A stretch of 64,000 nt of DNA from Saccostrea echinata (GCF_033153115.1 NW_026889750.1:20956001-21020000); one strand, 5' to 3'. Positions 1-64,000 are shown, counted from the stretch's first letter. The notes: a model not told the origin generated them from the sequence alone. Made by a program: numbers and translations.

Positions 1-13597: not shown

Positions 13598-14472
13598 CTT
13601 TTACATAACATCACAAATGTTTCTTAATGAAATAGAAATTTTTTGCTGTAAACTTCAGGCCTGCATTTGTTGAAGCTAAAGTGAGCTCGCAGTTGAAGCA
13701 GTAGTGCATGCGCTCGCTGACATCTTTCTATGTTAAAATTAAATTTAATTATTTTGAATTACTCATCTGTAAGAATTTGTGACAATCGACTCGAAGACCT
13801 AGCTTAAAATCAAATTCCAACGTTTTGCCAGTCCATTAGGATTATAGTAACCTAACAATCGTTTAACCTACTATTTCGAGATGTCACATCAAAGAATGCG
13901 GGACACGAACCTGTGATTCTTCCAAAGAAAAGGCCTATTATCGGTACAAACATGTCGATTATAGAGGATAACCCTATAACCTTGTTTGTTATTTATTTCT
14001 ATTGTTTTACATTAATGATTTATAAATAGTTCGAGGGTCACAGAGTTTGCGTGAATGGCATCCAAATTTGATTAAGATCTGAAACATTATCTTTTTTGAC
14101 ATATGTACGAACATTGATTTACATGTTGAATCGTTGTTTAAATGACTACAGAAATTTGGATTGAGGAACCATAATAAAAGATTTCAAAAGTAATTTAATG
14201 CCCCAATTTGTCAAGACTATTCTCCAATTATCTCTTAAGCTGATTGTGCAGTAGTCCATTCGATGCGTTTACCATTGCGGAATCAACTTGAGGAAACATC
14301 GATATACAATGTGTAATCTCTTTATTATCATTTTCTGCAGAGAACACAAAAGGAGGATTAGTCAACACATAGTGCAAGATATGAGAAACAGGCAAAGGTG
14401 AATAAAATCTAGTGCAATATTATATATGATCTACTTTTTAAAGTTTCCCTACATGGATGAATTACTCTACAA

Positions 14473-17400
14473 ATGAGTCTCCATGTTCCCAGTGAAGGAA
14501 GGCATGAACATTCTCCTACAATGAAAGAGTACAGACGACCATCTTTGTCCGTTATCGACGAGACTAACAACAATGAAGAGGAGAATTTTCTTGTGTTGCC
14601 ATCGATTACTGTTACAAATTGCGAGGATTCACTTCAAGCAAGTGATGATAATGACGAAGTGTCCTCCGTGACGTCATCAAGGAGCGGAAGTGAAACAGAT
14701 TTAGCGCATCTGAAAGTAACTGCCAATAGACTTCGATTAGCAACACGAAGGTCAAGCATTGTGGAATGGAAAGAACGGTATCTTGAAAAGCCTCGGAGAA
14801 GGTCAAAACCAGACCTAAAAGTAGATTTTGATCAAAATGGTAATGATGTGTTGACAGAGGATAGGAAACATAGGATTAATGAAGCCTTGATATGGATCAA
14901 GGAAGAATTGGTGAGTTTAGTTTACAAGCATCGTTGATATATATATAATTTGCTGATTTGATCATGATATTGCTAAATCGTAAAATAAATTTTAAGCTCT
15001 TAATGTGAAAATCCCAAGGTCCAAAGTCAAAAACAGTAATTCCATTTAAATAAGGTCATAAGGTGAAACTCCACATTGACACTCACATTCATAGAATTCA
15101 GACTCGGAGACTACTCGTCTTTGTTTTATCTTACCGAAATCGTTAATGTTTTAAAGATATCAGTAGGCATGCTTATGAGGCTATCTTAGGACAGAGTTAT
15201 ATCATACGACGAACTTAAGGACCCTCTCTACACTCCACCTTATTCTCTATTGAGAAGTTGATGGCTCGTTTAATACTCCCCCTCTTGGGGGGGGGGGGGA
15301 GGAGTATTAAACGAGCCATCAACTTCTCAATAGGGAATACACTCCATCCTAAATTTCAGGGTACTTTTGTGTAGTTAGACTGACCCTCAATTTGACATAA
15401 AAAGAGAATAAATTGTAATCTGCACCATATGACATAACTTAAAATAAATCCAAGTATTCTAAACATTATATTATAGCAAGATAGAGTAGTTGAAAACTTT
15501 ATTTGCATGTATTTTCTCTATTTGAGTAAGCAAAAGCGAATTTTTTTTTTATTATAACTTCATTATCTTTGAAGATATTTCCTGGATAAAAAAAAAAGGG
15601 ACGCTCCCTATATCAAAAATGAATTAGTTAATTCCAAAATATCCTCCTTTACCATGTTTACGCTATACAATTTTCTCAAAGCCCAAAAAACATTTTTCAT
15701 CAGTGTATAGAGGGCCCTTAAGACATGTCTTAGTCTGAAGTGAGACCAACAAATTTACACATTCTTCCTAACTTTAAGACGACGACTGGTTTATCCTAAA
15801 ACAAATTTTAGGTGATTTAAGAAGCGCTGGCGCCAGGAAAACAATTGAATAAACTTAGATTTTTTTAACTAGGGTATTTGTGTATTTAAATCCAATAATT
15901 TTTGTGAAATATTAATTTCTTTCATGAATCAAATTCAAATTAGTAAACAATGTGCCGTGACACTGTAAATGTACATATACAAAAGGAAATAGAGAAAGTA
16001 TTAAATGACAGTACTGAATTAATAAATTGATGTATTAAACATGTAGCAGGTTGAAAAACGCTCTGAAGTAGGTTTAGTTGGGGGGGGGGGGGTCACATGC
16101 CATAAAATACCAAGCATCCCCCGTCGACCGGTCAAACCCGCCATATTCTCCTTGTTATTACATATTACATTTAATGCATGTATATTGTTCCGAACCTGTT
16201 GCACGCATTGGTAGTAGCCGTTTTAATGATAAAGAATTAAAACCATAGACATTATCTAACGAAAGATTTATGAGCATACCTAAAGGCTCGGATGCACATC
16301 AGTACTGCCCCTTACCTTCCCAAAAAGAGTGAGTGAGAAAAAGAGCTCATGATCATCTGGGGACAAAGAACGAGATGTTCTGGAAATATATCTGCATGTT
16401 GCAGGTCTATAGATAATTTTGTGAAAAGTATGTATTAAACATGAACATGATGAAGATGTATGCATCAAACTACAGGGCCATCTGCCTGTACACAGCCATT
16501 TGTTTGTACACATTGTTTGTATAAGTTTGACTGCAGTCAAAAGAAACGAAAAAAATTATGTAATGCAATGCTGTCTAAGTTTTCAAAAGCATTAATGCAT
16601 TGTGTAAGTTTTAATATGTATATAGTATGAGTTGGCTAACGTACGTGTCTATCTGAAACAACGAATCACATGAAATCCAACTCTATATTATGCTCTTACA
16701 CATTATTTAGAAAGTAAAGTTGGTTATCTTCCAGCAATGCTTGTAATTAAACAGTATAAATCGTTTCTTACTCAAGATCAGATACAAATACATGTACATT
16801 TAAATTTCTATTTCAAAATAATTTATATACACCGTATTATATTTGTAATTTTTTTATGCTTTAAGTACAGCTCGTTTAATTAGAATTTAAAAAGTTCCTT
16901 CATAAAAAAATAAGACTTCAAACCTTTTCGAAAGACAATCTAAAAAAAAGTTGAAACATGATGTAAAAAATACCGTTTTTCTCTTTACAACGATATTATA
17001 TTACTTTGAAAACTGGCTGAGCAAGTTTGATTATTTTTCTGTATTGTCACATGGTGAATTAAAGATTAAATAGTCCCATTTCCGATATAAATCTTCAACA
17101 AGTAGAGGTTGTCAGTCTAATGGATAATCATCGAGGCACAAAGACCTCGCGTAAACAAGTGAATTTTACAAACGAGTTGGCGTCGCATTAGCCATTGAAC
17201 GACAAAACCTTATCACAATAAATGTAAGAAGACAGGTGTAAAACACGAGATTTAAAAAAAGATAGCTAGGGTATTTACCTTCTTCAAAACCTTTAGTGTA
17301 GACCAGTGAAGTTTCATTAAAATTGCATTATGATTTATTCATAAATTATTCCTACAACTGTGAATTAGTAATACCTATGTACTCATCAATACATGCACAG

Positions 17401-17890
17401 TGTGTTTTTTTTTTTCAACATTAAAAACTAAACGATAGTGATGAACACTATCAGAACTTTAAAATATGATACGTTAGTCGAAAGCATTCTTATCTTATTC
17501 ATATACTAATGAGCGGAGTAAACGTTTTCATTATGCAAAAATCTTATCAATTATTAAGATATAATTATACTATTTTCAGATTACGGAATCAGTAATTATA
17601 AATCAATACAATAGTTGTTACTTGTCAAATAATTATAGCAAGCCATGAGATCGCAGGACCAAGCACTAGCTAGAAAACTTCTATCATTGCGTCAGGACAT
17701 TCACCAACTGAAACTAAATCGAAGTTGTCAGGAACACAGAGAGATGCTTGATGACGTCACTAAAGACATGGAGGAAATGCAACAACTGAAAGACATAAGC
17801 GACCTCCATGTGGATACTGTGGAAAATCCACTGAAACATTTAGGTGTTACCTCTTACAATTTAACTGCCAGACGTTTTTCAACATGTTGA
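14473..17890 (+). CDS. FAM167A: FAM167A-like protein, copy 1 (~229 aa)
   Basis: Exons 14473-14910 and 17639-17890. Motifs LRLATRRSSIVEW, EALIWIKEEL|QAMRSQDQALARKLLSLRQDIHQLKL and LKHLGVTSYNLTARRFSTC match the FAM167 family. An acceptor at 14340 implies an upstream non-coding exon. Confidence 0.9.
15219..15717. mobile_element. TTAA-TSD MITE (Kolobok-like RR..YY ends), copy 1, carrying a hairpin insertion
   Basis: TTAA on both sides. TIRs ggaccctctctacact / agtgtatagagggccc. The body is highly similar to 48880-49253. Confidence 0.8.
15241..15339. repeat. ~100-bp foldback palindrome inserted in the MITE
   Basis: tattctctattgagaagttgatggctcgtttaatactcc ... ggagtattaaacgagccatcaacttctcaatagggaata. 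Absent from the second MITE copy. Confidence 0.9.
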
Positions 17891-19407
17891 GATAATTCTT
17901 TTGTTACATGTATATTGGATATGAGTTGTTGCTTTATTTTGCGAAGATTTGTCAATGTAATGTTTTTAGTAAATGGGACAACTGCAATAATAATGAATAT
18001 ATATACAAATTGTCTTTTTTTATTATTCGAAATTGATTGTACATAAGTAAATTAAAATGTTTAACGTCCTTTACTGAAATACTGATATCGATTATGTTGA
18101 AATTGTAAGAATGTTTGCAGCATTTTGTGATTGTAATGCCATTTGATACGTCATTCTTACAAGCAAAAACATTGTTATTCGTAACAATAAACACGTTTCA
18201 AAAATAAAACACTTGGTGGGATTAAACTGTCCTTTCATGTAGTACTTAATTTGATTATGTTTGCTTTATTTTTCCCCATATACTTAAGCAGTACAACAAT
18301 GGTTTATTTTAGGACCTTTGCAACAAAATTAATGTTTGTTGATTATCAGTCTGGAACATAATGATATATTATTGATGTGCTATTATATTTCAGTCGAACT
18401 TTTGTCTTGAAAATTTTTTTTAAGGGTCCATTTCATGCCAAGAAATTGCATATGTCGACAAATTATTTTTCATCGATACATGTGATATTAGATTCAAACA
18501 TTACAATCGTATGCACACTTGCTGAGAAGTAATTAAATAGTAAGAATTAATGAGGTATCTTATATGACTTAATTTTAACGAGTGCATGCAACCTGAAAAA
18601 TAGCATTTACCATTTTTCTTTTACTCTACTTCTTTTGTACATTACCTATGATGATTGATGAAGTAAATCTGTAGAATGCAAACAATGCTACAAATGTACA
18701 TAGCACATAAGCCTTGCACACTGAATCTGAAACAACGTAAAAAAAAAAAAAAAACGTACATGTACCCTTTTATTATGACTATGAAACTGTTTATAATAAA
18801 AAGGACCGTGATCGAAGCCTATATATAAGTTTTAAATAAATTTGAATTCAGATTTAATCTCAATGTAACAAAAGTCTAGTATGCATGTGGATGCTCTAGT
18901 TGTCATCCGAACAAACTGTCAAATACAAATCTTCTCGTTTGTGGGACATACTGTTTCGTAAAAGTCGTCAAACATCAAACATGTTTATATTATGTTGTTT
19001 GTCCATTGGAATGGAGGTACATTTTTGTAATTTATTGTATTAACCAGAGTGAACTGAACTCCAACTAATGTTACTTTCAGTATTGTGTACGCCCCCCTGC
19101 GGAGCGTCACGCTTGTCACAACAACACAAAGTCTGTGCAAGATGTGTATGAGGGGAAACAATGCAAGAAATTCTTATACAAAAGAGAAACGCTAAATAAA
19201 TCCGATTCTAAAGTTAATTTACATGCAAAGGATTAAGATATCCTTTCTGTGCAGGTGTTGCATTATAATAATCGGTTAGAATTTCTAATCGACTGGTGCC
19301 TGAAATGTTCTTTGATACATGTATTCGTGTAATTTGGAGCCAAGTATCTTTCATATGAAAGAACTATCGTTCATTTAGATAAGAAACAAGTATTTGAGGT
19401 AAAGAGT

Positions 19408-20452
19408 ATGAAGAAAAATTTGTCACATGCAGACATACTGGAAACAAATAGAAGTGCATATGATGCCTCCTTATGGAAAACCGCTGAAACTTCCGAAGTT
19501 TACGATATGAAGAGGAAAGGTATACGACAGGCATTTTCCGCCAGTGATATAAAATCTGTGGATACCTTACCCCCTTTAGATATATACTTATTCAGATTAA
19601 AATGTAAAACAAGAAAACTGCGACTCGATACAAGGCGTCCAAGTTATCTGGAATGGAGAGCTAGTTTAAAGAGATATCGTGCGGAAAATGAGCACGATTT
19701 GGATAGGAACAAAGGTGTTCCAAACGACCAGGATTTCGAGAAAATCAACAATTCTCTAAAGTGGATTCGCGAGGAGTTGGTAAGGGAATTGCTGCTCTTT
19801 AACACATTAAATTATGCTTGTTGATTGTATGCTCTTGGGGGGGGGGGGGATACGCATATTGTTTCAAGAGTATTTTTCTCAAATACTAAGAAATGTTCTT
19901 TTCCGACAGAGCAACAAAATGTTATTACTTTTTCAACATGTTTAAAAAGGAAATTCAAGTCAGTGTATATATCTTGAAAGACTTGAAAAAAGTAAATACC
20001 TCTGCCACCACAATTAACCTTTCACTATAACCTTATATCATTAAATCAAAGAAAAGGTAGGAATCTATAGTTATTGAAAATTGTACTTGTTTGAGACTTT
20101 AAAGCTGATTTCTCCAACCTTGGAAGGAAAAGGAAGGAGTATTTTTCAGTAGTGAATAATGCCATATCTTCATCTTATACTCTTCGTATTTTTGTAGACA
20201 AAAATGAGAGAACAGGATCAAGACTTGGCTCGTCAGTTCTTGACAATTCACAGTGATATACAGAAACTAAGATTAGAGTGGAGTTGGCAATACCATGAAT
20301 TCAGTCTGCAAGACGCTTTAATTGATTATCAGGAAGTGGAAGAAATTAAGCGAATATCTGACCTACCTCTCGTCTCGGATACTGAAATGTCATTAGTGGA
20401 TAGAGGCTTAACTAAAATGAACTTATGTCATAGAAAATATTCAGTTACGTAG
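19408..20452 (+). CDS. FAM167-family protein, tandem copy 2 (~208 aa)
   Basis: Exons 19408-19779 and 20198-20452, with the same intron position as copy 1. Motifs KLRLDTRRPSYLEW, SLKWIREEL|TKMREQDQDLARQFLTIHSDIQKLRLE and GLTKMNLCHRKYSVT. Confidence 0.88.
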
Positions 20453-23132
20453 TGTTCATATAATTATTGTCACTATATATCTAAAAATTTCAAGACATAT
20501 CAGAAGATACATGTATCATGCTTACCTATGTGTACTGTTTATTTAATGATGTTCATATACTTTTTTTAATTGTGAAATACTTCATTCACCACAGACATTA
20601 AAAGCCTAGCAGATTCTCATATGATAAATGCAATCACAATTCAAAAGTCAAAACTGCATTGCTTGCATTTTTATTGGTTGGGATACAGTACTGAAATTTA
20701 TCAACATTCAATCTTCCTTTGAAAGGATGAGGTAAAACTTTGACGCAGTAATCTAAACTCGGCATTAAAAGTGTTATTCTGCAAAGAGCTCTATTCTTTG
20801 TTTGAACATACTTTCCAGATTTTCTTTTTACACTGAAAAACATGTTAAAATGAATCTTATACTCAGATAGAAATTAATATTTTAATTATAAAGATTATTG
20901 ATCTTTCATATTTCCTCCATATGTAAGAGGATTAATTTTAATCTTTTGAAATCAATATCAATAACTTAAGTACACCCAAAGCACGAAGACAATCTGTCGA
21001 TGTCTATTTCTCTGCAATATAAAGACACAACTAGCATCTGGTACAAGTTTTCGACAAAGTAAGAACATTAAACTTGTTGAAAGTAAAAATTGCCAGTCAT
21101 TCTCCAATATTTACTTAAGTATTAAAAGTTTAAATGTTTATTGACAGAAGGATTTACTAATTCAATGAGTATATTATATAAATGTTTATTTTCCAAATGG
21201 TTGAAAATAAACAGACGTGCATGTAATGTTGAGTGATTACATGTAACGAATTTCTGTTTATATAATAAAAATCATGTGTCCGTTAATAAACAATACAAGC
21301 ACGTTCTTTCCTTCGATTTCAAGAGATGTAAATCGCTCAGTGTATTTTTTACCTTTTTTCCATTTTTTCAAATATTTATTATGCCAATTTGTGTTATTTA
21401 TTGTTTATTTTGGATATACATGATGTATTCATATGTATTTTGACTAAATGATACAAACATTATAAAAAAAACCTCGCCCTGATTTCAGAAAATAGAGAAA
21501 ACCCGGCAGTAGAATATTAGATAAACAGAAAAACGTATTTAGTTTAAACTTACAACAAAGGTTATTTCACACCCGGGTGAGGGGTGGGGGTTGGACAGTG
21601 GGTCCCTGGATAGATTCACAAAAAGACTTCAACTTAATATATAAAGACCACTTGTGTAAACTATTTTACATTAATTTTTCCCCCTACATTTAGCGTAAGA
21701 TGTTAATTGATCATGAGTTTAAAGTAACCTTTTGGTAAAGATTTGTAAAACAAAAATAATTCATGAAGGGTCAACAGGGAGGTTACCATATGGATTAAAA
21801 AAAATATCTTTCTTCTAATTCGGCGATGTTTTTGGGTAAATTATGCACTGCACATTTGTTTTCCATTTAAATTATAACAAGTACATTTTGTATACGGTCT
21901 AGGGAAAATGTTTTCACATTATTTCAAAATACAAAAATTAAATCAGATACTTTCATCACCCACCTTTCACTTTCATTGATACATAAAAAAGGGGAGATAA
22001 CCCAGAAACATAGTGACTAAGTACCGACACTGTATGGGTGGATAACAAAATTCCCACTTTACTCAATCATCAGTTTCTCGCAAAATAAGAGGCGAATGAT
22101 GACATTAATAACAGGGTAGAGCTTTGATAACGACGCATATTGTGAGACGAGCTCAAATATGCGGTATTAACCACAAATAAGGGATTTATCATCCCAAAAA
22201 GGGAATTAAGAACAATAGAAAAGTATCAGTTTTTCACTCTGGGGTCAGAACATAAACCCTCAATTTAAACATGTTTACATTAGGGTCGTTTTTATATTAA
22301 GGGTTCCAGATTCTTTATGTGACGATGACTGATCTGCCAGTTACTCCAAATATACATTTGACATATCTACAAAGAAGTTTGCTGCCAGCAAAGGATCAAA
22401 AATCCAAGCAATGGGGGTTAGGCTTAATAAATGGTGCATGTAAGTGACCTTCGTCCACCCTAAAGAAGTTAGGTACGATTTGATTAAGATTTAATACATG
22501 TATTATATTATCAACATGGTAAAGGCATGCATGTACATAAATATTATCATAAATATTTATTCACCGTCTAAGTACAAAAGTTTGGAACCATCTGAAGCAT
22601 AAAATGCATTGGCATTTACTTTTAACATCGACGATTAAAATATTCATAAAATAATTCATAGGGCTATACATATATTAATCTGACCTTCATGTTATAAAAA
22701 ATTAAATATGTCAAATAACTTAATAATAGTAATTTAAAAAATGAAACGAAGACTAAGAATTAATCCATAACAAAATAATAATAAAAAAAATGATGTAAAC
22801 AACCAATGAAACATAAAACTTTCAATCATTCTTGAAAGTCGAAATACCTCTTCATACGTGTATTCAAAGGGGGTAAGTGTACTAAGAAATTTTCAACATC
22901 TTACAAATTAATTTATAGTAAAGGTGATTTGAGTTGTCTTTCCTAAAATAGTTTACCTTAATTCAACAGCTTATATTTAAAAAATAATTACGCAAGCATA
23001 TACTATATGTATTCAAGAATTTAAAGTTTAATCAGCAGGTCTAACTTAATGATTGAATCATAAATTGAGGATGAATTAAATTACCGTTTACACTAGTACT
23101 CTCAGACACAGAAAGGCAGAACACAGATGGAA

Positions 23133-23453
23133 TCAGAAAATTTTAGATTTCACCTTAATGTATTTGAGTCCTTTATGTTTTTGTCTATGTTTCTGTAGCC
23201 TTGGTTTGTAGTCGGTATAATCAAAATATTCCCAGGGATCGTCATATTCGTGAACATGTTCATATCCATGATAGGAACTATAATCACGTGATATATAGTC
23301 TTTGGTTATTGGTTGATATTGATGAATTTTCTCGTAACCATGGTATTTGACTTCATGCGCATGTTCATACAAATAAGCTCGATGGTTTGGACCAATTCCA
23401 TATGACCTTCTCTGTTCTGAGGTCTGCTTTGATTTGGAATACACGGGTAGCAT
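23133..23453 (-). CDS. Putative orphan His/Tyr-rich small protein
   Basis: 106-aa ORF with internal repeats YEHAHE, YHGYEKIHQY and YHGYEHVHEY. A well-formed upstream intron (gtaagt at 23676, ttttcag at 23539) suggests a spliced transcript. No recognisable family. Confidence 0.4.
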   Translation of the reverse strand: MLPVYSKSKQTSEQRRSYGIGPNHRAYLYEHAHEVKYHGYEKIHQYQPITKDYISRDYSSYHGYEHVHEYDDPWEYFDYTDYKPRLQKHRQKHKGLKYIKVKSKIF

Positions 23454-24073
23454 ATCATGCAGCGTTACATGTAGTAAATCTTTTTTTTCGGTAATTCAGT
23501 GCTGTTCAAGAGCACGGGTCGTGATGTGTTCTTCTTCACTGAAAATAGAGTCGTTCTTGATCTATAGTGATGGTTGGGCAACTTATGTACACCTTTCTAA
23601 TACATGTACATAGACATGTATTTTATTTTTATGTAAAAGAATTTTTAAAAAATGATGATGAAATTCAAAAACTTACGTATTATATCTTTCGCCCCTTTCC
23701 TCTCTAGTTGAAGGTATTTCTAACTCTGTGTTACATATACCGTGCACAACTAAATTTGATTTACCCTCGTGTAAAAAAAAAACTGATTTTGTTCAGTGAA
23801 AGGAGTCATTCATCCATCGGATTAACAATCATATTGAGAAGATTGAATTCGATCACAAAAAAGCATGGTTGAGCCATTCAGATGAAAGATCTTTTATTAT
23901 CTAATATGTACTAAATGAATGTCTAAGTGATTCAAACTTCGTCGATTTAAAGTTCTAGGTAACAAAAGAGCTATTAGAAAAAATTACTTACTTCAAAATT
24001 ATAATAAAGAAATGTTGGATCTTCACAGATGTTTTTCAAGTACATTTGTACAAGTAAAAAGAAATGTTCTCCA

Positions 24074-24399
24074 CAGGGACGTGGCATCGTTTTTGAAAGG
24101 GGGGGGGGGGGGCAGCCAGAGAAAAAAATTCCAACTTACTTGAAAAAGAAAACTTGACAAGCAAAAAAAAAAAGGAAAATTGAAAATTGTCCTATTTCGT
24201 GGGGCGGGGTTATAAAATTCTTTCAATACAAAGTTTTATTCATACACTACTACAAAACCCTTATTTAACTATTCTACAACAAAAAGTGTGGGGGGGGGGG
24301 GGGGGGAACCGGCCTTTCAATTAACATTTCATATAGTAAAAAAAAGTCTTTGGAAAAAAGTGGGGGGCCAGCCCCCCCCCCCCTTTTGCTACGAGCCTG
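24074..24399. mobile_element. MITE with CAGG..CCTG termini and 5-bp TSD
   Basis: TIR cagggacgtggca / tgctacgagcctg, subterminal poly-G/poly-C tracts, ctcca on both flanks. Confidence 0.65.
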
Positions 24400-26404
24400 C
24401 TCCAAACGCCTCCAAACTGAATTATATATATCACTGCATCCAGTCAAAAAAAAGTCTGAGCGTATGTACAAAGAAGGATAACTCGATCTACATGTAGGTA
24501 TACTGATAGCCGTGTTCAGAAAACTTTCTTAAGGTATTTCCTAGGATTGTTTCTAAGATATGATTCAGGAAGAATAGCCTATATGATCAAATTAGGACAT
24601 ATCTTAAGATGTACATATGTAGCTCGACGGTACCTTAGGAACATTCTAAGATAGGAAACCTTACATGTACCTTCTGAAAATTTGCGAATCTTCACAGTCA
24701 TATACCTATTACATGTATATACATTTATAATTTAGGTTTTTCAGCTTTAAAAAAGTTAAGTATAATTTATACAAAAATTATCTGTCTACTTGTTTCAGTA
24801 TAAATACATGTGCATGTGTTTTACAATATGTACATTTTTACAAAAATATTCATAAAAATGCATCGATCAAAATAAAAGATTTAATTTTATTTTTTAAATA
24901 TGAAGTTTCAATTATAATATCTACAATATATTGAATAACTTAAAATTAAAAATAAAATAAATTTAAACTTTTTTTATCACGACGAAGATTACGATATAAT
25001 AATCATAAATGGAGAAATGTATATAAATCTGAACGTCTTTAAATTAATTATCTTTTAAAATTAATTTTAAAAATAAGCTGTAACGTTTACGAATGGCAAA
25101 CATTGGAAAAATTGACAAAACATGTTTGTCTCCATATACATTTTAGGCTAATGTGCTAGATTCACAAAAAATACACGTACACGCATGACCAATTTTTGAT
25201 CTATATTTTTGAATATGATACATTTACTTATCAACACTCGAAAAATTAAAAGTTTCATATATCTTACGGATAAGGATACTATATATGTGTGCAGATATTG
25301 CCACATCCATAATCAGGCTGACAAAGAACTAGAAATCATATTATAGGACAATGATTCTTAAAAGATTATATCATGTTGCATAAAATAAGCTATTCAAAAA
25401 TGTTCAAAATTTCAACAGGGGTAATGCACAAAATCATGCAAAAGATCTTTGTCTTATCTGAGATGATGAATGCAGCTTGCATTCTAAAAACTCTTTGTTA
25501 GGCGTTTTTTTAACCTATTGTTTAGAGATTATGATTAACAGGGACACTAAAGGAGAGCCATAGTAATCGGTCACCAATACAGGAGGTGCAAGATTTTCGA
25601 CCAAGGGTCGCTTGTCGCGGGTTAGAATATCATTTAAATGCTTAAGGCATTATTCAAATAAAACGATTTGTAGTCGAGTGCAACTGTATACTAGCGTTTT
25701 GGGAGTCACAGAGATTAACAAGAATTAATGTATCTATAAAACTAAGCCGCTTTTGAAGAAATGAAATGTTTTAGGTATAAAGGTCCAGACACCAGATATT
25801 CAAAAAATTGATTATATTTAATCAAGTAAGGTAGGTTAATTTTTCTGCCTAAAAAAGTACTGATATGTTTTACATGTATTTTAGTGCACATTCGTATTTT
25901 CGAAGTTTTACGATCATACATGTAAATCACCAGTGTTTGGCATTGTTAACAGTGAATTTAGCCCATAAATGAGTATGTCGGACGGAGCTTAAAATGAATT
26001 AAAACATAATTCTCTGATTCACGTAGAATTACTATCATTTGAGAGAAAATTTGTAAATATTTTAAGAGTTCTTTAACGAAATACATATGAATCTTTGAAA
26101 ATCGGTCTCACCGTAAAAGATACCAATCCGGCGGATTTAATCGACTGCATAATGTCTGTTAGTTTTGTTGGATGTTCCAGTATACAATTATAATTAAGGA
26201 CCAATGACACAAATAAAGCAATGGAAGCCAGGATTGGTACATGTATATATTTTTGGACCTAATTTGGTTGTAAATGATTAGAATAATAAATTTCTAAAAC
26301 ATTTAGAAATTGTATACTGTCTATGATGTTCAAAATTCCACCTTTCTGTAACCATCCGTATTACTCTATACAACTTTTTGTCACTTTGATTAAACAAGAA
26401 AGTG

Positions 26405-26539
26405 CTTTCTTTGGTTGTTAGTACGGGAATTAATGTCACAGCTATTGCAGAAAAAATACATAACCCGCGTAAGCGGGTTATGTAATTTTTTTCCTGCAAT
26501 AGCTGCGACGTTTATTCCCGTACTAACAACCAAAGAAAG
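26405..26539. repeat. 135-bp foldback palindrome with cccgc-GTAA-gcggg tip
   Basis: ctttctttggttgttagtacgggaat...attcccgtactaacaaccaaagaaag. Confidence 0.9.
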
Positions 26540-26564
26540 ACATTTATATCTGTATAAATATAAG

Positions 26565-26910
26565 ATCTCCCATGATTTGTAGTTGGATATGATTTTTATC
26601 CAAGGAGTTGTGTGTTTTTTATCCCCGAGCCTTGGCGAGGGGATAAAAACACACAACGAGTTGGATAAAAGTCATATCCAACTACAAATCATGGGAGATT
26701 CTTTTTATCCAATGTTTAAATCTTCACAACCAATGTTTTACACTGTTTTATATAGGACTCCACTTTATTTTACTTCATCACGCTAACGCAAAAACCATTG
26801 TGACGTCACAACTGCACTTAACTGTGTGATATGAAAAAAATATCCAATGAGTCATATCCACGGGATAAAGGGGTAAACATGGGATATATAATCATTTAAA
26901 GTAGGATTAA
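26565..26910. mobile_element. Foldback element: 135-bp palindrome (26565-26699) plus downstream partial arm repeat
   Basis: atctcccatgatttgtagttggatatga...tcatatccaactacaaatcatgggagat with tip ccccgagccttggcgagggg. Arm-like gatatgaaaaaaatatccaa..tcatatcca..gggataaa recurs at ~26828-26870. Confidence 0.6.
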
Positions 26911-27943
26911 AAAGATTAATTATTGTATTATTGATATGTAGTCATTGTACGTTTCGTCGATGGAACAGCCACTGATCAAGAAATCTGTACAGGTGATATG
27001 CCTAGTGTTGTTCACGAACTGATAAATGGCAATGGTTTTCTTTAGAAATAAAGGAGAAAATATTCAGTGGATGTAAATATATCCCATTATTGTGAAACTT
27101 TGAATGAAAAATTAAAATCTATTCTGTTAAACTTATTCATTTTACTAATATAAACATGACTTAAGTTATTAATTTCAAGGTTCTTGGTACCATGTTGTAA
27201 ATTTTGATTTAACTGGAAGGCAGTTAATACAAAATTTACAAAAGCATGTAAATTTTGTATTTACTGCCACCCGGTAAATTAAAAATTTACAACTGAATGC
27301 CACGGCAACTAGATCACATGCACCCTCAAAGTAATAAATGAAGAAAAGATTCCATGTCACTTTTTAATGAAGAATATATATATTTACATTTAAACTAATT
27401 ATAAGTTTTATTTTCGATGACACTAATACCATATGCGATCAAGTTAAAATCCGTTTTCTAGCTTTAATGGTCGCTTATATACTTGTAATTAACATGATTT
27501 AACTAGGATTCAGATATATATTTAGATTTAACCTCTTACGTCTTTCATAAAACCTCTGCAAAAAGCTGTGTGGAAGATTCTATAATTATTTGTTCACTTC
27601 TTTTACGGTCACAAACAACCACTGCTTGGCACTGTTTATTGAGTATATCGCCGGGACGGAGGTTAAAATGAAGAATTAAATGGGAAAAAAATCAATGAAC
27701 TCCTTGTAAATACTATAATTTGAGAGAGAATTAGTAAACATTTTAAGAGTCCGGTAACTAATACTTATTTGTGAAGTCGTGATTTTTCAAAGTTGTGAAC
27801 TTCCATTGAGGTGATTTAAATATTCAGAAGCCGTATATGATTAACACCCTGTATATACATGCAAAATTGACACATTTTTTTTCTGTTTTAGCAACAAGGG
27901 AGATTGGACTTGTTAAAGAATATATTATTTCACATCTTGAGTC

Positions 27944-29602
27944 ATGGCAAACCTCTCGGAAGAAGAGAAAGAGGCGTTAGGTAAGCAAGCTCTCATTTTT
28001 TTTAGAATCATGCCAATGACTTGCTTAAAAAGACATTATTAATTATTTCTGCAACGTACATTGTACAGAAATCAAAAGGTCTTTCGAGTACTTAGATGTC
28101 AATAAGGATGGCAGGATATCGTCAGCAGAGGTGGTGCGAGGAACCCAGATTCATGGTTTAAATCCTACAAGGAAAGAGGCTGACGAAATGATAGCAGAAT
28201 TGGATACTAGTGGTAATTCATTAAAACCCCTCAAATAGGGAAAAATGCTTTATAATATACTTTAATTAGCTTAATTAAGCAGCTATTGTACATAAAACAT
28301 TGTCAGTGTTGAAACATGTTTAATTATTATGAATGCTGGTAACGCTATCATGTTAATTACAGGCAATGGATATGTTGAGTTTGAAGAATATGAAAAGTTT
28401 ATGAAAAAGGAACTGAAGAAATTGGATTATGAGCAAAAACTGTTCATGGACGCTTTTAAGAAATTCGATAAAGACGGAAATGGGTATGTGTCATTTGAAG
28501 AACTGAAAAAAGCTCTCTGTGGAACAGGGGACAGAATGTCGGACGAGGACGTGAAAATGTTTTTTGATGAAGCCGACCTGAATCAGGATGGTAAAATAGA
28601 CTACAAAGGTAGGGATTTCCTGACAAATTTGTCCTTAAAATCAGGATTTAGATTTGTGTGGGTGTGTTTTCGTCGAGGGGAGGAATAGGGAGGGTCTACA
28701 TGTATGCTCTATATACAGTACTACTGTCCATGCGTACATGAATAATATAGTCCTGTGCCCATTGACAACTGAAAAATGAGGAATTATTAAACAATAAATT
28801 TCGCTTCCAAATGCCCTGAAAAAGTTCAAGAAGACATATGACAGGTTGTAGTCATTTGGTGACATGCCAAATTATATGACTGAATGAACAAAAATTAGAA
28901 CAGAAAATTATGAAAGTTGAGGGAGTCCATCTTCCCAAGTCAAGGGTTTCTGATGTGGAGCGGAGTGGATCAGAAACCTTGATTTGGGGAGATGGAGGAT
29001 GCCAGACTGTCCTAGGGTGGTAATCCACATAGTACAATCTTCACAATGTTAAAAGTATGTACCCACAAAACTTTGACATCGAGAAGGTGTGTAAGTGAAA
29101 AAGTAACACGTTCTGCATGATCAGACGTTGTTGTATAAGTGGGAAAACGAACTCAAGGAAACTCTACGCCATCTTTTGCCGAAGAGGTGGCGTATTCATC
29201 AACACACCAATTAAGTATCACGAAATGTGTGATTGTTAAAAACTTCAAGCAAGGCCATTCATATTTTAAAAGGGTTAGTAAATACCAGATGGGGGTAGGA
29301 GCAGGGAAGAGGAGGTAAAAGAAAATGGAATGGGATCAGTGTAAGGGGGGGACAAGAAAGACAAACGGAAGGGAGAAAGGGGGGGGGGGAGTAGCTATCC
29401 CATTTAATTCTAAATGTCAGTAAAAGTAATGTTTAGTTCACCAGAAAAGAAAACATTGCAAAATGATAAGATTTATATATTTATATAAGATTTATATTAT
29501 ATCAAGATTTTTTACTAATTATAACATTAGTTTTCATTGATTACTAAAATGCTATTTTCTTTTTTAATTTCAGAATTCGTGACTTGGTTTTCAAGCGCGT
29601 AG
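27944..29602 (+). CDS. Calmodulin-like four-EF-hand protein (~151 aa)
   Basis: Exons 27944-27980, 28069-28212, 28363-28608 and 29574-29602. EF loops DVNKDGRISSAE, DTSGNGYVEFEE, DKDGNGYVSFEE and DLNQDGKIDYKE. GLNPT linker. Introns at calmodulin-like positions. Too divergent to be canonical calmodulin. Confidence 0.92.
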
Positions 29603-30825
29603 CTTCCTGTGCATTAATAATCAAAAACGCACATACACCTCGACAATCTTATGAACTTTCATCGTGTTCATGGCATTGATATTAAAGATATAGGCGTTAT
29701 TTCTTATAGAATTACGTGACTTGTGGACATTAACATTTTGAAGAATATTATGGCATGTATAAATGAATGCATACATGTACAACTATGCACTGTACAAAGG
29801 GGGCGGACCAGAACAATGCTGTTAGCATTTAAATCTCTGAGTTGTATTCTCTGATCGAGGATTAACTTGTGAATTTAAAAAAAAATTGATTTATCCATTC
29901 TTCTCATTTAAAAAAAACAAAACGCTAGAACGATAAGATGGTTTATTTAGCGTTACTCAAGCGAAAATAACATCTGAATAATTACATGTATTGCGTTACA
30001 TAATATCGCCTTGCTAAGTATCTACATACAAAAAAAATATCAGATTTTTTAACAGAACACTAAACATGATTTTTTTTTCTATTAACCTAGTCTTGCAAAT
30101 GGTAACAAGCCCTACCCTATTTTGATGATTTTTTTAAATTAATTATATGTACAGATTTTTTCCCTTGAACATACATTTGTAATGTTTTATTTTATAGAAT
30201 AAATCAATTGTTAAAATAACATTTTTCATTTTTATTTTCTTTTTTGTCATAATCTGAAGATTTGCAAACATTTGAATAAACACTGTGTTTTGTCTTCATT
30301 ATATATATTGTATATCGTTTCAATTGCCTGACAGACTAACCTAGACATAATTATTGCAAAACAGTTAAAATAAAAATAACACAATTATTTCTTATTTATA
30401 ATTCCTGTTTCTTGATTATCAAAAAACAAAACAAAACAAATAATTAAAAAGAAAATAAATCAACAAAATAAAACACACATGAACAAAATAACTCTATCAT
30501 TAGTATTGTAATGATAATTTATAATTCTGTTGAAAAAAATCAAAACACAAAGTCGTGTTAAGGCTATAAAAACGATGCATATGCATGTGTATTAGTGAAA
30601 AATAAGACTTGATGACACTTTGCATCCAAACCGCTAATACATGTACATGTATGAGTCACAAATTGTATAATTATCATGTTTTTCAAAGCAAAATGACCTT
30701 TAATGTTTATAACCCAGTCTAAAAAATACCATATAAACTACCTTCATAAATTTGTACGTTGTATAAAAACAGTCCATTAAATTTCAGACACATTATTTCT
30801 TCTAATTTATCAGGTGTTTGGAAAT

Positions 30826-33800
30826 TCAAAACTCTGTGAAACAAACAAAAACCTCAGTCACAAAAAAGAGATATCCATAAAACAATACCCTGTACACTGA
30901 AATATATACATGTACATTGTACTAAGTAATAGAATATACATGTGAATCATCGCACTTCTTTAAAAGTAAACAATATAATTTATTACTTACGATTTGTCCC
31001 GCGGAATAATTGAGGTACAACATCTTCATAAGTCGGCGGTGGACTGGTGTTTGTTGGAGCGGGCACTGTGAAAAAGTAAATTAAAGAGATAAGAAAGTTC
31101 TAGAAGTGCAACAATGCCTTTTCAAAGTAATCTTTATACTGTAAAAGTACTTTACTTCTCCCTTTTCACTATCCTAAATAGTGCCGGTCCTTATAGCTTC
31201 TAAAACTTTCTCCATAATTGTGATATGTAATTTAACGGAATATGAAGCCCTCTAAAATTGCTTCCATATCATATTTACAATAGATTTTATAACAAAAGAA
31301 GTTTGTTTTCTTCTGGAAAATTATCCACGTTTTGGAGAAAAAACAATCCAAAGTGAATGAGATCTAACACTGCCAAATTACTACTAGGATCTCCTGTTAG
31401 AAAGTCTGCATTTTAAAGACATGAATTAGCATGATAGTTTCTATGCGAAAAAATACTAGTATTTAACTCACAAGACTGTTCAGGAGGTTTAGGTGCCTGA
31501 GGTTTGGGGGCTGGTTTGTGTCTCTTGAATTCAGGTTCGTCTGGAGTAGAAGCTGGCGCCTTCTTGCACTTTGAAGCAATACTGCTGAATCCATTGCTAA
31601 ACAAATGTCAACCACCGATATTGTACAGTAAACAGAGTTTAATATATTAAATGTCATCCGGACAAGAGCATAAGAATGAAGCAAGAATAGATGCTAATGT
31701 GATAAAAACTTCAAATAGTTAACATAAAAAAACATTTAAAAAAAAGCATAATAACTATCTATAAAATGGTTACTCACCCAATTTTGCCCGCAAGTGAGGA
31801 AAATGCAGACTTGATCCCTCCCGGTAAATAGTAAAATAACATTCCGAACATGAGTAAGACAAAAGCAACAGATGCTGTCGCCAAAGGAAGGGCAACATAC
31901 ATGTTCTCCGGGTTGGTAAACATGGACACCATTTTCTCTGTTGTCGTTGTTGTACTGGTGGTCGTTGTAAGGACAACATTCACGGTAATCTGAATGGTGG
32001 AGTTTTTACCAGCTCTGTCAGAGGCAATGACTTTAAAAGAGAGAGTACTCCCGGAGCACATGGACGTCAGGAGGTCCTTCGTGTAGATGACGCCATTTTC
32101 TTTTATGCCGAAGAATTCTTTAGCCAGGTTGCTCTGGTCCAGTAAGTAGTAAATGGTGCCGTGGTCAGTATCAGAACCGTCACTTTCAAACGCTGTTACT
32201 TTTGCTACAGTTGTCAACATCTGGATGATGTGCAATAAAAAAAAGTTTGGAACTTATTTAGTAGAGTTTGATAATATTTAGGACAGCACATTTTTGGGTC
32301 CAAGAAAATTACTATATTAGAAATACTTTGCAAAATGACACATGACAATAAAGTTTATGTGTGTTCATGCTCACCTCAGCAATGCATTCAACATACACGG
32401 AAATGGACGACTGAGAAAATCTTGGTGCTGCCTCATTGTTATGCTCCACAGTTATAGACAATTCTGCCGAATCTCTCAGGCTTCCGTCAGAAACATATAC
32501 TGTACACATAACATTTGTAGGGACCCCACTGGTATCTAGGTCATAGGCATTCTTAAAGTGAATAGACCCTGTAGAGGATCCGAAAGTAAATCGGCCAGTA
32601 TCCGCTCCGCAGTCAAACTCGAACGCCACCGTATCTCCATCCGGGTCGTTGTACTTCCAGTGAAGGGTAGTTAAACTCTGCCCTGCCTTTAAGTCGAAAT
32701 GAAATTTGGGAAAATACGTACTGAATTTCAGCATCATCATAGAACTCATTCCACTCAGTATCATCCGTGTTACACAGTAAATCCACAACCAGCACTACTA
32801 ACACTACATAACAAGTTCCAACCACAACCACCAAGAGCTCTCCCAAAACAAACAATTTAAACGTGTTGTTTTTGATATTTCTAACTTGAATCAAGCATAC
32901 CAAAACTTATTTAATATTATCTATACATAATACATGTACGTGTAATTAATTTAAGTAAAAATATTTCTGATTTGGGGATGAGTCATAAAAAACATTCAAG
33001 TGTATGTTAACTATATATCCAGTCTTCCTATAACTTTTATATTTGCATAAGTAAAAGCACTTTTTTCAAACTCAAGCAAATATTATTTTTAACAAACCGG
33101 TCCTTCTGTGGTGGAGACGGAATAGTATTTCTGTAGGAACACCGGACTCTCGTTCTCATTGACAATGTCTATGTAGAAGTACTCTGTATCAAAGTACTTT
33201 CCGTCAGAGACAGAGAGCTTCACTCGGTAAACCTTGTTGCTATCCTCCAAGTTTTCTCGGTCTATTGTAAACCAAGAAGTGGTCCTAAGCTCTCCAGCTT
33301 GGGAAAAAAAGAATATTTAAACGTATTAATAAGCCTGCTGACGTTCAAATACAGTCATGTAGTCAGATCATTATCTTGCATTTCTATTTCTTCTTAAATA
33401 AAGTTTTCTTATATAAGGAAAAGTTATCGTACTTGTTTTATCCAGTTCGAACAAGCTACTGCCTTCTCCATGAACAAAACTGGCAGAGAACGTTAATGTA
33501 TCCAATGGGTCGGGATCAGTTGCCGAAAAAGTGTAAATGGACGTAGATGGCGCTGTATTCTCCATTACAGTCAAACTCTTGACGTTGGTCAAGACGGGTT
33601 TGTTGTTGATATCTGTGGAAATCAAAGAAAAATAATTTATTTGCTAAAATTTGCTAAGAACAAGAGTTGACAAATACACAGGTTGACATAATCTACTGCT
33701 ATATAACGAGAGATCCAAAATAGTCAATTATACTAAATATAAGTTGACTTACTAACAATGGTGACAGCAATAGACTGTCCTGTAACAGTGTTATGACCAG

Positions 33801-36800
33801 AAGAGTCTTGTAAAGTCAATGCCAGAGTGTATGCACTGTGGGAATTGTGAAGTAAATTTGCATTTACCACCAACTGACCATCTGAAAAGACAATGTGTTT
33901 GGAGCAAGGCTTATCATCGATTTAAAAAGATGGAAACCTAAGATGGATGCAAGCGTAAAATGGCGCTACCTGTAGCAAAAATTTGATAGATTTAAGGTTA
34001 TTGGTTGACCAATATTGATACATTTTAAACTTACTGTTCAGCAGAAGGAACGGACAATTTGACGGTGAGCACGACATGGTCAACCAAAGTTCGTCATTTT
34101 CTGGATCAGACGTGGATACTGTGAAGATGACGTCACCGATACTTGCTTGTTCAGCGTCCACTGTGACTTGCCCTGGATACAGTACCATTTTATTGATAAA
34201 ATAAAATATTATCTCAGACAAGCGCTTCAATAAGGCATGAATAGTGAAAACTAAATAAATATATTTTTTCAGTTGTAAGTCTGAATACTCTCAGTGAGTG
34301 GCATGTGTGCTTAATTTAGAAGCCAAAATATTTTAAGATCTATTGTGTTTTGTGAGTCTTTAATTTGGCACATCCTGTTTTTAAATTCCATGACAACTGG
34401 AATTAAATAAAAATCTCTTAAGCGTTTTTATACAGATAATGATTATACTAGTATATTGTTTACTTAATAGAAAACGTACAGAAAGTGTTGTGAAACTGAG
34501 GGGGTTCGTTCCGTTTGATGCTGACAGTGTAGGTTCCCGTTGCCGTATTTGTATTGTCCGAACACTCCACTTTTAAATTGTATGTGTTTTTTGTTTTATA
34601 TGCTAGCTGTGGCCAATCATACACAAATATGTCGTAGGCTGAAAAAATATATAGTGTTAAAAGTAATAATACTTTTATATATGAAGCAGTTATTAAGTGC
34701 TATTGGAGACAGAGAGAGAGAGAGATCGATCGAGAATCAACAAAGATGGTGTTCGACAAATATACATGTACAAACTGGAACGACTTGTAAAGTTTATTAA
34801 TTCGATTCAAATGCCAATATTTACTTTTAACGGCACTAGATGTCTGTCTGCAGTGAAATGGACCCTCGCTGGGGTTAGCTATATCACAGTACACAGGGTC
34901 ATTGGTGGAGGAGTCACTAGTCTGAACGGTGTACAGAGACTGCTGGGTTTCTGTGTCCTCCGACAGGTCCTTGTACTGGGCCCCAAGATTTGTAATGGAA
35001 AGAGGCTGTAAAATAAAGACGACAGGGTTAAGCTTGGTCTTGGCTTAACAGGGCCCGACATCTAAACACACACATTGTTACTACAACAAAATGCTCAGAA
35101 TATTCTGTTGATGTATTTTTTTTCTTAGACAATTGTTACTACACTGTAGATGTGTATCACTCTTACTGCATTAGCTACGATTATCGTCAGTGTCCTTGAG
35201 GACTGTCGCATGCACGCATCCATTATGTAGAACTCCATGGTGTACGTACCCTCTGGTATGTATGCCGAATCCGTTCTAACCTCGACTAAATAAAAGAAAA
35301 GATTGATTCTTTTTAGTGTCCCTTAACCTTAAAACAATCAATGGAATTTCTTACACAAAACATAATTCTGATAGATTGACTTAAGAGACTGCAAGAAGAA
35401 CGGTTCCACGAGTTTAAAAAATGCAGTGAAATGTGTACTTACGTGAGGAGGTATCCAAAACAAAGTACTTGCTGGAGTATAGTTTTTGTTCGATGAAAAG
35501 ATCAGTATTCAGTGTTGTTTGGTCTAAGTAGGAATAGGTCACATCCGTGACCTTGGTTCCGGATGGATTGGAGTCTGTTATAGTGACTGGTGTCGCGAAG
35601 GTCAGAGTCGGCGTGGTTCCTAATGAAATGAGGAAAAAAAATTATGAATATAATGTTTAATTGCTTTAAATTCTTTATATAGCATCCTCAGGGACAAATC
35701 AAAAATATCCTCTTGACAAAAACATCACATTTTAGAAACCTCTGACCTTGTCTAAATCACCTTGACCTTGATTCAGGATCATAATACAGCTTCAGGTCAT
35801 AAGCAAACTTACACAAACAATTCGTGTTACTATTCCATTTTGATTACATGTGACCTTGATCTTTCGCATATGACCTCTGTTTAGAGCCAGCTGATAAACT
35901 CTTTTTGTCAAACAAGAGATATCATTTCTCTATTAGAAAAAAATAACATTTAAAAACATTTTACCATGTCCTTATCCACATTAAAAGTGTAACCTAGCTC
36001 AGTTTGTTATTTAAATGAAACCAAATTTTTATTATGAGCTTGAAATCCATTTCCATCATAAAGATACAAAAACTTGACACTTCAGAGTCCCAACCTAATC
36101 CTCTTGCAAAAAGAAAAACATCATTCAGGGTAAAGCTATACGTCATCAAAAAACATTAAACAATTATGAAAAATAGACAGCGCTAGCCACTAGCCAGATA
36201 TATTTTATCCCAATAAGCTTCGTCTTCTGGGATACTCGTATTAAATGTAATAACTACACGCTTATCTAAAAAATACATGTAAATTAAAAAACGAACCTGT
36301 AACAATATTGGCCCGTACACCAAACAAGATGTTGTACTGGGCACCGGAGGTACTGGACCAGTTGATGATCTTCTCTTTCTTTATGAGTTCTGGTGCAATA
36401 CCAGTCATATACTTTGCCATGATGTAGTTTGATTCTGCCCCATAACCCAAAACTGCATCGCCGCTAAAATACCTTAATAAAGCATTTATTTATAAGTATA
36501 TATAATATTTATGAGTATTACTTTTTAAAAATAAATTCAAANNNNNNNNNNNNNNNNNNNNNNNNNNNNNNNNNNNNNNNNNNNNNNNNNNNNNNNNNNN
36601 NNNNNNNNNNNNNNNNNNNNNNNNNNNNNNNNNNNNNNNNNNNNNNNNNNNNNNNNNNNNNNNNNNNNNNNNNNNNNNTACTGTGTAAACTTAGAATAAA
36701 GTGGATATTTGTACCATCCGATGAAATCGCCGTTTTGAATCTGCAGTGTAGGGTTGGATGTTTGGGTTAAGGTTGATCCTACATGTGTAAAAATATTAAT

Positions 36801-38077
36801 CTTAATACATATATTATCATGAACAATACAATACTTCAAAACATTGATGCAACTACAAACCCCTTTACATTTTCTTGCAAATGTTTGAGGCCTTACCGAC
36901 ATCTGCAACCTTAATATGGTGCTCACTAACGCCCGAAATCATGAATGTGTTGTCGGGCAATCTATGAAAAACAACAAATTTGATGTCACCCGTTGTCTTT
37001 GGGCGAAAGGTCCAGCTGCTGATATGGCCACAGCATGAGGACATGAAATGACTGGACTCAACCATCCAGAGCGATCCTAAGGAAAATAAAAAGAGAAGAA
37101 CGCTTTATTCCACAATTTATATGATTATTTTAAACTGTTCGTACTGTTGTGAACTTTATCTACAACACTTTGTTAAATCGAACCATTTTACATAAATCGC
37201 ATGTTATCAAAATTATACAGGAAATTGTGTTTGAACCCGATTGTGTTAATGACATACCGATGGATGCTGTGGTGCTGGTGATTTGTGCTGGTGTGTGTGG
37301 TACGGGTGTTTGGAGTGCTGATGTGTGTGGTACGGGTGTTTGGAGTGCTGGTGATTTGTGCTGATGTGTATGGTACGGGTGACCTTTGGAGTGCTGGTGA
37401 TTTGTGCTGGTGTGTGTGGTACGGGTGTTTGGAGTGCTGGTGGTTTGTGCGGGTGTGTGTGGTACGGTTGGTAGTGCTGGCGACAATGATGTACGTAAAA
37501 TGTCGTTGATAAATTCGCCATAGTGCGGTTAATGTTTGATAAACCTCGGTGCGTTGAGCTGGTTGTGAAGTCGGAGGAACTGTAACTGTTTGGGTTGACA
37601 CCAACAGTTGTCGTTGAACATCGTGGAAGCGCTGTAATATGGAAGAAAAGTCCATTAATCACTTATAGAAAGAAGCTCGTTTCATCTAAAATTGGTATTG
37701 TGTTTCTTTACTATTTTTCAAACAAGTTATTGAAAAAAATTCAATCAAAAACACCCATTGAAGTAGTAGAAGCTCGTTTCATCTAAAATTGGTATTGTGT
37801 TTCTTTACTATTTTTCAAACAAAAGTTATTGAAAAAAATTCAATCAAAAACACCCATTGAAGTAGTAGGTCACTGATGTCATTTTCATCTAGGGAATTTA
37901 GAATGGAAAATTAATATAAATGTAATGTCATTGTTCATATATTTGGCAATATTGGGAAAATACTGGGGGAAAAACAAGTTTTATGCAAAAAGAAAACTTA
38001 CCTCCTAAATTTTCGAAAGCTTGATTAACAGAAATGAAAGAAATGATGAGAAAAACAGTCAGTTTTAAAAAATCCAT
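30826..38077 (-). CDS. Type I membrane protein: signal peptide, unrecognised N-terminal domain, ~6 cadherin-like repeats, Thr stalk, TM, Pro-rich tail with PPxY (~940 aa)
   Basis: Exons (high to low): 38077-38002, 37631-37545 (donor uncertain), 37076-36897, 36778-36715, 36472-36297, 35619-35443, 35285-35167, 35005-34825, 34638-34480, 34172-34035, 33881-33753, 33612-33433, 33297-33098, 32686-32375, 32220-31778, 31596-31472, 31065-30991, 30833-30826 (last exon uncertain). Total 2829 nt, in frame. Motifs [47 protein letters not shown]. Tail PPPTYEDV. Confidence 0.85.
36542..36678. other. Assembly gap (N run)
   Basis: Run of N within an intron of the cadherin gene. Confidence 1.
37268..37480. 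repeat. Minisatellite with 43-bp unit (one 30-bp variant)
   Basis: Unit gtgctggtgatttgtgctggtgtgtgtggtacgggtgtttgga, about 5 copies. Confidence 0.9.
37671..37867. repeat. ~98-bp tandem duplication in intron 1 of the cadherin gene
   Basis: agaagctcgtttcatctaaaattggtattgtg...cacccattgaagtagt occurs twice, differing by 1 nt. Confidence 0.95.
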
Positions 38078-38634
38078 GTTATGTTTTCTTTCCAAATTAC
38101 AAACTAGCTCAACAAAGCTCCCAACAGGAAAAAAATAAATATTATATGTCATATATATAGTTATCGCTAGATGAGAAAACAATGATTGTCTTCGCGCTAA
38201 GTTGATTTTAAACAACGATTGATCAATTTAAATGAAAGGCAGTTTAAACACCTGTCATTTCAAGATATCAATTCTGTATAGATGTATAAAGATTCGTAAA
38301 TCCAGAAGAAAGATTGTATGTCCAAATCTTGATTTTACTCTGTGTAAAAATCTAAATTCCATAATTATGAATTTAATTGGATAACTTCCAAAAAATTTTT
38401 TTTTCAATTTTGTATCACTCCGAAAGGGTTGAAACGAAAATTCAAACAGCATAAAAGAATGAGAAGGATAATATAGGCATCCACTGGTGCCAGGTCATTT
38501 TATTTTTCTACATAACAAAAAATGTTTAAAATCAAAAAACATAGTTTAAAAGTGTCATTAATGCGTCAGATATCAGTGTACATTTCATTAACGACCGATT
38601 GTACCCCTCTACCCCTAACATAATTATTATAATA

Positions 38635-39130
38635 TACAGACACACAGACAGAAAAAGCAAAAACAATATGCCCCCGAATCTTTGATTACGAGGGCATAAA
38701 AAATACAATTTCCGGGGTTGTATAAAATTATCATAGGGTTTGGAGATGAGGTTGGGATGGGGGACTTCATCACGAGCACATTGGCTACAACAACTGGCAT
38801 CAGTGTGAAAAGTAAGATAACTCTTGCCTATTCTCTCTCTCTCTTTTTTTCGACAAACCTGCAAGATATATAGCAACGACCATCCAGGGCTTTCATATTT
38901 CACGGGTGTATTCCTTGTGATAAGACCTTCCCTTGGATATCAACAATTTTGACCCTTTGACCTTGACCTTTGAGTTTGACCTACATTTAAAAAAAATTAA
39001 CCTTGGTCAAAACATTTTTGAACCCATATTGCTTTAGTGCTAGAGCTTTCATATTTTACCTGGTGATAGACCTTCCGCTGGTTACCAACAATTTGATCCT
39101 TTTACCTCCTTTTGAAAAAACTTTAACTTA
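38635..39130. mobile_element. Fragments of a Helentron-like element (terminal hairpin plus microsatellite; tgacctt-rich repeats)
   Basis: On the minus strand, tttatgccctcg..gattcgggggcatattg...ctgtctgtgtgtctg (38638-38703). On the plus strand, two diverged repeats gctttcatattt...gaccttc...aacaattt..tgacc (38889-39130). Confidence 0.5.
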
Positions 39131-40423
39131 TGGACAACAGCAAAAACAGTATTATCAATCTGTAAAGGTAAATTAACATCACCTCATAATAACAGATTTA
39201 TATCAATAGTGACCAAGTCATCAATCAAATACAGGCGATTAAAAGGATTATTTCTAGCAAAAGAATAATTTTTACAAGCCCAAGGCCGTAACTACCATTG
39301 AGGCATGTGAGGCAAATGTCTCACTAAAATTTTTGAGTTTTCTTAAAAGTGAAAAAGTTTTACTTTGAGTTTGAATTAATGATGTTTGTCTTCGTTCTAA
39401 ATTATTACTTCCAACTTTTGTTTCAATTTCTGTAAAATGATCATCTCACAACGTGCTTCATTATAGTTTAGAACGCATGTAAAAATAATTCAAAACGTGA
39501 AAACTTTCAAAGATTGTCTTTAACTTATTAAAACCCAGGGGTCCGTTTTACAAAAGAACTTACGAATGACCAAAAACTTTAGTGGATTGTAAAATTTTGC
39601 AAGTTAAAAATTACTAGCATCAAAATATCTTTCTAAATTCTTGTACAAAGAAATATTACAACCATTTTAAAATTAATGTAAGGTAGAAAGTTATTTGCAA
39701 AATTTCATTTCGGTCTTAGTCGTAGGACACCCCCCCCCCCCCCGAGAATCCCCATCAGGCCCCAAGACCATAAACTGAGAGCAGACTTAAGTCAAAATTA
39801 ATTTCAAATTAGTATAACTTTTGAAATAAATCCCAAAATAAAACAAAATTTCCATTATCATTAGATTATATCCACTCAATATTTACTCTCTTTATTGAAT
39901 AAAATTGAATGAATGTTAACAAGCTACATACAAAAAAACCATGCAACAAAGCCATAAGTGAGACTCGGTCATAATTGCTTTTAACACTCTTTATTTCATT
40001 GAAATACCAATTTTATAAAAACTTATTGTGAGGTCAATCTTAGCCCAATTTCGATGATTTTTTCAATGAATCATGCAGAATTGTTCAAATTTTATTGTCT
40101 TAAAATGCTAATTAAAACAAAATGGTACACTATTTATGAAAACGTCAAGACAAAAAAATTAATTTTTTATGTGATTTAGTCATAAAAAATGAGCAACAAA
40201 TAACACTGCAATTATATATAGTGGAAAAATAAAATTATGGCGCACTTATGGCTAGGTACTGTACATTTCAGCTTACGAATCACTCGATGATAGATTTACT
40301 TTTGACAACAGTTTCCGGTTTGTTAAGCAAGGGATGTAACTCACGACTATGGTTTGAAACGAAAACGTAAATAAGAAAATTTTACCTTTCTAGTTTATTT
40401 GATATCATTCTGGCTGGATTAAA

Positions 40424-43400
40424 ATGCCAGCTAAACAAAGAAGAGTAGCTCTGATGGGCTTCAGATCGGTTGGTAAGTGTTAAAATAATTGTTTGGAATA
40501 TTATGTAGCTATCGTGATCAAGCATGGCTGTATGTCAAATTGTTTGTAAACAAATAAATTTCATCACCAGGTATCATTTGTTGAATGAAAAGAAGTAACA
40601 AAATATTTACAAAGGAGAAAACCAAGAGAGCTGTTACCATTAAATTCCAACAGTATTTTGCTTTCGCGACTATTTATGCGATTGCATGTATACGTGGTAT
40701 TTTTTGATACATGTTGTGTGTCTTACACTCTCTTTTTAAAAATCTCTTGTACAGTTTGACATACACTGTACGTGTATGTAATGGTAATCCGTGTCATTTT
40801 CGGAAACAGAGACGAAGAAGAATACACATAATCACAATATGTCTCAATAATTTTATTTTTAACAGGTCCAGCACAATCTTTTGATTTAGCTATATAGCTT
40901 GAATTGGCTAAAGCCTAAATGTATAGCTTTATTAAGCTATTCAGAATAATTTGCTAAAGCTATATATATATATGTATTTTTCACAAAAATGTTTTTTTAA
41001 AGAAATAGACAAAAATTCACAAGTCTTTGACTGTTCATATAATTACATGTATCAAAAGAGCAACCCAACTCAAAGATAGTTCTAACACTGCAGCTTTGAA
41101 TAGTTTAAAGCAAAAGATTAATTTCTATTGTTTCAATAACTGTACACCACGTTTTCTGCATTGAGGTCAATAAGGTGTAGATAAGTATGATTGCTTCACA
41201 TTGTGCAGAATTTTGACCAATCATCTTGTTGACCAGAATTGATCTCCTTTATAATTTCTATTTGTAAGTTTGTGGTCACAAATCAGTTACCTTATATAGC
41301 CCCAAAACTTTTAGAACTTTGTGTACAAAATCTGTCAAGGAGATGCAATTTGATGAACGATTTTTACATGCATTGTCTGCAAAAGAGTTCAAAGTTGAAT
41401 ACTGTCACTGCACCAAGGTGTGACTTTTTGTACATAATGAAAAAACACATTTAAGAAAAAAGTGTGATAAAATAGCTAAATCAAGCTATTCTAAATAGCT
41501 TAGTAAAGCTATATAGCTAATAAAAGGTATATAGCATAATCAAGAAATTGTACCAGACCTGTTTAATCTGACAGTGTAAACTTTTGTTAAAATTTGTCGA
41601 TCTCCTATATATAATTATTCATTGCTTTGACCTGCATAAAGTAGCATCTGCCTGATATAGACCCTCAGAATCAAAATGATATTTCCAGGTGTTTTAATTG
41701 TTGATAGTGGTAAAAATTCTGATCTCAACATTATAACAAGAGCAAGATATGTTTGTATCCTCACTTGCTAAAGCTATTATATGTCTAAAATAAAAGAATG
41801 AAATGCTTTGTAATATTGGAATTAAACTGATCATGGTAATCCCAAACTATTTATGGTAACTATATAGACATCAAATAAAGCAAATGCATCACGTAGTTGA
41901 TTTTAAATCACATGCATACCTATTACCCGAAGTCATAACACAAAAATACTGAGACATTGTCAAGATATATGCCTTTATTCCATTGAAATTTTTCCTGAAG
42001 GAGGACAAAGATTTGTTAATTATTTTGCTTTTTTTTGTACAGGAAAGTCATCAGTCACAATCCAGTTTGTCGAGAATCATTTTGTAGATTCTTATGACCC
42101 AACAATTGAAAACAGTAAGTGCCAGACACATGAAATACATATGATATACTAGAAACTGTGTGGACAAGTGCTACATTTTACATATGCATGTAGATTAAGA
42201 TCATGTATAACGTACCAAATCTGTAAAATTTCTCAAATGAAATAAATTTTCACTCTTAGGACACCTGTAAAATACTGTGTTAAATATTTTTATCATTTGG
42301 GGTCTTAAAGGTGGAAAACAAATTGATGATACCTAGTTGTAGAATTATTTTAGAAATGTCAAAAAAGTCAAGAGTAAATGTAAATAAAGTTAAGAAAATG
42401 ACCCGGACACAACTGATAATGTTTCGTTACATGTATCATCAATTTTAATTTGTGAAAAGTGCTTGCAGAACATAATCAGTATGATCAATGAAGATATCTT
42501 AAATTTTTGTTGTTTGCAGAGTGTATACATAAGCACTACTTAAACATTAAAAAATAAACCCAATATACAATAAGTATTGTTTATATCCAAATTTGAGGTC
42601 AACCATCCCTTTAGGACAAGGTCAACTAGATAGATATCAGTTGTGTATTTAACCTCATTTGACCAAAAGGAGAAATGATATTTCTCATCTAATAGGTAAA
42701 TGTTTATCAATGACTGAAAGATCACTTTGACATAAAAATACTGTTAAGGTTCACAAGGTGCCTTTTGTAGATCTTGTAGAATTCCAGAAAAAAGACAGTA
42801 TTAATTTGATTTAAATGAAAGTTTTACACCAGGCCCTATGACTGTAAATGTAATAAATGCAGCTATTTTCAATTTATATCATTCATTGTCATGAAGTTTT
42901 CATCTGAAATTTGCAATACTTTAATTTAATAAATATAGAGCATCTTGAATCAAAAGTTTACATGTACAATTATGTAATAGGTGTATTGATTTATAAGTAT
43001 TTTTTTTTTTTTACATTCTTTGAATGCCCCCTGCTTTTCAAGATTGAGAATTTTACTATATTGAATTTTTTAGAAGAACATGTTTAAATGAGAACTGTTC
43101 TTTAAAATTCCAGAAATTATTTGAATCTTGAATAGGTATATATATTAAAATATGTATAGCAGCTGACAAGCAATTGATGTGTAAATTTACAGGACCTATA
43201 TCATGTTTATGTATCACATCACTTGATTCTGCAATAATTTTTACCCCATGATAGTATAATTATACTATGGGTTAAAAATTTATTACAGAAACAATACTAT
43301 GTTAGGTATGGTAAAGGGATTGTATCTCTGTCAGTTGCATCATGCTGTTAATTTTTCATTTTGTTCTTTCTCTCTTAAAAGCTTTCCAAAAGACCCTCAA

Positions 43401-46400
43401 AATCCGTGGACAAGAGTACTCTCTGCAAGTGATTGACACAGCTGGCCAGGTTAGAATTAAAAGAAAACATGTTTATTGTTTAACATGATTTTCTGTTTAA
43501 TTTAATAGTTTTACTGAATGTGTTTGAATTATTGAATATGAAAGATCTCGTTTTTTTTTAAAGTAGGTACTGGTACATTTTAGCTAACTGAAAATTAGCT
43601 GGTACTATTACATGTATACTATTACACTGGATAGCATTGGTTAATACTGTGGACATCTTAGGTTAAATGCAATAAATATTTGGCATAAGCAGTCATAATT
43701 TATAAACTTAATGCAGTGGATAAGATTACTGCTCGAAAATATTCTTTAGCAGTATAATTGGTAGCTCATTTAATCCTGTGTGCATCAAAGTTTATCATGT
43801 TTATCTTTAAGAGAGAATATAGTGACATTTAAAGTATTGACAGCTAATTAATATTTACAGTTAATTAGAGCTGACATTTTAAAGTAAGAACACATTTCCT
43901 AGAAAACACGTTGTAAACACATTTTCTTTTAACCTTGGTTATTTGTAGGATGAGTACTCCATTCTGCCCCAGTCTTATTTTGTGAATATAGATGGATATG
44001 TATTGGTATATTCTGTCAATTCTAGGAAAAGGTAAATGCACACACAAACACTCACACAAAGTATTTTGAAAGGGTTATATTGGAATCACCATGTTCTGTC
44101 TCTCTTTCTAGGTTCTTGTAAAGTGTACAGGCAGATTTACCTCAACGTTTTTCGTTGCATACGTGCAACATCATGATTTAAAATGTACTCTTGCTTTGTT
44201 TTGTATTTAAAAAAATAAACTGAAATAGAAAAACACATTAGCAGTGATTTATGCAATTTATTATAAATTTTGACTTCAAAATATTTTATTTTCATTTCTC
44301 TATTCTTGTAGAACAACACACACTTAACCCTTTGGGTACAGTCAATATTGTCCTTCACAAGTAGCTAAATTATCAAATTAACAGTATGCAAGTCTGTAAA
44401 TATTGTATAATATCAGTTAATAGAAAGGACCTTCTGTTGATAACAACATGTTATTTTCCACACATTTTTACTAAAATATCCATGTTTACAAAGTTTCCCT
44501 ACATGAATATTGAAATGAAGCATATTTAATATTTTTTAATTGGTATTTTACATTGTTGTAACTTAATTTCACTTGCTTTAGATCATTTCTATTTTTTTTT
44601 CTAGCTTTGAGGTGGTGAAGTTTGTCTATGATAAGCTCTTGGATATGAAAGGAACCATCAAGTATGTACCAAACAAAGTTTTGCACTGATTATATTCAAC
44701 CCATTTTTTGACAAATAGTTGCATCACTTTATGTAGGAATTCTTTACAAATAATAGTTTATTTCACAATTAAATGAATAGTAATAACTTTATGTGGTACA
44801 TTGTAATTATAAATATCAGGCTATAACAATGTCCAGAAAGTGAAGATTATTTGTACGTTCAGGTATTTCAAAATATTAGAATTGAAAAACTTTAGCTAAC
44901 TATCATGAAACTCCAACTATATACATCCACTTATACTTCACTTATTCTCTTCCAGTGGTGTACCAGTAGTATTGGTAGGAAACAAATGTGACTTAGCCAC
45001 AGAAAGGTATTATATTGATTGGTCTGAAAAAATCCATACAATTTTCATGTTCCAGTATAATTTCATTTCTCTTTATACTACTTTTTTTTTTTATGGTGGA
45101 TACATTTTTTTTTAAACTTCATGACTTGGGGTGTTATACAAAATTGTGGTGTTTGGAAGCTTTGAGTCAAGGCTTTGATCACATTTTTTGCAAGAAATAC
45201 ATACATTGGTGTTCTTTCTTCTTCTGGAAATAAGGGTACTCATAACTGTTTTAGTTGTAAACAAATTACTCAACNNNNNNNNNNNNNNNNNNNNNNNNNN
45301 NNNNNNNNNNNNNNNNNNNNNNNNNNNNNNNNNNNNNNNNNNNNNNNNNNNNNNNNNNNNNNNNNNNNNNNNNNNNNNNNNNNNNNNNNNNNNNNNNNNN
45401 NNNNNNNNNNNNNNNNNAATTTGCTAGCAAGAACATGTAAGTTATATCATCAAAGTTTAAAAATGATCTCAAGAAAGACATTGCTTTTATAGGGAAGTGA
45501 CTTTTGAAGAAGGAAAGAGATTGGCAGATAGCTGGAAGGTATCCTTTCTGGAAACATGTGCAAAGGAACATCATGTAAGTACATAATACATGTATATTAA
45601 CAGTGAGTTTAAGGTTCTTTAAAAAGAATGTTTAAATGGATTCTATTTCGCAAGTTTCACTGAAAAAAAATATGGCCTACATTTATATTCACCTCAAATG
45701 CTATTGACAGGCCAGTATTATTGAAAAATGTTGATTATAACTTTATAAATTTCCTTGATATCTGATAGTTATTTATTTTGTCAAATGGTTTATTACTGTC
45801 AGAGACCTATATACTAACGGGATAGGCAACTCCTTCAGCGCCATGTTTATTTACCCAAAGCGTCAAACACAAAACTGCAAGTTCTTCAAACTACGTTTTT
45901 TCCCAGTAAAAAGCTTGTTTTCTGATTAATGTAATCTGTTCTTTTTGTGTATCAGAATGGATATTTGATAAATTTTAAAGCACATATTATAAATAATTTA
46001 GATATTAAGTAAACAACCACCAAAATCGGCGATTTCTCGGAAATACGGCGGATCATGGGCACGCTCTGATTTTTAAATAAACGTAATTACTACTAAGATA
46101 AGGAGTAAAAACAGTGCTAATAACAAATCTTGAATAATTTTTTGATAGATAAATTAAGGTTTTATTCTGAAATAATTGATAGCAAAAAAGATATATTTAA
46201 TTAAAATTGACTTACGAAATCCCGCAGCTTACAAATTGCAAATGTGAAGAATTATAAATCATAAGATAATCATTGCATAAGATTTTATAAATCATACATT
46301 GCATAAGATATAAGGGAAATTGTGTTTTTGAATATAATTTCTTTTGTTGATCTAAGTCAAAAGTTGCTTGTACATGTAGTCTGGTGACTATCATCTGTTA

Positions 46401-47845
46401 ACTTTAAACATTTTTGATTTCTGTTAAAAAATCAGGGGACCAGTTTCAACTAAACTTGCTTGGGTGAAGTGCTTTCAAATTTATTCAAATGAAGAGCCCC
46501 TCTTTGAAGGGATGTTAATTGCCCCCTGCTTTCACTGAAAGGGGGGGGTATTAATTTTGTTTGGTCTGTCTGTGTCTGTCTGTCATTCTGTATGTGTGTA
46601 ACACTATCATTTTTAGATGATATCTCAAAAAGTCTCTGAGCTTTTGCAATGAAATTGTATATCACAACTCCCTGTGGCCTAAGGAAGACCCCTATTGCTA
46701 TTGAGGTCAAAAGTTCAAGATCAAAAATTCATACATTGTTTAAAAAATTGGTTTCCAAATGACAACTTTAGTTTTCTTTGAGCTTTTATCAATGAAATTT
46801 TATATCAGAACTCTCAATGTCTGAAAAAAGACATATTATATTGATTTTGAGGTCAAAAGGCAAAGGTCATGATCAGAAATTCATACACTCTATATGTGTT
46901 TAACACTTTTATTTCAGTATCTCAAAAAGCCTTTGAACTTTTGCAATGAAATTTTATATCACAACTCCCTGTAGTGTAAGGAGACCCCTATCAATTTTGA
47001 GGTCAGTAGGTCAAAGGTGAAGGTCAGAAATTTATACATTGCAAAAATTGTTTCCTGGTGATAACTTTTGTTCTCTTAAGTTCACGAAAAAAAGAAAAGG
47101 GTGGAAGGCCTCAAAGAAATAAGGATTTGCATGGGAATTTTTTACCATTAGTCAATATAACTAATTGATTTTTATGCCAAAAGGTCAAAGACCAAGGTCA
47201 GAAATTCATATACATGTATTGCATAAATAGTTTTCTTGTGATAACTAAAGTTCTTTGTTAGCTTTTGCAATGAAATTTATGGGCATGAATTTCTTTAACC
47301 TAAAAAAAGATGTCTATTGACTTTAAGGCCAAAAAGCTAAAAGATCAAGGTTGACCTTTTTTCTTTCTCCATCTGCATTTCTTTGAGGCCTTCCACCCTT
47401 TTCTTTTTTTTCATGAACCAGGGTACACAAATTCCCTGAATCAGCTTATTAAGAAATAAGATGGGATCATTAAAAAATATTTCCTCAAGAACCAGTGGGC
47501 CAGAAAAGATGACATTTATGTCAAAAATCGTCTCAACAACAGCTGTGCCCTGATAAGTCTAGCATCCTTTATTAGTGCAAATTCAAGTTTGTTCAAATCA
47601 TGGCCTTGAGAAGTGGGGTGTTAAAATTTTCATGGGAGTAAAGGGATTGGGGGAAATTTCTTCTGAAGAACAGTAGAGCCAAGGTTACTCAGGTCAGATG
47701 AGCCTTATGGTCCATGGAATTTTTTTCTTAAATCGATTCCTTTTTTTTACAGACTGTGACAGAAGTTTTCACTCAGATTATCCTCGCCATTGAGAGAGCA
47801 GAGGGAAATAACCCTGACCAGAATAAGTCCTGTGTATTATCTTGA
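40424..47845 (+). CDS. RHEB: GTP-binding protein Rheb (184 aa)
   Basis: Exons 40424-40472, 42043-42114, 43382-43449, 43949-44031, 44605-44661, 44956-45006, 45493-45574 and 47753-47845 total 555 nt. G1 GFRSVGKSS carries the Rheb-diagnostic Arg. Also YDPTIENTF, DTAGQDEYS, GNKCD and CAAX CVLS. Confidence 0.97.
40863..41561. mobile_element. MITE in Rheb intron 1 with CAGG..CCTG termini and 5-bp TSD
   Basis: caggtccagcacaatct..gatttagctatatag / tatatagcataatcaagaaattgtaccagacctg. Subterminal agctat repeats. tttaa on both flanks. Confidence 0.65.
45275..45417. other. Assembly gap (N run)
   Basis: Run of N in Rheb intron 6. Confidence 1.
46380..47715 (+). mobile_element. Nested Helentron-like elements with internal satellite arrays in Rheb intron 7
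   Basis: The inner element (~46518-47360) starts gccccc..hairpin..ggggg, then ctgtctgt microsatellite, then ~140-160-bp repeats (gcttttgcaatgaaatt at ~46640, 46781, 46938, 47261; gaggtcaaa(a)ggtca). The outer pieces carry Cg170-like ctcaagaaccagtgggccagaaaag and attcaagtttgttcaaatcatggcc and end with tactcaggt. Confidence 0.6.
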
Positions 47846-48508
47846 TGATAATAATGTCAGTGACTTCTTTTAATGCATTGTAATCTTATGGAATGAAGAA
47901 CTTATTTGTATTATATAATTTTCAATTGTACATATAAAATTGTAGATGTTTTTGTGTAAGGCGAGTGCATGACATCTCAGGTTAAAATATTGCATTGTGA
48001 ATTATTTTTATTCTCTGATTTTAAACACATAATTGTTAGAGTTTTAGACTTTGAAGACAGTAGGGAAGAATTGTTCTGTTCACATATTATTTAATGTTAC
48101 AACACTGTATTTGACTTGTATACTTTTACATCATGTATTGAATATATAATTATATGAATGAAATTGTATTTTGATGCTCCCAATTCTACAGACAGTATGA
48201 TCAGTGTTTTTTTTTCATTGATTGGAAATGATATAGTTCCTGAAAATTGTTTGAAACGTAGATCATTATTAATTAACATTACTTTGAATTTTTCATTTGT
48301 ATGTCACATAATTCAGCACCATGCAAGTTTTAGTGAAAAAAAATGTGAATTATGAATTTTCCATGCAATAAAATGAAAACAATTTTGATTGCATTTCTTC
48401 ATTTAACAGTTGAGAAATGCTAAGGATGTTGTTTTGAAATATACATATATAGTTGATATATTTTGATATGGCCTTTAAGGGAAATGTAGCTATCCTACAA
48501 TGTATTAA

Positions 48509-48871
48509 CACAGGTACTTGTGGACAGGACCCCCCCCCCCCCCCCCATATTCAACCCCGGGGCTTGTTGGACATTTTTTCACAAATTATATTTATTACAC
48601 TTTTTCATCATGTGTACCTTAGGAAAAAATCGTGAAAACCCCAAAATAATCGTTCCACACAAAAATACCTCATTATACATTATAAGAGAGAAATGTATAA
48701 TGAGGTGTTTTTGTGTGGAACGATTATTTTGAGGTTTTCACGATTTTTTCCTATGGTACACATGATGAATAAGTGTAATAAATATAATTTGTGAAAAAAT
48801 GTCCAACAAGCCCCGGGGTTGAATATCGGCCGGGGGGGGGGGGGGGTTGTTCCTGTCCACAAGTACCTGTG
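48509..48871. mobile_element. 363-bp foldback DNA transposon, CACAGGTAC termini, perfect 8-bp TSD (P- or hAT-like)
   Basis: Two ~175-bp inverted arms with a ~9-nt spacer. TSD tgtattaa at 48501-48508 and 48872-48879. Confidence 0.85.
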
Positions 48872-48879
48872 TGTATTAA

Positions 48880-49253
48880 GAACCCTCTCTACACTGCACC
48901 CTAATTTTAGGGTACTTTTGTGTAATTAGACAGACCCATAATTTGACACACACAAAAAATGAATTATAATCTGCATTCTATGACATAATTTAAAATAAAT
49001 TCAAGTATTCTACACATTATATTAGACCAAGATAGAGTATTTGAAAACTTTATTTGCTTGGATTTTCTCCATTTGAGAAAGCAAAATCAATTTTTCAAGA
49101 TTATTACTTCATTGTCTTTGAAGATTTTTCCTGGATAAAAAAGGCAGGCTCCCTATATTAAAAATGAATTAGTTAATTTCAAAATATCCTCCTTTAAACT
49201 ATATAATTTTGGCAAAGTCTAAAAAACATTTTTCATTAGTGTATAGAGGGTCC
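48880..49253. mobile_element. TTAA-TSD MITE (Kolobok-like), copy 2
   Basis: ttaa|gaaccctctctacact ... agtgtatagagggtcc|ttaa. Body matches 15219-15717. Confidence 0.8.
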
Positions 49254-49641
49254 TTAATCCATTTATAAGACAGATGCTTTAACCTGATCTTCGTGTGATA
49301 AGTAATCTCCTCTCTATATGGACCAGTCCAGGGCTAGTATGGCTAGGTAGACCGATATAGAACTCAGATGAAGTATTCATGTCTATATTGGTGTTCCGAA
49401 TGAGAACCTCTTACCTGCAAAGCACATAAGAAATGCTGCCAATTACCTGATATAATGCACTTTTCAATCTGTATGGTACTTTTAATCTGAATAGTGCATA
49501 TTTTTGACGACACGCTTATCAATTCGGTATTAAAATTTCATTGCTTGAAGTGATGGAATAGATGTATATAGATCTTTACCTGTATCCTAATTGGTGGTAT
49601 AGATCAATTCGAGGTTGGAAGTTTTAGGATCAAGAGTAGTA

Positions 49642-50317
49642 CGAGGGTTGATCCGAAAGTAATGCACAACTGCTATAAAATCTTTAATAACCAAATTTTT
49701 TTTCAAAATTGAACATACTTATACCCCGTATATATTTTGATTTTTGCCTTAAACAGTTAAAATTCCATTCGATTGTATAAAATACATTTTAAAGTATTAA
49801 GATAAACGCATCTTTAGGTTTTGTCTACCGCCGCACGTCAAAAATGTTACCGACGTCGTTACAAAAATGTATGACGTTACTTTTCGGCACTCATTTGCAG
49901 TTCATCGGCATATCTTTTTAACCTCTCACGTGCTTCTTTTTAATATTCTTTACTGCCATTTTGCTCAGTATTAACGGTCTTGTTTTCACTTGTAGCATTA
50001 AAATCATTTGAACTTTTTCCAAATGTTATTTCTAAAGTCATTCCTTTTGGCGTAAATCTTATGATACATCAGATTCAGAATGAGTGTCGAAGAGAAACGT
50101 CATAACGACGTCGGTACATTCTTGCTGTGCGGCGATAGACGAGACCCAAGGTTGTGTTTATTTTAATATTTTATAAAGTTTTGCATATATCTTAATGAAA
50201 TTTTCGGGCAAAAATTAAAGTAGATAGAGGTAGTAGTATATAAAGTTTTGATGAATTCTTTTTCGATTATTAAAGATTTTATATAGCAGTTGTAACATTG
50301 CTTTTGTATCACCTTCG
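49642..50317. mobile_element. Non-autonomous mariner-like element with ~220-bp diverged TIRs and TA TSD
   Basis: ta|cgagggttgatccgaaagtaatgcacaactgctataaaatctttaataa ... ttattaaagattttatatagcagttgtaacattgcttttgtatcaccttcg|ta. Inner arm ends accgacgtcgtta / taacgacgtcggt. Confidence 0.8.
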
Positions 50318-50336
50318 TACATGTATAATGAATCTG

Positions 50337-50537
50337 TGTTCAACTTTTAAAAAAGTTCTTATTTGAAGAGAGGAATGAAGATGAATGAAATATTAAGAAA
50401 ATTACATGTTATTAACATTCCAAAGACATAAAAATATGTTCAACTTTAAGTTCCTATTTGAAGAGAGGAATGAAGATGAATGAAATATTAAGAAAATTAC
50501 ATGTTATTAACATTCCACTGACAAAGACATAAAAATA
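50337..50537. repeat. ~100-bp tandem duplication
   Basis: tgttcaactt..tatttgaagagaggaatgaagatgaatgaaatattaagaaaattacatgttattaacattcca..aagacataaaaata occurs twice. Confidence 0.9.
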
Positions 50538-50747
50538 TATGTCAAGAACAAAGTGATGGTATGTGAAGTATGCTTTAAGATGCTAGTATGAATGTTTACA
50601 TGCATTCACATGTATCTAAAGTTTTATTAAATGCTAATTATAAAAGGAACACAAGTTAGTAATGAAAATTTCTCATTTATTTAAGGCTCGTTTTACAGGC
50701 TTTTTATAAAAGTTTCTCTTTCCTGGGATCTTCAGACTTGTACCATA

Positions 50748-53700
50748 TTACACAGTACCTGCTAAAGATAAAATATGTTACTATGGGTACTGCGCAAAAT
50801 TTCCTTAATATATGTAATTGCATCTAAAGGACAAAAACAAAAGGACAATGAAATTCAATCAAATAATCGTCGCTTAATCTCTCAAAAAAAAATGCTATAT
50901 ACCAACTTTATTTGGAAAAAAAAACTTGTTTTTGGTGATTTTATAACAATATACGAGTATAGGCATCATTTTGCTTTCGCCATATTTTTACCTTAACGTC
51001 TTGTCTTTTTTAAAGCTGTTTAGATCGATTAACTTGTTTACGGTGAAAAAAATTGCTATTTTTTACTTCTTCGAAGGTTAGCCGCACATGAAGGTAATTA
51101 ATTAACAGTTTAATGAAAAGATTTTAAATACAATAGTAAATACTCTTTTCTATCATTTAGTATAATTTACCAAGTTTATTTCGTCAAAGAAAAATGGCTG
51201 GCCTTGAATCATTTTTTGGAAGATTCAAACAGGCCTACTCACCACACTTGGAAACACCGCATGATTCAACATAGTGAGCATTCTCCTGAATGTAACAGAC
51301 TGGCTCATTTATGCCGTAGGGTGCGAAGTAATTCCTACAGTAGTTATTCCCGGGAAGAAAATCGTAGAACTTGGACCACATCAGGCACTGCTTCCCAGAG
51401 ACAGTAACACTAACCGTCCCATGGTAGTTTGAGCCATCCGCCTGAAAGCAGCTCTCATCTGTAATTAATCACAATAAGCACTGTTTCACAAAATAAAGGG
51501 TTAATTGCTAGCTTGGTGTATAAAATCACAATTATACATCTATATGGTATACGTGTCTGTACGAGTCGATTTATGATAGAAGGTAACTAGATGTATTTCC
51601 ATACTCAACACTCGTCGCTAATCCCCCCCCCCCCTCCCCGGCCTCTCCTTTCTCTTGGTGTTTCAGCTCCAGGTGCATCATAAATACTTGAGTATATATA
51701 TCAGTCGGAAAGAATAGGGACAGGTCCTGTCCACCATAGCATTAGATCATTAAATACACTGTATATAATTACAATTTTGAGAGTATGAAAGGGAAATTAC
51801 TTTTTTCAGATTAAGAAAGATGGCGTTTACCTGGAATCATGGCGGTGCTGTTTGTAGCTGTGGAACCGCTGCTTCCGGTATCAGACCCGTCACCTCCAAC
51901 ACAGAGGTTGTCTGAACACGTTGAACCACTTGGACAAGAACTGCATGGAGTTCCAGACACGTACGGTTTTTGGCCATTGTAATTTCCACTGATTCAAACA
52001 AGCATAATAATGACAGTTAACTTTCATAACAGTTTACATTAATTTAAAAAATACAGAGGAATATTAGTCTTTTGGTCAAGTCAATGAGTATGAATTCTGC
52101 ACAAAATTTTCCATCTAAAATTGCTAAATGTACATGTATCACTATGCATAAAAAAGAATTCTTTGATGCTTTTAGGCGTATGATTATGGTGGATTGACCT
52201 GGTTAGGGGCACTGGGATTCAGACTGCACGGTATCCCCTTACGAAGTTAATCTTTTATAGAAAATTAAAATTATATATTTCATACTTGTGCATGTAGCAG
52301 AGGAAAGTATTAGTTTCACTTACACACAACAGGGTCGAAGCAAAGAAAGTATAAATCTTTTGAGTTGATTATTTGTCTATCATAGCACAACAATTTAGAA
52401 ATAAATAACAAGTTTAAAAACTTCTCTGGGAAATGAAGTGGGTCGGTCACGTGATCAAATCCTGTGAAGGCCGAAGGCCTTCTCAGAAGATTTGATCACG
52501 TACCGACCCACTTCATTTCCCAGTGAAGTTTTTAAACTTGTTATTCATTACTTATATATACATTTGAGACGGACAATCGAATATAAATATTGCACTAACT
52601 GTTCGACGTAGATTTTTTACAAATTACGCAAGGTGTAAATCGGCTTGAAAAGCGGTTACGCTTCAAATTCATCTGGCAAAGGATTCTGTTTTGAAGGGAA
52701 TATTTTGTGAAAGGATACTTGTGATCAATTATAGTGAGCAAATTGGTGTCTTGGAATTTTTGTATTCATGAGAACCCATATTCGATGTTAAAAAAACACA
52801 AGAAAAACGTCCGATGTTTGTTAATAAAAATTTGGAGGAATTTCGGTCGGATAGGGATAGATGGAGACACTTTTCCGGACCAGTCAACTTGAAATCAAGT
52901 ATAAAATTTGATCAGAAACATAAAATCTACGATTTCAGTAAGGCATATTTATTATGAAATTGACAAGGAGACACTGGCGACAGCTTACACTGTTAAAACG
53001 ATCTCGATGATGGAGGTGTGCCTACCGAACTTCCAAAGTCAGCTGCATGTTTGTGACGTGATCGCATTGCATTGATATTTTCCAACAGATTTTCAAATTT
53101 ATTGTGAGTAAAGTTTAATGAAAAAAAAATATATAGCATTGAGAGGTCTAGCCTACAAGAAAAATAAGGGTAAACGTTGAGACTGCAGCTCAGACATGAA
53201 ACTTATAACACGTAGTTTTCTATTCTCTATATAAAATAGATCAAGAACTGTATTAAATACTCGTTTACATTGTAAATAAAATTATTATTATTTTACTTGC
53301 GTATTTTGTACATTTTTATACATTAAAAACATGCTATATTGCACTATAAGTAGAGTAAGTCTTTTTATGTAGATATTACTGCGCTGTGTGATTAGGTCAC
53401 GTAATGACCCATGACCTTCGAAAAACTTCATACAGGTATTTGCTCTCTGTATGTTTATACAATAGAGAGATACCACAAATGTATATACTATTAAATGAAA
53501 AGTTGGGCTAGATGAAGAGTCACCCCTCCCCCTTTCTGCTTCACAGGTAACGATATTTTAATACAGAGTATATTGGAAAAGTTTTGCCTGTGCCCACAGT
53601 TAGTCGAGATCTGCAAAGGACTCTAGGAGTAATTTCTACTCACCCCTCTCCATAATTGCAAACCACGATATTTCCACCATTAAAACTCGAAGGTAGGCCA

Positions 53701-55167
53701 TTAAATGTTTCACATGTGGCTGAAGCACATCCAACATACTCCGTGTGGGCCCAGGCCACCTTGAAAAATTCAATACATTTTAACCTCAGGTAATGGAATT
53801 TGATGTAAATTATTAGTACTTAAAACATAATGAAGGGATAGATAAGAAGAGGATTCTTGAGATTTACCTGAGTAAAATGCCCACACACACCGGAACATTC
53901 CATTGTGTCGTAGTTGTACACTGTCTTTTCGTGGTCCCAAGATTCCACAGCAGAACTTGGATTCACGGATTCTTGAAGAATACAGATTTGAATATTATCA
54001 TACATGTGTAATTGGTTAAATTAGTCTAAGTTCTCTTTTCGCCGAGAATCTACCTCAGTATAACAAACTGTTCAAGATTTATTGAAAATATATTGGAGTT
54101 GCTTAACTGTCTAATTCATTTTTAACTTATCTTAGATAGAAAGAGGATCCTTGCAATATTCATGTAAGCATATTTATTTAGTGTTATCAATTATTTATTG
54201 AGCTTACTGGATGACGTTGCAAACAGGTTTTCGCCAACATAGCTGAACTTCGATGTAAGAGCTTTTGTGTCCTCGGTTCTTTTGGAGTTGTGTGCCCAGA
54301 TACACTTCTGGGCATAATTTTGTGCAACCTGGGCTAATTCATTGCTCCATTTCTGTAAAATGATGAGGCATATTTCTCTTTTTTTTCAAAAAAAAACCCC
54401 AAATGGTTGAAAAAATGTAAAATTAAAAATATAATGTGCACATATTTTTGATGAATATTTGTGGACCCACGTTGTGTTTTAATATTTGCGATCAACTTTG
54501 TTTTGATGCTATCTTTTCCATATTCCTGTCATGCCTTGCAAAACGTATAAACCATATCCCCTCCCTTCGATACCACCAAGAGCAATTTACCAATTTTTTC
54601 ATGTTTGCTGCAGTTGGGCTGACAATTGACCTGGCTGTATTATGGGCATCTAGATACTCCTGTTGTTCTGATGTTTGCCGCCTTTTACGAAGAACTTTCT
54701 TCACGGTCTTAACTTTACCCGCTGGATTGGATATCTGAAAAGAAAGAATCAAATATATACAATATTATATACATACAAAGTATTTTAGGACTTTTTATCC
54801 CAATCTGAGTACTATTTTATATTAGGTTAAATTTTGTTATTTCATTTTAAAGTACTAGTCTTGCTTAAAATTTTGAATTAAGATCTTCCAGTATGAGCTC
54901 GAATGAACGCAGACTGACCAGATCATTAAAGGATATTTCTTTTAAGAAACGAATTATTTTTACGAATTTGAAAATTGATTCAGAATTAAGAAACATATTT
55001 ACCTCTAGATTTAAACCATGCAGTATTCTTGCATCTCGAACATGTACTTGCTTTTGGTCCTTAATTTTGATTGCAAATGGTTTCTCCTTGTTGAAGAACG
55101 TCTTAGAATAAGAGGTATCAAATATCAGAACCGTAAGGATAGTGGCAAAATTTATGACGAGCTTCAT
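50748..55167 (-). CDS. Secreted CAP (SCP/CRISP/GLIPR1-like) domain plus kringle domain protein, copy 1 (~353 aa)
   Basis: Exons 55167-55003, 54734-54591, 54352-54208, 53971-53868, 53759-53644, 51988-51831, 51458-51243 and 50761-50748 total 1062 nt. Signal peptide and RKRR. CAP motifs LDAHN, KWSNELA, GENL, GHFTQVAWA, VVCNYGEGGN, then a Cys hinge. Kringle CFQADGSNYHG..VTVSGKQCLMW..NYCRN..PVCY..ESCGVSKC. Confidence 0.92.
52404..52545. repeat. 142-bp foldback palindrome with gaaggcc-GAA-ggccttc tip
   Basis: aataacaagtttaaaaacttctctgggaaatgaagtgggtcggt...accgacccacttcatttcccagtgaagtttttaaacttgttatt, in intron 5 of CAP-kringle copy 1. Confidence 0.92.
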
Positions 55168-55217
55168 TTTAGCCGGAATTAAACCATGTGAAATAAATGC
55201 TTAGCATTCAGCTTTAG

Positions 55218-55226
55218 CTTTATATA
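55218..55226 (-). promoter_or_regulatory. Candidate TATA box of CAP-kringle copy 1
   Basis: TATATAAAG on the minus strand ~55 nt upstream of the ATG. A TATAAAG lies at the equivalent distance in copy 2. Confidence 0.5.
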
Positions 55227-57126
55227 ATTCGCTCGCCCATTAATATTTTGTAATTGATTTATTTGTCAATCGTGTTAAAACAGAAAAATGCTACTTATTG
55301 ATATTTTTTAATTAATATAGTACAGACAAAGAAGAAAATGAATTTTATACAAAATATCATTTTAATTGAACACCGCCGCTGCAATCTTTGAAAATATGGA
55401 GTTTCATGATGCATCTGCTACGATAATTATTTTCCAATTTGTTCAGCTGCTTAAAAAAACAGGAAAAGGGCAGATGAATGTCGACTCTGTTTTGTTTTTT
55501 TTAAAGTCCACATTTCATTATAACAATGATTTACATGTAATTATAAAGTTGGAAAAAAGTTGTCATAAGTTGTAAATAAATAATTAATACGACACTTTGA
55601 TTTTATTTTTATAGCAAGGGAGTGCATTTTTTATTCCTTCTTAACTATCTTAATTAATTATACATTGTCAAACTAACCATCAATACGTCAATCGGATTTA
55701 TTTTAAGATTTGTTAAACAATGCGGTCATCAGATTTTTTTCTTTTAGGTTAAATGACTGATTATATTCTGTCATAATACAACCTGCATTATTTTTCAATC
55801 ATGTACACCAGCAAATTGAAAATAATCCTTATGGTCATAACGCTTGATGTCCGAGTAGCCACCATCTCCCAGTTTAATCCCGATTTTTTTTTTAATTTAA
55901 GTTCCGTATATTATCCTAACATATAAAAAAAAACTTATATCCTAACATATAAAAAACTTACAAACGATTAAAAAATATTTTCTATTAAGTGTCTATACTA
56001 GCATATTTAAATATATATATAATTTTGTACTTTTAGGTAATTAGGTATAAGGAAGACACCTGATAGAAGAGAGTTGAAAAGATCGAGGGTTCTGATCTTG
56101 CACAAATAAAATATTTATAGTTTAATGTTTAAATTTTTAGCAAAGGGCAATACTATCCACAAAACTTTCTTATGTTACGTGTATGTGTAGTTTTCATACA
56201 TGTATTACTTTTTACTTTGTATATTTCCTGTCATTTGCTAAATGTTCAAAATTAGTGCTTTTGAAAACAGAAAGGCTTTCGTAGATGTGTTGTATCAAAA
56301 GGGTTATAAAACCTAATGATGTTTTCTGAAACACTGAATATTCCACTCCACTTTTATTTGGGACAAAATATTAAAAAAGAGAAAGGAATTTGACAAAAGG
56401 GGAAGAGCTGGTGTAGGCTTAGGAAACTAATTCCAATTTCTACACTCAGTCACGTTCTGACTGATCAGATATTCAAGCCTCATTTGGTCTGAACCAGCTC
56501 TTTTCTTTTGCTGCAGTCCTTTTTTTCAATACTTAGTATCACATAATGTAAAGTAGATAGAGAAATACTCAGAGTGACAGAAGCATCACTTGGTTTTACA
56601 ATTAATCGATAATACATATCTAAAATAGACTTTCTGTTCTCAGAAGCACTCATTTTGAGCAATAGTAAACGATAGAAAGTAAACTGAGTTTGTTACTATT
56701 ATTATTTTTTTATTATTTATTTTTAAAAAATTGTAATAAAATTTATTAATAATAATACTAATAATTAATAAATGACGTGTATGTTGTTTATGGAATATCT
56801 TAAATAAATGAATAAATATATGACAAAAAAATCTCGGTAATTTCTGGGAACACCGTATTTGTGGAATAGAGCTATATATGCATGAATACACTGTGAGTGT
56901 CCACGAAAAGCTATTCATAAGTTAAAAAGAACAAACTTAAGTTTATTTGCGGTTTAATTAATTTTTTATTCCAAGCAAACAGAAATGAGGAATATATAAA
57001 ATATATATAAAACAAAAGTGAGAAAAAGTTCAACCACAAGAAATTTGGGTAATATATTGTCAGTTTCCAATTCCAGTTTCGAGGGGCAGTCCATTTATTG
57101 CCTTCAGATCATAACAAATACGTTGT

Positions 57127-59556
57127 TCATTTCTTGCCTAAAATTAAAAAAAATGCAAAACAGATACAAAGAAATAATGTAAATCATTAATATGAAAGCA
57201 TTATCTGATTCATAATACTGTAATTTAAAGCAATTAAGATTATTCATTTCACATGAAGTTTTACCTCGTAAAGTTTTAATACATTTAACACATTTTAATA
57301 AAGAAACAGTAATAGTGTGTATGTATCATAAGTGCCGGTATATCAGAAATAAAATGCACCAAGAACATATCAATTTATGATGATATGTACCTAAATAAAT
57401 ACATACCTAATATGTACCTATGATACCTAATGCATCTGAAGCCAGAGGTTGCTCAAATTATCTACTATTACAAAAGAATTTTTCGAAAATGTTTTCAGAA
57501 TCCCAAACAGAGGCCATATTTTTTACTCTTATAAGGCAGGGGCATCTACATGTAGCAAAATTTCCCATTTATGCATATAAGACATCAGTCTTCAATATAC
57601 TGATTTTCAGTTAATTCATGGATTTTCTTAATATTTAATTAAGAAATATTATTATATACTATAATCGCTTTTAAAGTACATTTCAGTAAATTAGAGATTT
57701 TTGAAAATTTTGTCAGTAAGAGTTTTTTAAAAAGCAATTCTTAATTCTTACTGCACTTGGGGATCCCACAGGATTCTACGTAGTAAGTGCCGGGCCTCAT
57801 GTAACAAACAGGTTTGGTAAACCCGTAGGCAGCGAAGTAATTTCTGCAGTAGTTGTTGTTAGGAAGGGAGGAGAAGACACTAGACCAGACCAGACAAGTT
57901 TTCCCACTGACCGTTGTACTGACCGTACCCTGGTAGTTAGACCCATCACCCGTATAACAATCCTCATCTAAAAGCCATCAAAAAGATTTTTATATTATTT
58001 GTTACATTTATACTTCATCTTTAGACTTCTTTTACGTAAATTGAATGGAAAATAATCCAAGTGTAATAGAATATAATTATGTTATTGAATAGTGTATGCA
58101 AATAATTTTCGAAAGCTAAAAGAAAAAGGATTAAACATCATACTTTGAGTTTCACCGCTGCCGGTATTTGTTGACGTAGAACCACTACTTCCGGTATTAG
58201 ATGAGGAGCCAGATCCAGACGAAGACCCACTAGACCCAGAGGAAGACCCAGAACCATTATCATCGCTACCATCAGTGCAAAGGTTATTTGAACAAGAGTA
58301 ACCGCTAGGACAAGAACTGCAGGAAGTTCCAGACTTGTACGGCTTCTGGCCATTGTAATTACCTCTGCAAGAAGATGGTACATTTAAATACTATAATAAT
58401 CATACATACAATGTAATAATTTTTCTTTGTATTGAAAAAGAGAGAATATTATACCCGGGTCCATAATTGCAGACAACAATTGTTCCTCCGTTGAAGGAGC
58501 TGGATAATCCGGAAAAGGAAGAGCAAGTACTAGTGGCACATCCTACATACTCCGAGCTTGCCCAAGCTACCTGTAATTTATAGACTAGGAATATAATCCA
58601 ACAAACTACTCCCTATTAGACTTGAAACATGCACGGATCTATAGGAGGGTTGTGGGGATTTTCAGAGTCAAACATTTCTATGTAAAGTTGGACCCCACCC
58701 ATGAAACAAGGACCCTTCTCAAAAATAGTAAGAAGAGTCATGTTTCTGAAGAAATTGACTTAGAAAAGTGTTTTATCCTACACCCCACCCTACATCCCCA
58801 CACCCACCCCCACCCCTGACGAAATAAATTTTTCAGGTTTGGGGATGAAATTTTTTAACAAGTATAAAACATTCCAAGCTTGACATCTGTTAGAGTTGAT
58901 GTCTCCCTTCCCACCTTCACACCCGCTTCCAGAAAGAGATCAGGATCCGCGCCTGGGAAAGTAACTAACGTTCTCATACGTTTTGATTTGTTAAGTTAAA
59001 ATTACAAAGTATATCCACATTCGAAATAGAAATAGAATTTCTGAAACGACACTAGAATAGCAAAAATATCAGTCCTGAGGAATGAAAAACTTACGGATTT
59101 TAAATCCATAGGAACTAAATTGAGGAAAACGGGAATGATTCATGTAAAATTCCTCTTAAAATCAAACATTGGGTTGCAGACAAATTACATTCACCTGCAC
59201 ATGTGTATACCGTATTGGTTTAAAATTTTCATTATTCAAAATCCTCTTTTTATGATAACCGTATACCTGGGTGTAATGGCCACACACTCCCGCGCATGCT
59301 AGGTTACTGTATGTATAGTCACTCTTCTCGCTATCCCAGGATTCCACAGCAGAACTAGGATTAACATAACCTATAATATAAACATTGGTACAGGTATTAG
59401 TATCATTATATTCTTGTTATTATTTACTGAAAATACATAAAATATTGTATGTAAAGGATTTTTAAAAATTAAAACAATACTAAAGGAGTATTCAAGGTTT
59501 CAAAGATACAACATTTCCATGAGCATACGTCTAATGTTAGTCGTCAATAAAAGAGT

Positions 59557-59638
<82 letters not shown>

Positions 59639-61586
59639 CATTATTCCTCAAATTACTAATGTAATGTTGAATATTACATTATATTATAGATATATTGTTA
59701 GATTTTCTCAAAGCACAGAACAATTGCATGGATTTAAAATTATTCTCACTTCTGGAGGTGACGTAGAGATTCTCGCCTACATAGCTGAACTGAGAGGTCA
59801 GGGCCTTAGTCTCCGTAGTTCGTGCCGAATTATGGCCCCATATGCATTTGTTGGCGTAGTTCTGAGCAACTTGGGCTAACTCATTACTCCATTTCTTTAA
59901 GACAGAGTTAGTTTTGTTTTATTTTTTAAACTTGCTCCATAAAAATTGCAAATAATCGTAAGTAATTGAAAATTTTAATAGCGTACATTGCACTTAAAGT
60001 AAAAGATTTAAGTCTTGGTTATCAAAGGGTAACTTCTATTGCAATTCACAGATTTTCAATAGAGAAACTTATGTGGGTTTTGTTCCTTTTCAAAATTTAA
60101 AATTTTGAATTTTTAATGATATCCAGACTCCTACCATCTTTCTCATATTTGAGGCGGTAGGGCTGACAATGGATCTTGCATCGTTATGAGCGTCTAGGAA
60201 TTCTTGTTCATCAGAATTGCTCTGTCGCTTCTGTCTTGCACTTCTGGCGATTCTAACCTGACCTTTGGGATTGGATATCTAAAAAAAGAAATTCTTAAGC
60301 AACTCAGAAAAGATCATCAAATCATAATTAATTTCATACAGGTAGAATTTCTTTTTGTTTGTCAGCAAGAATGTCTGAATACGCTACTAGCACTTTATCA
60401 AAGAATGGACTTCATAACTGACACAAAGTAATACATGTAACATGTACATGTAAGTTTAAACATGTAGCTTTTTTGGAGTGATGTAAATATTGAATTTATG
60501 GGAGGAGGGAAGTAGAGAAGCAGTCTTAAGTACTCAAATGTACGATTTTTTCAAAAAAGCGAGAGATGTTGTGAAGGTACTTGACCCGTACAATTTACTT
60601 TGTAGTACATAGTAGCTCCCCTTTTTGAAACAAATAACATCCTTAATTCATTAAGACATGCTATACAAACTATATCTTTTCACAAATTTTTTTTTAGAAT
60701 TGAGCACTGTTTTCTCTAGAATTCCACATAACTTTTAACTTATAAGTTCTTAGCCTGTTTTGAATAAGATCCGGTCCTCTATATTTGACCAAAAATGTTT
60801 TCATTTGGATTTGAATGAGGACCTCTCCAGAGCGACAGATCTGTAGAAACTACATTTCGTCTCATACATTTTGAATTAAAGCATGCTGATATACATGCAA
60901 ATTGTTTGCATGGAAATACTTCACAAGTACACTGTACACATATATACGGTACTAACATCTTTCTGTATCTTCTGATAAGAAAGTTTCTCAAACGCAATGC
61001 ATTTTCTATACACAAACGCAGCCGGGAAACAGTCCCATTTGAAACCTCAATCTAAAGCATTTAAGGTGAAATTTACGTTTGAATAAGAAGATTTTAGTAA
61101 AATCATGACAACGGCTAAAAAGACACGTGGAAGACATGTCAGCGGGAATAGTACTCAGTACCAAAAATTTCCGTGAAAAGTAAATTCATAGCAAACTAGT
61201 GACATTAAGGCTGTAATATGTGCAAAACGGGAAGCAATTAAGAACTACAAAGTAAAGCATCAACCAAGAGTAAAAAACTTAAATAAAATTACGAAATTCG
61301 TCATATATTTTGTTTGCAATTACAATAACACCAAAAATAACATTTTTTCATCATATTAATGAACAAGAAATTCAAGTTTGTCATAGTTAAAGTTAATATG
61401 CATATTAATCTATTTGTTAAATTCAGATGTTAATAATTTTTTTTAAGTTACCTCGAGACCGCGTAAATCTTCTGCAAGTTTGTCAAGCTCTCGCTTTTCA
61501 TCCCATTCAACAGGAAGCTGGAATTTCCTTGCCACCAGGATATCTGTCAAAGACAAGCATATTACCAAAACCAGAAGGCCCTGCAT
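57127..61586 (-). CDS. Secreted CAP plus kringle protein, tandem copy 2 (~363 aa)
   Basis: Exons 61586-61452, 60278-60135, 59894-59750, 59370-59267, 58570-58455, 58364-58144, 57967-57752 and 57137-57127 total 1092 nt. Exons 2-5 and 7 are the same length as in copy 1. RQKR, GENL, GHYTQVAWA, VVCNYGPGGN, Gly/Ser linker, kringle CYTGDGSNYQG..SGKTCLVW..NYCRN..PVCY..ESCGIPKC. Confidence 0.92.
58628..58955. mobile_element. MITE with CA(T/G)G..CCTG termini and probable 5-bp TSD
   Basis: catgcacggatct / ggatccgcgcctg. Flanks tgaaa / ggaaa. Lies in intron 4 of CAP-kringle copy 2; the paralogous intron is much shorter. Confidence 0.5.
59560..59634. repeat. (TA)n microsatellite
   Basis: ~75 bp of uninterrupted AT repeat. 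Confidence 0.98.
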
Positions 61587-61643
61587 ACTGAAAACAATTC
61601 TGAGGAACCCAACGAGTGAATGAATTTCTTCAACAATCCAGTG

Positions 61644-61689
61644 CTTTATATGAAATATCTTGTCGTTTTGATGATGAAAAATGACGTCA
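61644..61689 (-). promoter_or_regulatory. Candidate TATA box and CRE (TGACGTCA) of CAP-kringle copy 2
   Basis: TATAAAG on the minus strand ~60 nt upstream of the ATG. Perfect palindromic TGACGTCA at 61682-61689. Confidence 0.45.
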
Positions 61690-64000
61690 AAACTGTGTTT
61701 AAGAATGGTCTTAGATATTATCTATAAATTACTTTCTTTTAAAACTGATTAATTTATCATTATATTTCAAAGTATTGGCAAATGTTTTTACAGGATAAGC
61801 ATATATTTATGAACCCGTCGGGTCACGTTGACAGATCAACGTTAAGGTTATTAATTTTCTCTAATGTTTCATGTTGTCAAAACCATGTTAAATATTTCTA
61901 ATAAAATATTGTCCTCAACTTTCTTAAATCAGATTTTGATGTTCCGAAGTTTGTTTGGCCGAATAAACAAATGTCTGGGATTAAAACCAATAGAGTTCAT
62001 GTTAAATATCTTCGATTTGTTTATATTTTTATTTGCTTTGTAGTTCAGTATGCTAAGTCTGGCGGATTTATTTGTTTAATGTAGAACCGCATCAAATTGA
62101 AGTTTATTTAATTCTAATATCTTTATACTGGTAACTTCTTAATTAAAGAGGAGAAAATGAAATTTGAAAACAGCATAGGAAAATATAAATTTGAAAATAT
62201 GATTCCTAATTTGTAATAACTACCTCTGGAAAATATGCGTAGAATTTATTTTCCATCGATGTATCAATAAATAAATCGTTAAAATATCATTCACTTCATA
62301 AATTCCCTCTTTTCTTTATAGATAGGCTTTTTTATGAAATAAAAACTTTCAAAGTCTAAATATTTACAAAAAATATAAAGAAAGAAAGATTAGGAAGGGG
62401 GAAAATCGATCCAATCAAATTATTTAAAATGTTTTATCAATCTATGCAAGTCATCAACTTTTTAATTTGGAGCACACTTTTTTATATAACTTATTATTAA
62501 CGTTTGTTGTATGTATACGTAAGTTTAGACTATTGTATCATAGACGAGGTAAAGGTGCTGTATAATCTCTCTTGGAATACTGTCCAAGAATTTACAAAAA
62601 ATGTCCGAATTTTTTTTCTGATTCTTTTCAGTGCATGTACTAAACAAGTCATTTATCATTAATATCTGATAAGTAAAAGTTGTCAGCAACGTGTCTTTTC
62701 CTGTAATTTCCTGTAATTTTCAATAATCGTTTCCTTACATTTTACCTGAGAAGGAGTTTTCTCTCCTTGATCCAACTTTAGGAGGTGATTTCAAAATCAC
62801 TATGATAATTCATTGCACCCAAATTATAATTAAAAGGTCATGTAGGATACTAAAATGAATATGTTATAGAAACTTGTTAGACTTAATTATTGCTAAAACA
62901 CAATATTCTTTACTAATTTCCCATTAAAGCTGTCCTAATTTAATAATTGAGAATTTAATTAAAATCCAGATGAAGTTGATAGGACTTATTGGATATAAAA
63001 TCTATGAACTTGCATATAAGATATGCAAGTTCATAGATTTTAGGGAAAATGCATTTTATATCTTTTTGGAGTATAATATGTCCCTAATATTTATAGATAC
63101 AAAGAGGTTATACATTCTCAGTAAATTTAACATCGATCCGCTTATTTTTAAATTATATTAATATTTGTGGCAACACAACGCCGGAAGTCACTTTGAATAT
63201 GTCTAATATGTTCAAAGTCAAACCTCGAATACTGTTTCGTGTAGAATTACACACAGCCACATATAACATATATTCTGAAAACTTGCATAATCCTCAATTG
63301 CAGTGACATTAAAAACTATGGTATGAGATCTGTGCATTTATACTCGTAGCTAGGAATTTTAGATAAAATAATAAATTATGCACATCATCCAGGTGCCTAT
63401 TTGAAATTTCAAATGAATACGCATTTTCATTTACGTTTTATTTTCATCACTTTAAGGAAAATAACACAAACTTTTTTTTCCGAAATCAGCAATAAGTCTA
63501 ATAGATTTATGTTCATAAAGATATCTTGAATATTTCTTGCCAGAATAAAATTAGAAAATTTGTAAGATTTTGTAGTAATGTCATAAAATGTTAGAAAAAA
63601 TTGTATAGATTTATACAGAAAATGGCACACAGTCTCAGTTTGGAACACGAAAGAATAATTACAAGTTCTTCATGTTTTAAGAATTTATTGTCTGTGTTAT
63701 ATCTTTTCAAAATCGATCAAAAAATATATACATCACGCATCAATTTTTTATTGTGTTACTTATCCTTAAGGAAGACACACTGCAAATTGTTGTGTTTTTA
63801 GTATAAATAATTTTGTTGAAACCGAGTTTACTTACAGCAAAAATAGAATAAAATTTTTCTACTCTGAGACAGGCCAAGATATGTTTACAATAATTAAGGA
63901 CATTAATGACATGAGGCAGTTCCGTACATGTAACATTTATAATTAAAAAAGAAACTATACCCTCGGTATTGATTATACGAAATTTTAAAACAAAAAATCG

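Follow-up and report, generated by a model that had tools for sequence, protein, structure and literature searches.

CAP proteins are defined largely by the module that lies behind the CAP domain, namely, an ion-channel-blocking ICR in the CRISPs, LCCL in CRISPLD and a membrane anchor in GLIPR1. Vertebrate PI15 and R3HDML are secreted CAP proteins with a polybasic convertase site at the end of an N-terminal propeptide. In classical kringle proteins (plasminogen, HGF, apolipoprotein(a), prothrombin, ROR1/2 and Kremen) the kringle keeps different company, with protease, receptor kinase or WSC/CUB modules as its partners, whereas in the two oyster genes described here the partner is CAP. These genes lie in a window of 64,000 nucleotides from Saccostrea echinata, which is the whole stretch of DNA analysed. 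Our preferred reading, to which we assign a probability of about 0.8, is that they are old tandem paralogues of an oyster-restricted family of secreted, two-module CAP-kringle proteins, processed by a convertase and docked by a kringle that does not bind lysine.

A tandem gene pair and its transcripts

The two genes, termed A and B, are adjacent and head-to-tail on the minus strand, each with eight exons and an intact reading frame. Their features, in window coordinates, are the following.

50748-55179, minus strand: gene A, eight exons
55003-55179 (coding 55003-55167), minus strand: gene A exon 1, 5'UTR, ATG at 55167, putative signal peptide, first part of the pro-region (X1 contig, which starts at 55179; GT donor)
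54591-54734, minus strand: gene A exon 2, pro-region motif LEISNPxGxV, RKRR/Q at 54678-54689, start of CAP with HNxxR (junctions 54734/55003 and 54352/54591; site conserved in the family)
54208-54352, minus strand: gene A exon 3, CAP with the WAHN His and GENL Glu (PF00188 22.5 bits; spliced contig)
53868-53971, minus strand: gene A exon 4, CAP with the WDHE Glu and GHFTQ His (junctions, motifs)
53644-53759, minus strand: gene A exon 5, end of CAP with CNYGEGGN (PF00188 18.5 bits; junction 51988/53644 in X1 and X2)
52394-53500, no strand: repeat in intron 5 of gene A, outside the coding gene (many divergent high-depth contigs)
51831-51988, minus strand: gene A exon 6, four-Cys hinge and Gly/Ser/Thr linker, phase-1 end (junction 51458/51831 in X1, X3 and X4; hinge aligned to GLIPR1 3q2r via gene B)
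51243-51458, minus strand: gene A exon 7, kringle, 216 nt, phase 1-1 (PF00051 46.3 bits, profile 1-79/79; plasminogen E 2.2e-13; RNA junctions on both sides)
50748-50758, minus strand: gene A exon 8, coding part G/GT ACT GTG TAA, protein end GTV, 3'UTR below 50748 (joint 50758/51243, one X2 contig)
57127-61586, minus strand: gene B, eight exons
61452-61586, minus strand: gene B exon 1, ATG at 61586, putative signal peptide, pro-region (joined model = P0151)
60135-60278, minus strand: gene B exon 2, pro-region motif, RQKR/Q at 60225-60236, start of CAP (sequence; joined model = P0151)
59750-59894, minus strand: gene B exon 3, CAP (PF00188 21.1 bits; joined model = P0151)
59267-59370, minus strand: gene B exon 4, CAP (joined model = P0151)
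58455-58570, minus strand: gene B exon 5, end of CAP (PF00188 18.5 bits; joined model = P0151)
58144-58364, minus strand: gene B exon 6, hinge and a longer Gly/Ser linker, phase-1 end (donor fixed by identity with P0151; linker pLDDT <50)
57752-57967, minus strand: gene B exon 7, kringle, 216 nt, phase 1-1 (PF00051 44.4 bits; pLDDT ~89-95; Foldseek 8tce_A)
57127-57137, minus strand: gene B exon 8, coding part A/GC AAG AAA TGA, protein end SKK (identity with P0151)

For gene A, a single spliced contig of 1060 nt from run X1 joins exons 1 to 7; its junctions have GT..AG ends and 0-1 mismatches. The junction between hinge and kringle (exons 6-7) is present in three runs, X1, X3 and X4, and no other end for exon 6 appears among the spliced contigs of the runs; transcripts of gene A join the kringle exon to the CAP exons. 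The junction between exons 7 and 8 comes from run X2 only, in one low-depth contig. Runs X1-X4 are taken to be RNA because their contigs are spliced, the label of these runs being otherwise a guess. At the last exon of gene A, splicing appears to take the CAG in a tandem TAG-CAG acceptor; the exon then starts at 50758 and the protein ends in ...KCGTV, which corrects an earlier reading of this exon. For gene B, the spliced model is identical to P0151, a protein of 363 aa that RefSeq holds as "peptidase inhibitor 15-like [Saccostrea echinata]" and that ends in ...KCSKK, while the product of gene A had no entry in the protein collection searched. Database searches were done exon by exon for gene A, whose exons were joined for translation, identity, pN/pS and the tree, and through P0151 for gene B.

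The original prediction, made from this DNA alone, had described two spliced genes for secreted pro-proteins with a furin-type site before CAP, an intact CAP tetrad and a true kringle on its own phase-1/phase-1 exon. All of these elements were recovered at the coordinates listed above: both dibasic sites are in place, the tetrad is invariant across the 12 sequences aligned, and the 216-nt kringle exon passes the Pfam cut-off in both genes. A chimeric assembly of two genes was considered but can be excluded, since several runs agree on the junctions and orthologous mRNAs exist. The repeat in intron 5 of gene A holds a 51-nt inverted repeat (52397-52447/52502-52552), and stretches of N occupy positions 36542-36678 and 45275-45417 of the window.

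CAP domain, hinge and pro-region

Both products are members of the CAP superfamily by profile, motifs and fold. PF00188 matches the full-length orthologue P0012 at 72.5 bits (cut-off 21.1), the same annotation is precomputed for P0151, and the motifs HNxxR, G[EQ]N[ILV], GH[FY]TQ..W and CNY..GN can be read in both genes. The His/Glu/Glu/His tetrad corresponds to H114, E134, E156 and H173 and is found in 12/12 aligned members of the family. The AlphaFold2 model shows the alpha-beta-alpha sandwich with pLDDT >90 over residues 70-250, and Foldseek matches it to GLIPR1 (TM 0.89, rmsd ~2 A). Likewise, among solved structures CAP and hinge together match human GLIPR1 3q2r best (E 2.9e-43), and the alignment extends across the hinge cysteines.

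With human GLIPR1 (3q2r/3q2u) the oyster proteins share the tetrad and the four-Cys hinge, PY..G..C..CP....C..NLC, at ~40-42% identity. However, GLIPR1 has a membrane anchor after the hinge, where the oyster proteins have a Gly/Ser linker and a kringle, and it is on the oyster side that an N-terminal pro-region with a dibasic site is found. A C-terminal transmembrane anchor is absent from the products of genes A and B, which continue with a hydrophilic linker and the kringle and end 2-3 residues past the last Cys. The CRISPs of snake venoms and mammals (among them pseudecin 2ddb, triflin 1wvr and natrin 1xta, with matches of E 1e-28 to 1e-25) have in common with them a secreted CAP domain, a hinge and a small disulfide-rich C-terminal module, but in the CRISPs this module is an ICR/Crisp domain (ShKT-like) placed right after the hinge, rather than a kringle on a long disordered linker. 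Neither the Crisp/ICR domain (PF08562) nor LCCL was found by Pfam in P0012, which returned CAP and kringle only. PI15 and R3HDML, whose names NCBI transferred to oyster proteins with GLIPR1 as best solved relative, are without a kringle.

At their N-terminus, both products have a hydrophobic leader, assigned as a signal peptide by eye and from a predicted helix, followed by a pro-region of ~45-55 aa with the conserved motif LE(I/L)SNPxGxV, which ends at a conserved R-x-K/R-R site. The sites RKRR/Q (gene A) and RQKR/Q (gene B) occupy the same position in both proteins, and carry the R-x-K/R-R motif of proprotein-convertase substrates; cleavage itself is predicted from this motif, and a pyroglutamate at the new N-terminus may follow. 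Since vertebrate PI15 and R3HDML have a comparable arrangement, a furin-type site before CAP would not be without precedent; a literature search on R3HDML and furin returned general furin papers, with nothing on a propeptide precedent.

It may also be that the extension is no propeptide, in the sense that the dibasic motif stays uncut and the 45-55 residues persist as an N-terminal domain or regulatory arm. This would fit with the conserved motif that the pro-region has of its own, with its predicted secondary structure (a helix at 30-41 and short strands, at pLDDT 50-72) and with the lack of the furin-consensus P4 Arg in two Magallana-type members (TQKR and TEKR), which have K-R alone; in part of the family, P1' is occupied by Gly or Glu. 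We nevertheless consider this unlikely, since the K/R-R pair is found at exactly one position in every aligned oyster member, including paralogues that have IPT/TIG exons in place of the kringle exon, since scallop and mussel CAP homologues lack both the pair and the extension, and since the site falls, in the AlphaFold2 model, in a low-pLDDT segment that directly precedes the first CAP helix and is probably exposed.

A short kringle and its ligand pocket

The kringle is tethered by a disordered linker of 30-45 aa, rich in Gly, Ser, Thr and Asp, in which residues 252-287 have pLDDT <50 in the AlphaFold2 model. The kringle exons score 46.3 (gene A) and 44.4 bits (gene B) against a PF00051 cut-off of 34.3, over profile positions 1-79 of 79, while in the whole-protein scan of P0012 the kringle scores 28.8 bits, under the cut-off. 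All six cysteines align with those of plasminogen kringles, plasminogen being the best solved relative (E 2.2e-13), and the predicted fold (pLDDT ~89-95) is matched by Foldseek to Lp(a) KIV8 (8tce_A, TM 0.67) and to the uPA ATF. Thus, the oyster kringle shares with its classical counterparts the fold, the six-Cys pattern, the NYCRN core and its encoding as a single symmetric phase-1 exon module. It is, however, ~9-12 residues shorter, with 69 residues from first to sixth Cys vs ~78 in classical kringles, and lacks the lysine-binding residues.

This last difference was read from a pairwise HMMER alignment with plasminogen kringle 4, with residue roles and numbering that we take to be those of plasminogen kringle structures. 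First, YFAPYG stands where the Asp-x-Asp anionic centre would be. Second, Val takes the position of the Trp of PWC, and Tyr-Val that of the Arg-Trp ahead of the fifth Cys. Third, ~12 residues of the cationic-centre loop are deleted. With the aligned anionic, cationic and aromatic positions all substituted or deleted, the oyster kringle would fall outside the lysine-binding type of plasminogen K1/K4. Because these pocket residues are missing, its partner is unlikely to be a plasminogen-type ligand with a C-terminal lysine. A kringle that kept plasminogen-like lysine binding, and so tethered CAP to surfaces that expose lysine, such as clots, matrices or microbial surface proteins, would be consistent with the kringle being a true one by profile and fold, with its NYCRN core and six cysteines retained; the same substitutions and the deleted loop make it very improbable. 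As a targeting module for some other partner, the kringle is plausible.

Finally, the idea that the kringle is an optional 3' module, with a CAP-hinge protein as the main product and the kringle form either as a minor isoform or as the result of read-through into an adjacent mini-gene for a kringle, could draw on the X1 and X4 contigs that end exactly at the exon 7 donor (51243), on exon 8 being seen in a single run and on an isoform X1 annotated in C. virginica in which the kringle exon is read in the wrong frame, but it can be set aside as having hardly any chance, given the exon 6-7 junction in three runs with no other end of exon 6, the phase-1 close of exon 6 with no stop codon, the CAP-kringle architecture of mRNA-sized contigs from several species, and purifying selection on a kringle exon kept since before the oyster genera split.

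Distribution, origin and role of the family

Proteins that combine PF00188 and PF00051 are recorded in Saccostrea cucullata, S. echinata, Ostrea edulis (two), Crassostrea virginica, Magallana gigas and C. angulata, and mRNA-sized Logan contigs carry the same architecture. No such protein from outside the oysters appeared in word-based searches or among the 150 representatives listed by a HMMER search, and the ESM Atlas has no CAP+kringle cluster of at least 50 members, the nearest large clusters being CAP-only, CAP+LCCL and CAP+Crisp. The combination, found so far only in oysters, may therefore be restricted to them. P0033 and P0048 are divergent metagenome fragments with kringles of the same short type; when P0033 was used to scan metagenomes for CAP-kringle genes beyond the oysters, nothing was confirmed. 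Full-text searches gave no paper describing a CAP-kringle protein. The sole co-mention of CAP and kringle in these searches concerns PMEL, and a paper on an ark-clam CRISP has no kringle. The original prediction knew of no characterised CAP-kringle family, which agrees with the literature searches, but the architecture was already in databases for at least six oyster species, with gene B itself in RefSeq. There, the one family goes under at least six automatic names (among them PI15-, PI16-, R3HDML-, GLIPR1L1- and CRISPLD1-like, and 'Plasminogen' for one fragment), which are misleading in that they hide it behind transferred vertebrate names.

In the tree, in which GLIPR1 is the only type of vertebrate sequence, A-type and B-type orthologues are both present in O. 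edulis and C. virginica, and the A/B duplication is older than the split of Saccostrea, Ostrea, Magallana and Crassostrea. Purifying selection acts on both domains, pN between A and B being 0.20-0.24 and pS 0.79-0.89 for CAP and kringle exons alike. The closest paralogues (M. gigas A0A8W8L0R5, which is P0159, and C43 and C56 in the same S. echinata genome) match genes A and B in the motif of the pro-region and the dibasic site, in the exons for CAP and hinge, and in the phase-1 intron that follows the hinge. Where the kringle exon sits in genes A and B, however, these paralogues have IPT/TIG exons and no kringle, and the IPT/TIG exons would be joined to the CAP exons in one transcript. The use of one phase-1 intron by two different modules, together with at least 150 kringle exons in the S. 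echinata genome, supports well the exon shuffling that had been proposed from the locus alone. The CAP-kringle fusion may have had a single origin, in that a tree which groups every kringle-bearing member in a single clade is not rejected (p-AU 0.289), but the CAP-IPT/TIG pair falls inside the polytomy.

In the mechanism that we propose, the CAP-kringle product would enter the secretory pathway and lose its leader, and a furin-like proprotein convertase would cut after the dibasic site in the trans-Golgi, to leave a mature protein with an N-terminal Gln, a few residues ahead of the first CAP helix. Outside the cell, this protein could act as a bimodular ligand of the CRISP type, in which the conserved CAP cleft, which would bind divalent cations, provides the effector or binding surface, and a flexibly tethered kringle, in place of the ICR/ShKT of CRISPs or the membrane anchor of GLIPR1, may dock it onto a protein or matrix partner. 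From its conservation across the family and the purifying selection on it, the protein more likely has a stable extracellular role, endogenous or housekeeping, than one in a fast-evolving arms race. The original prediction had put forward immunity, reproduction or shell matrix as candidate settings, and cleavage as the step that may activate the protein. It is tempting to go further and to see here a new functional class, namely, a CRISP-like ligand with a minimal non-lysine kringle for oyster-specific recognition (in matrix or cement, mucosal defence or gametes) and a pro-region that masks the CAP cleft until convertase cleavage, a proposal that we regard as decidedly speculative and improbable as a whole.

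The practical importance of these proteins is limited until a tissue, ligand or phenotype is known. Genes A and B are nonetheless a real, lineage-restricted variant of the CAP superfamily, and a kringle behind CAP is an undescribed combination, backed by transcripts, by conservation over four oyster genera and by a clear footprint of exon shuffling. With a symmetric 1-1 exon in a phase-1 intron that holds another module in sister genes, and in a genome with a very large pool of kringle exons, they provide a tidy natural example of modular protein evolution.

Structure and transcription of the gene pair

The S. echinata assembly has 425 contigs totalling 923 Mb; the window occupies C1:20956001-21020000, and the DNA around the gene pair is AT-rich (~32% G+C) and animal. 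Gene models were obtained by reading the minus strand from stop to stop, which gave two collinear series of short open stretches bearing canonical splice signals.

Exons of genes A and B, with the evidence for each (X1 and X2, sequencing runs; P0151, RefSeq-derived gene B protein)
55003-55167, minus strand: gene A exon 1, coding (X1 contig)
54591-54734, minus strand: gene A exon 2 (X1 contig)
54208-54352, minus strand: gene A exon 3 (X1 contig)
53868-53971, minus strand: gene A exon 4 (X1 contig)
53644-53759, minus strand: gene A exon 5 (X1 contig)
51831-51988, minus strand: gene A exon 6, hinge (X1 contig)
51243-51458, minus strand: gene A exon 7, kringle (X1 contig; Pfam)
50748-50758, minus strand: gene A exon 8 (X2 junction)
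61452-61586, minus strand: gene B exon 1 (identity to P0151)
60135-60278, minus strand: gene B exon 2 (identity to P0151)
59750-59894, minus strand: gene B exon 3 (identity to P0151)
59267-59370, minus strand: gene B exon 4 (identity to P0151)
58455-58570, minus strand: gene B exon 5 (identity to P0151)
58144-58364, minus strand: gene B exon 6 (identity to P0151)
57752-57967, minus strand: gene B exon 7, kringle (identity to P0151; Pfam)
57127-57137, minus strand: gene B exon 8 (identity to P0151)

The genes lie head to tail, ~1.95 kb apart, with the same intron phases and with exons 2-5 and 7 of equal length (144, 145, 104, 116 and 216 nt). Their proteins, of 352 (A) and 363 (B) residues, are 62% identical. 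The spliced translation of gene B matches P0151 ("peptidase inhibitor 15-like [Saccostrea echinata]") at 363/363 residues, which fixes its splice sites, including the last exon and the C-terminus ...KCSKK. Gene B intron 3 holds a long (TA)n-type microsatellite (59503-59678), read as YIYIYI in 3/3 minus-strand frames.

For gene A, an index search with words sampled from its 4.6 kb found runs holding 0.10-0.23 of them, the upper share being about the proportion of the gene made up by exons. A single 1060-nt contig from X1 aligned as 55179-55003, 54734-54591, 54352-54208, 53971-53868, 53759-53644, 51988-51831 and 51458-51243, with 0-1 mismatches per piece and with all gaps bounded by CT..AC, that is, GT..AG on the minus strand. 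The runs are taken to be RNA because their contigs are spliced, run type being otherwise a guess. The original prediction had staked its fusion on transcripts that run from the CAP exons into the kringle exon, and such transcripts exist: the hinge-kringle junction (51831/51458) occurs in three runs, namely, X1, X3 and X4. Splicing of both genes is shown, from RNA junctions for gene A and from the identity to P0151 for gene B.

The exon 7-8 junction of gene A (51243 to 50758) comes from a single low-depth contig of X2, by which a tiny last exon comes after the kringle exon and gives the C-terminus ...KCGTV. A TAG-CAG tandem acceptor (50759-50764) precedes this exon; the sole RNA contig takes CAG, hence the start at 50758, and with TAG the protein would gain one residue (...KCAGTV vs ...KCGTV). 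One X4 contig joins exons 6-7, at the 5' end of exon 6 (51988), to 30 nt absent from the window, and X4 has no depth over exons 1-5. These 30 nt have 61 copies in the genome, often paired ~7.8 kb apart with an LTR-like look, and the join could reflect the polymorphic insertion of an element, a chimeric assembly or an alternative 5' end. Within gene A intron 5, a repeat (52394-53500) is matched by many divergent high-depth RNA contigs in 4/4 runs; it carries a 51-nt inverted repeat (52397-52447 / 52502-52552, 94% complementary, 54 nt apart) and looks like a MITE.

Pro-region, CAP domain and an atypical kringle

The dibasic sites lie where they had been predicted, RKRR|Q at 54678-54689 (gene A) and RQKR|Q at 60225-60236 (gene B), at one shared alignment position 8-10 residues ahead of the HNxxR helix. 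In the family alignment, the K/R-R pair is kept in all oyster members, and the scallop and mussel CAP homologues have neither the dibasic site nor the N-terminal extension. In two Magallana-type members the site reads TQKR or TEKR, missing the P4 Arg, and the P1' residue is Gln in most members and Gly or Glu in three. Convertase cleavage, 'activation' and pyroglutamate are putative in these proteins.

Single CAP exons score 18-22 bits against the Pfam CAP profile, and the full-length S. cucullata orthologue (P0012) scores 72.5 bits. Both genes carry the predicted CAP tetrad (WAHN/WGHN, GENL, WDHE/WDSE, GHFTQ/GHYTQ), and its residues H114, E134, E156 and H173 (P0151 numbering) are invariant in a 12-sequence family alignment. 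Among solved structures, gene B residues 72-250 best match human GLIPR1 (3q2r, E 2.9e-43), in an alignment that extends across the hinge cysteines, followed by snake-venom CRISPs; the hinges of both genes have the four-Cys pattern of GLIPR1 and CRISPs. Gly, Ser, Thr and Asp are abundant in the linker, the longer linker being that of gene B. When gene B was modelled with AlphaFold2 from a 44-row alignment, pLDDT values were >90 for the CAP domain, ~89-95 for the kringle, <50 for the linker (252-287) and 50-72 for the pro-region. With Foldseek, this model matches GLIPR1 (TM 0.89, rmsd ~2 A), and its C-terminal module Lp(a) KIV8 and the uPA amino-terminal fragment.

The kringle exons exceed the Pfam curated cut-off of 34.3 across the full profile, with 46.3 (gene A) and 44.4 bits (gene B), and the kringle aligns with solved kringles of plasminogen, HGF, apolipoprotein(a), prothrombin and ROR. 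Counted from the first Cys to the sixth, it is 69 residues long. When compared with plasminogen kringle 4, it is ~12 residues shorter between the second and third Cys, and NYCRNPDAD, PWC and RWEYC are replaced by NYCRNYFAPYG, PVC and YVESC. Since the lysine-binding site of plasminogen kringles draws its anionic, cationic and aromatic elements from these positions, a plasminogen-like lysine ligand is unlikely. Between genes A and B, pN and pS are 0.24 and 0.79 for the kringle exon, and 0.20 and 0.89 for the CAP exons; synonymous sites are saturated, amino-acid change is constrained and the kringle is well conserved.

Exon shuffling and distribution of the family

Within the S. echinata genome, this type of kringle occurs at these two loci only. 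At least 150 kringle exons match PF00051 there, many in dense arrays, a very large module pool. Examples lie at C53:18-186504, C2:1458-33519, C9:45.6-45.8 Mb, C12:20.3-20.5 Mb and C52:6.5-7.1 Mb, and the two CAP-linked kringles are among the genome's most divergent from the profile.

Closest CAP paralogues (G000, the S. echinata assembly; L004-L007, locus labels)
G000:C43:~1667000-1677400, minus strand: closest CAP paralogue (L004/L007)
G000:C56:~9217000-9226000, plus strand: closest CAP paralogue (L005/L006)

Both paralogues have the pro-region, dibasic site, CAP and hinge exons in common with genes A and B; downstream lie exons that, from genomic order, are collinear with the IPT/TIG part of the M. 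gigas CAP-IPT/TIG protein A0A8W8L0R5 (P0159). As in genes A and B, the hinge exon on C43 is phase 1 at its end, its last codon being completed by the next exon. A symmetric 1-1 kringle exon placed in that phase-1 intron is what exon shuffling classically leaves behind and upholds the shuffled origin originally proposed, with module pool and recipient intron both visible in the genome.

A HMMER search of 1.84 billion representatives with the kringle exon returned, among the matches listed, a single-kringle set at 63-67% identity besides multi-kringle proteins; one full-length protein in this set is P0012 (354 aa). A word search with P0012 retrieved P0151 and precomputed PF00188+PF00051 architectures in Saccostrea cucullata, S. 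echinata, Ostrea edulis and Crassostrea virginica, with two such proteins on one chromosome-sized contig of O. edulis. From the cluster look-up came Magallana gigas, C. angulata and another gene, the second, of C. virginica, and the architecture is likewise present in several Logan contigs of mRNA size. The gene A product was not among the matches of word searches with P0012 and with the kringle part, and the latter gave nothing beyond the same oyster proteins.

Family members are named PI15-like, PI16-like, R3HDML-like, GLIPR1-like protein 1, CRISPLD1-like or 'Kringle domain-containing protein'. Three oddities of annotation obscure the family: in the old M. gigas fragment K1QHL8 (P0008), named 'Plasminogen', exon 2 is followed directly by the kringle exon; in C. 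virginica isoform X1 (P0158), the kringle exon is translated out of frame; and the kringle of P0012, scanned as a whole protein, scores 28.8 bits, under the Pfam cut-off.

The nearest scallop, mussel and gastropod homologues in the word search with P0012 are CAP-only, and the ESM Atlas neighbourhood contains no large CAP+kringle cluster. P0033 and P0048 are two more divergent short kringles from metagenomes, and a metagenome scan with P0033 to place them was blank. The current picture, though not proof, is of an architecture apparently confined to Ostreidae.

In a maximum-likelihood tree, gene A groups with O. edulis P0154 and C. virginica P0156 (A-type, support 89/96); gene B, S. cucullata, O. 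edulis P0152 and C. virginica P0234 form a loosely resolved B-type set; and a Magallana-type group has support of 97/98. Since A-type and B-type groups each span genera, the tandem duplication is older than the Saccostrea/Ostrea/Crassostrea split. Monophyly of the kringle-bearing members is neither rejected (p-AU 0.289) nor demonstrated by these sequences.

An apparently lineage-restricted variant of the CAP superfamily

The gene pair is intact and conserved, and encodes leader, pro-region, CAP, hinge, linker and kringle; splice models, gene A RNA junctions and Pfam confirm the two CAP-kringle genes of the original prediction. Its interpretation holds for the transcribed fusion and for exon shuffling, but not for novelty, as the architecture was already within public annotations.

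We propose that the proteins would be secreted and cut by a convertase at the dibasic site into a bimodular mature protein, in which the metal-binding CAP cleft may serve as effector surface and the kringle, on its flexible tether, as a docking module for a ligand other than lysine. This plan would be analogous to the CAP-hinge-ICR plan of CRISPs, with the kringle as end module. Purifying selection over a long time is more in keeping with a stable role outside the cell than with an arms race.

The CAP-kringle family is a real variant of the CAP superfamily, apparently lineage-restricted, already present in public annotations and unrecognised there. It is of moderate interest, both as a clean example of exon shuffling and as a family of secreted proteins still to be characterised.
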